In this document: in pieces, positions 1 through 64,000 of the stretch
Position numbering within the stretch: the first letter of the stretch is position 1
Layout of the letters: every line of letters starts with the position of its first letter
Source of the DNA: Eubacteriales bacterium
Lineage (GTDB): Bacteria > Bacillota > Clostridia > Lachnospirales > JAVBJQ01
Reading direction: 5' to 3'
DNA length: 64,000 bases
Assembly: GCA_031546905.1 (NCBI GenBank)
Contig: JAVBJQ010000046.1
Location: 15,589-79,588 of the forward strand
Notes under the pieces: generated by a model
The model's input: the letters and a program-made list of their open reading frames with translations, nothing else
The model's database searches: none
Told to the model about the DNA's origin: nothing
Position numbers and translations under genes: made by a program

Positions 1-714
1 AATTTTATATATTCTTGTAACGGTGAAGATAAAATCGGAGCGGACACCATTCGTTGTTTTAATAATAAGAAGCACGGCTTTGTTGATTTTAATAAAGCCA
101 TGGCAGTTTCTTGCAACACTTATTTTTCTACGGTGGGAACGCTAGTTGGCGCTAAAAATTTAAGGAGTACTAGTTTAAATCTTCTTTTTAACCACCCCCT
201 TGACTTTCCAATTGATTATAGTTCAAGCTCTTTTGCACTTGATGAACATAGTTCAGAAGCGGAGTTAATTGAAACGGCTATTGGACAAGGAAAAACATTA
301 GTGACACCTATTCACATGGCAATGATTGTTTCGTCTGTGGCAAATGGTGGTCTAATGATGAAACCATATTTAATTGACGCAATCAAAACTCCATCAGGAG
401 AAGAAATAAAAAAACACATTCCAGAGAAAGAAAAGTTTGTTTTTTCTTCTGAAACGGCAGAAGCTATTCGGAAATCGATGATAGAAGTCGTGGAAAGTGG
501 GACCGCTACGAAAGCGAAAATAAAAGGTGTTTCAGTAGCAGGAAAAACAGGGACAGCACAAAATGCTTCTGGAGAAGATCATGCGTGGTTTGTTGGTTTT
601 GCACCTGCAGAGAATCCCACAGTAGCTGTTGCAATTGTTTTAGAAAATGCTGGAAATGGAAGTCAAGCCGTTCCCATTGCAAGAGATATTATTAATTTTG
701 TACTGAAAGAATAA
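1..714 (+). CDS. Class B penicillin-binding protein, C-terminal transpeptidase part (5' end lies upstream of the window)
   Basis: Frame 1 is open from base 1 (NFIYSCNGEDK...), ahead of the listed Met at 100. It carries the SxN box 'SCN', the KTG box 'GKTGTAQ' and 'HAWFVGFAP', typical of PBP2/FtsI/SpoVD-type transpeptidases. Confidence 0.85.
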   Translation, partial: NFIYSCNGEDKIGADTIRCFNNKKHGFVDFNKAMAVSCNTYFSTVGTLVGAKNLRSTSLNLLFNHPLDFPIDYSSSSFALDEHSSEAELIETAIGQGKTLVTPIHMAMIVSSVANGGLMMKPYLIDAIKTPSGEEIKKHIPEKEKFVFSSETAEAIRKSMIEVVESGTATKAKIKGVSVAGKTGTAQNASGEDHAWFVGFAPAENPTVAVAIVLENAGNGSQAVPIARDIINFVLKE

Positions 715-758
715 AAAATTCATCTTTGTAGAATATATATACTAATACTATATATTCT

Positions 759-1454
759 ATGAAGGTGAATTTTTTGAATTTTAGCATATTGGTGCAACTT
801 GCATTGGCTCCTACGATCATTTGCCTTTTTTATATTTATATAAGAGATAAGTATGAAAAAGAGCCTATAAGATTGTTAGCAGTTGGTTTACTTTTTGGAA
901 TTGTGATTACCGTCCCCATTATTAAAACAGAAAATCTAGTTACATTACTGGCTCCAAAAGGTGGGCTTATTTTAGACGCATTTTTCTCATCTTTTGTGGT
1001 TGCAGGCTTAGTGGAGGAACTTTTTAAGTTTACGATTCTTTATTTCTTGGTTTGGAGAAATGATAATTTTAACGAAAAATTTGATGGAATTGTGTACGCT
1101 GTTTTTATTTCGTTGGGGTTTGCCGGCATTGAAAACGTATTATATGTTATAAATCCTGAATTGGGTGGTTTTAAAACTGCTTTTTCGAGAGCCGTCTTTT
1201 CTGTTCCTGGTCATGCTCTTTTTGGTGTTACCATGGGTTATTATTTTGCCATAGCAAGGTTCTTGGAACAGAAGCATTATTCTTTTCTGCTGAAAGCTAT
1301 TTTAGTAAGTATTTTAGTACATGGTACTTACGATTTTATTCTTTTATCAGGTAAGGCTTATATTTCTATCTTTTTTATACCCTTTGTTCTATTTTTATGG
1401 ATTAGTGGTTTTCGAAAAATTAAAACCCATGTACAAAGTTCTCCGTTTAAATGA
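759..1454 (+). CDS. prsW: PrsW-family intramembrane protease
   Basis: Multi-pass membrane protein with 'VEELFKF', 'GFAGIEN', 'GHALFG' and 'HGTYDF' motifs, as in PrsW-type site-1 proteases. Confidence 0.7.
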   Translation: MKVNFLNFSILVQLALAPTIICLFYIYIRDKYEKEPIRLLAVGLLFGIVITVPIIKTENLVTLLAPKGGLILDAFFSSFVVAGLVEELFKFTILYFLVWRNDNFNEKFDGIVYAVFISLGFAGIENVLYVINPELGGFKTAFSRAVFSVPGHALFGVTMGYYFAIARFLEQKHYSFLLKAILVSILVHGTYDFILLSGKAYISIFFIPFVLFLWISGFRKIKTHVQSSPFK

Positions 1455-1676
1455 ATTAAAAAACATTGTAATATTTTTAATTCAGAAGTTGAAAAAATTT
1501 TTCAAAAGCGTTATACTTCTAAATAATGCAAATACATCAATACTAATTATAGGGATACTAATTCGTGTTCGATTTCATAGAACTGAATTCATTTTAACAG
1601 TACACGGAAAATAATTAGTAGGAGTTTTGTTTAACACTAAGCTTTATTAGTGTTATGGGAAAACGGAGGAGTCTAA

Positions 1677-2144
1677 GTGATAGAGGCGATTAGCTGCGGA
1701 GGTGTTGTAATTCACAGAGGCAAGGTCTTACTGCTTTATAAAAACCAAAATGGGCGATATATGGGTTGGGTGATGCCAAAAGGTACGCTTGAGGCTGGTG
1801 AAAATTACAAGCAAACCGCCTTAAGAGAAGTAAAAGAAGAAACTTCCGTTAGTGCTAAAATTATTAAGTATATCGGAAAAACCCAATATACTTTTAAAGG
1901 AAACGATGACATAGTGAATAAAACTGTTCATTGGTACTTAATGTCTGCGGAATCTTTTTATTGCAAACCTCAGGTAGAAGAATTTTTTGCAGATGCTGGT
2001 TTTTATAAACAGCATGAAGCATACCATCTTCTTAAATTTCATGATGAGAGACAAATCATGAAAAAAGCCTATGCCGAATATAATGAATTAAAGCGTGGAA
2101 AAGAGTGGAATTACAAAGGAAATATGAATAATTTAGAATTTTAG
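1677..2144 (+). CDS. NUDIX hydrolase
   Basis: Nudix box 'GTLEAGENYKQTALREVKEETS'. GTG start lies 5 nt after the RBS GGAGGAG. Confidence 0.85.
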   Translation: MIEAISCGGVVIHRGKVLLLYKNQNGRYMGWVMPKGTLEAGENYKQTALREVKEETSVSAKIIKYIGKTQYTFKGNDDIVNKTVHWYLMSAESFYCKPQVEEFFADAGFYKQHEAYHLLKFHDERQIMKKAYAEYNELKRGKEWNYKGNMNNLEF

Positions 2145-2227
2145 TTTTAAATAGCTATATACTGATTAAGGTAATAATCAGCTATGGTTGTTAAAATAAT
2201 TGAAATTGCAAAAAAGGGAGTGATTTT

Positions 2228-2497
2228 ATGAGAAGACTATTTGATGAAGATATGTCTATGGATGATTTAAAAAAAGTGCTTAAAAAAGTAAGAGGAAAAC
2301 AAAATACCAATGGCGCCATTATTTTTGTGGTAATTACCATGATTATTGTATTTTTTGCAACAGTTGCATTTTTGTTTCATGCCAATAAAAAACATTATTT
2401 AAGTTGTGCTTGTGAAAATGATGGCACTTCAGACTTTGAAGACGACGACATTGATGAAAATGGTTGTTGTTATACAGATAGCTCTGATTTTGAATAA
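2228..2497 (+). CDS. Small single-pass membrane protein with an acidic, Cys-containing C-terminal tail (hypothetical)
   Basis: RBS 'AAGGGAG' precedes the ATG. It has one hydrophobic helix (IIFVVITMIIVFFATVAFLF), the tail 'CACENDGTSDFEDDDIDENGCCYTDSSDFE', and a strong terminator just downstream. Confidence 0.5.
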   Translation: MRRLFDEDMSMDDLKKVLKKVRGKQNTNGAIIFVVITMIIVFFATVAFLFHANKKHYLSCACENDGTSDFEDDDIDENGCCYTDSSDFE

Positions 2498-2511
2498 CAA
2501 TAAGTAGACAT

Positions 2512-2554
2512 AAAACCCCTATCTTGGCATTAAACTTTCGGGATAGGGGTTTTA
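2512..2554 (+). terminator. Rho-independent terminator
   Basis: Stem AAAACCCCTATC / GATAGGGGTTTT (12 bp) followed by T residues. Confidence 0.8.
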
Positions 2555-2625
2555 TGTGAGAAATCTAATACTGCCTAAACCTCGTGGTGTAAATGTAGCA
2601 GATTCCTAAAATAATTATTTTAATA

Positions 2626-2657
2626 TTGTTGACAAGGAAACAAAAAATTAATATAAT
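2626..2657 (+). promoter_or_regulatory. SigA-type promoter of the MarR gene, with an embedded operator-like 20-mer
   Basis: TTGACA (2629-2634), 17-nt spacer, TATAAT (2652-2657). The 20-mer TTGTTGACAAGGAAACAAAA is repeated identically at 3240-3259. Confidence 0.6.
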
Positions 2658-2690
2658 ATTGTTAATGTACCAACAGGTGGGAGGCGGGTC

Positions 2691-3176
2691 ATGAACAAAG
2701 AACAACAGGTCATAAAGGGTTTTAGAGACTTATTAAACAAAATAGTTTTGCTTAATAAGTTTAAAATGGAAGACAGCCTTAAGGCTCATAAGTCTTCTGA
2801 AGTACATTGCATTGAATACATTGGAAGAAATGTAGATTCCAACGTGACAAAACTTGCGGAGTCCTTTTATATGACTAATGGTGCCATAAGTAAAATAACA
2901 AAGAAGCTCATAAAAAAAGGCATTATCGAAAGCTATCAGAAGCCGGATAATAAAAAAGAAATCTATTTTAGGCTTACCGAAGAAGGGAAAGCAATTAATA
3001 AAGTCCATGAGGAACTACACAAAGAGTTTCAAGAGCGGGATAAAGTCGTATTTGAGCAGATAACCGAGGAACAATTTGACAGCATGATTAGCTTTGTGGA
3101 AAAGTATAGTAGGCATTTGGATGCAGAAATAAAGAAGCAAGGTATAGATGTTTTAAATCGGAATAAATTTGAATAA
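2691..3176 (+). CDS. MarR-family transcriptional regulator
   Basis: About 160 aa with a winged-HTH region ('VTKLAESFYMTNGAISKITKKLIKKGIIE...DNKKEIYFRLTEEG'). It sits directly upstream of an MFS efflux gene. Confidence 0.8.
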   Translation: MNKEQQVIKGFRDLLNKIVLLNKFKMEDSLKAHKSSEVHCIEYIGRNVDSNVTKLAESFYMTNGAISKITKKLIKKGIIESYQKPDNKKEIYFRLTEEGKAINKVHEELHKEFQERDKVVFEQITEEQFDSMISFVEKYSRHLDAEIKKQGIDVLNRNKFE

Positions 3177-3239
3177 TGAAAATGAAACGACGGGCAGCCA
3201 GCTCTATTCTGAACAGGCTGCATTTTTATTTCTATTATT

Positions 3240-3295
3240 TTGTTGACAAGGAAACAAAATGATGATACGATAAATATGTTTCCAAGGAAACAAAA
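3240..3295 (+). promoter_or_regulatory. Promoter/operator region of the MFS gene
   Basis: Second copy of TTGTTGACAAGGAAACAAAA (3240-3259, contains TTGACA), plus the perfect palindrome TGTTTCC-AA-GGAAACA at 3277-3292. Confidence 0.5.
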
Positions 3296-3321
3296 ATATC
3301 ACCTTTGAGGGGAGAATTCAA

Positions 3322-4557
3322 ATGAACAAAGTTAGATCACAAAATGAACAGAATACAGAACAAACCGTAGATAAAAAGGCTTTAATATTCGGTCTTATGT
3401 CTGTGTTTCTTTGTGGAATAGGCTTCACTATCATAGCACCTGTCGTACCATTCTTAGTGCAACCTTATATAAGCAATCCGGGAGATCAAGCTATCGTTGT
3501 TACACTACTCATGTCTGTTTATGCAGTATGCGTATTTTTTGCAGCACCGGGGCTTGGAGCTTTGAGTGACAGATATGGCCGTCGTCCATTACTATTAGTA
3601 TGCCTTTTGGGTTCTGCAATTGGGTACATCGTTTTTGGTGTAGGAGGAGCTTTATGGGTGCTATTTGCTGGGCGCATAATAGAAGGTATAACAGGCGGGA
3701 GCATAAGCACCATCTTCGCATATTTTGCAGACATCATTCCTAGAGAACAACGAACAAAATACTTTGGATGGGTGAGTGCAGTTGTAGGGGTTGGCACTAT
3801 CCTTGGCCCAACGCTAGGCGGATTACTTGCCCACTTTGGTAATTCTGTACCATTTTATTTTGGAGCAGGAATCACTTTAGTGAATGTTGTTTTTGGATTC
3901 TTTTATATGCCTGAGAGTCTTGACAAGAAAGATAGACTGAAAGAGATTGCATTTGCAAGGCTGAATCCTTTTACACAGCTTGTAAACCTACTTTCTATGA
4001 AAAACTTATCAAGGTTACTTATCTCAGCATTCTTACTTTGGATACCCAACGGATCTTTCCAGGCAATTTTCTCACAATTCACAATAGATACTTTCAGTTG
4101 GAAACCTGCAATAATCGGACTTATGTTTTCCATTATGGGCTTCCAAGATATCTTTTCACAAGGTTTCATAATGCCAAAACTTTTGAAAATACTTAGTGAT
4201 AAACAGATAGCAATGCTTGGAATGGTTTCGGAGATTATAGGATACGGTCTTATTGCAGCATCGACTTTGTTTACATTTTATCCTCTTTTTATCGTTGGAA
4301 TGTTTATATTTGGCTTTGGTGATTCTATCTTTGGGCCTTCATTTAATGGGATGATCTCCAAGTCTGTGGATTCTAGTGAACAGGGACGGATTCAAGGCGG
4401 AAGCCAATCTATTCAGGCTTTAGCAAGAATAATTGGGCCAGTCATTGGCGGTTCAATTTATGTATCACTTGGTCATGCTGCACCTGCTTTTATGGGTGTG
4501 ATCTTTATAGCAGCGGCAGTAATCGTTTTGCATAAGGGTACCCATGCAAATATATAA
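3322..4557 (+). CDS. MFS (DHA1-type) drug/H+ antiporter-like efflux transporter
   Basis: About 12 hydrophobic segments and MFS motif A 'GALSDRYGRRPLL'. Paired with the MarR gene. Confidence 0.85.
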   Translation: MNKVRSQNEQNTEQTVDKKALIFGLMSVFLCGIGFTIIAPVVPFLVQPYISNPGDQAIVVTLLMSVYAVCVFFAAPGLGALSDRYGRRPLLLVCLLGSAIGYIVFGVGGALWVLFAGRIIEGITGGSISTIFAYFADIIPREQRTKYFGWVSAVVGVGTILGPTLGGLLAHFGNSVPFYFGAGITLVNVVFGFFYMPESLDKKDRLKEIAFARLNPFTQLVNLLSMKNLSRLLISAFLLWIPNGSFQAIFSQFTIDTFSWKPAIIGLMFSIMGFQDIFSQGFIMPKLLKILSDKQIAMLGMVSEIIGYGLIAASTLFTFYPLFIVGMFIFGFGDSIFGPSFNGMISKSVDSSEQGRIQGGSQSIQALARIIGPVIGGSIYVSLGHAAPAFMGVIFIAAAVIVLHKGTHANI

Positions 4558-4710
4558 ACTGCCTACCTTCATCTTCCAGAGGGAAGGACTACTTGGGGCA
4601 AGTTGCCCCGAGGTAACCCACAACAAAATGCAACAACGTACCTCCCATGCAAGACAAAGAGTGTTGTTCGGTGGGTGATAACAACTTTAGCCATATTTTA
4701 GACAATAAGA

Positions 4711-4744
4711 AATCCTGCCATTATTTAAAGTGGTAGGATTTTTA
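4711..4744 (+). terminator. Rho-independent terminator (reads as a terminator on the + strand)
   Basis: AATCCTGCCA / TGGTAGGATT stem followed by TTTTT, about 150 nt after the MFS stop. Confidence 0.55.
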
Positions 4745-4781
4745 TATTGTATGTTATTGTGTTATTCAAAAGTTAGAACTA

Positions 4782-5783
4782 TTACTTATTGGTTATCTTA
4801 TTTATATTTTTTAGTTCGATTGACAATGTCCCATTGGGGTTGTTTATAAACTCAATATACTCCTTATTTTGAGAATAATCAGATGGAAAAGAAATTTCGA
4901 TTCCTGTATCTGTTTTTATTTTATGTAATTTCGCTGTTTTAATTGCCAATTCCCTATCTACTCTTACTACATCACTAATTCCAACTTTTGAAATTTCTTG
5001 AATAAATTCTTCCTGCATAATGCTAGAGGTGCTAAATACTTCTTTAGCGAGTTCTTTTGGCTCAATATAATCAGATATTTCTGCATTTTCGACAATAAAG
5101 TTTTTAGTTTTTGATACCGTAGCCACACTATTCTCTCCATGGTTATCAGCCACTTGCCGAGTTATAGTTTGCACTAATTTAAGAGTATCTTTTTGGGATA
5201 TACTAGAAGTGCATTGCAAAACAATATCAGGTAATATAAAAATATCCTTGCCATTAACATAACTTTTTTTATCACAAAAATCTATTTGGAAATTCTTCAT
5301 ATTGATAAAAGCATAAGAATCGACCTTTTGTGAAGGGGTAGGCAAGATAGCAAAGTGATTAATAATCTCATTTCTAATCACTCCATTATCATTAGTGACC
5401 TGATGGGTAAATCCTACTCTATTATTATATTCTAGTATTCCGATAATTTGAGTATCCTCATCGGTAAATTCACAGACAATAATATCGGTTGAACTCTGTT
5501 TGTCTGACTGCAAGATTGCTGAATGAATGGTCTCAGCAATTGATGCAGAAAAGGCAATAAAGCTAATTTCATTATTTAATAATAGGTTAAGTTGAGAGCG
5601 CATATTACTGTTTTCTAAAAATTCACCTTTTTTTATGCCTCTATCATAAAAAGATCTTTCAATATGTTTAATTAAAAAGTTCAATATACTTTGGTTTTGT
5701 AAATTCAATTCTTGCTCTGAATAAACAGTTATATTAGAATTAAAATCTAAAATATGAAGAATAGCTTTATTTATTATTATCAT
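4782..5783 (-). CDS. NdpA/YejK-like nucleoid-associated (putative DNA-binding) protein, gene 3 of the operon
   Basis: N-terminal 'INKAILHILDF' resembles E. coli YejK 'INQIALHQLIK'. 'FIAFSASIAE...DIIVCEF' parallels YejK 'FLAFSRAATG...GIVLFCHY'. Start preferred at the ATG at 5783 (RBS AGAGGA 8 nt upstream); the track start 5804 is the alternative. It overlaps the upstream gene by 17 nt. Confidence 0.55.
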   Translation of the reverse strand: MIIINKAILHILDFNSNITVYSEQELNLQNQSILNFLIKHIERSFYDRGIKKGEFLENSNMRSQLNLLLNNEISFIAFSASIAETIHSAILQSDKQSSTDIIVCEFTDEDTQIIGILEYNNRVGFTHQVTNDNGVIRNEIINHFAILPTPSQKVDSYAFINMKNFQIDFCDKKSYVNGKDIFILPDIVLQCTSSISQKDTLKLVQTITRQVADNHGENSVATVSKTKNFIVENAEISDYIEPKELAKEVFSTSSIMQEEFIQEISKVGISDVVRVDRELAIKTAKLHKIKTDTGIEISFPSDYSQNKEYIEFINNPNGTLSIELKNINKITNK

Positions 5784-6414
5784 TATCTTTATCCTCTTTC
5801 TCATTTTCTATAAAACTCAAAATTTTATAGGATAAACTAGCTCTAAATAACCTTATAGTATTATATATCGTGCTCTTCAATTCGTAAATAATTCGAAAAA
5901 CAAATGTTAAATAAATGAAAATGGATACAATTGCCAAAGAGTTATTTAGCGTATTATTTGATGTTAAAACAAAGTTATCATCAACACAATTTAAAAACAA
6001 TAATAAGATACCACTTATTGCTATAGCAATGAAATATAAAAATAAAACAGATTCATAATAAGTTGTACTTTCTTTTAAAAAGCTGATTCCATTTTTTGAA
6101 TCTATTTTTGCTAACTTTTTTATATATTCATCATTTAAAAAAGCCAACAATATCGAATAAACAGCGAAAATACAACCAAAAACAGCAAGGACAACTTCAA
6201 ATAAAGTGCCAACTACTGATGTTAAAATCTGAACAGTATTTAAACTTAATCCAATTATTAGTCCAAAAATGATTCCAAAAGTAGCTGAAATAATAATTGA
6301 AAAAAGATTTCCTCGCTGAGGTAATATCTCTTTTAAGGCATCTTTAATCATCTTAGATGCAGGAGTATCGACAAGAAATTCTTCAATTGTGGAAAAATAA
6401 TTTTTTCTACTCAT
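5767..6414 (-). CDS. Integral membrane protein with four predicted TM helices (hypothetical), gene 2 of the operon
   Basis: RBS AAAGGAGAAG. Hydrophobic segments are LFSIIISATFGIIFGLIIGLSL, ILTSVVGTLFEVVLAVFGCIFAVYSILLAFL, SVLFLYFIAIAISGILLLFL and LAIVSIFIYLTFVFRIIY, with an acidic tail ENEKEDKDNDNNK. Confidence 0.65.
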   Translation of the reverse strand: MSRKNYFSTIEEFLVDTPASKMIKDALKEILPQRGNLFSIIISATFGIIFGLIIGLSLNTVQILTSVVGTLFEVVLAVFGCIFAVYSILLAFLNDEYIKKLAKIDSKNGISFLKESTTYYESVLFLYFIAIAISGILLLFLNCVDDNFVLTSNNTLNNSLAIVSIFIYLTFVFRIIYELKSTIYNTIRLFRASLSYKILSFIENEKEDKDNDNNK

Positions 6415-6439
6415 TCTTATCTTCTCCTTTCTTAATTCA

Positions 6440-7378
6440 TTAAATTTCCTTTAGCTTATGTATTTTGTGGATAGAAGATTCATATATTTTTTTGTTTTCG
6501 TTACTTATTTCATTCATCTTTTTGTTTTCCTTCGAAATTGAGATTAAGTTCTCATCATCTGTTTCAATAATATCCCGCCCGAACGGTATTTTCTTACTTG
6601 ACTTAAATTCTTTTTGAGAAACCTTTTTTTTGCTACCTTCCTTGTCAACAATTTCCATACTAGGTTCAATTAATCCAGAAATATCTTCTAAAATGTTTAA
6701 AGCACCTTCTTTTGAATTTGGAGAGTTTATTTTCCAATTGCTATTTTTGCTATCTAAGGATTGCATACCACTTCGAATGTCCCTAAACACAGGTGATAAG
6801 TCCAAATCATTATTTAATGGAAAAAATCTTAAATTTAGCCATTTTATTTTTTCAGCTTGCTCTAAAACTTCGGATATTTCCTCTCTAGATGGAGTGTCAA
6901 TTATATTTACTATTGCAATAGGAAGTTTGGTCTCACCATCTTCGATTCTTGTCTTATTGATTTCTCTGATATAGTAATCAAGTATTTTTCTTGCCATAAC
7001 TTGGAAACTACGTATATCTGGACTATTGGGTTCGTTCTTGATTAAGAACATACGATGATTTTCTAAAAAAATGGTAAACCTGGAGTATGGAGATGTTGGA
7101 ATAGTTATTGGTGATGGGACTAAATCTTGCCCTTCGGAAAGCGTTCGTCTTTCTAGTTCATCGTCCTTTACGAAATTACCTACCAGAACAAACTTGTCCT
7201 CATATGTTTTTATTTCAATATCATTGAAGTAGTATCTAGGCAATTCATTTTCTTTTCCATTAGTATAACCACTTGTAAATGCTGGGTAGATGATATCATC
7301 AAAATGTGAAAGCATGGGTAGTTCCTCTTCACCAAAAGTAACATTAAAATTTGCAAATTGCATAATTTTTTCTTCCAT
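6440..7378 (-). CDS. Hypothetical 312-aa cytosolic protein with a Lys/Glu/Asn/Ser-rich C-terminal tail, gene 1 of the operon
   Basis: RBS GGGAGGG lies 10 nt upstream of the ATG, with a TATAAT-like -10 box at 7412-7407 (minus strand). I recognise no catalytic motif. It is 25 nt from the next gene. Confidence 0.6.
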   Translation of the reverse strand: MEEKIMQFANFNVTFGEEELPMLSHFDDIIYPAFTSGYTNGKENELPRYYFNDIEIKTYEDKFVLVGNFVKDDELERRTLSEGQDLVPSPITIPTSPYSRFTIFLENHRMFLIKNEPNSPDIRSFQVMARKILDYYIREINKTRIEDGETKLPIAIVNIIDTPSREEISEVLEQAEKIKWLNLRFFPLNNDLDLSPVFRDIRSGMQSLDSKNSNWKINSPNSKEGALNILEDISGLIEPSMEIVDKEGSKKKVSQKEFKSSKKIPFGRDIIETDDENLISISKENKKMNEISNENKKIYESSIHKIHKLKEI

Positions 7379-7564
7379 AAAAAATAAACCCTCCCAATAA
7401 TTTAGAATTATATTTTCCAGATTCGTTACAACACTCTTTCAAATTTCGACTTAATTGCTTTGGCAATAACACCAATCTCGATCATTTGAAAACGTTCTCA
7501 TTTAATCTATGTATTAAAATTTTGCAGGGATGGTCTGATTGTCTTGCAAATTCCGCAACGCTAA

Positions 7565-8491
7565 TCCCAAAACGCACGTATAATACTCCTATTCATTAAA
7601 AACCCTGTATATTACGGTGCTATGGCACAGGGAAAACGCTCGGTAAAATCCTTTAAGAACAAACAAATATCCAAAAATCCTGTTGATACATGGATTGTCG
7701 TTGAGGATATGCACACTCCCATTATAAAAAAAAGTGCATGGGAAGAAGCACAAAGCCAAATGACAAAAAATCATGTGGGAATACGCCGTAATAAAGACGG
7801 TGATGTGAGCTTGTTCTCTGGCGTAGTTGTTTGTGCCGATTGCGGTACAAAAATGACTTTTGATTGTAGGCACTACCAAACGTATACAAAAGAATATTAC
7901 CGCTGTGGCAGGTACAAAAACAGAGGTTCTAACGCTTGTAATCCTCATACAATCTTGTTAAATACGCTTTCTAAAGCAGTTATTACAGACCTCAGACAAT
8001 ATGCTAGATTGGCTCAAAATGACGAAAACAGGCTAATTGAACGGCTTTTAAAAACACACAGTTCTATAAAGCAGAAAGACATACGCGAATTTGAAATCCA
8101 AATCAAAGAGAAAGAATATAGAGTGAAAGAAATTGATAATCTTATTCAATCTCTCTTTGAAGAAAAAGTCGGTGGTACTGTTCCCGAAAACATTTTTAAA
8201 CGCATGGCTAAAAAATACGATGATGAGCAGACAACCATTTTTGCAGAGTTGGAAGAAATGAAAAAGGACTTGTCAGCTTGCAAAGAAACCGAAAAAGATA
8301 TTTCGACTTGGATTGAAAAAATCAAAAAGTGTCTTTCATTAGAAACATTGTCAAGAGAAATTGTGTCAGAACTTATAGAAAAAATAGAAGTGTCGGAAGT
8401 GTACGAGCGTGATGGCAAAGAACAGCAAGACATAAACATTACCTATAAGTTTGAAAACGCATTTCCAGAGAAAGAAAAAAGAGTAAGTTAG
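7565..8491 (+). pseudogene. 5'-truncated large serine recombinase (recombinase domain, zinc ribbon and coiled coil only)
   Basis: 'IKNPVYYG' is encoded in frame upstream of the listed Met, back to a stop at 7562-7564. 'CADCGTKMTF...YYRCGRYKNRGSNAC' is the zinc ribbon, followed by a long coiled-coil tail. The N-terminal resolvase catalytic domain is absent. Confidence 0.75.
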
Positions 8492-8534
8492 AAAAGTAGA
8501 TTTACCTTGGCGTATAATCTTTTCTTACTTACTC
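8481..8534 (-). terminator. Terminator downstream of tRNA-Ser, overlapping the recombinase 3' end
   Basis: A 16-bp inverted repeat, GAGTAAGTTAGAAAAG / CTTTTCTTACTTACTC (one mismatch). On the minus strand it is followed by TTTTTT. Confidence 0.6.
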
Positions 8535-8570
8535 TATTCTCAAAAAAATTTTTGGTGATTAAATCTAAAA

Positions 8571-8659
8571 CGGAGAAAGAGGGATTTGAACCCTCGCACC
8601 GCTATTAACGGTCTACTCCCTTTCCAGGGGAGCCCCTTCAGCCACTTGGGTACTTCTCC
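8571..8659 (-). tRNA. tRNA-Ser (anticodon GGA), class II with a long variable arm, no encoded CCA
   Basis: Minus-strand sequence GGAGAAGTACCCAAGTGGCTGAAGGGGCTCCCCTGGAAAGGGAGTAGACCGTTAATAGCGGTGCGAGGGTTCAAATCCCTCTTTCTCCG. The acceptor stem, T arm GAGGG-TTCAAAT-CCCTC and anticodon loop CTGGAAA all fold manually. Confidence 0.9.
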
Positions 8660-8727
8660 AAAATACTTATAAAATATACATGATAATTTGCATTTCGTCA
8701 AGTAGAAATTTTTTAAATTTAAAACCG

Positions 8728-8786
8728 TTGACAAAATTAAATTTACTGAGTATACTAAGCTTAGTAAATTACTAATTTAGTAAATT
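8728..8786 (+). promoter_or_regulatory. Strong SigA-type promoter with operator-like 8-mer repeats
   Basis: TTGACA (8728-8733), 17-nt spacer, TATACT (8751-8756). AATTTACT (8740-8747) is inverted relative to AGTAAATT (8763-8770), and a further direct copy lies at 8779-8786. Confidence 0.6.
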
Positions 8787-8810
8787 GATTTGATAGAGGA
8801 GAATTTTAAA

Positions 8811-9290
8811 ATGAAGATACCAACAAATCTTAAACATAAACCGGTTATTGTTTGCGAGAATTATGAAAATATTGATGGGAGAGTTGCCTATAACTCAGAG
8901 GCAAAAGGGCTTTCTTTAGGTTTAGCACAATGGAATGATAGAGGTAAAATAGATATTTCAGCAAAAGTTTGGAGATATACAGGTGAAAAGTGGTCAAGGC
9001 AGTCAGAGGAGTTGCCATTACACCGTGTAATTGACCTTGCCATTTTAATTTGCAGAAGTAAACTACACTTTAGAGATGCTTATGTTCATAAAGATTTATA
9101 TGATAAAGAAAATACAACCATTGATAGAATTGGACTGCAAGGGGATGCAATGACGGTATCTGTTTGTACAGACAATGAAATGATTGATGAAGATATTAAA
9201 TTATTGTCCCAAGCCCTTAGCAGTGATGACGAACTTATTTCTGAAAGATTAAAAGTGCTTTCAAAAATTTTAGGTGAGATGGGCTATTAA
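8811..9290 (+). CDS. Conserved hypothetical protein (~159 aa)
   Basis: ATG at 8811 lies 9 nt after the RBS AGAGGAG; the track ORF starts at a TTG at 8790. I recognise no catalytic motif. Confidence 0.6.
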   Translation: MKIPTNLKHKPVIVCENYENIDGRVAYNSEAKGLSLGLAQWNDRGKIDISAKVWRYTGEKWSRQSEELPLHRVIDLAILICRSKLHFRDAYVHKDLYDKENTTIDRIGLQGDAMTVSVCTDNEMIDEDIKLLSQALSSDDELISERLKVLSKILGEMGY

Positions 9291-9312
9291 AAATATGTTA
9301 GGAGTGTAAGAA

Positions 9313-9660
9313 ATGGATCGTAAAAAAGAATTAAAAGATTTATACAAGCAAATGAAACAAGACATGGGTGTGCTTATGATAAAACATAAAAATACAAAAA
9401 AATGTTTTCTTGAAGCAACACCAAATATAAAAGCAAGATTTAATAGTACAAAACTTAAACTGGATGCGGGTTATTACTATAATAAAGAACTTCAAGCTGA
9501 TTGGAGTAAGTTTGGCAGTGCTGAATTTGAGGTTAAAGTTTTGGAACTGCTAGAATATGACAAAGATGAAAGTAAGACAGACTACAGTGCTGATTTAGAG
9601 CTTTTAAAAGACATTTGGGAAGAGAAATTAAAAAAGGAAGAGTATGTATTTTACAAATAG
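9313..9660 (+). CDS. Small GIY-YIG-like domain protein with degenerate signature
   Basis: Layout 'GVLMIKHKNTKKCFLEAT...RFNSTKLKL..G..YNKELQADWSKFG...FEVKVLE' matches short GIY-YIG family proteins, but GIY is replaced by GVL and YIG by CFL. Confidence 0.45.
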   Translation: MDRKKELKDLYKQMKQDMGVLMIKHKNTKKCFLEATPNIKARFNSTKLKLDAGYYYNKELQADWSKFGSAEFEVKVLELLEYDKDESKTDYSADLELLKDIWEEKLKKEEYVFYK

Positions 9661-9913
9661 TGTTTGTTTAATGGGGTTTGGAATACAGAAAATAAGGATA
9701 AAATAAACGGTTCCATTTGGATTCTATACCAAGTGAAGCCGTTTATTTTATTGCTTAATTTCTTTATTCGTGATTTCTATCAGTGGCTAAATGCCTTTTT
9801 GAATTCAATCATAATTTTCAGTCCTTTATCTAATGGAACAAGTTATATACAAGTTACATATTGTAAACTACAGACGTTAAGCGCTTATACATTTGTAAAA
9901 TAATCAGTAAAGG

Positions 9914-12157
9914 ATGATTTTCATAAGAAACTTTAAAATAGCAACACGCTTATTCTTTATTGCATTTGCTGGAGTCATAGTTGGAGCAGTCATTACTATT
10001 GTTAGCTGTACAAGCTTGTATAGACTCTCCTATAATACTACAAGGGCATATGACACCATATCAGTCTCTGCGGAAAATTTAATAGGAATAAGCAACGCCT
10101 TTGATAGAATTGGCCCTTGGGTTGGAAAGTTATACAGTAGTGCTGACGTAGAAAGTAATACAGAGTCTTCTGCTGCAATTAATACAGCGATAGCATATAT
10201 AGAGCAAAAAACAAATGAATACCTTAACACTTTAAATGATAATGGAATAAGCTCAGGAGATGAATATAATAACCTGAAAAAAATAGCAGACATTTTACCA
10301 GCCTTTAAAACAACATTGCAACATATTGTGGCGGATGGGGCTACGACGAATTCTCCAAGCAGTTTTTCTGATGCAGAGGAGCAACTTACACCTATTACAC
10401 TCAAGGTAGCAGAGGCTATTCAAGCACTAGAAGATATTCAAGCAGAGCAAAGCATACAAGTTAACCAAGATACAGCTGGCATTTTGCGCACAAGCTTTAT
10501 GATGGTAGTCGTCACATTTCTCTTAGGAACTTTGTCGCTTATGGTAATTGCTTTATTGGTTAGAAAATCAATTATCATCCCGTTGAGGGAATTGGCGCAG
10601 GCCTCTGTGACACTAGCCCAAGGAAATGTAAATATAGAATTTCAAACCAATTTCAAAGACGAAGTAGGAGAAGTTTCTAGAGGATTTGCCACAGTAGCCA
10701 GTACAATTAAGACGTTTGTGGCAGACTTAAATACTAATGCCAATGAACTGGATGCTGGAGATATTGACTCAAGAATAGACATAAAAAAATATTCTGGGGA
10801 ATTTGAAAAAGCAGCTATTAGAGTTAATTTGGCCCATGACGAATTTATTCAGGACATGCTTTTATTAATTGGAGCTTTGCAAAAAATAGGGGACGGGGAT
10901 TTCAATATTGTACCGAAAGTGCTTCCTGGCAAAAAAATCGTTTTAACGAATACGGTAAATGAAGTGCTATTAAGATTAAAAACAGTGGATAGGGAATTAA
11001 ATAACCTAATCGGTTTTGCATCCCAAGGGGAGTTGCAAAAGCGTGCGGAGGCTAAAACGCTTTCTGGTGGCTGGGAAGTGATACTGGACGGCCTAAACGC
11101 ACTATTAGATGCTGTTGCAGAGCCTATAAACGAATGTTCAGAAGTGCTGAGAGAAGTTTCAAAGGGCAACTTAAAAGTAAGTGTCAAAGGTGACTACAAG
11201 GGAAGTTTCTTGCTTATTAAAAACGACTTGAATACGACAACAGAAGGTTTGTCATCTTATATTGCAGAAATTGCAAATGTTTTGAATGAACTTTCCGCTG
11301 ACAACTTTCATTTACAGATAGAACGACCATATGTTGGAGATTTTTCAGCCATAAAAGAATCCCTAAACAAAATAATAGACAGGTTAAATTATGTGCTATG
11401 GAACATCAATGCGGCCACAGTTCAAGTTTCATCGGGTGCTAGGCAAATATCAGATAGCAGTATGAATCTAGCGCAAGGTGCAATGGAACAGAGCGGTTCT
11501 GTACAGGCGTTGGGTGCAACAATCGAGGCGATAAACAATAAGGCAAAGACCAACGCACTAAGTGCAAAAAAAGCTAACTCGCTTTCCAATACCACAAAAG
11601 AAAATGCAAAGCTGGGTAATCAGGAAATGCATTCTATGCTAAAATCCATAAACGATATCAAAGCATCCTCCAAAAGTATCTCCAGTATTATAAAGGTAAT
11701 CGATGATATTGCATTCCAAACAAACTTACTCGCCATTAACGCTGCAGTAGAAGCGGCAAGAGCTGGTACACGTGGCAAAGGTTTTGCTACGGTAGCCGAT
11801 GAGGTTAGAAACTTGGCTACTAAAAGTCAAAAGGCAGCGAAAGAAACTACTATTTTCATAGAAGATTCTATCGTAAAAGTAGAAGAGGGTACAAGGATTG
11901 CCCAAGAAACAGCCGATTCACTCAGTAAAATTGTTGGAAATATAGAAGAAGTATCAACAATCGTTGGGATAATTTCAAATGCTTGTCTGGAGCAAGAAAT
12001 GGCTGTTGAACAGATTAGTGTAGGACTAAGCCAAATATCACAAGTGGTGCAGGCCAACACAGCAATTTCAGAAGAAACGGCATCCTCATCACAAGAACTC
12101 TCCAGTCAGTCCGAATTACTAAAGGCAATGGTCAGCTCTTTTCGATTGCGATCGTAA
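9914..12157 (+). CDS. Methyl-accepting chemotaxis protein with an extended HAMP-like repeat region
   Basis: Two TM segments; repeated 'G(D/N)hxhxh' HAMP-like units; conserved signalling hairpin '[20 protein letters not shown]'. Confidence 0.9.
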
Positions 12158-12194
12158 GGTTTTTGAAATAACAAGTGTCACGAACCAATCACAA

Positions 12195-12244
12195 AGAAAG
12201 GAGCAGTCCTCAAACTAAAATGTTGAGACTGCTCCTTTCTTTTG
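12195..12244 (+). terminator. Rho-independent terminator
   Basis: AGAAAGGAGCAGTC / GACTGCTCCTTTCT stem followed by TTTT. Confidence 0.8.
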
Positions 12245-12440
12245 CTATACTTTTTTGCAGTGGTGAGTTCATATTTAAATTCTACATATGGTAGGGCATT
12301 TTCTTGTCATAGGTAAAACTGCTATAAAATGATAGAAAGTTTTAAAAAATGGGTTTTAAATTTTAAAAAAATATGCTAGGATATTATAGAAGTTTCGCTA
12401 TTAATAAAATAAGTTTTTTGATAGAACTTTAAAATTTAAT

Positions 12441-14990
12441 TTGGGGATGTGTTTTGTGAAAAGGTTAAATTTATTATATTTTATTATTATCTTTTCAGTC
12501 GTGCTAATTGCTCAAAATTTTTTGGTTTTTAGAGCTGTAAACGAAATGAATGGCGATGCTCGGGTTGTAAATTATGCAGGATTAGTGAGAGGGGCAACCC
12601 AACGGCTGGTAAAACTTGAAATGTCAGGTGCGCCAAATGATGTGCTTATTGAGAAATTAGATAAGTATATTGATGGTCTTAGTGGAATAAAAAACGAGTA
12701 TAATATTACGTATATGAACGATGTAGTATTCCAATCAACACTAAAAGACTTGGCGGATGTTTGGGGATCATTAAAAGATTGTATCTACAAGTATCGTAAA
12801 GGGGAAGTATCCCACCAAGAGCTCTTAAAAATTAGTGAAATTCATTTTAAAAAAGCAGATGAAGCGGTTCAAAAAGCAGAAATTAGCTCCGAGAAAAAAC
12901 TAAAAAATATAAAAGACCTTATTGTAGGTGGAAGAGTAGTTATTGGAATTATATTGGTGATTGTAGTAATATTACTCCATCACTTAAAACGGCTAGAAAA
13001 GAAACAATATGATATCTTAAAAGAAAAAAATGAACAACTTGAATTGGCCATTGAAGAAGCGGATAAAGCGAGTAAAGCGAAAAGCACATTTTTAGCCAAT
13101 ATGTCACATGATATCAGAACTCCCTTAAATGGAATTATGGGTATGACAACCATTGCCATCGCCAATATTCATAATAATGAAAAAGTAAGGGATTGTCTTA
13201 AAAATATTACACGTTCCTCAAAACATTTGCTGAGTTTAATCAATGATATTTTGGATATGTCAAAAATTGAAAGTGGTAAATTAGAATTAAACAATGATGA
13301 TTTTTATTTGCCAGAATTTATGGAGAATTTAATTGGTATTATTCAGCAACTAGTGCAAAATAAGCAACAGTCGTTGAGTGTTTCGATGAGTAATGTAGAA
13401 CATGAATATTTAATTGGTGATGTTCTTCGGATCAATCAAGTTCTTATTAATATCCTTTCAAATGCGGTTAAATTTACACCAGCTGGTGGCAAAATCAGTA
13501 TACATTTAAATGAGTTGCCATCAAACAGGGAAGAGTATGCTAGGCTTCGGTTTATTTGTACTGATAATGGAATGGGAATGAGTGAGGAATTTAAAAACCG
13601 TATTTTCGAAACCTTTTCAAGAGAAACAGACTTAAAAATTGATAAAATTGAAGGTACCGGACTGGGAATGACAATTACTAAAAACATTATAGATTTAATG
13701 AATGGTGAAATAGAAGTTGAAAGTTCTAAAGGAAAGGGCAGTACTTTTGTTGTAACGTTGGATTTTCAAATAAAGGAAAATGCGAAAGAGCAATGGGAAT
13801 ATGAAACTTTAAAGGGAATGAAAATTCTTGTTGTTGATGACGATAAAAATGCCAGCGAAAATGCAGTGTATGAATTAAATGATTTAGGAATGATTGCCGA
13901 ATGTGTTTATCCTGGTGCAGTTGCAATTCAAAAATTTGTTGATGCAAAGAAAACAGGGAATGAGTATAAAGCTGTTATTCTGGACTGGAAGATGCCAGAT
14001 ATGAGTGGGCTTGAACTGGCAAAAGCAATTCGTAAACATTCTTCAAATATTCCTATTATTATCACTTCTGCTTATGATTGGGCTGAAATCCAAGAAGAAG
14101 CAAAATCAGCAGGAATAACAGGATATGTTAGTAAACCATTGTTTAAATCAAGTTTATATCATAAAATTAAACAATTAAGCCAAGATGTTGGACATGATTT
14201 TAAAGAACAAGAGAAAGAAACATCTACTTTTGATTTTACAAACAGACGTATACTTTTGGTGGAAGACAATGTATTAAATACAGAAATTGCAAAAGAGCTT
14301 CTTTCTTTTACAGGTGCCGTTATCGATTGTGCTTTTGATGGTCAGGCTGGTGTTGAAAAATTTATTCATTCAGAAGAATATTATTATGATATTATTTTGA
14401 TGGACATACAGATGCCGGTTTTAGACGGTTATGAGGCTACTAAGCAAATTAGAAAAATAGAAAATAGAGGTGATGCGTTAACGGTTCCAATTATTGCCAT
14501 GACAGCAAATGCCTTTGCAGAAGATATTAGAGAAGCAAAAGCCGCAGGTATGAATGAGCATATAGCAAAGCCATTGGACTTTGAAATGTTGAAAGCCATT
14601 ATGCAAAAATGGCTAAAAGATTTGCCTAGGGTAAGTACATCTAAAAATAATTCGGAGGTGTTTCAAATTAATATTGAAGCTGGAATACAAAGGTTAATGG
14701 GAAATAAAGCACTTTATGAAAGGTGTTTGAAAAAGTTTCCAAATGATAAGAGTTTTAATGAATTGGTAGATGCAATTACTGCATCTAATTGCGAAGAAGC
14801 TTCAAAGGCGGCGCATACCCTGAAAGGAGTTTCAGGAAACCTTGCATTAGATGAATTGTATCATGCAGTAGTAAAAATTATGTCAGAACTACGCACTAAT
14901 AATTTAGAAGATGCTAAAATAACACTAGAAGAAGTGAAGAAAGAATATAATGCGGTTATTGAATATATTAATCAGAATTATCTAGGATAG
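12441..14990 (+). CDS. Hybrid sensor histidine kinase (HisKA, HATPase, two REC domains, Hpt)
   Basis: H-box 'MSHDIRTPLNGI'; 'DNGMGM' and 'GTGLGMTI'; REC1 'VVDDD...LDWKMPDMSG'; REC2 'LVEDN...LMDIQMPVLDG'; Hpt 'AAHTLKGVSGNL'. N-terminal 'NYAGLVRGATQRLVK' is a PilJ/NarX-like sensor motif. The start could be the GTG at 12456. Confidence 0.9.
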   Translation: MGMCFVKRLNLLYFIIIFSVVLIAQNFLVFRAVNEMNGDARVVNYAGLVRGATQRLVKLEMSGAPNDVLIEKLDKYIDGLSGIKNEYNITYMNDVVFQSTLKDLADVWGSLKDCIYKYRKGEVSHQELLKISEIHFKKADEAVQKAEISSEKKLKNIKDLIVGGRVVIGIILVIVVILLHHLKRLEKKQYDILKEKNEQLELAIEEADKASKAKSTFLANMSHDIRTPLNGIMGMTTIAIANIHNNEKVRDCLKNITRSSKHLLSLINDILDMSKIESGKLELNNDDFYLPEFMENLIGIIQQLVQNKQQSLSVSMSNVEHEYLIGDVLRINQVLINILSNAVKFTPAGGKISIHLNELPSNREEYARLRFICTDNGMGMSEEFKNRIFETFSRETDLKIDKIEGTGLGMTITKNIIDLMNGEIEVESSKGKGSTFVVTLDFQIKENAKEQWEYETLKGMKILVVDDDKNASENAVYELNDLGMIAECVYPGAVAIQKFVDAKKTGNEYKAVILDWKMPDMSGLELAKAIRKHSSNIPIIITSAYDWAEIQEEAKSAGITGYVSKPLFKSSLYHKIKQLSQDVGHDFKEQEKETSTFDFTNRRILLVEDNVLNTEIAKELLSFTGAVIDCAFDGQAGVEKFIHSEEYYYDIILMDIQMPVLDGYEATKQIRKIENRGDALTVPIIAMTANAFAEDIREAKAAGMNEHIAKPLDFEMLKAIMQKWLKDLPRVSTSKNNSEVFQINIEAGIQRLMGNKALYERCLKKFPNDKSFNELVDAITASNCEEASKAAHTLKGVSGNLALDELYHAVVKIMSELRTNNLEDAKITLEEVKKEYNAVIEYINQNYLG

Positions 14991-14992
14991 CA

Positions 14993-15031
14993 AAAAAGAG
15001 AATCCATTTTTACCATGGGTTCTCTTTTTTT
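14993..15031. terminator. Bidirectional terminator
   Basis: AAAAAGAGAATCC / GGGTTCTCTTTTT hairpin flanked by A-run and T-run, between convergent genes. Confidence 0.7.
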
Positions 15032-15049
15032 ATGGTGCTTATATTTTTG

Positions 15050-15193
15050 TTATTCTTCTTCAAAATCATCAGGGCTAAAATTTGATTCGTATTCCTCGAA
15101 ATCTTTTTGTTCTCTGTCTGCATCCATTGAATTTGGATTATTATTTTTTTTGCTTACATTTTCTATATCTGTATTTTTATCTGTATTCCACAT
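15050..15193 (-). CDS. Unlisted small acidic protein (47 aa, MWNTDKNTDIENVSKKNNNPNSMDADREQKDFEEYESNFSPDDFEEE)
   Basis: Near-perfect RBS AAGGAGGTG lies 6 nt upstream of the ATG on the minus strand, and the ORF ends just before the bidirectional terminator. It is below the ORF-track length cutoff. Confidence 0.45.
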   Translation of the reverse strand: MWNTDKNTDIENVSKKNNNPNSMDADREQKDFEEYESNFSPDDFEEE

Positions 15194-15311
15194 AAAAAAC
15201 ACCTCCTTATCACAATACTGATTAAGCTAGATGATTATCTTATCAGTTATATTATGTTATAAAAAGGTGTTTTTATACGGTTCATGTAAAATTTTTATAA
15301 TGATTTATCAG

Positions 15312-16334
15312 TTATAACAAATGGATTCCTGACTTCTCACAAGTTAAAATCATATCATCAGACCAGATAGAAGCTTGCACTTCTCCTATGTGGGCTTTCA
15401 GTAAATAAAGCATACATAGTCTTGATTGACCAATTCCACCACCCATGGTATAAGGTAGCTTTTGATTTAATAAATCTTGATGGAATGGAAGGGATGTTCT
15501 TTCTAAACAATTTGCTTTTTCAAGTTGTGACTTTAACGCATCTTCATCAACACGAATTCCCATAGAAGAAATTTCCAAAGCCATATCTAATAGCGGATAC
15601 CATATTAAAATATCTCCATTTAAACTCCAGTCATCATAATCGGGAGCACGACCATCATGCTTTTCACCATTAGACAACAAGTCGCCGATTTTAGATAAAA
15701 AGACAGCCTTATGTTTTTTTGTAATTTCAGATTCACGTTGTTTTGGGGATAAGTCGGGATACATATTTAAAAGTTCTTCACTGGTAATAAACGTAATTTC
15801 TTCAGGTAAAAAAGCTTCAAGGTTAGGATATAACTTTAAAATAAAACTTTCTGTTTCTTTCAAAACAGAATAAATTTTTGTCACTACCTCTTTTAACTTC
15901 TCCATTGTACGGTCCGTTTTAGGAATAATAATTTCCCAATCCCATTGATCTACATAAATAGAATGTAAGTTATCTAAATCTTCATCCCGTCTAATGGCAT
16001 TCATATCGGTATATAAACCTTCACCAATAGAAAAATTATATCGTTTTAACGCAACTCTTTTCCATTTTGCAAGGGAGTGGACAATTTCTACCTCTTTAAA
16101 TTGTATTCCTTTAACGTCAAAAGTAACAGGTCGTTCCACTCCATTTAAGTTGTCGTTCATTCCTGATTGAGGCATAACAAAAAGTGGAGCCGAAACCCTT
16201 GTTAAGTTTAAATTTTTTGCTAAAGATGTTTCAAAAAAATCTTTTATTTGTTTAATGGCTACTTCTGTCTCACGTATATTTAATTTGCTATTATAGCTTT
16301 GGGGAACAATTAGAGTAGATAAATTTTCAGACAT
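15312..16334 (-). CDS. asnA: Aspartate--ammonia ligase (asparagine synthetase A)
   Basis: Full-length AsnA-like sequence (class II aaRS-like fold; 'SAPLFV', 'VERPVTFDV', 'DWDWE', 'GGGIGQSRL'). ATG at 16334 lies 7 nt after the RBS GAGAGGA. Confidence 0.9.
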   Translation of the reverse strand: MSENLSTLIVPQSYNSKLNIRETEVAIKQIKDFFETSLAKNLNLTRVSAPLFVMPQSGMNDNLNGVERPVTFDVKGIQFKEVEIVHSLAKWKRVALKRYNFSIGEGLYTDMNAIRRDEDLDNLHSIYVDQWDWEIIIPKTDRTMEKLKEVVTKIYSVLKETESFILKLYPNLEAFLPEEITFITSEELLNMYPDLSPKQRESEITKKHKAVFLSKIGDLLSNGEKHDGRAPDYDDWSLNGDILIWYPLLDMALEISSMGIRVDEDALKSQLEKANCLERTSLPFHQDLLNQKLPYTMGGGIGQSRLCMLYLLKAHIGEVQASIWSDDMILTCEKSGIHLL

Positions 16335-16709
16335 AAGCAATTCCTCTCTTCAAGCAGTTTAATTTAGATAAAAATTATAAAACTGCTATCATTAAAATAT
16401 TTTAATTTGTTATAACGGAAATTATTATATATAATAAATCAATGTAAAAACTTTTTCAAGGTAAAATAAAAATATAGTTTTGAAATTTTTTGATTTTGAT
16501 TTTTTTAAATCTTAATAATATGTTGTGGAAGATAATTCAGATAAAATTTTAAAATGAATATGTCTTATAAATTCTCAGACTTTTGAAAATAATAACCGTA
16601 ATATTTTTAAAGTTTATATGAATTTAGAAATCTTTTATAGCTGAAAATTCGAAAGAAGGCTATTGAAAAATTTTTCTTTCAATTATATAATAATTACAAA
16701 GAAGGTAAG

Positions 16710-17243
16710 GTGGTAGTTTTGGATAATTGGAAAGGCAAATTAAATAATATTACAAAAACCTTAACAAAAACATCAGGCGAACTTATAAAAACTACAAAAA
16801 TAAGTTTGGAAGTTGCCAATGAAGAGGAAAACTTAAAATCTTTATATGTGGATATTGGTAAAAAAGTACATGAAATTTATTTGTATGGTGGCAGTTTAGG
16901 AAAGTTTTTTGATGAGAAATATCAAGAAATTATTAGGTTAGAAAGTAAATTAAATGAGCTGAAAGGTAGACTTTCGGATATAAAAGGAACGTTTCCTTGC
17001 CCAAAGTGTGGAAAAGTAATTGAAAAAAATTCTGAGTTTTGCCCTAAATGTGGTTTAAAAATTTCAGAAAAACTTATTTTGGAAACTTCTGTAGTCACGG
17101 AGAGCGTGGAAACACAGCCAGAAATAATAAAACCATATGAAGTATCGGAAGCACCAACGGAAGAAGGTAAGATTTGCCCTATTTGTGGTTCGAAAAATAA
17201 TAAATCAAGCACTTACTGTTTATCTTGTGGAAGAATAATATAA
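16710..17243 (+). CDS. Coiled-coil plus double zinc-ribbon protein (hypothetical)
   Basis: 'CPKCG...CPKCG' and 'CPICG...CLSCG' CxxC pairs follow an N-terminal helical region. Confidence 0.65.
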   Translation: MVVLDNWKGKLNNITKTLTKTSGELIKTTKISLEVANEEENLKSLYVDIGKKVHEIYLYGGSLGKFFDEKYQEIIRLESKLNELKGRLSDIKGTFPCPKCGKVIEKNSEFCPKCGLKISEKLILETSVVTESVETQPEIIKPYEVSEAPTEEGKICPICGSKNNKSSTYCLSCGRII

Positions 17244-17262
17244 TTTTAAGAGGTTTATTATT

Positions 17263-17754
17263 ATGAATTTTGTGGATAATATAAAAGGAAATTTTGTAGA
17301 CGCTTTTGAAAAGGTTGGCACAAAGGCAAAAGAAAAAATTGATGTTACAAAGCTTGAAATTAAAATTAAATCATATAATAAAGATATTGAAGCGTTAATG
17401 ATTGAAATAGGTTCTCTTACTTATAAAAGTGTCAAAAACAAAAGCGATATGAGTACAGAAAAAATTTCAGAACTTTGTAGCGTTATTGATAATCGCAAAC
17501 AAAAAGTAAGGGATACGGAAAATCAAATTAAACAAATTAAGTTTACGAACACACAAAAGAAAAATACCGAAGAATATAAAGATATTAATATTGATGATTC
17601 TGATTATTCTAAATTAAATAAAAAAGAAGATGATTTTAAACTGCAACGAACCGAAGAAGGAATTCAAATTTTAAAGTTTTGCCCTTCTTGCCATGCAGGT
17701 AACAAACAATCAGAAGCGTGTTGCATTAACTGTGGGCATTCTTTTATGCCTTGA
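17263..17754 (+). CDS. Coiled-coil plus zinc-ribbon protein (hypothetical, same architecture as the preceding gene)
   Basis: N-terminal helical region, then 'CPSCH...CINCG'. Confidence 0.65.
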   Translation: MNFVDNIKGNFVDAFEKVGTKAKEKIDVTKLEIKIKSYNKDIEALMIEIGSLTYKSVKNKSDMSTEKISELCSVIDNRKQKVRDTENQIKQIKFTNTQKKNTEEYKDINIDDSDYSKLNKKEDDFKLQRTEEGIQILKFCPSCHAGNKQSEACCINCGHSFMP

Positions 17755-17917
17755 AATTATTTTATAGCGGTTTATCAAAATTTCCTCCATGGAACGTTAA
17801 ATCGCTATAAGATATTTTTTTAAAATGAAAACTAGCAACCAATGAGCTTGTTGGCTAATAAAACGTAGTATTAGCCGTAATAACGATTACAGTCACTAAA
17901 AGATAGGAGTGAAAAAT

Positions 17918-18424
17918 ATGAATTGTGAAAAATGTCAAAAAAATGTTGCAACGGTTCATTTAACACAAATTATAAATGGCGAGAAAACAGAACGTCATTT
18001 ATGCGACAAATGTGCAGATCCTTCCAGCTTTGATGATGCTATTTCATTTCAAAAATTTTTTCAAGGGCTTATTGATATGAGTGTTGGTTTCAGCAAGTCC
18101 TATGAGCAAGTAAATGAAAAAAATACGCCTATGTGTAAAACTTGTGGGCTAACATTTGAAGGATTTAGAAAAACTTCAAAACTTGGCTGTGCAGACTGTT
18201 ACCAAGCATTTAGACCACAACTTGATAAAATTTTAAAAAATATTCATGGAAGCAACCATAACATTGGCAAGTTTCCCCAAAGGTCGGGAGCAAAATTGCT
18301 GGCAAAGCGAGACCTTGAAAATTTAAAAAAACAATTAAGAATATCCATAGAAAAAGAAGAATACGAAGAAGCAGCAAAATATAGAGATAAAATTAAAGCG
18401 TTAGAGGGGGATATGAATGAATAA
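17918..18424 (+). CDS. mcsA: McsA (zinc-finger / UVR-motif activator of McsB)
   Basis: Four CxxC pairs ('CEKCQ','CDKCA','CKTCG','CADCY') and the UVR motif 'EEYEEAAKYRDKIKAL'. ATG at 17918 lies 8 nt after AGGAG. Confidence 0.85.
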   Translation: MNCEKCQKNVATVHLTQIINGEKTERHLCDKCADPSSFDDAISFQKFFQGLIDMSVGFSKSYEQVNEKNTPMCKTCGLTFEGFRKTSKLGCADCYQAFRPQLDKILKNIHGSNHNIGKFPQRSGAKLLAKRDLENLKKQLRISIEKEEYEEAAKYRDKIKALEGDMNE

Positions 18425-19448
18425 ATGGTATATGAATGATAATATCGATTCTGGTGTTGTTTTATCAAGTAGAATACGCTTGGCACGAAATGTTACCAAA
18501 TATCCTTTTTCTATTTTAATGAATGATGAACAGGCAGATCATATGATTGATGAAGTGAAAAGTTCTATTATCAATGAAAGAAATCCTTTGGGAGCCCAAT
18601 TTAATTATATCAATCTAAAAGATGTTACAGACAATGAAAAACATATGTTGATGGAAAGACATGTTATTAGCCCTGAATTAGTAAATAAAAAACAAGTATC
18701 ATCAGTTTTAATTAAAAATGATGAGTCACTAAGTATTATGCTAAATGAAGAAGACCATATTAGAATACAATCTATTTTTGTTGGAGATAATATGGAACAT
18801 GCGTGGGGGTTAGCAAACAAATTAGATGACCTAATAGAAGAGACGGTACAATATGCTTTTGACAAAGATTATGGCTATTTATCCTCTTGTCCAACCAACA
18901 CAGGGACTGGGTTAAGAGCATCTTATATGCTTCATATGCCAATGCTTGAATCCACTGGTCAGTTAAAAAACATTTTACAGGCCATCACAAAATTTGGCAT
19001 AACCTTGAGAGGGATTTATGGAGAAGGAACCGAGCCGTTAGGAAGTATCTACCAAATTTCAAATCAAGTTACATTGGGACAGTCAGAAGAAGAAATTATG
19101 AATAATTTGAAAAATATTACAAATCAAATTATTGAGCAAGAACTTAGAATTGCAGAAAAAATTTTAAGAGAACAAAAATCAATCATTGAAGATAAAGTGT
19201 ACCGATGTTATGGAATTTTGACATATGCCAGAAGAATGAATGTAAGTGAGGCTATGGGGTTGCTTTCAACCCTGCGAATTGGTTATATGAATCATTTAAT
19301 AGATTTGCCCAAGCCAAAAACAAATATTTATAATATTATGATTCATATTCAACAAGGCAATATGATGAGTAAACTGGGAAATGATTTCACAGAAGAAGCA
19401 GCAGATATCAAAAGAGCAGATTTTATTAAAGAAATGTTTTTACAATAA
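18417..19448 (+). CDS. mcsB: Protein arginine kinase McsB
   Basis: ATP:guanido phosphotransferase signature 'CPTNTGTGLRAS'. Overlaps the mcsA stop (ATGAATGAATAA). Confidence 0.9.
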   Translation: MNKWYMNDNIDSGVVLSSRIRLARNVTKYPFSILMNDEQADHMIDEVKSSIINERNPLGAQFNYINLKDVTDNEKHMLMERHVISPELVNKKQVSSVLIKNDESLSIMLNEEDHIRIQSIFVGDNMEHAWGLANKLDDLIEETVQYAFDKDYGYLSSCPTNTGTGLRASYMLHMPMLESTGQLKNILQAITKFGITLRGIYGEGTEPLGSIYQISNQVTLGQSEEEIMNNLKNITNQIIEQELRIAEKILREQKSIIEDKVYRCYGILTYARRMNVSEAMGLLSTLRIGYMNHLIDLPKPKTNIYNIMIHIQQGNMMSKLGNDFTEEAADIKRADFIKEMFLQ

Positions 19449-19522
19449 CTATATTTTTTCGAAGCTGCGGTTGCAGTTTCGAAAAAATTTTACGATTAAT
19501 TGAAAATAAAGGAGGAATACAT

Positions 19523-21970
19523 ATGCAAGGGAAATTTACAGAACGAGCAAAAGAAGTTATTGAAAGGTCACAAGAAGCAGCAACTGAGCTTTCTCATGAC
19601 TATGTTGGCACAGAGCATTTGCTTTTAGGGCTAATAAGGGTGAGAGGATCCGTTGCTTCAAAAGCATTAGAAAATCAAGGATTAAAAGAAAAAGATATTA
19701 TAGAAAAAATTACACAACTAACCGAAGTTACTAATGCGTCCACCTTAAGTGCTCATATTGATTTTACACCAAGAACAAAAAGGGTACTTGAAATGAGCTT
19801 GCAAGAAGCTGTGAGAACAGGAACAAATTATATTGGAACAGAACATTTATTATTAGCATTATTAAGAGAAACAGATAGTGTTGCAGTAAGAATTATTTCA
19901 ACCTTAAATGTTCAAGTACAAAAATTGTATGATGAAATTTTAAATATGCTTGGTGGAGACAATGATAAGTCTAATGGTATTTCACCAATGGGCAAAAAAA
20001 TAAATAATCACAATGGACGAACAAATACACCCATGTTAGATCAGTTTAGTAGAGATTTTACAAGAATGGCGGGAGAGGAAAAATTTGACCCAATTATCGG
20101 CCGTGAAAAAGAAATTGAAAGAGTCATACAAATTTTAAGCCGACGTTCCAAAAATAATCCTTGTTTAGTAGGTGACCCTGGCGTTGGTAAAACAGCTATT
20201 ATCGAAGGCCTTGCTCAAAAAATAATCAAAGGGAATGTTCCCGAAATATTAAAAAACAAGAGAGTAGTATCCTTAGATTTGTCTGCTATGGTTGCAGGTT
20301 CAAAATATCGTGGAGAATTTGAGGATCGAATTAAAAAAGTAATTGAAGAAATTAAAAATTCAAACAATATTATTCTTTTTATAGATGAACTCCATACCAT
20401 TATTGGTGCTGGAGCAGCGGAGGGGGCGATTGATGCCTCTAATATTTTAAAGCCATCCCTTGCTCGTGGAGAAATGCAGGTAGTTGGGGCGACCACCATG
20501 TCTGAATATAGAAAATATATTGAAAAAGACGCTGCTCTCGAAAGAAGATTTCAACCAGTAAAAGTAAATGAGCCACAAGAAGACGAAGCGATTGAAATGA
20601 TAAAAGGATTAAGAGATAAATATGAGGCACATCATCGGGTTCAAATTACAGATGCTGCCATTGTTGCATCTGTTACATTAGCGAACAGATATATTACAGA
20701 CCGATTCCTTCCAGATAAAGCAATAGACTTATTAGATGAAGCTGCTTCAAAAGTAAGGTTGAGAACATATACAGCTCCACCAAATGTAAAAGATTTAGAA
20801 GATAAGCTAAAAGATTTAGAAAAAGAAAAAGAATCTGCTATTAGAACCGAGGAATTTGAAAAAGCAGGGATTATGAAAGGCAAGCAAAACGAAATTAAAA
20901 AGCAACTTGCAGAAGCAAAAAAGGAATGGGAAGAAAAAAATACAAAATCAACACAAATTGTGGATGAAGAAGAAATTGCAGATATTGTTGCAAGTTGGAC
21001 TGGTATCCCTGTTAAGAAGCTTCAAAACGAAGAAAGCAAGCGTCTTATGGATATGGAAGAAACATTGCATAAGCGGGTAATTGGTCAAGATGAAGCTGTA
21101 AAAAGTATTTCAAAAGCAATAAGGCGTGGGAGAGTGGGGTTAAAAGACCCAAACCGACCAATTGGTTCTTTTATGTTTTTGGGACCGACAGGTGTTGGAA
21201 AAACTGAACTTTGCAAAGCACTTTCAGAAGTGTTGTTTGGAACAGAAGATTCTATTATACGAGTTGATATGTCTGAATATATGGAGAAGCATAGTGTTTC
21301 AAAATTAATTGGTTCACCACCAGGGTACGTTGGATTTGAAGAAGGCGGGCAATTAAGTGAAAAAGTAAGAAGAAAACCTTATTCCGTTATTTTGTTTGAT
21401 GAAGTGGAAAAAGCAAACCCTGACGTATTTAATATTTTGCTACAAGTGCTTGACGACGGTCATATTACAGATTCACAAGGACGTAAAGTTGATTTTAAAA
21501 ATACAGTTATTATTATGACTTCTAACGCAGGGGCAAAAAGTATTGTTTCTCCTAAGAAGTTAGGATTCTTGACTTCGGAAGATGAAAAAAGAAATTATGA
21601 TGACATGAAAAAAAATGTAATGGACGAAGTAAAACATATTTTCAGACCAGAATTTTTAAATAGAATTGATGATATTATTGTTTTTCATGCCCTTGATAAA
21701 GACCACATTAAACAAATTGTTCGATTAATGATTGACAAGTCAATAGAAAGAATCAAGCAAAATATTGGCATCGAAGTTTCGATTAGTGATGCTGCAATTG
21801 AATTTATTGCAAAAGAAGGATTTGATCCTGTTTATGGTGCGAGACCTCTTAAAAGAGCCATTCAATCAAAAGTGGAAGATGCTTTTGCAGAAAATATTTT
21901 AGATGGAAAGTGTAAAGAGGGCGACACGGTTTTCATTGATTACAAAGATAATCAAATTACATTCTCATAA
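19523..21970 (+). CDS. clpC: ATP-dependent Clp protease ATP-binding subunit ClpC
   Basis: Two Clp_N repeats, Walker A 'GDPGVGKT' and 'GPTGVGKT', a UVR-like linker, and position downstream of mcsA-mcsB. Confidence 0.95.
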
Positions 21971-21976
21971 AATGGG

Positions 21977-22022
21977 AGGGTTTGATGAAACTTTTTTTAA
22001 AAAGTTTCATCAAACCCTTTTA
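21977..22022 (+). terminator. Rho-independent terminator
   Basis: 18-bp stem AGGGTTTGATGAAACTTT / AAAGTTTCATCAAACCCT followed by T residues. Confidence 0.8.
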
Positions 22023-22064
22023 ATTTTTTTTATCTTTATGTTATAATGAGAAAAATTTTTAATA

Positions 22065-23411
22065 ATGGAGTGTGTATGCGTGGAAAATAAGTTGACAGCT
22101 GATGATGTAAGAAGAATAGTAGTGGAAAAGAAAATTGATTTTATTAGACTTCAATTTGTTGATATTTTTGGAACTATGAAAAATATTGCCATAACAGTTG
22201 ACGAACTTGAAAAAGCTTTATCCAACAAAGCGATGTTTGATGGTTCTTCCATTGAAGGTTTTGTGAGAATCGAGGAGTCGGATATGTATTTACGTCCTGA
22301 CCCTTCAACGTTTACTATTTTACCATGGTTTGATGAACATAAAATTGCAAGAATGATTTGTGATATTTATAGACCAGATGGAACTCCATTTGAGGGTGAC
22401 CCACGATATGTGTTAAGAAGAACCATTCAAGAAGCTGAAAAAATGGGATATAATTTTTGTGTTGGTCCTGAATGTGAATTTTTCCTTTTTCAAACAGATG
22501 AAAATGATTATCCTACAACAAAAACCCATGACAAAGCGTCTTATTTTGATTTAGCTCCTATTGACAGAGGCGAAATAGCAAGAATTAATATGGTAAAAAC
22601 TTTAATGGAAATGGGTTTTAAAATTGAAGCCGCTCATCATGAAAATGCTCCAGGGCAACATGAAATTGATTTTAAATATAGTGATGCCCTTAGTGCAGCA
22701 GACAATATTGTAACATTTAAATTGGTTGTAAAAGTAGTTGCTAAAAAAAGCGGACTTCATGCAACCTTTATGCCAAAACCTGTGAATAATGAATGTGGTT
22801 CTGGTATGCACTGTAATATGTCTTTATTTAAAGATGGAGAAAATGTTTTTTATGATCCAAATGATAAAAATGGTTTATCACAAGAAGCGTACTATTTTAT
22901 TGGTGGCTTGATGAAACATGCAAAGGCCATGACTGCTATTACAAATCCATTGGTTAATTCCTATAAGCGATTGGTTCCAGGGTATGAAGCACCAGTTTAT
23001 ATTGCATGGTCTGCTGCAAATAGAAGCCCACTTATTAGAATCCCTGTTGCAAGAGGTGTAGGAACAAGAATTGAATTAAGACATCCAGACCCTTCTTGTA
23101 ATCCATATTTAGCCCTTGCAGTTATGTTAAATGCTGGTCTTGACGGTATTAAAAACAAAATAGAACCACCACAAAATACAACACAAAACATATTCCATAT
23201 GTCTAACGATGAGCTTGAAGAAACAGGAATCGACAAACTTCCAGGTGACTTAGAAGAAGCAATTGGAGAACTTTTAAAAGATGAATTTGTAAAAGAAACA
23301 TTAGGAAAGCACGTGTTAGACAATTATGTAAAAGCAAAAAAAATAGAATGGGATGACTACAGAACAAAAGTTCATCAATGGGAAATTGACAGGTACATTT
23401 CAAACTATTAA
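22065..23411 (+). CDS. glnA: Glutamine synthetase, type I
   Basis: Full-length GlnA-like sequence ('FDGSSIEGF', 'GPECEFFLF', '[13 protein letters not shown]', '[16 protein letters not shown]', '[13 protein letters not shown]'). The true start may be the GTG at 22080. Confidence 0.92.
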
Positions 23412-23465
23412 AAAGTAAGGCATAAGCAGTACATAATAAAAATCCATAATATTCATTTTTAAAAA

Positions 23466-23489
23466 TAGCGTGCAATTTTTTGCACGCTA
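23466..23489 (+). terminator. Hairpin downstream of glnA (weak T-tract)
   Basis: TAGCGTGCAA / TTGCACGCTA stem; the T-run lies inside the loop rather than after the stem. Confidence 0.4.
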
Positions 23490-23600
23490 CATTTATATTG
23501 ATAAAAAAGATAATAATAAAGAAAAGTATATGGTATAGTTGCTAAGAATACTAATCAATATTGTTCGAAAGGACGCTGTTGATTAGTGAGGGAGGTCTTT

Positions 23601-24872
23601 ATGAGTTACAATAAATTATATGATACAGACGAAGATACGGAAAAAGTAATTTTAGTTGGCGTAGAAAAAAGTTCAGCTTTGCTTGATATGGAGTCATCCT
23701 TAGACGAATTAGGAGAACTTGCACGGACAGCTGGGGCTGTAGTTGTGGGTAGAATTTCTCAAAAACGTGATGCTATTAGCAGAACTTACTATGTTGGCAA
23801 AGGAAAAGTAGAGGAAATAAAAAAAGCAATTGAAGAAAATGAAGCAACGGGAATTATTTGTGATGATGAGTTATCATCTGTGCAAATAAAAAATTTGGAA
23901 CAAATGTTAGAAGTCAAAATAATGGATAGAACCATGTTGATTCTTGATATTTTTGCCCATAGAGCAAGCTCAAGTGAAGGTAAGATTCAAGTGGAACTTG
24001 CGCAATTGCGATATAACCTTTCTCATTTAGCGGGCTATGGTAATATGCTTTCTAGGCTTGGGGGCGGCATTGGAACAAGAGGCCCTGGAGAAAAAAAGCT
24101 AGAAATGGATAGACGATATATTAAAGACCGAATTTCAGAGTTAAAAAGTGAATTAGAAGAAATAAAAACCCACAGACAAGTTATGCGTGGAAAAAGACAA
24201 GGCAACAATGCAATTATCGTATCCATGATTGGGTATACCAATGCAGGAAAATCTACGATTTTGAACTATTATACCAATGCTGGTGTTTTAGCAGAAGACA
24301 AACTTTTTGCTACGCTTGATACGACAACAAGAAAATTAAGTTTGCCAAATGGATCTGAGGTTTTATTAACCGATACAGTTGGATTTATTCAAAAGCTTCC
24401 TCATCAATTAATCAGAGCTTTTCATGCAACCCTTGAAGAACTTTTGCATGCTGATATACTACTTCATATTGTAGATTCTTCTAATAAAAATAGAGAAGAA
24501 CAAATGGAAGTAGTGTATAATACGATAAAACAATTGGAATATACCAACATTCCAATCGTTACTGTTTACAACAAAATCGACTTAGATGTCGAATTACCGT
24601 TTAAAGAGGACTTAAATGCCTACAGTTCTATGGGTGTTTCTGCCAAAACAGGAGCAGGAATGGAGAATTTATTGTCGTTAATTGAAGATATTTTGAAGAA
24701 TAAGCGAAGTGAAAAATCCATTCTCATTCCGTATTCCCAAGGACATCTGATTGGTAGCATCCACTCAAAGTGTGAGATTATATCAGAGGAACACACTGAA
24801 AATGGCTATTTAATTAAGGCTTATCTTGGTGACGAATTAAAGAATAAATTGTCTCCCTTTATTTTAGAGTGA
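23601..24872 (+). CDS. hflX: GTPase HflX
   Basis: HflX N-domain followed by G1 'GYTNAGKST', G3 'DTVGF' and G4 'NKID'. ATG at 23601 lies 5 nt after GGGAGG; the track start is the GTG at 23586. Confidence 0.9.
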   Translation: MSYNKLYDTDEDTEKVILVGVEKSSALLDMESSLDELGELARTAGAVVVGRISQKRDAISRTYYVGKGKVEEIKKAIEENEATGIICDDELSSVQIKNLEQMLEVKIMDRTMLILDIFAHRASSSEGKIQVELAQLRYNLSHLAGYGNMLSRLGGGIGTRGPGEKKLEMDRRYIKDRISELKSELEEIKTHRQVMRGKRQGNNAIIVSMIGYTNAGKSTILNYYTNAGVLAEDKLFATLDTTTRKLSLPNGSEVLLTDTVGFIQKLPHQLIRAFHATLEELLHADILLHIVDSSNKNREEQMEVVYNTIKQLEYTNIPIVTVYNKIDLDVELPFKEDLNAYSSMGVSAKTGAGMENLLSLIEDILKNKRSEKSILIPYSQGHLIGSIHSKCEIISEEHTENGYLIKAYLGDELKNKLSPFILE

Positions 24873-25027
24873 TTTCGACAATTGTTTTGTTTTTTGTGTC
24901 GAATATAACCGTTATAGTTCGAAAACTGCGTTTTTATTTTGTAGTAATAAGACATACTCTCTTGTATAATTATGTTTGTAAGATGCTGTAAATAAACATA
25001 GTAATTTATTCTTTAGGGGGTATTTTT

Positions 25028-25309
25028 GTGGAATATAAGTTATTAATGGGAAATAGGATTTTAAAAAATGAGAACGAACAAAGTTGGTCGTTAAATTACT
25101 ATTTAACAAAAAATAATTTAGCAGATTGTTTATGGGGTGTTGAGATCTATAAAGAGTCGAATTCTTCTGATGGATATTCCAATGAAAATGAAGTGCAAAG
25201 TTATTTTATTTCTGAATCACGTGTAGACGTGGAAAATATAATTTATAAGCTAATGGAAAATATGGTTACACCAATTTCATTAGGGGAAGTTCTCGATGAT
25301 TTATGTTAA
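25028..25309 (+). CDS. Hypothetical small protein (93 aa)
   Basis: GTG start lies 7 nt after the RBS AGGGGG. I recognise no motif. Confidence 0.5.
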   Translation: MEYKLLMGNRILKNENEQSWSLNYYLTKNNLADCLWGVEIYKESNSSDGYSNENEVQSYFISESRVDVENIIYKLMENMVTPISLGEVLDDLC

Positions 25310-25444
25310 AGCATATTTGAAAAATCTGATTTTTAGGAACATAGAATATCAACACGATACTGGCTGGTTTTATATATTTTATTCCCTCTATTTAGATTGA
25401 AAATCTTTCGGAATGAATTTTCAAATATACGACACTGTTACATG

Positions 25445-25477
25445 ACTGTTTTGAATTAAATTCAAGACAGTTTTTTT
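25445..25477 (+). terminator. Rho-independent terminator
   Basis: ACTGTTTTGAAT / ATTCAAGACAGT stem followed by TTTTTTT. Confidence 0.7.
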
Positions 25478-25619
25478 ATTGTCTAACTTCTAATTGTCAT
25501 TGAAAAATTCCTATGATATACTGAAACACAAGTTACAGCGGTTTCATTTTCTTCAGATTTGTTAAACTGTATACGATGACGATTAAGGATAATAATTTTT
25601 ATTGCAAGGAGTGATTTTA

Positions 25620-27002
25620 TTGTTAGACAAAGCGTTGATTTATGATGTTTTAACAGAAAGCTTATCGACAGGTGGAGACTTCGCCGAAATTTTTGTGGAG
25701 AATAATTTAAAAAACAATATTTCTATGGTCAATGGAATCGTAGAAAAATCATTATCAGGAATTGATTATGGTGTTGGAATAAGGGTTTTTGATGGATACA
25801 ATGCAGTTTATGTTTATACAAATGATACAAGTCGCGAAAACTTGCTGCAGGTAGCACGTAATGCTTCCATTGCAGTGAAAAAAAATCAAATAACAAAAGT
25901 TTTGAATTTTTTAAATTACGAATATGAAAATATAAATAAAATAAAAATGCTACCATCTGATGTTGAGAAAAAACGAAAAGTAGAAATAATGAGAATTGCA
26001 AGTAATGCTGCTTTTCAATATGATTCTTGTATTACAGAAACAACAATTAATTATGCTGATAGCACCCAAGATGTTTTAATCGCAAACTCAGAAGGGGTTT
26101 TTGTTACAGATAGACGTGTAAGAACAAGACTTGCCATGGAAGCCATTGCCTCGTCAGAAACAGAAAAACAAAGTGGTTTTTGGGGACCAGGAGCAAGCAT
26201 GGGATTTGAACTTTTTGATAAAATTGACGTGACAGAATATGCAAAAGATGCGGCCCGTTCAGCCGTTACCATGCTGAAGGCAAAGTTCTGTCCTAGTGGA
26301 ACGATGCCAGTTATTATTGACAATGGTTTTGGTGGGGTTATTTTTCATGAGGCTTGCGGTCATAGTTTGGAAGCAACTGCTGTTGCCAAAAAAGCTTCTG
26401 TTTTTACAGATAAAATGGGACAACAAATTGCAAGCAGTTGTGTTTCTGCAGTAGACGATGGAACCCTAAGCAATGAATGGGGTACTTTAAACGTAGATGA
26501 TGAAGGAACAAAGACCCAACGAAACCTTTTAATTGAAAATGGTATTTTAAAATCATATTTAGTAGATAAATTAAATGGCAAAAAAATGAATATGAAGTCA
26601 ACAGGTTCATCACGTAGAGAGTCCTATCGCTATGCTCCCACATCCAGGATGAATAATACTTTTATTTTAGATGGCAAGGATAATAAAGAGGATATTATTG
26701 CCAATACAGAAAATGGACTTTACGCTAAGTATATGGGTGGCGGTTCTGTGAATCCTGGAACAGGTGATTTTAACTTTTCTGTAAGGGAAGCCTATTTAAT
26801 TAAAAATGGAAAAATTGGGGAGCCTGTAAGAGGAGCAACCCTGATTGGAAAAGGTTCAGAAGTTTTAATGAATATTGATAAAGTAGCCAATAATCTTTCT
26901 CAAGCACAAGGAATGTGTGGCTCGGTTAGTGGGTCTATTCCAACCAATGTAGGCCAACCATTGATACGTGTGAAACAACTAACAGTTGGAGGAAGGGGGT
27001 AA
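25620..27002 (+). CDS. tldD: TldD-family metalloprotease
   Basis: 'HEACGH' zinc motif and the PmbA/TldD fold. TTG at 25620 lies 8 nt after AAGGAG; the track start is 25602. Confidence 0.88.
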   Translation: MLDKALIYDVLTESLSTGGDFAEIFVENNLKNNISMVNGIVEKSLSGIDYGVGIRVFDGYNAVYVYTNDTSRENLLQVARNASIAVKKNQITKVLNFLNYEYENINKIKMLPSDVEKKRKVEIMRIASNAAFQYDSCITETTINYADSTQDVLIANSEGVFVTDRRVRTRLAMEAIASSETEKQSGFWGPGASMGFELFDKIDVTEYAKDAARSAVTMLKAKFCPSGTMPVIIDNGFGGVIFHEACGHSLEATAVAKKASVFTDKMGQQIASSCVSAVDDGTLSNEWGTLNVDDEGTKTQRNLLIENGILKSYLVDKLNGKKMNMKSTGSSRRESYRYAPTSRMNNTFILDGKDNKEDIIANTENGLYAKYMGGGSVNPGTGDFNFSVREAYLIKNGKIGEPVRGATLIGKGSEVLMNIDKVANNLSQAQGMCGSVSGSIPTNVGQPLIRVKQLTVGGRG

Positions 27003-27006
27003 GGTG

Positions 27007-28380
27007 ATGGGTTTTCATATTAACGATTTTAAATTGAAACTGTTTGATGAAGCGAAAAAGCAAGGATTTACAGATTGTGAATTGTATTTTTCTGCTGGAA
27101 AATCTTTCGAAGTTACTATTTTTGAAGGTGAAATTGCTCAATATAGCAATAGTAGTGAGCGTGGTGTTTCTTTTAGAGGAACCTATAACAACAAGATGGG
27201 CTACGCTTTTAGTGAAAAAATTGATGAGAGCGTTATTGCTATATTGATAACGGAAGCCAAGCAAAATGCAGAAATTATAGAAGAAAATGAAGTAGATGAA
27301 TTATATGCTGGCGATGGCAATTATCAAAAAGTAAATACATTTAACAATGATTTGGCAAACGTTTCAGTAGAAGAAAAAATCGAGTTTGCTAAAAAAATGG
27401 AGCAATCTGCCTTTGAATTTGACAAACAAAAAGTGGTTGGCGTCGATGACTGTGTTTTAAATTATGTAGAAGATGAATTTTATATTGCAAATTCATTGGG
27501 GCTTGAGCTTAACAACAGGGTAAATTGCTTGGTAGCGTATGTTTCTTCCAGAGCAAATGAAAATGGTCAAATGAAGTTAGGGACGGAGTTTTTTATCTCC
27601 CGTGATATTAAAAATTTCAACCTAGTGAGAATCGGTAGGGAAGCATCTGAAAAAGCGGTTTCTTATTTAGGGGCAGGAACAGTCAAGTCTGACTCTTATT
27701 TAGTTGCCCTTGACAACATTGTAATGGCAGACTTATTAAAAACATTTTTAGGAATTTTTTATGCAGATAAAGTTCAAAAAGGATTTTCCCTGTTAAAAGG
27801 AAAATTAGGAGAAAAAATTGCCAGTGATATACTGCATATTTGTGATGAACCGTTGTTAGAAAACGGAGTTACTACAACTGCTTTCGATATGGAAGGTGTA
27901 ACCGCTTATAATAAGATGGTAGTAGAAAATGGTGTTTTAAAAACATTTCTTCATAATTTAAAAACAGCGAAAAAAGATGGAATCAAATCAACGGGAAATG
28001 GTTTTAAAGGTTCTTATAAATCGTCTGTTCAAGTTGCCGCAACTAATTTTTACATTAAAAATGGGAAGGTTTCTCTGGTGGATATGTTTAAGCAAATGGG
28101 AACCGGCATTTATGTAACAGAAGTGGCTGGGCTTCATTCCGGAACAAACACAATTTCTGGTGATTTTTCCCTTGCGGCAGATGGTTTTTTCATAGAAAAT
28201 GGAAAAATTTTGAAACCAATTGAACAATTTACTATTGCTGGTAACTTTTTTGAAGTGCTTAACAATGTAAAACAAATTGGAAATGACTTACGGTTTACGT
28301 TTCCAAGTTCCGTTAGTTCCGTTGGTGCCCCATCTGTTTTAATTGACAAAGTGATAAAAGTTTCTGGTGGTGAGGCGTAA
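27007..28380 (+). CDS. pmbA: PmbA/TldE-family protein (TldD partner)
   Basis: PmbA/TldD family without the HExxxH motif, immediately after tldD. ATG at 27007 follows the RBS GGAGGAAGGGGG. Confidence 0.85.
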   Translation: MGFHINDFKLKLFDEAKKQGFTDCELYFSAGKSFEVTIFEGEIAQYSNSSERGVSFRGTYNNKMGYAFSEKIDESVIAILITEAKQNAEIIEENEVDELYAGDGNYQKVNTFNNDLANVSVEEKIEFAKKMEQSAFEFDKQKVVGVDDCVLNYVEDEFYIANSLGLELNNRVNCLVAYVSSRANENGQMKLGTEFFISRDIKNFNLVRIGREASEKAVSYLGAGTVKSDSYLVALDNIVMADLLKTFLGIFYADKVQKGFSLLKGKLGEKIASDILHICDEPLLENGVTTTAFDMEGVTAYNKMVVENGVLKTFLHNLKTAKKDGIKSTGNGFKGSYKSSVQVAATNFYIKNGKVSLVDMFKQMGTGIYVTEVAGLHSGTNTISGDFSLAADGFFIENGKILKPIEQFTIAGNFFEVLNNVKQIGNDLRFTFPSSVSSVGAPSVLIDKVIKVSGGEA

Positions 28381-28868
28381 TGTATGGCGGAATTTTTGAA
28401 TCACCTATTGGTCTGATTTTTGTTAATGCAAACCAAGACGCCATTATAGGGTTGGAATTTGTAGAAAATTTGGATCATATAAAAGTCAATGAAAATGAAG
28501 TGATAAAACATTGTTTTCATGAATTAGAAGCATATTTTAAAGGTGACTTAAAAAAGTTTTCGGTCAATTGTTTTCAAGAGGGAACTGTGTTTCAAAAAAA
28601 AGTCTGGACAGCACTTTGTGATGTGAACTATGGAGACGTGGCAAGTTATAAAGATATTGCCATTGCTGCGGGTTCTCCAAAGGCTGTTCGGGCTGTTGGA
28701 AATACAAATAATAAAAATAAAATTTCAATTATAATTCCATGCCATCGAATTATCGGGAGTAACAACAGTTTAGTTGGTTACGGCGGTAGTCTATGGCGAA
28801 AACAGTGGTTGCTATCACATGAAGGGGGATTTATCAAAAATGAAAAATATTACAAGACTCTTTGTTGA
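28380..28868 (+). CDS. ogt: Methylated-DNA--protein-cysteine methyltransferase
   Basis: Active-site 'IPCHRIIG' and 'VGNTNNKN'. The start overlaps the pmbA stop (TAATG). Confidence 0.9.
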   Translation: MYGGIFESPIGLIFVNANQDAIIGLEFVENLDHIKVNENEVIKHCFHELEAYFKGDLKKFSVNCFQEGTVFQKKVWTALCDVNYGDVASYKDIAIAAGSPKAVRAVGNTNNKNKISIIIPCHRIIGSNNSLVGYGGSLWRKQWLLSHEGGFIKNEKYYKTLC

Positions 28869-31800
28869 AAAAAAAGAGGGATTTAATGTTGAGGCAAAAA
28901 GTATATGTGCAGATATAATAGAAAACATAAACATTAAAACGTTAGAAAACATGAGAATATTAAATCGTTATGATATTGAAGGCTTATCAGAAAATTATTA
29001 TCAAGCTGTGAAAAACACTATTTTTTCAGAACCACCCGTAGATTTGGTTTATGAAGAAGAGATCCACATTTCCCATGATGAAATAATATTTGCGGTAGAA
29101 TACCTCCCTGGTCAATATGACCAGCGGGCTGATTCTGCTATGCAGTGTATTCAAATTATTACGCAAAAAGAGCCACCTATCGTTTCGGTAGCAAAAGTTT
29201 TTATTTGCAAAGGAAATTTAAGTGAGGAAGATATTCACAAGATAAAAAATTATTGTATTAACCCAGTAGATTCAAGAGAAGCAAAAATTGAAAAACCACT
29301 TACCCTGCAAATAGAAACAGAAAACCCTGAAAATATTAAACTGGTTGATGGGTTTATTGAAAGAACAGAAGAAGAAATTTATTGCTTGCGTGATACGTTA
29401 GAACTTGCCATGAGTGGAGCAGATTTGTTTTTTTGTCAGCAATATTTTAAAAACACAGAAAAAAGAAATCCTACGAAAACGGAATTGCGTGTAATAGATA
29501 CGTATTGGTCTGATCACTGTAGGCATACCACTTTTTTGACCAACATTGACACCATTGAATTTGAAGATGGTTTTTATAAACCTGTTTTTGAAAAAGCTTA
29601 TCAAATGTATTTAGAAGAAAGAAGAAATGTTTATCATGGCAAAGAAAAAGATATTTGTCTAATGGATATAGCGGTTATGGGAATGAAAGCCTTAAGAAAA
29701 AAAGGGTTGTTGGATAATTTAGATGAGTCAGAAGAAATCAACGCTTGTAGCATTGTAGTGGATGTGGACGTTGATGGAAAAAATGAAGAGTGGCTTGTGA
29801 TGTTTAAAAATGAAACCCATAATCATCCAACCGAAATTGAGCCATTTGGCGGAGCTGCAACTTGTTTGGGTGGCGCTATTCGTGATCCTCTTTCTGGTCG
29901 TTCTTATGTTTATCAGGCAATGCGTGTTACCGGAAGCGGTGACCCAAGAACATTGGTTTCAGAAACGATGGTGGGGAAACTTCCTCAACGAAAAATTACA
30001 ACAGGAGCAGCAGCAGGTTATAGTTCTTATGGAAATCAAATTGGTCTTGCAACTGGCTTTGTAAATGAGATTTATGACGAAGGTTATGTTGCGAAGCGGA
30101 TGGAGATCGGTGCTGTAATCGGTGCTGTAAAAAGAAGTAGCGTTAAACGAGAAAGACCTATTGCTGGAGATGTTATTATTCTGGTTGGTGGTAGAACAGG
30201 GCGTGACGGTTGTGGTGGTGCCACTGGTTCTTCCAAAGAGCACACAGAAGATTCTATTTTAGTTTGTGGTGCGGAAGTTCAAAAAGGAAATGCTCCTGTG
30301 GAAAGAAAACTACAGCGATTATTTAGAAATCATGAAGCTAGCTCCATGATCAAAAGATGTAATGACTTTGGTGCTGGTGGGGTTTCGGTTGCCATTGGTG
30401 AACTTGCGGAAGGGCTTATGATAGAACTTGACAAAGTTCCTAAAAAATACGATGGACTTGATGGAACAGAACTTGCCATTTCTGAATCACAAGAAAGAAT
30501 GGCAGTGGTGGTTTCAAAAGAAGATGGAGAGAAATTCATAAAATTAGCCAATGATGAGAATTTAGAAGCTACCATTGTTGCAGAAGTGACAGATAAAAAA
30601 CGCCTTGTGATGAACTGGCGAGATACAACTATTGTGGATATTTCAAGAGAATTTTTAGATACAAATGGTGTCAAGCAACATGCCGATGTGTTTGTTACGA
30701 TGCCAGAAAAACTTTTTTGTAAAAAAGAAGCAACAGAAAATATAAAAGATAAGTGGCTAACAAATTTAAAAAAATTAAATGTTGCAAGTCAAAAAGGGCT
30801 AGTAGAACGTTTTGACAGTACCATTGGTGCTGGCAGTGTTTTAATGCCTTTTGGTGGTAAATATCAATTGACACCAGAAGATGTGATGGCCGCAAAAATT
30901 CCTGTTTTAAGTGGGCAAACCACAACTGCAACTTTAATGTCTTATGGATATAACCCTGAAATTTCAAAATGGAGTACATTCCATGGTGCAATGCTGGCAG
31001 TGGTGGAATCTGTTTCCAAAATTGTTGCAGCTGGTGGCGACTACAAAAGTGTTCGCTTAACTTTTCAAGAATATTTTGAAAGATTGGGAAAAGACAAAGA
31101 AAAATGGGGCAAGCCTTTTAACGCATTAATGGGTGCTTTTTATGCTCAAATGGAACTGGGAATACCAGCAATTGGTGGGAAAGACAGTATGTCTGGTACT
31201 TTTAAAGATTTAACAGTTCCTCCTACCTTGGTTTCTTTTGCGGTTGATGTTGCAAAAACAAATCATATTATTTCATCAGAATTTAAAAAATTACATAGCA
31301 ATATTGTTTTCGTGGAAGCCAAAGTAGATGAATTGAACATTCCTGATTTTACGGAGCTTAGAAATCTGTACGAAACAATTACTAAAAACATAAGAAATAA
31401 AAATATTATTTCAGCAAGAAGTGTAACTTTTGGTGGAATTTCTGCTACTATTAGCAAAATGTGTTTTGGAAATAAAATCGGATTTGAATTAAAAGAATGT
31501 GATATAGATTTATTTAGTGAAAAATATGGTGCTTTTGTTTTAGAAATGTCGGAAAATGTTGATATAGAAACCTTATTTCATGGTTTAAATTATTGTATCT
31601 TGGGTAAAACTAATCCCGATTCAATAAAGATTCAATCCATAGAAATAAGTTTAGAGGAAGCAATTTCTGCATGGACAAGCACCCTAGAGAAAATTTTCCC
31701 TACCAACATAAAAAAATCATTTGCAGAAGACATCAACATAAAACCTTTTAGCGTTGAAGGGAAAATTATTTTAAACAAGGGAATTGCAAAGCCACGTGTA

Positions 31801-32586
31801 TTTGTCCCCGTATTTTTTGGCACAAACTGTGAATATGACACTAAAAAAGCTTTTGAAGAAGCGGGAGCAGAAGTGAAAACTTTTGTAATTAGAAATCTAA
31901 AAAATAATTGGCTCCTAGAAGATTTAAAAGCAATGGAAGCAGAAATTAATCAATCTCAAATGATTGCCTTGCCTGGTGGATTTAGCGCAGGAGATGAACC
32001 AGACGGATCTGGAAAATTTATTGCAGCAGTTTTTAGAAATCCATATATAAAAGAGGCTGTCCACCATTTAATTAAAAACCGTGATGGTTTGATGATTGGA
32101 ATTTGTAACGGTTTTCAAGCATTAATTAAGCTTGGACTTGTTCCTTATGGTGAAATTAGAGATTTAACAGAGGAAAGCCCTACATTAACGTTTAATGCAA
32201 TTGGAAGACATATTTCTTGTCTTGCTAAAACAAAAATCATTTCAAATAAATCTCCATGGCTTTGGGGCGTTAACCCATTAGACACTCATATCATTCCTGT
32301 TTCTCATGGAGAGGGTCGCTTTGTTGCAAGTGAAGAAATAGTAAAAAATTTGATTGCCAATAATCAAATTGCGACTCAGTATGTGAATGAAGCCGGTGTG
32401 GCAACTTACGACATAAATGACAACCCTAACACTTCTTTTTATGCGATTGAAGGTATTACAAGTCCTGACGGTAGAATTTTAGGAAAAATGGGGCACTCAG
32501 AAAGAATTGGAAAAGATTTATATAAAAATATTGAAGGGCAAAAAGATCAAAAAATATTTGAGTCTGGTGTAAAATATTTTTCGTAA
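28840..32586 (+). CDS. purL: Phosphoribosylformylglycinamidine synthase, single-chain large form
   Basis: 'DHCRHTTF', 'NETHNHPTEIEPFGGAATCLGGAIRD', and the glutaminase 'GICNGFQ' and 'HGEGRF'. ATG at 28840 is preceded by GAAGGGGGA. The track ORF start at 28774 is an in-frame read-through from inside ogt. Confidence 0.92.
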   Translation: MKNITRLFVEKKEGFNVEAKSICADIIENINIKTLENMRILNRYDIEGLSENYYQAVKNTIFSEPPVDLVYEEEIHISHDEIIFAVEYLPGQYDQRADSAMQCIQIITQKEPPIVSVAKVFICKGNLSEEDIHKIKNYCINPVDSREAKIEKPLTLQIETENPENIKLVDGFIERTEEEIYCLRDTLELAMSGADLFFCQQYFKNTEKRNPTKTELRVIDTYWSDHCRHTTFLTNIDTIEFEDGFYKPVFEKAYQMYLEERRNVYHGKEKDICLMDIAVMGMKALRKKGLLDNLDESEEINACSIVVDVDVDGKNEEWLVMFKNETHNHPTEIEPFGGAATCLGGAIRDPLSGRSYVYQAMRVTGSGDPRTLVSETMVGKLPQRKITTGAAAGYSSYGNQIGLATGFVNEIYDEGYVAKRMEIGAVIGAVKRSSVKRERPIAGDVIILVGGRTGRDGCGGATGSSKEHTEDSILVCGAEVQKGNAPVERKLQRLFRNHEASSMIKRCNDFGAGGVSVAIGELAEGLMIELDKVPKKYDGLDGTELAISESQERMAVVVSKEDGEKFIKLANDENLEATIVAEVTDKKRLVMNWRDTTIVDISREFLDTNGVKQHADVFVTMPEKLFCKKEATENIKDKWLTNLKKLNVASQKGLVERFDSTIGAGSVLMPFGGKYQLTPEDVMAAKIPVLSGQTTTATLMSYGYNPEISKWSTFHGAMLAVVESVSKIVAAGGDYKSVRLTFQEYFERLGKDKEKWGKPFNALMGAFYAQMELGIPAIGGKDSMSGTFKDLTVPPTLVSFAVDVAKTNHIISSEFKKLHSNIVFVEAKVDELNIPDFTELRNLYETITKNIRNKNIISARSVTFGGISATISKMCFGNKIGFELKECDIDLFSEKYGAFVLEMSENVDIETLFHGLNYCILGKTNPDSIKIQSIEISLEEAISAWTSTLEKIFPTNIKKSFAEDINIKPFSVEGKIILNKGIAKPRVFVPVFFGTNCEYDTKKAFEEAGAEVKTFVIRNLKNNWLLEDLKAMEAEINQSQMIALPGGFSAGDEPDGSGKFIAAVFRNPYIKEAVHHLIKNRDGLMIGICNGFQALIKLGLVPYGEIRDLTEESPTLTFNAIGRHISCLAKTKIISNKSPWLWGVNPLDTHIIPVSHGEGRFVASEEIVKNLIANNQIATQYVNEAGVATYDINDNPNTSFYAIEGITSPDGRILGKMGHSERIGKDLYKNIEGQKDQKIFESGVKYFS

Positions 32587-32658
32587 ATTTTCAACGTATT
32601 TGTTAAAGTTGCTGTATATTATTTTTAAAAGATTGATTTTTTAGTCATAAAAAATATT

Positions 32659-32685
32659 TTACATTGTATAGTTTTGTGATATACT
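32659..32685 (+). promoter_or_regulatory. Candidate gap promoter with extended -10
   Basis: TTACAT (32659-32664), then TGATATACT (32677-32685, TGn-extended -10). The spacer is only 15 nt. Confidence 0.4.
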
Positions 32686-32783
32686 GAACGGGTATACAAG
32701 TGGTAAAAATTTCATGTCACTTGTGATACTGCAAACGAAGTTTATATTTATTGTAGGAGTTGCAGTATCAATTATTTTATTAG

Positions 32784-33803
<1,020 letters not shown>

Positions 33804-33957
33804 TTAAGTTGAAAAACTGATAAAAAAATATTAAAATAAGGCTACTTTAAAATTACATTTTAGAGTAGCCTTATTTTTATGCAGTTTAATAAACACACTG
33901 ATTGTTATCATTTACAATAGGGAAAAGTTCAAGCAGTTCAAGAAGGGATTTGATGAT

Positions 33958-36810
33958 TTGAAATATGAGTTGATAGAAGAAAAATATTTAGAAGATATAC
34001 AAGCCAAAGGATTTTTATTTAAACATAAAAAAAGCAATGCAAACATTGTGTACATACAAAATGATGATGAGAATAGGGTATTTCATATTTCTTTTAAAAC
34101 CCCACCAAAAGATAACACAGGGGTTTTTCATATTTTAGAACACTCTGTTTTATGTGGATCTGAAAAATTTGATGTAAAAGATCCGTTTAATGAGCTTGCC
34201 AAAGGATCGCTACATACATATTTGAATGCCATGACATTTAAAGATAAAACTATGTATCCCATTGCAAGTTATAATGAAAAAGATTTTATGAACTTGATAG
34301 ACGTTTATATGAATGCTGTTTTGTTTCCTAATATTTTTAAAAATCGTGAAATTTTTATGCAAGAAGGCATACGATATGAGTTAGACGGAGAGCAAAATGA
34401 ACTAACCTATAGTGGTGTTGTGTATAATGAAATGAAAGGTGCTTTTTCCGCTCCTGAGCGTCAGCTTGTGCATATCATGAACGAAGTTCTTTTTGATAAA
34501 ACATACTCACGATTTGACTCTGGCGGAACTCCAGAAGGAATCACAGGGTTAACCTATGAGCAATTTTTAGATTGCTATAGACAATATTATGCGCTATCAA
34601 ACAGTTATATATATTTATATGGAAAGATAAATATTGATCAGTACCTTGCTTTTTTAGATGAAAATTATTTATCTCAATTTAGTAATACAGAAAGTGCTAT
34701 GTTAACAGAAAAACAAGTCCCATTTGACAAAATTAAATTTTTAGAAGAAAAATATCCTATTTCAGCGCATACAGAAGAGGCCGATAAAACAATTTATAGT
34801 GCTAGCTTTGTTATTTCAAGTTGTACAGATATTGAAGGAATGATGGGCGTTGAAATATTAAAATATATGTTATTAGATACAGAAGCATCGCCACTGAAAA
34901 GAGGCTTACTTGACAGCCAAATTGGAACTGCTGTTGAGGGGAGCTTTAATACTAGTATGTATCAGCCAACTTTTTCTGTTATATTAAAAAATGCAGTAGA
35001 AAAAAAAGAGGAACAATTTAAAAATTGTATTTTTGACACATTAAAAAATATAGCTGAAAATGGCATCGACAAAGATTTAATGGAAGCAGCCTTTAATAAA
35101 TTTGAATTTGCATTAAAAGAAGAGGACTACGGATATAGACCAAAAGGGTTAGTCTATGGAATTAATATTATGTCCAATTGGTTGTATGGTGAAAATCCCC
35201 TTGATTGTTTTGAAACAAAAAAGATTTTTGAAATTATTAAAAATAAATCAAAAGACAGATACTTTGAAAATCTAATAGAGATATTTTTGCTAAAAAATAA
35301 TCACGGTGTTTTTGTGACATTGGTTCCAGAAAAAGGATTGGAAATCAAAAATGAAAATAAAATACGTGAAAGTTTACAGGAACATATGAAAAGTTTGTCT
35401 AAAGAGGCAGTAGAAAAAATAAAAGCAGATCAAGAAATATTAAAAATATATCAAGATAAAAAAGAAACAAAAGAGCAACTTGAAAAAATACCCACACTAC
35501 ATTTATCAGACATCAAAAAAGATATGGAAAGTATAGAAAAAATAGTGGATGGAAATATTTACTACACCCCTCAAAAAGCAAATGGTATTTTCCATACTGT
35601 ATTTAGTTTTGATACAACAAAAGTACCCCAAGCATATTTGGGATATTTAGGTTTGCTAGGTAGTTTATTAGGCAAAGTAGAAACAGAAAATTATAGTTTT
35701 CAAGACTTGACCAATAAAATCAATACTTATTTAGGTAGGTTTGGTGTGAGTCAGGAGCTTTATTTAACCAATGAAAATCAGGAGTATTCCCCTAGTTTAT
35801 GTTTTAAAATAAAAACAACATCTCAAAATATGAAGTATATATTTGAAATTCTGAATGAAATTATATTTCATACAAAAGTTGACAATCATTTAAGAATAAA
35901 AGAAATTGTAAAAGAGCTAAAATCAAAAATGGAAAGGAACTTCCAAGAAAACGGTCATTTGGCAGCTATTGTGAGAGGTGCTTCCTATTTTAGCGATGCT
36001 TATTATTATATGGACTGTATACGAAATATTTCATTTTATGACTTTTTAACTAACTTAGATTTTGAAACCGTAAGTGACAAACTGCGAGATGTTTGTAAAT
36101 ATATTTTTGCAAAACAAAATTGTAGTGCCTTTGTAGCAGGCGAAAAAGAAGATTACCAGTATTTTTCAAAGGTATTTTTAGATTTTTATAATAAATTAGA
36201 TGATTGCAATGTTGAAAAACAAATGTATCCATTTGAAAATAAGCGAAATGAAGGATTTATGACAAGTTCTAAAATTTTATATAATGTAAAATTAGCAAAT
36301 ATTGATAACTTTCATTATCATGGTAGTATGCTGGTTTTAAAAAATATTATAAGGCTTGAGTATCTCTGGAATGAAATACGGGTAAAAGGGGGGGCTTATG
36401 GGGCTTCTATCTCATTAACAAAAAATGGGTTATTGTATGAATATTCTTATAGGGATCCAAATCTTGAGAAGACCTATGCAAGTTATAACAATACATTAAA
36501 TTTTGTGAAAGGGTTCAATGCCTCAGCGCAAGAAATGAGGAAGTTTATTATCGGCACAATTAACAGCCTTGACAAACCGCTTTCTGTCAATGATAAACTG
36601 GAAACCATGATTTCAAGGCATTTCGGAAAAACAACCAACGAAGATTTGCAAAAAGAAAGAGATGAAGTGTTGAGTACAACCGTTGGTAACATAAGAGACT
36701 TATCTTATCTAATGGAAGCCTTTGAAAATCAACATTATATTTGTACCATCGGAAATGAAGAGATAATTAAAAATAATGAAAGTCTGTTTCGAGAAATAAG
36801 AAAAATTTAA
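33958..36810 (+). CDS. M16C (PreP/insulinase-like) zinc metalloprotease
   Basis: Inverted zinc motif 'FHILEHS' (HxxEH), about 950 aa, four-domain clamshell size. Confidence 0.85.
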   Translation: MKYELIEEKYLEDIQAKGFLFKHKKSNANIVYIQNDDENRVFHISFKTPPKDNTGVFHILEHSVLCGSEKFDVKDPFNELAKGSLHTYLNAMTFKDKTMYPIASYNEKDFMNLIDVYMNAVLFPNIFKNREIFMQEGIRYELDGEQNELTYSGVVYNEMKGAFSAPERQLVHIMNEVLFDKTYSRFDSGGTPEGITGLTYEQFLDCYRQYYALSNSYIYLYGKINIDQYLAFLDENYLSQFSNTESAMLTEKQVPFDKIKFLEEKYPISAHTEEADKTIYSASFVISSCTDIEGMMGVEILKYMLLDTEASPLKRGLLDSQIGTAVEGSFNTSMYQPTFSVILKNAVEKKEEQFKNCIFDTLKNIAENGIDKDLMEAAFNKFEFALKEEDYGYRPKGLVYGINIMSNWLYGENPLDCFETKKIFEIIKNKSKDRYFENLIEIFLLKNNHGVFVTLVPEKGLEIKNENKIRESLQEHMKSLSKEAVEKIKADQEILKIYQDKKETKEQLEKIPTLHLSDIKKDMESIEKIVDGNIYYTPQKANGIFHTVFSFDTTKVPQAYLGYLGLLGSLLGKVETENYSFQDLTNKINTYLGRFGVSQELYLTNENQEYSPSLCFKIKTTSQNMKYIFEILNEIIFHTKVDNHLRIKEIVKELKSKMERNFQENGHLAAIVRGASYFSDAYYYMDCIRNISFYDFLTNLDFETVSDKLRDVCKYIFAKQNCSAFVAGEKEDYQYFSKVFLDFYNKLDDCNVEKQMYPFENKRNEGFMTSSKILYNVKLANIDNFHYHGSMLVLKNIIRLEYLWNEIRVKGGAYGASISLTKNGLLYEYSYRDPNLEKTYASYNNTLNFVKGFNASAQEMRKFIIGTINSLDKPLSVNDKLETMISRHFGKTTNEDLQKERDEVLSTTVGNIRDLSYLMEAFENQHYICTIGNEEIIKNNESLFREIRKI

Positions 36811-36828
36811 AGGAAAGGAGGTTTCTGT

Positions 36829-37599
36829 TTGACGAACCCCATTGGAATTTTTTTGTGTTTTTTAATCCCATATATAGCAACAGCACTGGGTGTTTTTACT
36901 GCAACCATTATCAATACTTCTTCTAAAAAAAATGAAAATATTATGCTTGGATTTGCCGCTGGTGTTATGCTTTCTGCTTCTATTTGGGGTTTGTTGCTTC
37001 CTGCTTTTGAAGGAGCTAAGGGAATGATGGGAATAATTTGGTGTACCCTTGGTTTTTTAGTGGGAATTGGTTGTATTCTTTCAATTGATTTAATACTTCC
37101 GCATATACACCCAACCTCCAATGTAAGGGAAGGCGTAAAAACAAAATTGCCACGCTCCATGTTATTGGTGTTTGCTGTTGCTCTTCATAATATTCCAGAG
37201 GGGCTTGCTTTAGGGGTAGTTTTAGGCGCTTCTGCAAAAGGTGACATTGGAAGTGGTGCTGTAATTGCCATGAGTTTAGGTATTGCATTACAAAATTTTC
37301 CTGAAGGAATTGCGGTTACATTTCCGCTTATTAAAGAAGGTTTTTCAAAGAAAAGAAGCTTTGCATTAGGACAAATTTCAAGCTTAGCTGAACCATTATT
37401 TGGCATTTTGGGATTTTTCCTTGCGGTTACGTTAAGTAATTTTTTGCCATTTCTCCTTTGTCTTGCTGTTGGTGCTATGTTTTTTGTGATAGTAGAGGAA
37501 TTGATTCCAGAGTCTCAAAGTAGTGAAAATCACTATGGTACTTATGGACTTTTAGGTGGATTTTGGATTATGACAATGATGGCTGTCGCCATCGGTTAA
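36829..37599 (+). CDS. ZIP-family divalent metal transporter (ZupT-like)
   Basis: 'HNIPEGLALG' and 'QNFPEGIAV' signature helices. TTG start follows the RBS AAAGGAGG. Confidence 0.85.
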   Translation: MTNPIGIFLCFLIPYIATALGVFTATIINTSSKKNENIMLGFAAGVMLSASIWGLLLPAFEGAKGMMGIIWCTLGFLVGIGCILSIDLILPHIHPTSNVREGVKTKLPRSMLLVFAVALHNIPEGLALGVVLGASAKGDIGSGAVIAMSLGIALQNFPEGIAVTFPLIKEGFSKKRSFALGQISSLAEPLFGILGFFLAVTLSNFLPFLLCLAVGAMFFVIVEELIPESQSSENHYGTYGLLGGFWIMTMMAVAIG

Positions 37600-37632
37600 T
37601 AGCAGAAGTATATATATAATGGGGGATTTTTG

Positions 37633-38103
37633 ATGAGAAGAAAAGAATTGGAAGTAAAGGAAGTAAATGAACTAATTGATATTATAAAAAAATGTGATGT
37701 TTGTAGAATCGCAATGGTGGACAATAATCTGCCTTATATTGTCCCGATGAATTTTGGATATGAAATGATAGATGACCAATTAACTTTATATTTCCACTGT
37801 GCAGCAGAAGGAAGAAAGATTAATATTTTAAAAAACAACCCCAATATTTGCTTTGAAATGGATTGTGAACATAAATTAATTGAAAAGGAAAATGCTTGTT
37901 CCTATACCATGCACTTCGAAAGTATTGTTGGAAACGGTGTAGTGGAATTTATTTCAGATTTTGAACAAAAGAAATATGCACTTTCCAAATTAATGAGACA
38001 ATATGCTGGTGAAAAAAGTTTTGAGTTTAATGAAAATGCGGTGAACCATGTAACGATTTTTAAAGTAGTTACAAAGGATTTTACAGGAAAAAGAAAAAGT
38101 TAA
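37633..38103 (+). CDS. Pyridoxamine 5'-phosphate oxidase-family (FMN-binding split-barrel) protein
   Basis: About 155 aa with the 'CRIAMVDNNLPYIVPMNF' pattern typical of general-stress-26/Nim-like split-barrel proteins. Confidence 0.65.
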   Translation: MRRKELEVKEVNELIDIIKKCDVCRIAMVDNNLPYIVPMNFGYEMIDDQLTLYFHCAAEGRKINILKNNPNICFEMDCEHKLIEKENACSYTMHFESIVGNGVVEFISDFEQKKYALSKLMRQYAGEKSFEFNENAVNHVTIFKVVTKDFTGKRKS

Positions 38104-38144
38104 ATTCAACGATAGCTAATCAAAGAACAACAGAACAGTATACA

Positions 38145-38196
38145 AAAAGATATGACCGTTTAACTCCCTTCAAAGTTAAGCGGTCATATCTTTTTG
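38145..38196 (+). terminator. Rho-independent terminator
   Basis: AAAAGATATGACCG / CGGTCATATCTTTT stem followed by T residues. Confidence 0.8.
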
Positions 38197-38291
38197 TTGT
38201 CAGTCATAGTTTTCATTTAATTTAAAATGTGCTATACTATAGCAGTTTAACAAAGTAAAAAGAAAAATAAAGCCAATGTAATGGGAGGTAA

Positions 38292-39377
38292 ATGATGGAG
38301 ATTTTAAATCTTAAAACAAAGACCACAGAATATCCTATCTATATTGATAATAGCTTTGCACACTTGAAGACGGCTTTTATAGATGCTGGTTTAAATAATA
38401 GAAAAGTGATTATCATTACAGACAGTAACGTTGAAAAAATATATTTAGATAAAATGGTTGATTTGCTGAAGGAAGTAGCAAGTTATGTGTGCCATTACTC
38501 TTTTCCTGCTGGTGAAGTAAGTAAAAATTTAGACACAGTTCAAGATTTTTATCAAGTTTTTTTAGAGCACAAGCTTGATCGAAAATCAGTTGTTGTTGCT
38601 TTAGGCGGTGGGGTTGTTGGCGATATGGCTGGATTTGCCGCTGCAACTTTTATGAGAGGAATTAGCTTTGTTCAAATCCCAACCACCTTACTTTCAGCTG
38701 TAGACAGTAGCGTTGGGGGAAAAGTTGGCGTAGATTTCTTAGGGAGTAAAAATATTGTGGGGGCATTTTATCAACCCCGTTTTGTATATATTAATATGAA
38801 TACATTGAAAACCCTTGACAGTCGCCAGTTCAACAGTGGAATGGCAGAAGTAATAAAATATGGCTTGATTGTGGATGGAGATTTTTATACGTATATAGGC
38901 GATAATGAAAAGAAAATAAAAGACCTCAATGAGACGGTATTAACTTATATTATTAAAAAATGCTGTGCAATAAAAGCAGAAGTAGTTTTAAAAGATGAAA
39001 AAGAAGAACTTGGACATCGTGATATTTTAAACTTTGGACATACATTAGGTCATTCTATTGAATCATTACAAGGGTTTAAAATGCTCCATGGAGAATGTGT
39101 TGCAATTGGAATGGTTGGGGCTGCATATTTATCTTATAAAAAGGGAACCCTTGATATTTTAGAAGTAGAAGCATTAAAAAATTTGCTTACTAGGTTTGAG
39201 CTACCAGTAAAAGTGCTGGAAATATCATACGAAGACGCATATAACCAAATGTTTTTTGATAAAAAAGTGAGTTCTGATAAAATTAAATTTATTCTTTTAA
39301 GCAAATTTGGAACAACTTATGGTACATCTGATTTAACCAAAGAAGAGATTATGAATGGAATATCCTATATTTTATAA
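38292..39377 (+). CDS. aroB: 3-dehydroquinate synthase
   Basis: 'GGGVVGDMAGFAAATFMRGI', 'QIPTTLLSAVDSSVGGK', 'LNFGHTLGHSIE'. Confidence 0.92.
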   Translation: MMEILNLKTKTTEYPIYIDNSFAHLKTAFIDAGLNNRKVIIITDSNVEKIYLDKMVDLLKEVASYVCHYSFPAGEVSKNLDTVQDFYQVFLEHKLDRKSVVVALGGGVVGDMAGFAAATFMRGISFVQIPTTLLSAVDSSVGGKVGVDFLGSKNIVGAFYQPRFVYINMNTLKTLDSRQFNSGMAEVIKYGLIVDGDFYTYIGDNEKKIKDLNETVLTYIIKKCCAIKAEVVLKDEKEELGHRDILNFGHTLGHSIESLQGFKMLHGECVAIGMVGAAYLSYKKGTLDILEVEALKNLLTRFELPVKVLEISYEDAYNQMFFDKKVSSDKIKFILLSKFGTTYGTSDLTKEEIMNGISYIL

Positions 39378-39394
39378 CAAAGGTGGAACTTTTA

Positions 39395-39847
39395 ATGCTT
39401 ATTTTTGCAGTTATCATTGACATTCTTTTAATAGCCATAGATCAGTTAACCAAGTTAGTAGCAGTAAATTATTTAAAGCCTATTTCACGGGCAGATGCAA
39501 TAAATGGTATTTTCGAGTTTGCTTTTGTAGAAAACAGAGGAGCGGCTTTTGGAATTATGTCTGGTGGACGTTGGTTTTTTGTGATCCTCACCATCGTTAT
39601 TATTTTGTTAATTGGGTATTATTATGTTACGTTGCCAAAAACGAAAGAATATAAGCTGGTAAGGTTTGCATTAATTCTTATTTCATCAGGTGCCATCGGG
39701 AATTTTATTGATCGATTTCGTCAGGGATACGTAGTGGACTTTATTCATACTACTTTTATAGAGTTTCCTGTTTTTAATGTTGCGGATATGTACGTGGTCG
39801 TGGGGACAATTTTTCTTGCGATTATCATGTTTTTTGTAATTAAGTAA
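39395..39847 (+). CDS. lspA: Lipoprotein signal peptidase (signal peptidase II)
   Basis: 'NRGAAFG', 'IGNFIDR' and 'FNVADM' motifs. ATG at 39395 lies 8 nt after AAAGGTGG; the track start is the GTG at 39383. Confidence 0.9.
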   Translation: MLIFAVIIDILLIAIDQLTKLVAVNYLKPISRADAINGIFEFAFVENRGAAFGIMSGGRWFFVILTIVIILLIGYYYVTLPKTKEYKLVRFALILISSGAIGNFIDRFRQGYVVDFIHTTFIEFPVFNVADMYVVVGTIFLAIIMFFVIK

Positions 39848-39924
39848 GTCTTATACGAAGCAGAATGATACAGTTTAACGTTTGTAGAAAAAAATTGTTA
39901 AACTGCAATAAATTGGAGAATGAA

Positions 39925-40833
39925 ATGGATACGTATACTTTTGTTATTGATGATGGTGATATAAATAAGCGAATAGATGTATTTCTTTCAGAAGAAATAG
40001 AAGATCTTTCAAGAAATTCTGCACAAAAGCTTATTGAAAATGAAAAAATTTTGGTTTCACAAAAATTGGTAAAATCAAATTATAAACTTAAAAAAAATGA
40101 TTTTGTTGTGGTAGACATACCGGATCCTGTTTCTGTCGATGTTTTGCCAGAAGACATTCCACTTGATATATTGTTTGAAGACAAAGATTTAATTGTGATT
40201 AATAAACCGCAAGGAATGGTAGTTCATCCTGCAGCTGGTCATTACACTGGAACGCTTGTGAATGGGTTGTTATATCATTGCAAAGATGAATTGTCAGGAA
40301 TCAATGGGGTTATGCGCCCCGGGATTGTGCACCGAATTGACAAAGATACTTCGGGGGTTCTTGTAGTTGCAAAAACAAATTTTGCCCATCAAGCGCTTTC
40401 ATTGCAATTAAAAGACCATTCCATGAAAAGATGCTATGAAGCCATTGTTTTTGGAAATATAAAAGAAGATGAAGGTACAATTGACAAGCCAATTGGTCGA
40501 CATATAACAGAAAGAAAAAAAATATCCACGGTGACGAACAGTCCCAAGCATGCCGTTACACATTTTAAAGTATTAGAAAGATTTTCTAAATACACCCATA
40601 TTGAAGCACAGCTTGAAACAGGAAGAACCCATCAAATTAGGGTGCATATGGCATACTTAGGGCACCCGCTTCTAGGGGATGAAGTTTATTCGACAAGAAA
40701 ACAACCTTTTCATCTTGCCGGGCAAGTTTTGCATGCAAGAGAACTAGGATTTATTCATCCATCTACACAACAATATATGGAGTTTAAAACAGCGCTTCCA
40801 GCATATTTTGAGAAACTAATAGAAAAAATGTAA
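39925..40833 (+). CDS. rluD: RluA/RluD-family 23S rRNA pseudouridine synthase
   Basis: S4 domain followed by the catalytic 'HRIDKDTSG' and 'GRTHQIRVH'. ATG at 39925 follows GGAGA; the track ORF starts at 39865. Confidence 0.88.
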   Translation: MDTYTFVIDDGDINKRIDVFLSEEIEDLSRNSAQKLIENEKILVSQKLVKSNYKLKKNDFVVVDIPDPVSVDVLPEDIPLDILFEDKDLIVINKPQGMVVHPAAGHYTGTLVNGLLYHCKDELSGINGVMRPGIVHRIDKDTSGVLVVAKTNFAHQALSLQLKDHSMKRCYEAIVFGNIKEDEGTIDKPIGRHITERKKISTVTNSPKHAVTHFKVLERFSKYTHIEAQLETGRTHQIRVHMAYLGHPLLGDEVYSTRKQPFHLAGQVLHARELGFIHPSTQQYMEFKTALPAYFEKLIEKM

Positions 40834-40841
40834 TACAAGGA

Positions 40842-41783
40842 GTGATTCAGTTGTACTTTTTAAAAAAGGACTTTATTAGTCTGAAAGACATAACTGCTGA
40901 CGAGATTTTATACATATTAAGCACTGCAGAAACAATGAAATACGTTTTAAATCAAAAAAATAAAAAATCACCACATCTTCAAGGAAAGTCAGTTGTGTTT
41001 CTTTTTTATGAGAAAAGTTCGAAGACAAGAATATCGTATGAACTGGCAGCTCAATATTTAAGTGCAAGTACCGTAGATATGACGCTTTCAAAAAATTTGG
41101 AACATGGAGAAACCTTAAGGGATGTTGGTAGAATTGTTGATCAAATGGGGGCTGACTTTATTATTATTCGTCACCCCATGGCTGGTAGTGCTAAATTTTT
41201 GTCAGAAACCTCTCAGGCATCCGTCATTAATGCAGGAGATGGGTTAAACGAAAATCCAAGTCAGTCACTTCTGGACTTACTAACCATTAAAGATCAAAAA
41301 GGTGGCTTCCAAGGTTTGAAAGTTACAATTGTGGGAGATGTTTTGCATAGTCGTGTTGGAAAAAGCAATATACTAGCGCTACTAAAATTAGGTGCTACTG
41401 TTAATGTTGCAGCACCACCAACTTTAATTCCTTTTGAACTTTCTCAGTTTGGCGTAAATATCTTTTTTGATGCAAAAAAAGCTGTGGAAGATGCGGATGT
41501 TGTAATGGTTTTAAGGATGCAAAGTGAAAGGCAATATGAAAGTTTACTTCCTTCTTTTAATGAATATAAGAAGTTCTTTAAAATTGACAATGAACTGATG
41601 TCTTACGCAAAAAAGAATGCCATTGTAATGCACCCAGGCCCTGTTTTTAGAGGGGTAGAAATTTCCTCGTCTATTATTGACAGCAAAAGGTGTCTAACAG
41701 ATGACCAAATCGCCAATGGAGTAGCCGTGAGAATGGCACTTTTATACTTACTTTCCATGAAAGGTGGCGCAAGATATGAGTAG
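40842..41783 (+). CDS. pyrB: Aspartate carbamoyltransferase-like protein with a divergent active-site signature
   Basis: ATCase fold markers are kept ('IIIRHP','GDVLHSRV','LRMQSER','MHPGPVFRGVEI'). However STRTR reads 'SSKTR', KGE reads 'HGE' and HPTQ reads 'NPSQ'. The start is possibly the TTG at 40851. Confidence 0.7.
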   Translation: MIQLYFLKKDFISLKDITADEILYILSTAETMKYVLNQKNKKSPHLQGKSVVFLFYEKSSKTRISYELAAQYLSASTVDMTLSKNLEHGETLRDVGRIVDQMGADFIIIRHPMAGSAKFLSETSQASVINAGDGLNENPSQSLLDLLTIKDQKGGFQGLKVTIVGDVLHSRVGKSNILALLKLGATVNVAAPPTLIPFELSQFGVNIFFDAKKAVEDADVVMVLRMQSERQYESLLPSFNEYKKFFKIDNELMSYAKKNAIVMHPGPVFRGVEISSSIIDSKRCLTDDQIANGVAVRMALLYLLSMKGGARYE

Positions 41784-43041
41784 TTTACTAATCAAAGATG
41801 CTTTGATGCTAAGTGAGACAGAACCAGTTGATTTATACATTAAGGACGGCATCATTTGTGAGATAAAAAAAGGAATAGAAGCAAACGCAGACAAAGTTTT
41901 TGATGCGAAGCGAAATGTGATTATTCCTGGGTTAATTGATATGCACTGCAATATTAGCGACCCTTCTTATGAGAACAGCGAAGATCTGATATTTGTTTCA
42001 AATAGTGCCGCAAGAGGTGGATATACGTCTATTACGTATGCTCCTAATGTTATGCCTGTGATTGATAATAAAACGGTTGTTCAATATATTATTTCAAGGA
42101 GCAAGGCAGAATCCTCTGTTAATATTTTTCCTTATGGAAGTATGACAAAGGGGTGTAAGGGAACTGAAATTTCTGAAATTGGGGAAATGAACTTAGCGGG
42201 AATCGTAGCCATTTCTGATGGTGGTGCCAGTATTGAAGATGCTAATTTATTACGAAATATTTTCTTATATTCTAAAATGTTTAACATTCCCATTATTACA
42301 CACTGTGAAGATAAAAACCTTGCTAACGATGGGGTGGTAAATGGGGGGTATATTTCAACCCTTCTGGGGCTAAAGGGAATTCCCAGAGAAGCGGAAGAAG
42401 TGGTGGTGGCCAGAAATATCGTTATTGCATCCAATACACAAGCAAGTTTACACCTTACAAAAATAAGTACAAAGGGTTCTGTTGAACTTATTCGGGCTGC
42501 AAAAGCAAAAGGGATCCGCATAACTTGTGACACTTGCCCACAATATTTTACCCTCACAGAGGAAACAGTTGATGCTTACAATACTTTTGCAAAAGTAAAA
42601 CCTCCTTTACGAACAGCAGAAGATGTTGCTGCAATTAAAGAAGGAGTTTTAGATGGAACAATTGATATTATTACAACTGGGCATTTCCCTATGTCTGTTG
42701 TTTCAAAAAAATTAGAATTTGATAATGCTTCTTATGCCATTTTATCCATTGAAACAGCTTTTGCATTAAGTTATTCTACTTTTGTTGCTACTAATTTAAT
42801 GACATTAGATAAGCTCGTTGAAAAAATGTCAACGACGCCAGCCCGTATTTTAGATTTGAAAACAAAAGGAGTAATAAAAGAGGGATTTGATGCAGATTTA
42901 ACTTTAATTGAAGTGAACTCTCCATTTGATATTCGTTCCTCTGAATTTTTATCAAAGTCAAAATTTTCTTTATATGAGGGAGTTACGGTCAAGGGCAAAA
43001 TTTTAAATACATTTGTGGCTGGAAGATGTGTTTATAAATAA
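41776..43041 (+). CDS. pyrC: Dihydroorotase-like amidohydrolase, probably non-catalytic (PyrC'-type)
   Basis: Collinear with class I DHOase, but HxH reads 'HCN', DDG reads 'DGG', HxxH-IST reads 'HLTKIST', PHHL reads 'PQYF' and TDHAPH reads 'TGHFPM'. ATG at 41776; the track start is the GTG at 41764. Confidence 0.7.
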   Translation: MSSLLIKDALMLSETEPVDLYIKDGIICEIKKGIEANADKVFDAKRNVIIPGLIDMHCNISDPSYENSEDLIFVSNSAARGGYTSITYAPNVMPVIDNKTVVQYIISRSKAESSVNIFPYGSMTKGCKGTEISEIGEMNLAGIVAISDGGASIEDANLLRNIFLYSKMFNIPIITHCEDKNLANDGVVNGGYISTLLGLKGIPREAEEVVVARNIVIASNTQASLHLTKISTKGSVELIRAAKAKGIRITCDTCPQYFTLTEETVDAYNTFAKVKPPLRTAEDVAAIKEGVLDGTIDIITTGHFPMSVVSKKLEFDNASYAILSIETAFALSYSTFVATNLMTLDKLVEKMSTTPARILDLKTKGVIKEGFDADLTLIEVNSPFDIRSSEFLSKSKFSLYEGVTVKGKILNTFVAGRCVYK

Positions 43042-43070
43042 AGAGTGGACTAATAATGAACCATCCCTAT

Positions 43071-43116
43071 AAAAAAGTCTTGTAAAGTGGCAACTGGCCA
43101 TTTACAAGACTTTTTT
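43071..43116. terminator. Bidirectional terminator between convergent genes
   Basis: AAAAAAGTCTTGTAAA / TTTACAAGACTTTTTT stem. Confidence 0.8.
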
Positions 43117-43120
43117 ATGC

Positions 43121-44296
43121 TTATGCAATCGATTTTTTATATTTAACTCTAAATGTAACACCTACAGCAATCAAAAATAAAAATAAGATGAATGCAGTGT
43201 AAAATGTATTTGCAATACCAATCGTTGGCAAAATGATTTTTACAACAAGGGGTACAAGTATAAAAGTAGCGGAACAAGACATGATGATAAATCCAGTTAA
43301 AACAGATTTTTTGGCTATATAAATTTCCCCTACCAAACTTAAAATTAATGAAAATAAGATGGAAAGGCAACCACCAACGATAAAAAATGAAATAAATCGA
43401 AGGGGAAGAATATCAACAAAAATACCAATGAACATAAATGTAGCACCAACGATGGGGTTTAAGGCAATAAAAATGGATGCGTGATATTTTCTTAAAAGAA
43501 AGATAAATAAAAAACTGATAATCATGCCGCCCATGGTAAATATGGTTAAAAAGTTTACCGAAATATATTCTGCAATGCCTAAATGTTCCTTTGCAAATGT
43601 TGTAACATAAGTCAAAAATAAACTGCTGATTCCACTATATAAAACCATAACAAGCGTTAAGAGTATAAAAAAGCTATAATTGGTTTTGGTTTTTTTGTTA
43701 TTAGGGTGTGGTTCATCTTGTTTTGCTACTTCATGGGTTGGAAATTTTAGAATACTTAAAGATACCACTACCACAATTACTAAAAAGGAGTACATAAAAC
43801 ATAAATAGCTCCAGTTAAGTTTTTTGACAAGTAATAAAGAAATAACAAAAGGAGACAATGTATTTCCCAAGCTAAAAAAAGTTTGGTTTAAACTAAGCAT
43901 ACTAGAGAAGTTTTTAGGATAACAGTCATAAATAACCGCTACGCCTGATGTATCAGTTAGACCATGTCCCATTCCAGCAACTAAGGAAAGAAACAACACC
44001 ATGGTGTAATTGTTTGTGGCAGATGATAATAAAAGAAATGGTAGTACAAATAAAACGCCTAGTGGGAAAATCAATTTACTACCGAATTTCTCTGTTAACG
44101 TACCACTTAAAAATAAAATTGCCATTCTACCAACAGAATAGGCTGAAACGATAAACCCAATTTGGGTTACATCTCTTGAAAAATGTTCTTTAAAAGGTTC
44201 CATTAATGCGCCAGTGAGTGTAAACACGCCACCAATAATTAATGAGCCTAAGAAAATCAGTGTAACAATTACTTTGTTTTTTGTTGTGCCCTGCAT
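43121..44296 (-). CDS. MFS transporter (12 TM, substrate unknown)
   Basis: Hydrophobic throughout, with a motif-A-like 'GTLTEKFGSKL'. Confidence 0.8.
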   Translation of the reverse strand: MQGTTKNKVIVTLIFLGSLIIGGVFTLTGALMEPFKEHFSRDVTQIGFIVSAYSVGRMAILFLSGTLTEKFGSKLIFPLGVLFVLPFLLLSSATNNYTMVLFLSLVAGMGHGLTDTSGVAVIYDCYPKNFSSMLSLNQTFFSLGNTLSPFVISLLLVKKLNWSYLCFMYSFLVIVVVVSLSILKFPTHEVAKQDEPHPNNKKTKTNYSFFILLTLVMVLYSGISSLFLTYVTTFAKEHLGIAEYISVNFLTIFTMGGMIISFLFIFLLRKYHASIFIALNPIVGATFMFIGIFVDILPLRFISFFIVGGCLSILFSLILSLVGEIYIAKKSVLTGFIIMSCSATFILVPLVVKIILPTIGIANTFYTAFILFLFLIAVGVTFRVKYKKSIA

Positions 44297-44513
44297 AATC
44301 TCGCTCCTTACGTATTTTGTTCAACATTTTTAAAGTCTCCAATATGATAACATTTTTATACCCTCATAGGAAGCTTTATAAAAATTATTTTTTTAAAAAT
44401 TAATTTGCATAAAATAATGTAAGAAAGCCCATACTACTATCAGAGTTTTTAAATAAACAATTTATTTAGAGGCTCTTAGTTCAGAAAAAGTTTTTGAAGG
44501 GAGGGAATTTTAA

Positions 44514-44717
44514 ATGGATAATAACAATAATGCAAAAAGTAACATGAACACAAATGCGAAAAATAACATGAACACAAATGCAAAAAATAATAACAACAAT
44601 AATGTAGAATTTGCTGACGAAATGAACGCAAATATGAACACAAAAAACAACAAAAATATGAACGCAAACAAAAATGGAACAAGCACAAACAATGCAACCA
44701 ATGCAAAAAATAACTAA
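44514..44717 (+). CDS. Asn-rich low-complexity 67-aa peptide with a tandem octapeptide repeat
   Basis: RBS GGGAGGG lies 9 nt upstream of the ATG and its own terminator follows. Composition is dominated by N/K/M/A/T and no signal peptide is apparent. Confidence 0.5.
   Translation: MDNNNNAKSNMNTNAKNNMNTNAKNNNNNNVEFADEMNANMNTKNNKNMNANKNGTSTNNATNAKNN
44541..44588 (+). repeat. 24-nt tandem duplication (two copies, one mismatch) inside the Asn-rich ORF
   Basis: AACATGAACACAAATGCGAAAAAT followed by AACATGAACACAAATGCAAAAAAT, encoding NMNTNAKN twice. Confidence 0.9.
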
Positions 44718-44740
44718 TTAGTAGTACATCAAAACAGAAG

Positions 44741-44780
44741 GATTATCTTTACTATTTAAAGATAATCTTTTTGTTTTTTG
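44741..44780 (+). terminator. Rho-independent terminator
   Basis: GATTATCTTT / AAAGATAATC stem followed by TTTTTGTTTTTT. Confidence 0.75.
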
Positions 44781-44919
44781 CGTTATAGCTTATTATTATC
44801 TGAATTAAACCAGTGTGGTAATATTATTTTTTTTAAGATATAATTATATGATTGCAGTTTAACAAATGGTAGGAAAAATGAAATTGCATAATACGATTCA
44901 CTGAAATTAGGGGGTAAGG

Positions 44920-45627
44920 ATGAAAAAAACGATTTTAACTGTGGATGATGAAATCAACATTTTGGAGTTGTTGAAGTTTAATTTGGAAAATGAAGGTTAT
45001 GAAGTGTTGCAGTCTGAGAATGGAGTAAATGCTTTAAAAATTTTAGACTGTAAAAAAGTAGATGGGGTCATTTTAGACCAAATGCTTCCAGGGATGCAAG
45101 GGCTTGATGTTTTAAAAAAGATACGTGAAAATACTTTCACAAAAAAAATTCCTGTTCTTATCTTAACAGCCAAAACAGAGGAGTTCGATAAAGTGCTGGG
45201 TTTTGAGCTTGGAGCAGATGATTATCTTTCAAAACCATTTAGCGTAAGAGAACTGATGGCTAGAATAAAAGCACTTTTAAGGCGAGTAGAGTCCATTTCT
45301 GAAGCAGATGAGAATTTACAACAGAATATTATTTCATTCCAAAATATACAAATAAATGAATACAACAGGACGGTTTTAAAAGAAAATAAAACCGTAGAAT
45401 TAACATTAAAAGAATTTGAACTACTAAAACTTTTTGCAAAAAATCCAGATAAAGTTTTTACAAGAAATGAGCTGTTAGAAAAAATTTGGGGATATGATTA
45501 CGAAGGGGAAACCCGTACAGTTGATGTTCATATTGGACAACTTAGAAAAAAAGTGGAAGATGATGAGAACAATCCATTTTTTATTAAAACAATTAGAGGT
45601 ATAGGATATAAGTTAAGTGAGGATTAA
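44920..45627 (+). CDS. OmpR/PhoB-family response regulator
   Basis: REC domain ('VDDE','ILDQMLPGMQG','SKPF') plus a winged-helix output domain ('LTLKEFELLKLF...VDVHIGQLRKK'). Confidence 0.92.
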   Translation: MKKTILTVDDEINILELLKFNLENEGYEVLQSENGVNALKILDCKKVDGVILDQMLPGMQGLDVLKKIRENTFTKKIPVLILTAKTEEFDKVLGFELGADDYLSKPFSVRELMARIKALLRRVESISEADENLQQNIISFQNIQINEYNRTVLKENKTVELTLKEFELLKLFAKNPDKVFTRNELLEKIWGYDYEGETRTVDVHIGQLRKKVEDDENNPFFIKTIRGIGYKLSED

Positions 45628-45629
45628 AA

Positions 45630-47369
45630 ATGCAGAAATCTTTTTTTGCGGTATGTACTGTAATTATTTTGCTTACAGCTGTTTTGATAACATATAATAT
45701 GCTACGAAATGGGCAGAAAATTTATTTTAATCAATCTATTTCCTTGTTAGGGGATGAAGCTTATTTATTAGAAGAAATAATGGATGCTACTAGCTTTGAT
45801 TTAGAAAATACAAAAATAAGCATAGAAAAATATGGAAAAAAATTAGATGTGAAAATAGCAATTTTAGACACTGATGGTGTTGTTGTTTTGCAAACAAACA
45901 ATATTCATACCTTGGTAGGTGAACAAAACCCAGAAGTTGAAACTGCTTTAAAGGGTAATACTGGAAATGATATACGGTTTAGTAAGGTAGATAATACAAC
46001 TTATATTTATATCGCTGTTCCAATTGAAATGCAAAATAAAAAATGCGTGTTATGGTTGTCAAAATCAGTTGATACTAATAATTTATTTCATGAAAAAATA
46101 ATGATGGATGGATTAAAAATAGTAGGAATCGTCACAGTGATTGCGCTGATAATTGTCAATTTTATAATCAAAACAATGATTGAACCGATAAATAAGATGA
46201 CCAAAACGGTAAATGAAATAGCACAAGGGAATTATCATAAGAAAGTACATATTGGAGAAAGTGGTCGCTTTGGAACATTAGCCCATGCGATTAATAACAT
46301 GTCTCAAGTGCTTGAATCTACAATAGAAGATTTAAAGGATCGGAACACAAAACTAGAAGCCATGGCCAACGGCATGAAAGATGCGGTAATTGCAATTGAT
46401 TATGAGTATAAGATTATCTTGATTAATCCCATGTGTTATAAGCTATTTTCTTTAGATGGCGATGTGATGAACAAAAATATTTTTGATGTTTTAAGAAATG
46501 AACATATTTTTAACGCTATTGAGTACGTTTTAAAAAGGCAAGATGCCATAGAGAAAGAATTTAAATATGTACGGAATAAAACAATAAAACTACATGCAAA
46601 TCCGATTTTATCCCGAGATGATGGTGGGGCTTGTATTGGTGCGTTGCTTTTAATGGAAGACGTAACAAAAATACGGAAATTAGAAATCATGAGAAGGAGT
46701 TTTGTTTCAAATGTTACCCATGAGTTAAAAACCCCCCTTACTTCCATTCGAGGTTTTATTGAAACATTAAAAAATGGTGCCATTTCAAACCCGACGATTG
46801 CAAATAAATTTTTAGATATAATTGATATTGAAGCAGAAAGACTATATAATTTAATTCAAGATATTCTTGCCCTTTCAGAAATCGAAGTAAGAGAACAAGA
46901 TTTTGATGTAAGCTATTACAACATAGAAGAAATAACAGACCATGTTTTTAATATTTTAAAACCAAAAGCAGATTCCAAAAATATAGATTTGCAGTTTCAC
47001 GTTGAGGTTGGGGTCGTAGACTTTTTATGTAACAAAAGCCGAATGTATCAAATGCTGATTAATTTAATTGATAATGCAATTAATTATACGGAAGAAGGCA
47101 CTGTAAAACTTTTATGCAAAAAGGAAAATAATTATTTAATTTTTGTGATTGAGGACACAGGCATCGGCATTGAAGCGTCACAAATTCCAAGAATATTTGA
47201 ACGATTTTATAGAGTTGATAAAGGACGATCAAGAAGAACTGGTGGAACCGGGTTAGGTCTTTCTATTGTCAAACATATTGTAATGCTTTATAAGGGTGAA
47301 ATATCAATGAAAAGTGTTGTAAATGAGGGAACTACTTGCACTGTTCGGTTGCCTTATATCAATAATTAG
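45630..47369 (+). CDS. Sensor histidine kinase (TM, HAMP, PAS, HisKA, HATPase; PhoR/WalK-like)
   Basis: H-box 'SNVTHELKTPLTSI', N-box 'LIDNAINYT', 'DTGIGI' and 'GGTGLGLSIV'. It starts 3 nt after the regulator gene. Confidence 0.92.
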   Translation: MQKSFFAVCTVIILLTAVLITYNMLRNGQKIYFNQSISLLGDEAYLLEEIMDATSFDLENTKISIEKYGKKLDVKIAILDTDGVVVLQTNNIHTLVGEQNPEVETALKGNTGNDIRFSKVDNTTYIYIAVPIEMQNKKCVLWLSKSVDTNNLFHEKIMMDGLKIVGIVTVIALIIVNFIIKTMIEPINKMTKTVNEIAQGNYHKKVHIGESGRFGTLAHAINNMSQVLESTIEDLKDRNTKLEAMANGMKDAVIAIDYEYKIILINPMCYKLFSLDGDVMNKNIFDVLRNEHIFNAIEYVLKRQDAIEKEFKYVRNKTIKLHANPILSRDDGGACIGALLLMEDVTKIRKLEIMRRSFVSNVTHELKTPLTSIRGFIETLKNGAISNPTIANKFLDIIDIEAERLYNLIQDILALSEIEVREQDFDVSYYNIEEITDHVFNILKPKADSKNIDLQFHVEVGVVDFLCNKSRMYQMLINLIDNAINYTEEGTVKLLCKKENNYLIFVIEDTGIGIEASQIPRIFERFYRVDKGRSRRTGGTGLGLSIVKHIVMLYKGEISMKSVVNEGTTCTVRLPYINN

Positions 47370-47419
47370 CGTGTGTTTTTAACCACGCTATCATATAAAA
47401 ACAGAATAGGAGAGATTGT

Positions 47420-48661
47420 GTGAATAGTAATTTTTTTATCAAAAACAGAGCAAATTTAACATCAAAATTAGAAGAAAATAGTATCTTGGTTTCTTTTGCA
47501 GGGCAAGCCGTGTTTAAAAGAGGAGATGAAAAATATCCATTTTCACCAGATCGAAACTTTTATTATTTAACAGGAATTGATAAGGAACAGCTTATTTTAT
47601 TAATTACAAAAAAGAATAATGAAGTAAAGGAAACATTATTTATAGAGAGAAGAAATGAACTTCTTGAAAAATGGGTCGGTAAAAAAATAAATACAGATGA
47701 AGCAAAAGAAATTTCTGGTATTAAAGAAATTAAATTTGTAGATGAGTTTTATAGTGAACTTGCAACGATATTATTTAATAATAGGTATGAAAATGTTTAT
47801 GCAGATTTAGAAAATAGAGAATGGCAAACTGCTTTATCCCCAGCAATCCAATTTGCAAATAGTGTAAAAGAAAAATATCCAGCAACTTCAATCAAAGACT
47901 TCTATCCAATTATTTCAGAATTAAGAACCATAAAATCTGAAGAAGAAATCGAACTGATGAGAAAAGCAATTTCAATTACCAAAGAGGGTGTTGAAGCAAT
48001 CCTTAAAAATACAAAACCAGATATGATGGAATATGAACTTGAAGCATATTTTGATTATACCTTAAAGAAGAACGGTACAGAAAGAGCATTTGAAACAATT
48101 GCCGCTTCTGGAGAAAATGCAACAACACTACATTATGTAGATAATAATAATCAGGCAAAAGACGGAGATTTAATTCTTTTTGACTTAGGTGCTGAATGGA
48201 AACATTACAAAGCAGACATTTCAAGAACATTCCCAGCCAATGGCAAATTTACAGAACGTCAAAAGCTTATTTATAATATTGTGTTAGAAGGTCAATTAGA
48301 AGTAATAAAAAATATTAAACCAAATGTTCCTTTTAAAAGCTTAAACGAAACATTAAAAAAATTCTATGAAAAAAAATTAATGGAGATTGGGTTAATAAAA
48401 TCTGCAGATGAGATTTCCAATTACTATTATCATGGCGTAAGTCATTATTTAGGCGCTGAAACCCATGATGTTGGCAGACACAACGAAGGTGACCTACAGG
48501 CAGGAATGGTTTTAACTGTTGAACCAGGACTTTATATAGCAGAAGAAAAAATAGGGATCAGAATTGAAGATGACGTTTTGGTTACAGAAAATGGCTGTGA
48601 AGTATTGTCAAAAGACATTATCAAAACAGTTTCAGAAATTGAAGACTTTATGAGAGGCTAG
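47420..48661 (+). CDS. Xaa-Pro aminopeptidase (M24B)
   Basis: Creatinase/prolidase N-domain plus the M24 metal ligands 'DLGAEW..YKADISRTF', 'HGVSHYLG', 'EPG' and 'IRIEDD'. Confidence 0.88.
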   Translation: MNSNFFIKNRANLTSKLEENSILVSFAGQAVFKRGDEKYPFSPDRNFYYLTGIDKEQLILLITKKNNEVKETLFIERRNELLEKWVGKKINTDEAKEISGIKEIKFVDEFYSELATILFNNRYENVYADLENREWQTALSPAIQFANSVKEKYPATSIKDFYPIISELRTIKSEEEIELMRKAISITKEGVEAILKNTKPDMMEYELEAYFDYTLKKNGTERAFETIAASGENATTLHYVDNNNQAKDGDLILFDLGAEWKHYKADISRTFPANGKFTERQKLIYNIVLEGQLEVIKNIKPNVPFKSLNETLKKFYEKKLMEIGLIKSADEISNYYYHGVSHYLGAETHDVGRHNEGDLQAGMVLTVEPGLYIAEEKIGIRIEDDVLVTENGCEVLSKDIIKTVSEIEDFMRG

Positions 48662-48669
48662 TGTTTTGA

Positions 48670-49404
48670 TTGGCAGAAAAACAAATGGAAACAGAACTTT
48701 ATGAGCCTATCAAAAAAGAGCTACTGAACAATGGTTTCACTGTAAGAAGTGAAGTAAGAAATTGCGATATTACAGCATTAAAAGAAGATATGCTTGTAAT
48801 CATTGAATTAAAAATAGCCATGAATTTAACCCTAATTATGCAGGCAATGGAAAGACAAAAGGTAACTCCTTTTGTCTATATTGCTGTCCCAAGACCAAAA
48901 AGAGCCAATGAAAAAAAGTTTGCGGTTTTAAAACAAATGCTAAAAAAGTTAGATATTGGGTTAATTACAGTAGCGTTGGACAGTCGTTTGAAATTAGTTG
49001 AATTTTTACTTCATCCAGTTGGAACTAACAATCCAAAAAAAAAACAGGAAAAAGATAGAATCATAAAAGAACATGAAAGTCGTTCAAAAGATTATAACAA
49101 AGGCGGAACCACAAGGAAAAAAATCATAACTTCCTATAGAGAAAACGCCATACATATTGCTTGTTGTTTGGAAGCAAATGGAGTATTAAAAATAATCCAG
49201 TTAAAAAAACTAGGATGTACAAGCAAAACAGCTCAAATTTTGCGAGATAATGTGTATAATTGGTTTGACAAAGTTGACAGAGGTACATATTGTTTAAATG
49301 AAGACGGGAAAAAAGCCATCTATTCAGATGACTTTTTAAAAATCGCTAATTATTATAGACAATTGCCTTTGTTAGTTGAAGAAATAGAAGTAACGAATAA
49401 ATAA
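48670..49404 (+). CDS. Hypothetical protein with an N-terminal PD-(D/E)xK-like motif
   Basis: 'E..(R)NCDITAL-x8-VIIELK' matches the D...ExK nuclease-fold spacing, with a basic C-terminal half. The start is uncertain (TTG at 48670 or ATG at 48685). Confidence 0.5.
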   Translation: MAEKQMETELYEPIKKELLNNGFTVRSEVRNCDITALKEDMLVIIELKIAMNLTLIMQAMERQKVTPFVYIAVPRPKRANEKKFAVLKQMLKKLDIGLITVALDSRLKLVEFLLHPVGTNNPKKKQEKDRIIKEHESRSKDYNKGGTTRKKIITSYRENAIHIACCLEANGVLKIIQLKKLGCTSKTAQILRDNVYNWFDKVDRGTYCLNEDGKKAIYSDDFLKIANYYRQLPLLVEEIEVTNK

Positions 49405-49443
49405 ATAAAATAAAGTTAATACTTTAAAAAAGGAGTTGACTTT

Positions 49444-49632
49444 ATGGCTGAAAAAAATAAAAAAGTTAAAGTGCCTACAGAAAACGATGTATTAAAATAC
49501 GAAATTGCAGAAGAACTAGGTTTAATGGATAAGGTAAATACAACTGGTTGGAAGTCGCTTACGGCAAAGGAAAGTGGCAAAATCGGAGGTATCATGACGA
49601 AAAGAAAACGAGAAAAAGAAAATAAACAATAG
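49444..49632 (+). CDS. Alpha/beta-type small acid-soluble spore protein (divergent)
   Basis: 'KYEIAEELGL' and 'SGKIGGIMTKR' match the two conserved SASP blocks. RBS AAGGAG. Confidence 0.75.
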   Translation: MAEKNKKVKVPTENDVLKYEIAEELGLMDKVNTTGWKSLTAKESGKIGGIMTKRKREKENKQ

Positions 49633-49655
49633 ATCTATAGTACGTATTTTATAGG

Positions 49656-49680
49656 AAAGAGGGGACGCCCTCTTTTTTTC
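49656..49680 (+). terminator. Rho-independent terminator
   Basis: AAAGAGGG-GACG-CCCTCTTT followed by TTTT. Confidence 0.8.
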
Positions 49681-49709
49681 AGTGGTGAACTTTCAAACAC
49701 ACTATCGTA

Positions 49710-50135
49710 TTAAGCTGGTATTTTGGAAAAAATTAAAGGCAGTGTACGTGGTGTAATATCATGAATGCCCAATACTTTACAAGCTTTTTCTACTTTTTCA
49801 ATTCTAATATCATAAATATAAGAAATATCTTTTGGGGTATAAATATATGGCGTTCCGCATTCCAGTTCTCTTTTAAAAAGTCTACAGATATTGCTACTTC
49901 CATTTTTCATAATAATAAAAAATGTAATTGGATTTATTTCGTCAATACGTTCCTGTCTCATAATATTTTTTATTTCTTCCTCTGTTATGTAGAGTATGTT
50001 GGCTATTTTCGATATATGAATAGGTAAATCTACACTTTTTAAAAAAACATCAATTTCTTTAAGCTTTGGAGCAATATTAAATTCATAAGTTTCTAAAAAA
50101 TTTTTTGGACTTCTTAATTCTATATTAAGACCCAT
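49710..50135 (-). CDS. Hypothetical protein with a possible HTH segment
   Basis: 141 aa; 'ISKIANILYITEEEIKNIM' resembles an excisionase/MerR-type HTH. The family is unrecognised. Confidence 0.45.
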   Translation of the reverse strand: MGLNIELRSPKNFLETYEFNIAPKLKEIDVFLKSVDLPIHISKIANILYITEEEIKNIMRQERIDEINPITFFIIMKNGSSNICRLFKRELECGTPYIYTPKDISYIYDIRIEKVEKACKVLGIHDITPRTLPLIFSKIPA

Positions 50136-50284
50136 TTTAAAAATCCCCCTTGGTAGTATAAATAATTTTATTAAATTAAAAGTTCGCTATAAGCACTACA
50201 ATAACAATATTATATCAAATTTAATTTTAAATTCTAGTTGAAATAGTTGGTATAATTAGCTGATTTTATTAAATATACATAGAA

Positions 50285-50818
50285 ATGAGATTTTTTATGA
50301 ACATCATACAAAAATATTTTGTTTATCGCCAAAGTTTGATTGACCAATATGTTCAAGGTGATATGACAAAAAATGAATATTTAAGGCTAAATTTTGAAGC
50401 AGTACAAAATCTTTCAATAGAACCGTTTCAAAATATAAATTCTATTGAGAAAGCATTGTATAATTATCATTATTATAATGCTCATGCCAAAAATATGAAA
50501 ATGCAAAGCAATAATACATGGTTACATTATGAACAAAAGCGAGAACTGCTTGACCAAGTAAGTCATTACTATTATAAAAAAGATAGTGCAACCCTTGCTG
50601 TTTTAAGATTATTAGATTATCAAGGTGTGTCAGCTTATTTTATTAAAGTGAAATCAAGCTATTTAAAAGGAAAACTTTTTGAAATGGTAATTCAAGAATA
50701 TAAAATGATTCTTCATTCCCCTAGCAAAGTTATTTTAAATAAATTAAGAGAAGCAGGTATTTTTTCAGAAGAAACAAAAACTTCGTTAATTGATATGTAT
50801 ATTAATCAAAAGTATTAG
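50285..50818 (+). CDS. Hypothetical protein (177 aa)
   Basis: Long ORF divergent from the previous gene, with no recognisable motif. The start could be the ATG at 50297. Confidence 0.45.
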   Translation: MRFFMNIIQKYFVYRQSLIDQYVQGDMTKNEYLRLNFEAVQNLSIEPFQNINSIEKALYNYHYYNAHAKNMKMQSNNTWLHYEQKRELLDQVSHYYYKKDSATLAVLRLLDYQGVSAYFIKVKSSYLKGKLFEMVIQEYKMILHSPSKVILNKLREAGIFSEETKTSLIDMYINQKY

Positions 50819-50925
50819 TAGTTTGTAAATTTCAAATTAAATCATAAATAGGAAAAATATTAGCAATTGATTTAAGCATATTTTCGTCTCACCTGAACAT
50901 AATATTAACATGGAGGTGATACAAA

Positions 50926-51144
50926 ATGTCAAGCAGAAATAGAAAAGCAGTTCCAGAAGCGTTAGCAGCATTACAACAATTTAAGTTTGAGGTTGCAAAT
51001 GAAATTGGCGTTCCATTAAAACACGGCTACAACGGAGATTTAACTTCAGCTCAAAACGGATATGTTGGCGGCTATATGGTTAAAAAAATGATTGAAGCTC
51101 AAGAACGTCAAATGGCACAAGGAAATCAAACTACCAATCAATAA
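50926..51144 (+). CDS. Alpha/beta-type small acid-soluble spore protein
   Basis: 'LQQFKFEVANEIGV' and 'TSAQNGYVGGYMVKKMIE' are canonical SASP blocks. RBS GGAGGTG. Confidence 0.9.
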   Translation: MSSRNRKAVPEALAALQQFKFEVANEIGVPLKHGYNGDLTSAQNGYVGGYMVKKMIEAQERQMAQGNQTTNQ

Positions 51145-51192
51145 TATAAATTTTGCAAAAATATTTTGCATAAATTTTTAAATATAAAAATA

Positions 51193-51250
51193 GGGTTACC
51201 AAATAAAATTAATTTTAAAAAATTAATAAATTTATTTGGTAACCTTTTTA
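51193..51250 (+). terminator. Rho-independent terminator
   Basis: GGTTACCAAATAAA / TTTATTTGGTAACC stem followed by TTTTT. Confidence 0.8.
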
Positions 51251-51442
51251 TTTGTTGGTCTACATAAATGTTGAGTGTACTCAAAAAATAAATTTGTGGT
51301 AAAAATTGCAATTGGCTCTTCCAGCAAAAATGCTAGACTTATTCTTGGCAAGATGAGGCTATTTGAATGATGGAAGCGCTGGATATTTTGATATACTATA
51401 ATTATTTCGGTTTTTCATATAACCAATTTGTCTACAATAGAA

Positions 51443-51477
51443 GGCTATCAAATTTTAATATTTGGTAGCCGTTTTTT
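51443..51477 (+). terminator. Orphan intrinsic terminator in an ORF-free intergenic region
   Basis: GGCTATCAAAT / ATTTGGTAGCC stem followed by GTTTTTT. No ORF ends nearby. Confidence 0.5.
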
Positions 51478-51606
51478 AATTTCATAGTATAATGATGCTG
51501 AGAATGATCACTGCTTGCAAATTGAGTTTCAATTATTGAAAGTAAAATTGCGATAAGTTATAAATAAATAAAAATTGGTAATAGTATACTATTATGGGGT
51601 GATGGG

Positions 51607-51888
51607 ATGATTATTGGAACTTGTAAAGTATATATGAGTGCAAATTGGGTATATTCTTTAAAAGAGAAACGAATGGTTCTCAAAAGTATTATTGACAAAA
51701 TAAAAAATAAATTTAATGTAAGTATAGCTGAGGTTGAAAATCAAGATATACATAAATCAATTGTAATAGGCTTTGCTTGTGTTACCAATGAAACCAGTCA
51801 TGCAAATAGTATTATTGATCACGTGATTAATTTTATTGAAAATAATTGTGATGCCACGATAGAAGATATAATTATTGAAATTTTGTGA
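51607..51888 (+). CDS. DUF503 (YlxP-like) family protein
   Basis: 93 aa; the 'SLKEKRMVLKSIIDKIKNKFNVSIAEVENQD' pattern is typical of DUF503. Confidence 0.7.
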   Translation: MIIGTCKVYMSANWVYSLKEKRMVLKSIIDKIKNKFNVSIAEVENQDIHKSIVIGFACVTNETSHANSIIDHVINFIENNCDATIEDIIIEIL

Positions 51889-51996
51889 GAAAAATATGGA
51901 AATAAAATGGATGCTATGTTATAATAGCTGGAATGTGATTTAATAAAATATTTGTGGGAAAATTTTCCCACAGTTGCTATTTATAAGGAGGATATA

Positions 51997-53307
51997 ATGA
52001 GTACAAAAGTTGAGAAAATGGATAATAATATTGTAAAAATTACAATGGAAATTGATGCGGTGAAATTTGAAGAAGGCATGAAACATTCATACAATAAAAA
52101 TAAAGCATACATTAATATTCAAGGTTTTAGAAAAGGGAAAGCACCTAGAAAATTAATTGAAATACAATATGGTAAAGAAGTTTTTTATGAAGATGCAGTT
52201 AATTTTGTTCTTCCTTCTGTATATGAAAGTGTTGTAACTGAAAATAATTTAGATGTAGTTTCAAGACCTTCTATTAGCGTGGAAGAAGTGAATGAAAACG
52301 GTGCCATAATTATTGCAGAAGTTACAGTGAAACCAGAAGTAAAAGTTTCAAATTACAAAGGTATTCAATATCTTAAACAAAACATAGCAGTTACAGAAGT
52401 AGAAATTTCTGATGAAATTAAAAAAGTGCAAGAAAAAAATTCAAGATTAGTTACAGTTACAGACAGAGCAATTCAAAACGATGACATCGTTACAATTGAC
52501 TTTAAAGGTTTTATGGATGGAGTTCCTTTTGATGGTGGCGAAGGCAAAGACTACGAATTAACCATCGGAACACATACTTTTATTGACACTTTTGAAGAAC
52601 AATTAGTAGGTCATCACGTTGGCGACGACATGGAAGTAAATGTTAATTTCCCAGAAAACTACGGAAAAGAAGAATTATCTGGTAAACCAGCACTCTTCCA
52701 AGTAGAAATTAAAGACATTAAAGTAAAAGAACTTCCAGAATTAAATGATGATTTTGCACAAGATGTTTCTGAATTTGATACATTAGATGAATATAAAAAT
52801 AGTATTAAGGAAAGACTGTTAGAGCAAAAATCTCATAAAGCAGAACATGACACAGAAGATTTAGTGCTTAAAACAGCAATTGAAAGAACAGAAATGAATG
52901 TTCCAAATGTAATGATTGAAAACCAAATGGAACAATTGCTTGAAGATTTTTACAACAGACTTAAAATGCAAGGGTTGTCTCCAGAATTATTTATTAAATA
53001 CAGTGGACAATCAATTGACGAGTTAAAAGAATCTTTTAGAGAACCAGCAACAAACAATGTAAAAGGCAGACTTGTTTTAGAAGCCATTGCAAAACAAGAA
53101 AACTTTGATGTAGCAGATGAAGAAATTAACGAAGAAATCGTTAAAATTGGAAAGAACTACGGCATTGATGCTGAAAAAATGAAAGAGCTTACAAAACCAG
53201 AAGATAGAAAAAGCATCAGCGGAGATCTTCAAGTTCAAAAAGCTCTTAAATTCTTAGTTGAAAATGGCATTGCTGTTGATAAAATGGAAGAGGTTATTGT
53301 TAGTTAA
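51997..53307 (+). CDS. tig: Trigger factor
   Basis: Ribosome-binding 'GFRKGKAPR', an FKBP-type PPIase middle domain, and synteny with clpP-clpX. ATG at 51997 follows AAGGAGG. Confidence 0.93.
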   Translation: MSTKVEKMDNNIVKITMEIDAVKFEEGMKHSYNKNKAYINIQGFRKGKAPRKLIEIQYGKEVFYEDAVNFVLPSVYESVVTENNLDVVSRPSISVEEVNENGAIIIAEVTVKPEVKVSNYKGIQYLKQNIAVTEVEISDEIKKVQEKNSRLVTVTDRAIQNDDIVTIDFKGFMDGVPFDGGEGKDYELTIGTHTFIDTFEEQLVGHHVGDDMEVNVNFPENYGKEELSGKPALFQVEIKDIKVKELPELNDDFAQDVSEFDTLDEYKNSIKERLLEQKSHKAEHDTEDLVLKTAIERTEMNVPNVMIENQMEQLLEDFYNRLKMQGLSPELFIKYSGQSIDELKESFREPATNNVKGRLVLEAIAKQENFDVADEEINEEIVKIGKNYGIDAEKMKELTKPEDRKSISGDLQVQKALKFLVENGIAVDKMEEVIVS

Positions 53308-53323
53308 TTAGGAGGTGTTTTTC

Positions 53324-53908
53324 ATGAGTTTAGTCCCTTATGTAGTTGAACAAACAAATAGAGGCGAACGTTCCTACGATATTTATTCAAGACTTTTAAA
53401 GGATAGAATTATATTTTTAGGCGAAGAAGTAAATGATGTTACCGCTAGCTTAGTAGTGGCACAATTGCTTTTTTTAGAAGCAGAAGACCCAGATAAAGAC
53501 ATTAACTTATACATAAACAGCCCCGGTGGTTCTGTTTCCGCTGGTTTTGCTATTTATGATACGATGCAGTTTATTAAACCTGATGTTTCAACTATTTGTA
53601 TCGGTTTAGCGGCAAGTATGGGTGCATTTTTACTTTCAGGCGGAAAAAAAGGCAAAAGATTTGCTTTGCCTAATGCTGAAATTATGATTCATCAACCACT
53701 TGGTGGTGCTAAAGGTCAAGCAACAGATATTCAAATTCAAGCAGAACAAATTCTTAAAATTAAGAAAAAGTTAAACGATATACTTGCTGAAAATACAGGC
53801 AGACCACTTAGTGAAATTCAAAAAGATGTGGAAAGAGATTTTTATATGTCTGCTGAAGAAGCAAAAGCATATGGATTGATTGATTCTGTGATTTCAAGAA
53901 ATAAATAA
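53324..53908 (+). CDS. clpP: ATP-dependent Clp protease proteolytic subunit
   Basis: Catalytic-triad context '[11 protein letters not shown]', 'IMIHQPLGG' and '[17 protein letters not shown]'. ATG at 53324 follows GGAGGTG. Confidence 0.97.
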
Positions 53909-53938
53909 ACCTGCTTAGTACAAGAAGGAGTTGAATAA

Positions 53939-55228
53939 ATGGCGGGTAAAGAAGAAAAAAAACAACTTAAATGTTCTTTTTGCGGGAAACCTCAAGAACA
54001 AGTTAGAAAAATTATAGCCGGACCCAATGTTTATATTTGTGATGAATGTATAGACCTTTGTTCTGAAATTATGGGCGAAGATTATGACGATGTGGTTGAG
54101 CAAAATGAAGAATTTAGAATTCCTAAGCCTAGTGAAATATGCAAAATATTGGACGAATATGTTGTAGGGCAAGATGACGCTAAAAAAGCGTTGGCTGTTG
54201 CAGTGTACAACCATTATAAACGTATTATGCTTAATGACGGCAACGATGATGTTGAACTTCAAAAAAGCAATATTTTACTGGTAGGACCTACAGGTGTCGG
54301 AAAAACATTCCTTGCCCAAACGTTAGCAAGACTTTTAAACGTTCCTTTTGCTATTGCAGATGCTACCTCTTTAACAGAAGCTGGTTATGTTGGTGAAGAT
54401 GTTGAAAATATATTATTAAAATTAATTCAAGCGGCTGATTTTAACATTGAAGTTGCAGAACGTGGAATTATTTATATCGATGAAATTGATAAGATTTCAA
54501 GGAAATCAGATAATCCTTCTATTACAAGAGATGTAAGCGGAGAAGGTGTTCAAAAGGCACTTTTGAAAATTTTGGAAGGTACGGTTGCTTCTGTTCCTCC
54601 ACAAGGCGGAAGAAAACATCCACACCAAGAGTTTCTTCAAATCGACACTACTAATATTTTGTTTATTTGTGGTGGTGCATTTGCTGGAATTGACAAAGTT
54701 ATTCAGAATAGAGTTGGTGAAAAAGTGATTGGCTATGGTGCTAAAATTCAAACCAAACAAGAAAAAATGGCAAATGAACTTTTGAAAAGCTTGTTGCCAC
54801 AAGATTTACTTAAATATGGTTTGATTCCTGAATTTGTAGGGCGTGTACCAGTCCTTGTTACCCTTGATAGTTTGAATGAAGAGTCTATGGTGAAGATTTT
54901 GACAGAACCAAGAAACGCTTTAACCAAACAATATCAATATTTGTTTGAACTTGACAATGTTTTATTGGAGTTTGAACAAGATGCTTTATTAGAAATTGCC
55001 AAGCTTGCGATTACTCGTGAGACTGGTGCAAGAGGGCTTAGAGCTATTATTGAAGGATTTATGACGGATATTATGTATCAGATTCCTTCTGATGAAACCA
55101 TTGAGAAGTGTATCATCACAAAAGATACCGTTATTAATAAAACGCCACCAACGTTTGTTATCAATGAAAATAGACAGCCAATTAGAAGAATCAAAAAGAA
55201 AAAAGTAAGAAGAACCTCTGCATCATAA
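53939..55228 (+). CDS. clpX: ATP-dependent Clp protease ATP-binding subunit ClpX
   Basis: N-terminal zinc finger 'CSFCGK...CDECI', Walker A 'GPTGVGKT', '[10 protein letters not shown]'. Confidence 0.97.
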
Positions 55229-55253
55229 TAAATAGTTGTACAATATAAATTAT

Positions 55254-55280
55254 GGGGCTGTTCCAAATGGAACAGCCCCT
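55254..55280 (+). terminator. Hairpin terminator after clpX
   Basis: GGGGCTGTTCC-AAAT-GGAACAGCCCC perfect 11-bp stem. The T-tract is weak. Confidence 0.6.
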
Positions 55281-55287
55281 ATGTCTT

Positions 55288-56082
55288 ATGAAGAAGGTGA
55301 AAAAAATAGAAACGTATAAAAGTTTTGCAAGGGTATATGATTTATTTATGGCAGAGACACCATATGAAGAATGGGTTTGTTACATAGAAGAAATTTTTAA
55401 AAAAGAAAAATTTTCTCCCGAGTTAATAGCAGAGCTCGGCTGTGGCACGGGGACAATCACAACCCAATTAGCAAAAAAAGGTTATAGCCTCATTGGAATT
55501 GATATTTCAGAAGAAATGCTTTTGGAAGCGAGAGAAAAGGCAGAGGAAAACAAACTAGATATTTTATATTTGAATCAAGACATGACGGAGTTTGAACTTT
55601 ATGGAACGGTAGATTGTGTCATTAGTTTATGTGATAGTGTTAATTATATTTTAGAGGAAGACGACCTTTTAAAAGTTTTCAAACTGGCCAATAATTATTT
55701 GAACCCCAACGGGCTTTTTATTTTTGATATCAATACAATTTACAAATTTGAAAACATTTTAGGGAGTAATAGTTTTTCGGAAGTAACAGAGGATGCTAGT
55801 TATATTTGGGAAAATTATTATGACAAAGAAGAAATGATCAATGAGTTTTATACAAACTTTTTTATAAAAGATGAGAAATCAACGCTTTATGAGCGTTTTG
55901 AAGAATATCATTACGAAAAGGCATACACAATAGATAGTATTAAAGAGCTTTTGTTAAAAGTAAACTTTGAAATTTGTGGTGTATATGATGCTTTTTCATT
56001 TAATGAGCCACAAGAAAATTCCGAAAGAATATATTTTGTAGCAAAAGAAATTTCAAAAAACAAGGAGATTAACAATGAGTGA
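55288..56082 (+). CDS. Class I SAM-dependent methyltransferase
   Basis: Motif I 'ELGCGTGTIT' and the acidic 'GIDISEEM'. The start is placed after the clpX hairpin; the track start 55252 lies inside the hairpin. Confidence 0.8.
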   Translation: MKKVKKIETYKSFARVYDLFMAETPYEEWVCYIEEIFKKEKFSPELIAELGCGTGTITTQLAKKGYSLIGIDISEEMLLEAREKAEENKLDILYLNQDMTEFELYGTVDCVISLCDSVNYILEEDDLLKVFKLANNYLNPNGLFIFDINTIYKFENILGSNSFSEVTEDASYIWENYYDKEEMINEFYTNFFIKDEKSTLYERFEEYHYEKAYTIDSIKELLLKVNFEICGVYDAFSFNEPQENSERIYFVAKEISKNKEINNE

Positions 56083-56956
56083 TTATATTTTAAGGGCAAT
56101 TGCTGCTGACGGTGGCATAAGAGCTTTTTTTGCCAATACAAAAGAAATGGTTCAAGAGGCTTTTGAAATTCATAAAACAAGTCCTGTTGTCTCGGCAGCG
56201 TTAGGACGGACATTGACTGCTGCTGCAATTATGGGTTCAATGTTAAAAAGTGAAAGTGATATTATTACCATTTCTATTCGTGGTGATGGCCCCATTGGTG
56301 GAATTACAGTTACTGCTGATAGTAAGGCACGGGTAAAAGGGTATGTTTTTAATAGTATGGTGGATATTCCGTTAAAAGCCAATGGAAAGTTGGATGTATC
56401 AACTGCCTTAGGGGAAGGGAATATGAATATTATCAAAGATATTGGATTAAAAGATCCTTATGTTGGTCAAATCCCATTGGTTTCAGGTGAAATTGCAGAA
56501 GACTTGACGTATTATTATGCGAAATCGGAACAAGTTCCTTCTTCTATTGCATTAGGTGTTCTGGTAGATGTTGATTATTCCATCAAACAATCAGGCGGTT
56601 TTTTTATACAATTAATGCCTGACGCTGATATTGATATTGAAATGCTAGAAAAGAATATTGCAAAATTACCGCCGATTACAACTTTACTGGAAGAGGGAAA
56701 AACTGGAGAAGAAATTTTGGAGATGGTGCTTTCAGGATATGATGTAAAAATTTTAGAGAAAATTGAAACAGCATATTACTGCAATTGTAGCCGTGAAAGA
56801 GTGGAAAAAGCTTTAATTAGTATTGGCTTACTAGATTTAAATCAAATTTTAAAAGAAGATAAAAAAGCAAACTTACATTGCCATTTTTGCAATAAAGAAT
56901 ATTTGTTTGATGAAAATGATTTAAGCACTATTATTGAATCATTATATACGGAGTAA
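56075..56956 (+). CDS. hslO: Redox-regulated chaperone Hsp33
   Basis: Hsp33 fold with the C-terminal zinc centre 'CNCS...CHFC'. Confidence 0.9.
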   Translation: MSDYILRAIAADGGIRAFFANTKEMVQEAFEIHKTSPVVSAALGRTLTAAAIMGSMLKSESDIITISIRGDGPIGGITVTADSKARVKGYVFNSMVDIPLKANGKLDVSTALGEGNMNIIKDIGLKDPYVGQIPLVSGEIAEDLTYYYAKSEQVPSSIALGVLVDVDYSIKQSGGFFIQLMPDADIDIEMLEKNIAKLPPITTLLEEGKTGEEILEMVLSGYDVKILEKIETAYYCNCSRERVEKALISIGLLDLNQILKEDKKANLHCHFCNKEYLFDENDLSTIIESLYTE

Positions 56957-57067
56957 GATAATAATCTGGCTTAGGATAGTATGAAGCATAAAATAAATGG
57001 GTACAATGTAACAAATATTTCATGTGTGCATATATTTAATTACTTATGATTTTCAAGGAGTGGTGAA

Positions 57068-57898
57068 GTGAAGATTCTAACAATTTATTCAAAAGGTTAT
57101 ATAGAACATTTGGTAAAGCTTTTATCAGATATAAATAAAAGCTTTACCAATAGTGGAATCTTCGTATTAGAAAAAAAGTTTTATCAAGATACAACAATTC
57201 TTAAAATAGAAAAACTAGATGAAGATGCGGATATAGAAGGCAAAATTGCTGAAGCTATATTGTATATTATAAAAAACCATTTTTCTGTATTATTCTTGAG
57301 AAGCATTCTAGTAAAAAAATATGATATGAATCACCATGAGCAAATCAATCAAGTGATTAAAATTTCAAAAGAGAAACAAATTTTAGAGATGGTGTTTAAT
57401 GAGGATGAAATTGTAAGTGAGTTAAAACAAATTCTGATGGATACATCTGAAATCAACATTGAAGGTTTTATAAACTTTAGATTAAAAGAAAGCCTCAAAA
57501 TTTTAGAAACACTTTTTTCAATCGAAGTAATTGAATATTTAAAGTATCAGGAATATGAAAGTTTTATAAATCTTTTAAAATTTTATGTTAAATCCCAAAG
57601 TGCCAGTGAAGATACGGTTCATATTATCGGCAATGAAAATAAGAGCTACCAATTTTTTGATAAAAACGAAAAAGACATAACAAAAAATGCAATCAGTAAT
57701 TTTATAGATGAAATGTCTTCGAATAATTATGATTATGATGACATACTTGTAAATTATTTAATAACACTTTTGCCAGAAAAAATTGTAATTCATCAAGAAG
57801 ATAGTATGCAAAATAGAAATGTTTTGCATACTATTAGGAAAGTGTTTCAGGAAAGAGTTTCGGTTTGCAATGACTGTCATTTGTGTAAGCATAAATAA
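57068..57898 (+). CDS. Hypothetical protein, possibly YtxC-like sporulation protein
   Basis: 276 aa; 'IEGFINFRLKE' resembles the YtxC-like family signature as I remember it. Weak call. Confidence 0.4.
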   Translation: MKILTIYSKGYIEHLVKLLSDINKSFTNSGIFVLEKKFYQDTTILKIEKLDEDADIEGKIAEAILYIIKNHFSVLFLRSILVKKYDMNHHEQINQVIKISKEKQILEMVFNEDEIVSELKQILMDTSEINIEGFINFRLKESLKILETLFSIEVIEYLKYQEYESFINLLKFYVKSQSASEDTVHIIGNENKSYQFFDKNEKDITKNAISNFIDEMSSNNYDYDDILVNYLITLLPEKIVIHQEDSMQNRNVLHTIRKVFQERVSVCNDCHLCKHK

Positions 57899-57943
57899 AT
57901 GTTATGACAAAAATACGGATAAATGATACAATGGCGCTAGGAG

Positions 57944-57994
57944 AAATCCCCAATGACTGAAAGGAAACCTCCTTTCATCATTGGGGATTTTATT
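57944..57994 (+). terminator. Rho-independent terminator
   Basis: Long stem AAATCCCCAATGA...TCATTGGGGATTT followed by T residues. Confidence 0.8.
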
Positions 57995-58021
57995 TAAAAA
58001 AATAGATAGGATGTGTGAAGG

Positions 58022-59641
58022 ATGGAAAAGAAATTTTGGCAAAAATCAGTGGTATACCAAATTTATCCTCGAAGCTTTAAAGATACAAACAACGATGGAA
58101 TTGGTGATTTAAAAGGTATTATTTCAAAATTAGATTATCTTCAAAATTTAGGAATAGATATGATTTGGCTTTGTCCAGTGTATAGTTCCCCTAACGATGA
58201 TAATGGTTATGATGTTAGCGATTATTATAATATTATAGAAGAGTACGGAACCATGGCAGACATGGAACAATTAATAAAAGAAGCAAAAGAAAGAAATATA
58301 GGCATTATGATGGATATTGTTGCCAATCATACTTCTGATGAACATAAATGGTTTTTGGAAGCAAAAAAAGATGTCCATAATAAATATCATAATTACTATG
58401 TTTGGGCGAAAGAGCCAAATGAATTAAAATCTATTTTTAGTGGAAGCGCATGGGAATATAATGAAGATTTAAACTTGTACTATTTACATCTTTTCAGCAA
58501 AAAACAACCAGACTTAAACTGGGCAAATGAAAATGTTCGGAAAGATGTAAAAGATATTTTAAATTTTTGGATTGACAAAGGCGTAAGTGGATTTAGATTT
58601 GACGTTATTGACACAATTGCAAAAGAACCAGAAAAACTAATTACATCTAATGGGAAAAAACTCCACGAGTATATAAGAGAAATGGCAGAAGGAACTTTTA
58701 AAGATAAAGATTTAATGACAGTGGGGGAAACTTGGAGTGCGTCACTCATAGATGCTGCTAAATATTGTAACCCTGATGGCAGTGAACTTTCTATGATTTT
58801 TCAATTTGAACATATCATGTGTGACTACATGGACGGAACAGAAAAGTGGGACTACAAAAAATTAGATTTCAAAAAGTTAAAAGCTACTTTTTATAAATGG
58901 CAAACCGAACTAGACAATATTGGTTGGAATTCACTTTTTTGGGGAAATCATGATTTGCCACGTATTGTTTCCAACTGGGGGAATGATAAAAAATACAGAG
59001 TAGAATCGGCAAAAATGCTAGCAATATTGCTTCATTTCATGAAAGGAACTGTATTTATTTATCAAGGAGAAGAAATTGGAATGACAAATGTTAAATTTGA
59101 CACCATTTCTGATTATAAAGATGTAGAGACTCACAATATGTATAAGGAAAGAATTAACAATGGTTACTCCAAAGAATATTTGATGAATTCTATTTATGAA
59201 AGAGGCAGAGACAACGCAAGAACCCCTATGCAATGGGATAATTCTAACAACGCTGGTTTTTCTGATGGCTCTCCATGGATCAAAATAAATCCAAATTATG
59301 AAACAATCAATGTTGCAGAAGCATTAAAAGATATGGATTCCGTTTTTTATTGCTACAAAAAGCTGATTGAATTTAGAAAAAACAGTGATTTAAGTGATTT
59401 AATCTTATATGGTGACTTTCAATTAATTTTTGCAGATCATGAAACTGTATTTGCTTATGAAAGAACATACGAAAATCATAAAATTTTAGTGGTTTGCAAT
59501 TTCTTTGAAAAAGAGTGTGAAGTTAAATTACCGGTGAGTGATGCAACTGTTGTTATTCAGAACTATGCAGATGTTATGTTGAATGGTAGTACATTGGCTT
59601 TAAGACCATATGAAGCAATCATATTTCAACTTGAAAATTAA
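58022..59641 (+). CDS. GH13 alpha-glucosidase (oligo-1,6-glucosidase / trehalose-6-phosphate hydrolase type)
   Basis: 'YQIYPRSFKDTNNDGIGDLKGI', 'DIVANHTSDEH', nucleophile 'GFRFDVID', 'GETW', 'GNHDLPR'. Confidence 0.9.
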   Translation: MEKKFWQKSVVYQIYPRSFKDTNNDGIGDLKGIISKLDYLQNLGIDMIWLCPVYSSPNDDNGYDVSDYYNIIEEYGTMADMEQLIKEAKERNIGIMMDIVANHTSDEHKWFLEAKKDVHNKYHNYYVWAKEPNELKSIFSGSAWEYNEDLNLYYLHLFSKKQPDLNWANENVRKDVKDILNFWIDKGVSGFRFDVIDTIAKEPEKLITSNGKKLHEYIREMAEGTFKDKDLMTVGETWSASLIDAAKYCNPDGSELSMIFQFEHIMCDYMDGTEKWDYKKLDFKKLKATFYKWQTELDNIGWNSLFWGNHDLPRIVSNWGNDKKYRVESAKMLAILLHFMKGTVFIYQGEEIGMTNVKFDTISDYKDVETHNMYKERINNGYSKEYLMNSIYERGRDNARTPMQWDNSNNAGFSDGSPWIKINPNYETINVAEALKDMDSVFYCYKKLIEFRKNSDLSDLILYGDFQLIFADHETVFAYERTYENHKILVVCNFFEKECEVKLPVSDATVVIQNYADVMLNGSTLALRPYEAIIFQLEN

Positions 59642-60705
59642 CTTGGATGAATAAATTCACAAAAACCTTTTGTCAATAGCTTTATTAATCCTGCTTGTGT
59701 AAACTTAGTAGGAGTAGGTGCTGTTATGTATAGCTTGTCAGCTCCTATTTCCCCAATATATTTTGCCAAAACGCTTCCATCTTCTATGTTAAATTGATTT
59801 GATAATATAGAGGAAACAAAGTTTTCTAAAAGTGAACTGTCTATGTTTTCTATGGTGTTAAAATTAACTTTTAACAAAGCCTCTCCATTTCGAATAAAAA
59901 AAAGGATAAATGCTTGTTCGTTATAAGCCCTAAAAAACACAAAGACATCCTTATCTTCTAATACAGCATTAAAACGTTTGGCTTTTCTTTTTAGGCTCCC
60001 AAGCTTTGTGATTTTATCTCTTGTTTGTGCAGCATTTTCAAAATTCATTTGCTGTGCCTGTGTAAGCATTATTTTCTTTAAGGCGGGGATAATTTTATTA
60101 TTTTTTCCATGTATGAATTTTACAATATCTGTAATTTTAGCGCTATATTCCTCGGGAGAAATGCGTCTTTCGCAAGGGGCACAGCATTTTTTCATATGAT
60201 AATGCAAACAAGCTTTTCCTTTATGATTGATATGAAAATTTTTATTGCATATAGGTGTTTGCCACACACTATTAATTAGTTCCACAACTTGTAACACATC
60301 ATTTTCACGATAAAAACAGCCAAAATACTCCCCGGCATCGGAGTTTTTTTCATAAGCAACAGTTAGGTTTGGATACTCGCTATCCAAATCTATTTTTAAA
60401 TAAGGAAATATTTTATCTTTTTTTAGGGCGGCATTATAGTGTGGTTTGTGCTTTTTTATTAGGGTACATTCTAAAATCAGTGCCTCTGATTCGGTGGGGG
60501 TAAGTATGTAATCAAAATCCACGATTTCTTTTACGAGTCTAACAATTTTTTCATCCTTATCTTTTGTATTTTGAAAATATTGCTTTACACGGTTTCGTAG
60601 GGCTTTCGATTTTCCAATATATATAATTTCTCCCCTTTTGTTTTTAAAAAGATAGCAGCCAGGCAAAAGAGGAAGTTGTTGTATTTTTTCTGATAGACTT
60701 AACAT
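59638..60705 (-). CDS. UvrC N-terminal-like GIY-YIG nuclease (no UVR, endonuclease V or HhH domains)
   Basis: 'PGCYLFKNKRGEIIYIGKSKALRNRVKQYF', 'ESEALILECTLIKKHKPHYN' and the Cys cluster 'CLHYHMKKCCAPC'. It is only 355 aa. Confidence 0.75.
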   Translation of the reverse strand: MLSLSEKIQQLPLLPGCYLFKNKRGEIIYIGKSKALRNRVKQYFQNTKDKDEKIVRLVKEIVDFDYILTPTESEALILECTLIKKHKPHYNAALKKDKIFPYLKIDLDSEYPNLTVAYEKNSDAGEYFGCFYRENDVLQVVELINSVWQTPICNKNFHINHKGKACLHYHMKKCCAPCERRISPEEYSAKITDIVKFIHGKNNKIIPALKKIMLTQAQQMNFENAAQTRDKITKLGSLKRKAKRFNAVLEDKDVFVFFRAYNEQAFILFFIRNGEALLKVNFNTIENIDSSLLENFVSSILSNQFNIEDGSVLAKYIGEIGADKLYITAPTPTKFTQAGLIKLLTKGFCEFIHPS

Positions 60706-60803
60706 ATGATTGACCTTTCACACACCCTAATAATTAGTATAGTTTTTTTGTTCATGGTACATTATTTTATTCCCTTTTGCAAATCTTAATTTAGCTTAAA
60801 TTA

Positions 60804-60843
60804 AAAAAAACATCCTCTTTCATTAAAAAGGATGTTTTTTTTT
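60804..60843. terminator. Bidirectional-looking terminator after the 487-aa gene
   Basis: AAAAAAACATCCT / AGGATGTTTTTTT stem. Confidence 0.75.
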
Positions 60844-60848
60844 AGATT

Positions 60849-62312
60849 TTAGTGATGATGCGGATGTCCCTCATGGTCATGTTCATCTGTTACATCTTCA
60901 ACTTGAAGAACACCTTCATCAATTAAAAGCTGAGCAACCAAAGCACTAGATGCTTTTTTGATGTGTTTCTTTTCTATATTTTGGAATGAAAATACTAAGT
61001 TGCTTTCAAACTTATCGATTGTCCATGCAGTAGGAAGTACCCCTAAATAAACTTGTCTTATTAATTTTTGATTATAGGCAGGGAGTTTTTCAAGGCTTTC
61101 TTTAATGGCAGTTGTTATTTTTTCAATTTCAGTGTTCAGATTAATTGGTTCATCTAAGTTTATATTCTCAACAGGCATTAAATTTCTCATATCAAGTGGA
61201 TTTAAAAATAATTGTTTTACAAGATTCTTTGAACCAATGATATTAAGGGTTTCTTCTGTTATATCATCTTGGGTTACTTTTTTCAAAAAGCTAGCTGATT
61301 TATTTTCCAACAATTCAACTTGGTCAAGCACTTTTTCAATTTTAAATTGTAATCTTGATAAAATTGTTTCAGCAACAAGCTCCATTTGTTCCCCAGTTTC
61401 ATCTTTTATAATTTCACAAATAGAATAATAAATATCTTTTGTCATGTCATCATAAAGCATATCAAAATCTGCAGTAAAAGTTAAAATAGAGATTAAGCTG
61501 TTTAAACAGTTGTATTGTAGTTTGATATAGTCGTCTAAGTCATCTAACTTATAAAGTAACTCAATCAATGTACCATTTATTTTTTCAATATCACTTGGTA
61601 AGAGAATTTTAAAATCAGTTTGTTCAAACTCAGATAATACATTTCTCACACTGGTAAAATTTTCATAATATTCTTTAAAACCAGTAGGAAGCATTTTTAC
61701 TCTTGCAAAATGGAATGTACTGAATATATAATCATTTTGTGGGAGCAAATCAATTAAATACATCATGCTCTCTTTAATATGGTCTGAAAATTTTTCTTTT
61801 GTCATTTGGATTGGAATACATTTTAAAATTTTAGACATATTATCTTTTTGTTGTAAATCGTCCTGAGTCATTCTGGCAAAACTTAAACAGTGGGTGAAAA
61901 ATAATTGTTCATCCATGTCATCAGATTGATCTTCTGTTAAAAAAGCTTTATAAAAATAATCAATATCCGTTAGTTCTTGCAAAACTTTTGCTTGTCTTGT
62001 AACATGAGATAAGCTTTTAAACAAATTCATTACATCATCACGACAGTTTGTGATTTGAGATAAAATATCTTCTCTGTTTTCAACGGCTAAGTTAAAACTG
62101 TTTTCGAGTTCAACAATGTAACCAGATATTTTTTTAGTAATATTGTTTATTCTATCATTTGTATCAGCAGTTTCAGGGAAGGAAATTTTTTTAAGTTGAG
62201 ATATTTCCACATAATCTGATAGTAATGTTAAATAGCTCGCCTCAAGATATTCAAGGGTTTCTTGTATGGATGTATCTACGATTATTTTTTCTGACTCTTT
62301 ACTAATGCTCAT
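60849..62312 (-). CDS. Hypothetical 487-aa, apparently all-helical protein with a His-rich C-terminus
   Basis: Long uninterrupted ORF ending 'DEHDHEGHPHHH'. No recognisable motif. Confidence 0.55.
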   Translation of the reverse strand: MSISKESEKIIVDTSIQETLEYLEASYLTLLSDYVEISQLKKISFPETADTNDRINNITKKISGYIVELENSFNLAVENREDILSQITNCRDDVMNLFKSLSHVTRQAKVLQELTDIDYFYKAFLTEDQSDDMDEQLFFTHCLSFARMTQDDLQQKDNMSKILKCIPIQMTKEKFSDHIKESMMYLIDLLPQNDYIFSTFHFARVKMLPTGFKEYYENFTSVRNVLSEFEQTDFKILLPSDIEKINGTLIELLYKLDDLDDYIKLQYNCLNSLISILTFTADFDMLYDDMTKDIYYSICEIIKDETGEQMELVAETILSRLQFKIEKVLDQVELLENKSASFLKKVTQDDITEETLNIIGSKNLVKQLFLNPLDMRNLMPVENINLDEPINLNTEIEKITTAIKESLEKLPAYNQKLIRQVYLGVLPTAWTIDKFESNLVFSFQNIEKKHIKKASSALVAQLLIDEGVLQVEDVTDEHDHEGHPHHH

Positions 62313-62413
62313 TTGTTAAATCTCTCCATTTCTTTTTTTATTTTAGAATAACATTAATTTGCCAAATTGTCGATGATTATATGACATAATGTGCAAAAAA
62401 AGGGGGCTAAGCT

Positions 62414-64000
62414 GTGATTAAGGTGCTTATTGCCGATTTTGACTCTGATACTTGTAAAAATTTTAGAACCTATATAAAACTATCATTCCAACAAAATTTT
62501 CGTGTAGTAAAAACAGTTGAAACAAATAAAGATTTTATAAAAGTATTGACAGAATCAGGTGCGGATTTGGTCATTGCAGATATAAAATTTTTAGGCACGC
62601 TAGCGTTAAGAACATTAAATGATGTATCGGAAGTATTACCAAATATACGCTTTATACTGTATGGAATGTACGATGATTCGGATTACCTTCAAAAAAGCAT
62701 GGATTTTAATTGTATTCAATATATGTTTAAACCGGTAAAGCCAGCTGATTTAGATCGGTGTCTACAAGTTGCTGAAAAAGTTTTAAAAGATATAGAGCAA
62801 AAAAATGAAGAAAATAAATATTTATTAAGCTTGTATGATAAAAATCTTGTAGTTTTTGAAGATAGATTTTTAATCAACTTAATTCACGGACATTTAGAAA
62901 GTGAACGTGAAATAAAAAAAAGTTTTGAATATTTTAACATCAATATTATCCCTGACTATACGGTTTTTATTGTAAAAGTAGATAACTTCAGGCAAATTAT
63001 TTTGACATTAGAAGAAAAAGAAAAACAGTTGATGATTTTTAATGTGTTACTTAAAATAAATACAATTTTGGATGAATTAAAAAATGGGAAAGCCTTTATT
63101 AATCATTTTAATGCTGTAACGGTTATTGTGGGTGGCTCTCTTAGTTTTCAAGAAATGTATGATTTAGCCACTAGGATAAAAGAATTTATATTAAAAAATA
63201 TTAGAATTGAAGTTACAATTGGAATTGGAAATTCTTACAATAAAGCAACAGAAATTCCGGTATCATATAAACAAGCAAAAGCAGCATTACGATATACGAA
63301 TATTTTTGGTTCAAATGCAATTATACCAATTGATTATGCGGAGCCAAGTAACAATATCACCTATCGATACCCCTTGAAAAAAGAAGAGTTGCTGGTTTAT
63401 ACAACCGTTGTTGGGGATTTCTCCAGTGCGGAAAAACGTCTGTTGGAAATAATGGAAGCATTAAAAGCGTGTGGAACGTTACCAGATAAATTATTGCCAA
63501 AAATCATTTTGGATATTCTTATTTCAATTAATCGAAATGCCAGTGAACAAAATGTGGAGCTGGACGATATATTTTCTAAGTTTTTCTCTGTTAGAGTAAT
63601 ATCGGGTATTAAAACGTTAGAAGAAGCTTATCACTATCTACATGAGATGATTTTAAATACTTGCGAATATATTAAAAATAATCAAAACAATAGAGACCAT
63701 AAAATTTATAATGAAGTGAAGCAATTTGTTCTAGACCGATATTTTGAAAACCTAACACTTTTTAAAATGGCATATAAATTTAATTGCACACCAGACTATT
63801 TAAACAGGCTTTTTTTAGAAAAAGAAAAAAAGTCATTTTATGATTTTGTAATTTTATCAAGACTGGATGTTGCAAAGAGACTAATTGCCGAATCAGGAAG
63901 CGAAATAGATGATGAAAATATTGCATATCGAATTGGTTATGAGGATATAAAGTATTTTAGAAGCATTTTTAGACAATATGTAGGTATTAATATTACAGAC
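62414..64000 (+). CDS. Response regulator with an AraC-type HTH output (YesN-like), 3' end beyond the window
   Basis: GTG at 62414 lies 7 nt after AAAGGGGGC, and the frame is open to base 64000. REC-like N-terminus ('LIADFD','VIADIKF','FKPV') and an AraC HTH near the end ('IAYRIGYEDIKYFRSIFRQYVG'). Absent from the ORF track because no stop is reached. Confidence 0.8.
   Translation, partial: MIKVLIADFDSDTCKNFRTYIKLSFQQNFRVVKTVETNKDFIKVLTESGADLVIADIKFLGTLALRTLNDVSEVLPNIRFILYGMYDDSDYLQKSMDFNCIQYMFKPVKPADLDRCLQVAEKVLKDIEQKNEENKYLLSLYDKNLVVFEDRFLINLIHGHLESEREIKKSFEYFNINIIPDYTVFIVKVDNFRQIILTLEEKEKQLMIFNVLLKINTILDELKNGKAFINHFNAVTVIVGGSLSFQEMYDLATRIKEFILKNIRIEVTIGIGNSYNKATEIPVSYKQAKAALRYTNIFGSNAIIPIDYAEPSNNITYRYPLKKEELLVYTTVVGDFSSAEKRLLEIMEALKACGTLPDKLLPKIILDILISINRNASEQNVELDDIFSKFFSVRVISGIKTLEEAYHYLHEMILNTCEYIKNNQNNRDHKIYNEVKQFVLDRYFENLTLFKMAYKFNCTPDYLNRLFLEKEKKSFYDFVILSRLDVAKRLIAESGSEIDDENIAYRIGYEDIKYFRSIFRQYVGINITD

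Follow-up and report, generated by a model that had tools for sequence, protein, structure and literature searches.

The locus lies in a 64,000-nt stretch of DNA from a Eubacteriales bacterium (termed "the window" below). The ORF list contained three minus-strand ORFs (7378..6440, 6414..5767, and 5804..4782), designated genes 1, 2, and 3 (Table 1). Ribosome-binding sites precede all three: GGGAGGG ahead of gene 1, AAGGAG ahead of gene 2, and AGAGGA ahead of the ATG of gene 3 at 5783. Genes 1 and 2 are separated by 25 nt (6415-6439), and use of the start at 5783 results in a 17-nt overlap of gene 3 with the end of gene 2. Reading of the sequence thus bore out the initial annotation, which had described a tight operon of three minus-strand ORFs with good ribosome-binding sites and the same gap and overlap. 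A perfect TATAAT upstream of gene 1 is a candidate promoter for the operon; it was missed in a consensus promoter scan because no -35 hexamer there reaches 4 of 6. The hairpin between the convergent gene 3 and MFS gene is a probable bidirectional terminator. This layout is not attributable to chance, because the adjacency of genes 1 and 2 and the overlap of genes 2 and 3 recur in related loci (28/30 loci and 15/16 cassettes, respectively). Judged from the sequence, all three are genuine genes that are transcribed together.

Table 1. Features of the operon and its surroundings (positions in the window).
Feature	Position	Strand	Remarks
MarR and MFS genes	2691-4557		Pfam
Hairpin	4708..4743	.	15 pairs, T/A runs on both sides; probable bidirectional terminator
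Gene 3	4782..5783	-	333 aa from ATG at 5783; 340 aa from first ATG (5804)
Gene 2	5767..6414	-	215 aa
Gene 1	6440..7378	-	312 aa; 307 aa from ATG at 7363 (start used in public protein collection)
Candidate operon promoter	7407..7412	-	Perfect TATAAT, 28 nt upstream of gene 1 start codon; no good -35
Large serine recombinase fragment	7622..8491	+	5′-truncated; end of Recombinase domain, Zn_ribbon_recom, DUF4368
tRNA-Ser(GGA)	8570..8660	-	3′ end faces recombinase fragment

The coding sequence had also been described as visibly more AT-rich than its flanks. The difference is real but modest: GC content was 0.291 in the cassette and averaged 0.324 (sd 0.023) over the window, 9% of same-size windows had an equal or lower value, and only gene 2 was markedly low (0.25). 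The cassette deviates by only 1.4 sd from the window average, and AT-richness was therefore rejected as a sign of foreign origin.

Domain scan and tRNA call agreed with the flanks as first described, i.e., a 5′-truncated serine recombinase near a tRNA gene and a MarR/MFS pair. In the Pfam scan, only the final 47 positions of the Recombinase domain were present in the recombinase fragment, and the catalytic Resolvase domain was missing. An Oscillibacter locus (L042) had a complete homologous arrangement, in which a 635-aa Resolvase+Recombinase element carries the three-gene cassette at its edge. The fragment in the window is what remains of the element with which the cassette arrived, and tRNA-Ser(GGA) is likely the former integration site of that element. 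The setting is evidently that of a mobile-element remnant, as proposed: a decayed integrative element beside a tRNA gene. A search for att-like repeats bounding the island from tRNA-Ser to the MFS gene revealed nothing beyond AT-rich chance matches. PADLOC analysis of five proteins (the three of the cassette and two ORFs at 8790-9660) gave only weak matches to a homing endonuclease (5e-6) and Csm3 (0.0024); none of the three cassette proteins matched a catalogued defence model, in agreement with the initial annotation. No known defence gene was present within 10 kb in the window, and the other flanking genes belonged to non-defence Pfam families.

Gene 3 had been considered NdpA/YejK-like, and both sequence and structure searches supported this assignment. 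Its product matched PF04245 with 114.3 bits (cutoff 24.6; E 1e-32) over profile positions 1-322 of 325, and phrog_1974 with E 1.7e-32. The best Foldseek match of its AF2 model (pLDDT 78.8) was E. coli YejK 9be2, which has a two-domain fold (E 6.7e-11, probability 1.0, TM 0.45). Gene 3 thus encodes a genuine member of the NA37/YejK family. It is not a YejK orthologue: its score against NCBIfam YejK equivalog NF001557 was 29.3 bits (cutoff 341 bits), and identity to YejK was about 15% over the structural alignment. E. coli YejK is a dimeric, non-specific DNA clamp (PMC11229321), and gene 3 presumably has the same activity, because the PF04245 family and the 9be2 fold are common to both. Whereas YejK and NdpA are stand-alone core genes, gene 3 belongs to a Bacillota subfamily and is located in a mobile operon. 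Most of its close relatives are nevertheless stand-alone chromosomal genes; 62/69 loci in an NA37-seeded census had core contexts, one of them beside gyrA. A stand-alone gene was closest to the window gene in the NA37 tree, and the nucleoid proteins (NAPs) of cassettes were polyphyletic relative to stand-alone NAPs. Gene 3 may simply be a nucleoid protein, since its closest relatives are ordinary chromosomal genes of this type.

Gene 1 had been termed an orphan. This was refuted by the finding of 190 homologous proteins at 90% clustering, with 41-55% identity, and of at least 681 cluster representatives at 50% clustering. The family is conserved along its whole length of ~310 aa. The AF2 model was confident (pLDDT 91.9), and the protein is soluble. 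No Pfam, PADLOC, or NCBIfam match was obtained, and Foldseek revealed no fold match in PDB (best E 0.23). The follow-up by AlphaFold and Foldseek suggested in the initial annotation thus linked gene 3 to YejK 9be2 but left gene 1 without a PDB match. In BFVD, the gene 1 model matched four uncharacterised phage proteins with E 1e-8 to 1e-9. No homologue was detectable by tblastn in GenBank phages; six IMG/VR viral contigs carried homologues, each with the gene 1-gene 2 pair. The possibility that gene 1 encodes a DNA mimic was rejected, since the median pI of the family is 7.8, i.e., not acidic.

Gene 2 was described as a small four-helix membrane protein, and hydropathy analysis confirmed this description. 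The predicted helices are at about residues 40-58, 74-92, 123-141, and 155-177; they span most of the protein, with 39 residues (6 K/R, 5 D/E) ahead of helix 1. By the positive-inside count, the protein is predicted to have both ends (N-terminus and acidic C-tail) and a 30-aa loop in its centre on the cytoplasmic side. Family alignment revealed a conserved motif FRxxYE-x-KSTIYNT after helix 4, in which E178, K180, and N185 are invariant. There was no Pfam or PADLOC match. The acidic C-tail was also considered as an element that binds the NAP; this idea was rejected because cassettes that have NA37 did not differ in the tail from those that lack it (Mann-Whitney p 0.64).

Thirty gene-1-seeded genome loci, which span Clostridia, Negativicutes, Collinsella, and an archaeon, were compared. 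In 28 of them, gene 1 was immediately followed by gene 2, and the remaining two were cut or fragmentary; linkage of the two genes is thus obligate. An NA37 gene was present in only about 5/26 complete loci, where it always overlapped or abutted gene 2, and the pair was present in only 7/69 NA37-seeded loci. The initial annotation asked whether homologues of the trio co-occur as a conserved cassette. Linkage outside this genome was found for genes 1 and 2, and extended to gene 3 only in a minority of loci. These findings demonstrate that conservation applies to genes 1 and 2 as a pair, with NA37 as an optional but tightly coupled third gene. Coupling was apparent in the three-gene cassettes: genes 2 and 3 overlapped by 1-20 nt in 15/16 cases, including an archaeal one, and pairwise distances of genes 1, 2, and 3 were correlated among 15 cassettes (Spearman 0.65-0.83). 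Where a NAP gene is present, conserved overlap and correlated divergence indicate that its functional association with the pair is stable. A more distant form of the pair was observed on a Salinivibrio replicon, where a 28%-identical gene 1 relative is followed by a 210-aa four-helix protein among IS elements. In Collinsella, a conserved downstream ORF of ~380 aa was examined as a possible third component and rejected; it encodes a surface protein with a signal peptide and LPxTG-type features, unrelated to NA37.

The pair is carried mainly by prophages. Portal, terminase, and minor capsid proteins were its commonest neighbour families, and a large terminase gene was located 0.5-3 kb downstream in six loci. 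In Desulfosporosinus the pair follows lysis genes; in a Cellulosilyticaceae prophage it is situated between SSB/ParM and HicAB/Dam/integrase/terminase. Position relative to phage modules is thus variable. The pair was also found outside recognisable prophages, beside integrases or IS elements, or as an isolated remnant as in the window; serine or tyrosine recombinases adjoin it in L042 and L043. It had been suggested that homologues might be enriched near defence genes or integrases. Integrases do adjoin some of the loci, but known defence genes were rare: 150 neighbour proteins included two methyltransferases and two SNF2 helicases. Because such neighbours are rare, and absent in the window, the signal typical of defence islands is weak, and the case for defence is built on prophage "moron" positions.

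In an April 2026 preprint, YejK-like proteins paired with effectors, one of them a membrane protein, were shown to defend E. coli against T4 through abortive infection; these PANGU YejK-like proteins leave the nucleoid on infection (bioRxiv 10.64898/2026.04.06.716658). PANGU-like operons are defined by a YejK-like NAP of at least 300 aa with neighbours <40 bp apart. The window operon falls within this definition, with a gene 3 product of 333 aa, a 17-nt overlap with gene 2, and a 25-nt gap between genes 1 and 2. As in PANGU type II, one partner of the NAP is a membrane protein. The distribution across phyla and the polyphyly of cassette NAPs relative to stand-alone ones are also as reported in the preprint. 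The same preprint lists a candidate, "Cluster4", that consists of two conserved hypothetical genes upstream of a NAP gene and occurs across phyla (bioRxiv 10.64898/2026.04.06.716658). In layout, our 16 cassettes resemble it, each with a NAP gene preceded by two hypothetical genes. The operon was initially put forward as the best candidate for an undescribed system; this no longer holds in full, as NAP-plus-effector defence and the Cluster4 layout have been published.

Several differences from PANGU were observed. In type II, the effector (Pag2B) combines a C-terminal transmembrane domain with a large, acidic DNA-mimic domain at the N-terminus, by which the nucleoid protein is bound; gene 2 lacks the DNA-mimic domain and consists of four helices with short cytoplasmic segments. 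Known defence genes within 10 kb are among the criteria for PANGU-like operons, and none was present around the window operon. The NAP is dispensable here, since most gene 1-gene 2 pairs are without it, and such pairs would be invisible to the preprint's survey because that survey was NAP-centred. Considered together with these differences, the comparison suggests that the operon is most likely a variant of the newly reported anti-phage systems that are built on nucleoid proteins.

For the gene 1-gene 2 pair itself, RexAB of phage lambda is a closer architectural analogue than Kiwa, although by analogy only. RexAB, Sbash gp30-31, and CarolAnn gp44-43 are proven prophage-borne combinations of a soluble sensor and a four-helix membrane partner (PMC6426596, PMC6426606). 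In these systems, as here, a soluble protein of ~280-370 aa is directly followed, often with overlap, by a membrane protein that has four helices and, in its centre, a cytoplasmic loop. Both are cargo of temperate-phage lysogens, which is true of the homologues, the window copy being an isolated remnant. Differences are the length of gene 2, which exceeds that of RexB by about 50%, and the extra NAP gene in a subset of loci.

The possibility that gene 1 is a homologue of RexA was examined and received no support. Pfam models RexA (PF15969) and DUF4747 (PF15931; a domain reported in RexA and gp30, PMC6426596) had no match in the window protein or in 25 close or 47 diverse family members. A weak precomputed DUF4747 flag on two homologues (P0045, P0096) was not reproduced on direct scan. 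A PDB sequence search with gene 1 gave no support for RexA relatives. Nor was an RdgC-like split two-domain fold recognised: RexA and RdgC structures were not among the top 50 PDB matches of its model in Foldseek, and a phage RdgC in BFVD aligned with E 0.086 and TM 0.22. In hhalign, gene 1 had a probability <1% against lambda RexA, CarolAnn gp44, and a three-sequence actinophage profile; the positive control, a gp44/gp30 profile vs. RexA, likewise failed (0.3%), so that this comparison lacked power and leaves RexA homology unproven. For gene 2, RexB (PF15968) had no match in Pfam, and BLASTP against RexB, CarolAnn gp43, and the Salinivibrio neighbour revealed nothing significant.

On balance, we lean toward the interpretation that the operon is a mobile prophage-type abortive-infection or exclusion module, left in the chromosome by the decayed integrative element at tRNA-Ser. 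In view of the prophage contexts in which homologues occur, the defence or exclusion role suggested in the initial annotation appears to be the best interpretation. PANGU type II, lambda RexAB, and Sbash gp30/31 are the models for this role, for the direction of signalling, and for the putative effector activity of the membrane protein. The core would comprise the gene 1 soluble protein and the gene 2 four-helix membrane protein, extended here by the YejK-like DNA clamp of gene 3, which is translationally coupled to gene 2. In the uninfected cell, the nucleoid protein would be on chromosomal DNA and the membrane protein inactive. An infecting phage that damages or remodels the nucleoid would release the nucleoid protein, which, together with gene 1 as adaptor, co-sensor, or gatekeeper, would switch on the membrane protein. 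The active form would depolarise or permeabilise the membrane, and phage growth would stop. In the commoner two-gene versions, gene 1 alone may sense the trigger, or the host's stand-alone NA37 may act in trans.

A broader proposal, which we put forward tentatively and consider possible rather than probable, is that the pair functions autonomously as a widespread, two-component system of abortive infection carried by prophages and built on a fold that has no solved relative, with the YejK-like NAP as a plug-in sensor. Cassettes without a NAP gene would use host NA37 in trans; NAP copies, repeatedly captured from host chromosomes, would confer host independence and spread across phyla, even to archaea. 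If this NAP-optional reading is true, Cluster4 is a special case of a larger family.

The strongest of the competing explanations, although an unlikely one, is a prophage function other than defence: control of lysis-lysogeny, remodelling of the nucleoid, or a membrane block to DNA injection by related phages. It is consistent with the prophage-internal location of homologues and with the occurrence of NA37 homologues in phages and Clostridium plasmids without known defence role. Lambda RexA also biases the lysogenic switch. A regulatory role of RexA that is independent of RexB has been described (PMC11077077). However, the position of the pair relative to phage modules varies, and it also occurs beside integrases or IS elements, or isolated. 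Because it is found outside recognisable prophages, a self-contained cargo module fits better than a phage life-cycle gene.

We regard as rather improbable a Kiwa-like logic in which gene 2 senses phage attachment or membrane perturbation, gene 3 coats or blocks phage DNA, and gene 1 is accessory. A four-helix membrane protein followed by a ~320-aa DNA-binding protein, with overlapping genes, mirrors KwaA-KwaB in order. KwaB chains 9mrx_D and 9nyu_A ranked 2-3 of 350,542, after YejK, for the gene 3 model, with full-length alignments (TM 0.21-0.25). These matches were not significant (E 0.19-0.23, probability 0.13-0.18), and KwaA/KwaB (PADLOC) and DUF4868 (Pfam, E up to 1) had no match in the proteins. 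The profile searches recommended in the initial annotation thus placed gene 3 in NA37 (PF04245) and not in DUF4868/KwaB, and left genes 1 and 2 without a Pfam or PADLOC family; the Kiwa analogy drawn there is weak. Furthermore, it is the upstream gene 1 that constantly accompanies the membrane protein, and gene 3 is often missing. Since the majority of cassettes lack gene 3, its action as effector cannot be the general mechanism.

Little weight can be given to an addiction or maintenance module, in which gene 2 would be a membrane toxin restrained by gene 1 and NA37 would help to silence or stabilise the element. The tight two-gene core, the small membrane protein, and carriage on mobile elements are compatible with it, as is the survival of the cassette here after decay of the rest of the element; the NA37 paralogue NdpA2 is reported to regulate ICE transfer in Pseudomonas (PMC8565334). 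However, gene 1 at ~310 aa, conserved over its whole length, is unlike typical small labile antitoxins, the large soluble gene comes first, and no toxin-antitoxin family was matched. The tested PANGU operons showed no toxicity when split (bioRxiv 10.64898/2026.04.06.716658). Chance placement of a housekeeping nucleoid protein gene downstream of two unrelated hypothetical genes would accord with the stand-alone status of most close gene 3 relatives (62/69) and of its nearest tree neighbour, but is very improbable in view of the gene 2-gene 3 overlap kept in 15/16 cassettes, the archaeal one included, the correlated divergence of the three genes, and the presence of the cassette in unrelated hosts and prophages.

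If the operon is indeed a defence system, a large uncatalogued family (at least 681 clusters at 50%) would be added to the anti-phage systems known from gut and anaerobic Bacillota, a group in which, to our knowledge, few anti-phage systems have been tested. The fold of gene 1 is a good target for structure determination. Occurrence of the pair with and without a dedicated NAP gene constitutes a natural experiment on the recruitment of NAPs as infection sensors. Comparison of the two forms could reveal what the NAP contributes, e.g., trigger range or host independence, and whether NA37 proteins encoded in the chromosome also act as immune sensors.

The ORF listing of the window agreed with the initial annotation, which had placed three minus-strand ORFs in one operon. 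The ribosome-binding sites, the 25-nt gap between gene 1 and gene 2, and the 17-nt overlap between gene 2 and gene 3 that it described were all seen on reading the sequence: GGGAGGG lies in front of gene 1, AAGGAG in front of gene 2, and AGAGGA eight bases 5′ of the gene 3 ATG. The greater AT-richness of the cassette relative to its flanks was real (GC content 0.291 vs. window mean 0.324, sd 0.023); however, it was not striking, because 9% of same-size windows had GC content as low. The 3′ end of gene 1 (window 6440-6560) contains a 24-nt imperfect direct repeat (6479-6532; TTCAT..TTTTTGTTTTC) with 30-nt spacing, which codes for a recurring NENKK(M/I) peptide in the C-terminus of the protein and is probably low-complexity sequence without significance.

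Features of the operon and its immediate surroundings in the window
Feature	Position	Strand	Remark
Gene 1	7378..6440	minus	ORF, 312 aa; 307 aa from ATG at 7363 in public protein collection
Gene 2	6414..5767	minus	ORF, 215 aa
Gene 3	5783..4782	minus	333 aa; ORF listing reaches earlier in-frame ATG at 5804
Perfect TATAAT hexamer	7412-7407	minus	Sequence reading; without good -35
15-bp hairpin with T-run	4708-4743		Downstream of gene 3
Large serine recombinase fragment	7622-8491		Catalytic domain absent
tRNA-Ser(GGA)	8570-8660		On recombinase fragment side of cassette

NA37 proteins are usually described as Gram-negative nucleoid proteins. The gene 3 product, first read as YejK/NdpA-like, proved to be a full-length member of this family (PF04245, E 1e-32; phrog_1974, E 1.7e-32). 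The sole significant PDB match of its AlphaFold model (pLDDT 78.8) was the E. coli YejK crystal structure (9be2, E 6.7e-11). Its score was far under the YejK equivalog threshold; it is thus a Bacillota-type relative and no orthologue. YejK is a dimeric DNA clamp without sequence specificity (PMC11229321).

Four hydrophobic helices were predicted in the gene 2 product, in agreement with its initial description as a small multi-pass membrane protein. By the positive-inside rule, the N-terminus, 30-residue central loop and acidic C-tail are predicted to be on the cytoplasmic side. The gene 2 family has a strongly conserved motif past helix 4, in which E178, K180 and N185 are invariant. Gene 1 had no match in Pfam, NCBIfam, PADLOC or PHROGs, and its very confident model (pLDDT 91.9, pTM 0.88) had no fold relative in PDB (best E 0.23). 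Gene 1 is nevertheless not the orphan it was first taken for: we found 190 homologues of ~310 aa with 41-55% identity, and a profile search gave 681 cluster representatives at E <= 1e-3 (148 at E <= 1e-30). In BFVD, the model matched four uncharacterised metagenomic phage proteins of equal size (E 1e-8 to 1e-9).

A scan seeded with gene 1, using one genome per species, yielded 30 loci. In 28 of these, gene 2 was the next gene downstream of gene 1; of the two exceptions, one was cut by a contig end and the other was a fragment. An NA37 gene came next in only 5 of the 30 loci (L001, L009, L010, L011 and L028), and in the others the following gene was mostly on the opposite strand. Hosts included Oscillospiraceae, Lachnospiraceae, Ruminococcus, Veillonellales, Desulfosporosinus and many Collinsella (Actinomycetota). 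A Salinivibrio replicon carried a gene 1 relative (28% identity) followed by a 210-aa four-helix protein, amid IS elements. The methanogenic archaeon Methanimicrococcus sp. has a complete trio (L028:1777-4394) with a gene 1 of 30% identity, a four-helix gene 2, and an NA37 gene overlapping gene 2 by 20 nt, which implies transfer between domains. Two-gene and three-gene cassettes were intermixed in the gene 1 tree. Decaying copies were observed in Firmicutes bacterium CAG:124 and Collinsella aerofaciens (loci L021, L025 and L026): L021 and L026 each have gene 1 broken into two ORFs, and L025 has a truncated gene 1 with ~5.8 kb of inserted DNA between gene 1 and gene 2.

In the reciprocal NA37-seeded metagenome scan, counting only loci with enough upstream sequence (n=69), the pair was upstream in 7/69 loci and the NA37 gene stood alone in 62/69. 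Stand-alone genes with 40-57% identity to gene 3 were common in Negativicutes and Clostridia (L033 from Sporomusa malonica, L055 and ~60 metagenome loci, for example). Their surroundings were ordinary housekeeping contexts, such as EamA/DapB in Sporomusa or a position beside gyrA. Cassette copies were mixed among stand-alone copies in the NA37 tree, and the partner of the window's gene 3 was a stand-alone gene. Wherever the NAP (nucleoid-associated protein) gene was present, the association was tight. Of 16 cassettes with a NAP gene, 15 had a gene 2-gene 3 overlap of 1-20 nt, and pairwise distances of the three proteins correlated across 15 cassettes (Pearson 0.92-0.96, Spearman 0.65-0.83), to which shared host phylogeny may contribute. 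A housekeeping NAP lying here by coincidence is disfavoured, because the overlap is conserved and the three genes co-diverge. The trio proposed at first does recur as a cassette, but not as a fixed unit: gene 1 and gene 2 form the obligate core, and the NAP is optional.

Homologous cassettes were found in phage-related settings. In a Desulfosporosinus youngiae prophage, the trio comes after the XhlA/amidase lysis genes. In a Cellulosilyticaceae genome, the pair is located between SSB/ParM-like genes on one side and HicAB, a Dam methylase gene, an integrase gene and a terminase-portal-capsid block on the other. The pair was also present on six IMG/VR viral contigs, and a large terminase gene was found 0.5-3 kb downstream in L010, L011, L027, L037, L039 and L040. 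The Pfam families seen most often among the 150 neighbour proteins taken from 17 loci were SPP1 portal, phage minor capsid, terminases, Mu F, VapE and sigma-70 region 4; known defence families were scarce, with two methyltransferases and two SNF2 helicases. The context signal is therefore that of prophage cargo rather than of a defence island. In another lineage (L043:11690-19417, and L044), a tyrosine integrase directly adjoins the pair. Next come three large ORFs of 547, 714 and 602 aa, to which no Pfam family could be assigned except a weak DUF4365 on the last; this is possibly an uncharacterised defence island.

An arrangement much like that of the window was found in an Oscillibacter genome (L042), where a 635-aa serine recombinase bounds an element and the trio occupies its edge, beside a chemoreceptor gene. 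A 72-aa HTH_26-like gene (L042:9769-9987), possibly a dedicated regulator, ends 14 nt before gene 1 there. The window copy has no such gene; its upstream region was lost together with the recombinase 5′ end. As first described, the window cassette lies between the truncated recombinase with its neighbouring tRNA gene and a MarR/MFS pair. Core chromosomal sequence (clpC, gap, tig, clpP, clpX) makes up the remainder of the window. We found no second NA37 gene elsewhere in the window, and a search for an att repeat bounding the island found none. The window locus is a decayed remnant. Directly past tRNA-Ser (window 8790-9660, plus strand) are a DUF6530 protein (E 2e-84) with weak Card1-endonuclease and Csm3-like matches, and a 115-aa ORF for which a homing-endonuclease/GIY-YIG-like match was weak (PADLOC HEase 5e-6, phrog_7168 1e-5). 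The two may form a further small cargo pair within this island.

The pair resembles RexAB in architecture. Lambda RexA/RexB, Sbash gp30/31 and CarolAnn gp44/43 each consist of a soluble sensor and a four-helix membrane protein, are expressed from prophages, and mediate abortive infection (PMC6426596, PMC6426606). RexA adopts an RdgC-like fold, and its DNA binding is non-specific (PMC11077077). The lead to these systems was DUF4747, for which two gene 1 homologues have a weak precomputed hit. Membership of the pair in RexAB is unsupported: direct scans gave no match to RexA, RexB or DUF4747, and RexA and RdgC were missing from the top PDB fold matches of the gene 1 model. In hhalign, gene 1 and RexA-type profiles aligned with probability <1%; the control also left actinophage proteins unlinked to lambda RexA, so this alignment has no weight either way.

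In PANGU, reported in an April 2026 preprint, a YejK-like protein guards E. coli against T4 by abortive infection; its partner is a toxSAS toxin in type I and a membrane protein in type II. On degradation of host DNA by phage nucleases, the NAP quits the nucleoid, and its binding site on the effector is a DNA-mimic domain (10.64898/2026.04.06.716658). In Cluster4, one of ten operon clusters in the bioinformatic survey of that preprint, the NAP gene is preceded by "two conserved hypothetical proteins"; the cluster occurs across phyla and was untested there (10.64898/2026.04.06.716658). The window operon has the same layout, as judged from this description. Gene 2 lacks the type II effector architecture.

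The best-supported reading is that the operon would be a mobile abortive-infection or exclusion module whose core is the gene 1-gene 2 pair, extended here by a NAP sensor. We infer its sensing-to-membrane logic from PANGU type II and RexAB. Because most cassettes have two genes, either gene 1 itself may be the sensor, or a stand-alone NA37 protein of the host may work in trans. Besides the coincidental housekeeping NAP, rival explanations are a Kiwa-like logic, a non-defence prophage function, and an addiction module. For the Kiwa analogy drawn at first, Kiwa models gave no match to the three proteins. Chains of the Kiwa effector KwaB (9mrx_D, 9nyu_A) ranked second and third in fold similarity to the gene 3 model, behind YejK, with full-length alignments that were not significant (E ~0.2). 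They hint at a possible common fold of DUF4868 and NA37, through which Kiwa would be connected with defence based on nucleoid proteins; none of the papers searched covered both KwaB and YejK. The initial interpretation was partly supported: the operon, the type of gene 3 and the membrane nature of gene 2 stand; gene 1 is not an orphan, and the likeness to Kiwa is weak.

The general concept of NAP-based defence was published just recently. A survey that starts from NAPs would catch only a minority of these cassettes, as the NAP is dispensable in them. The module may represent a NAP-associated, Rex-like two-component membrane defence, and its gene 1 family is large, without assigned structure, and uncatalogued.
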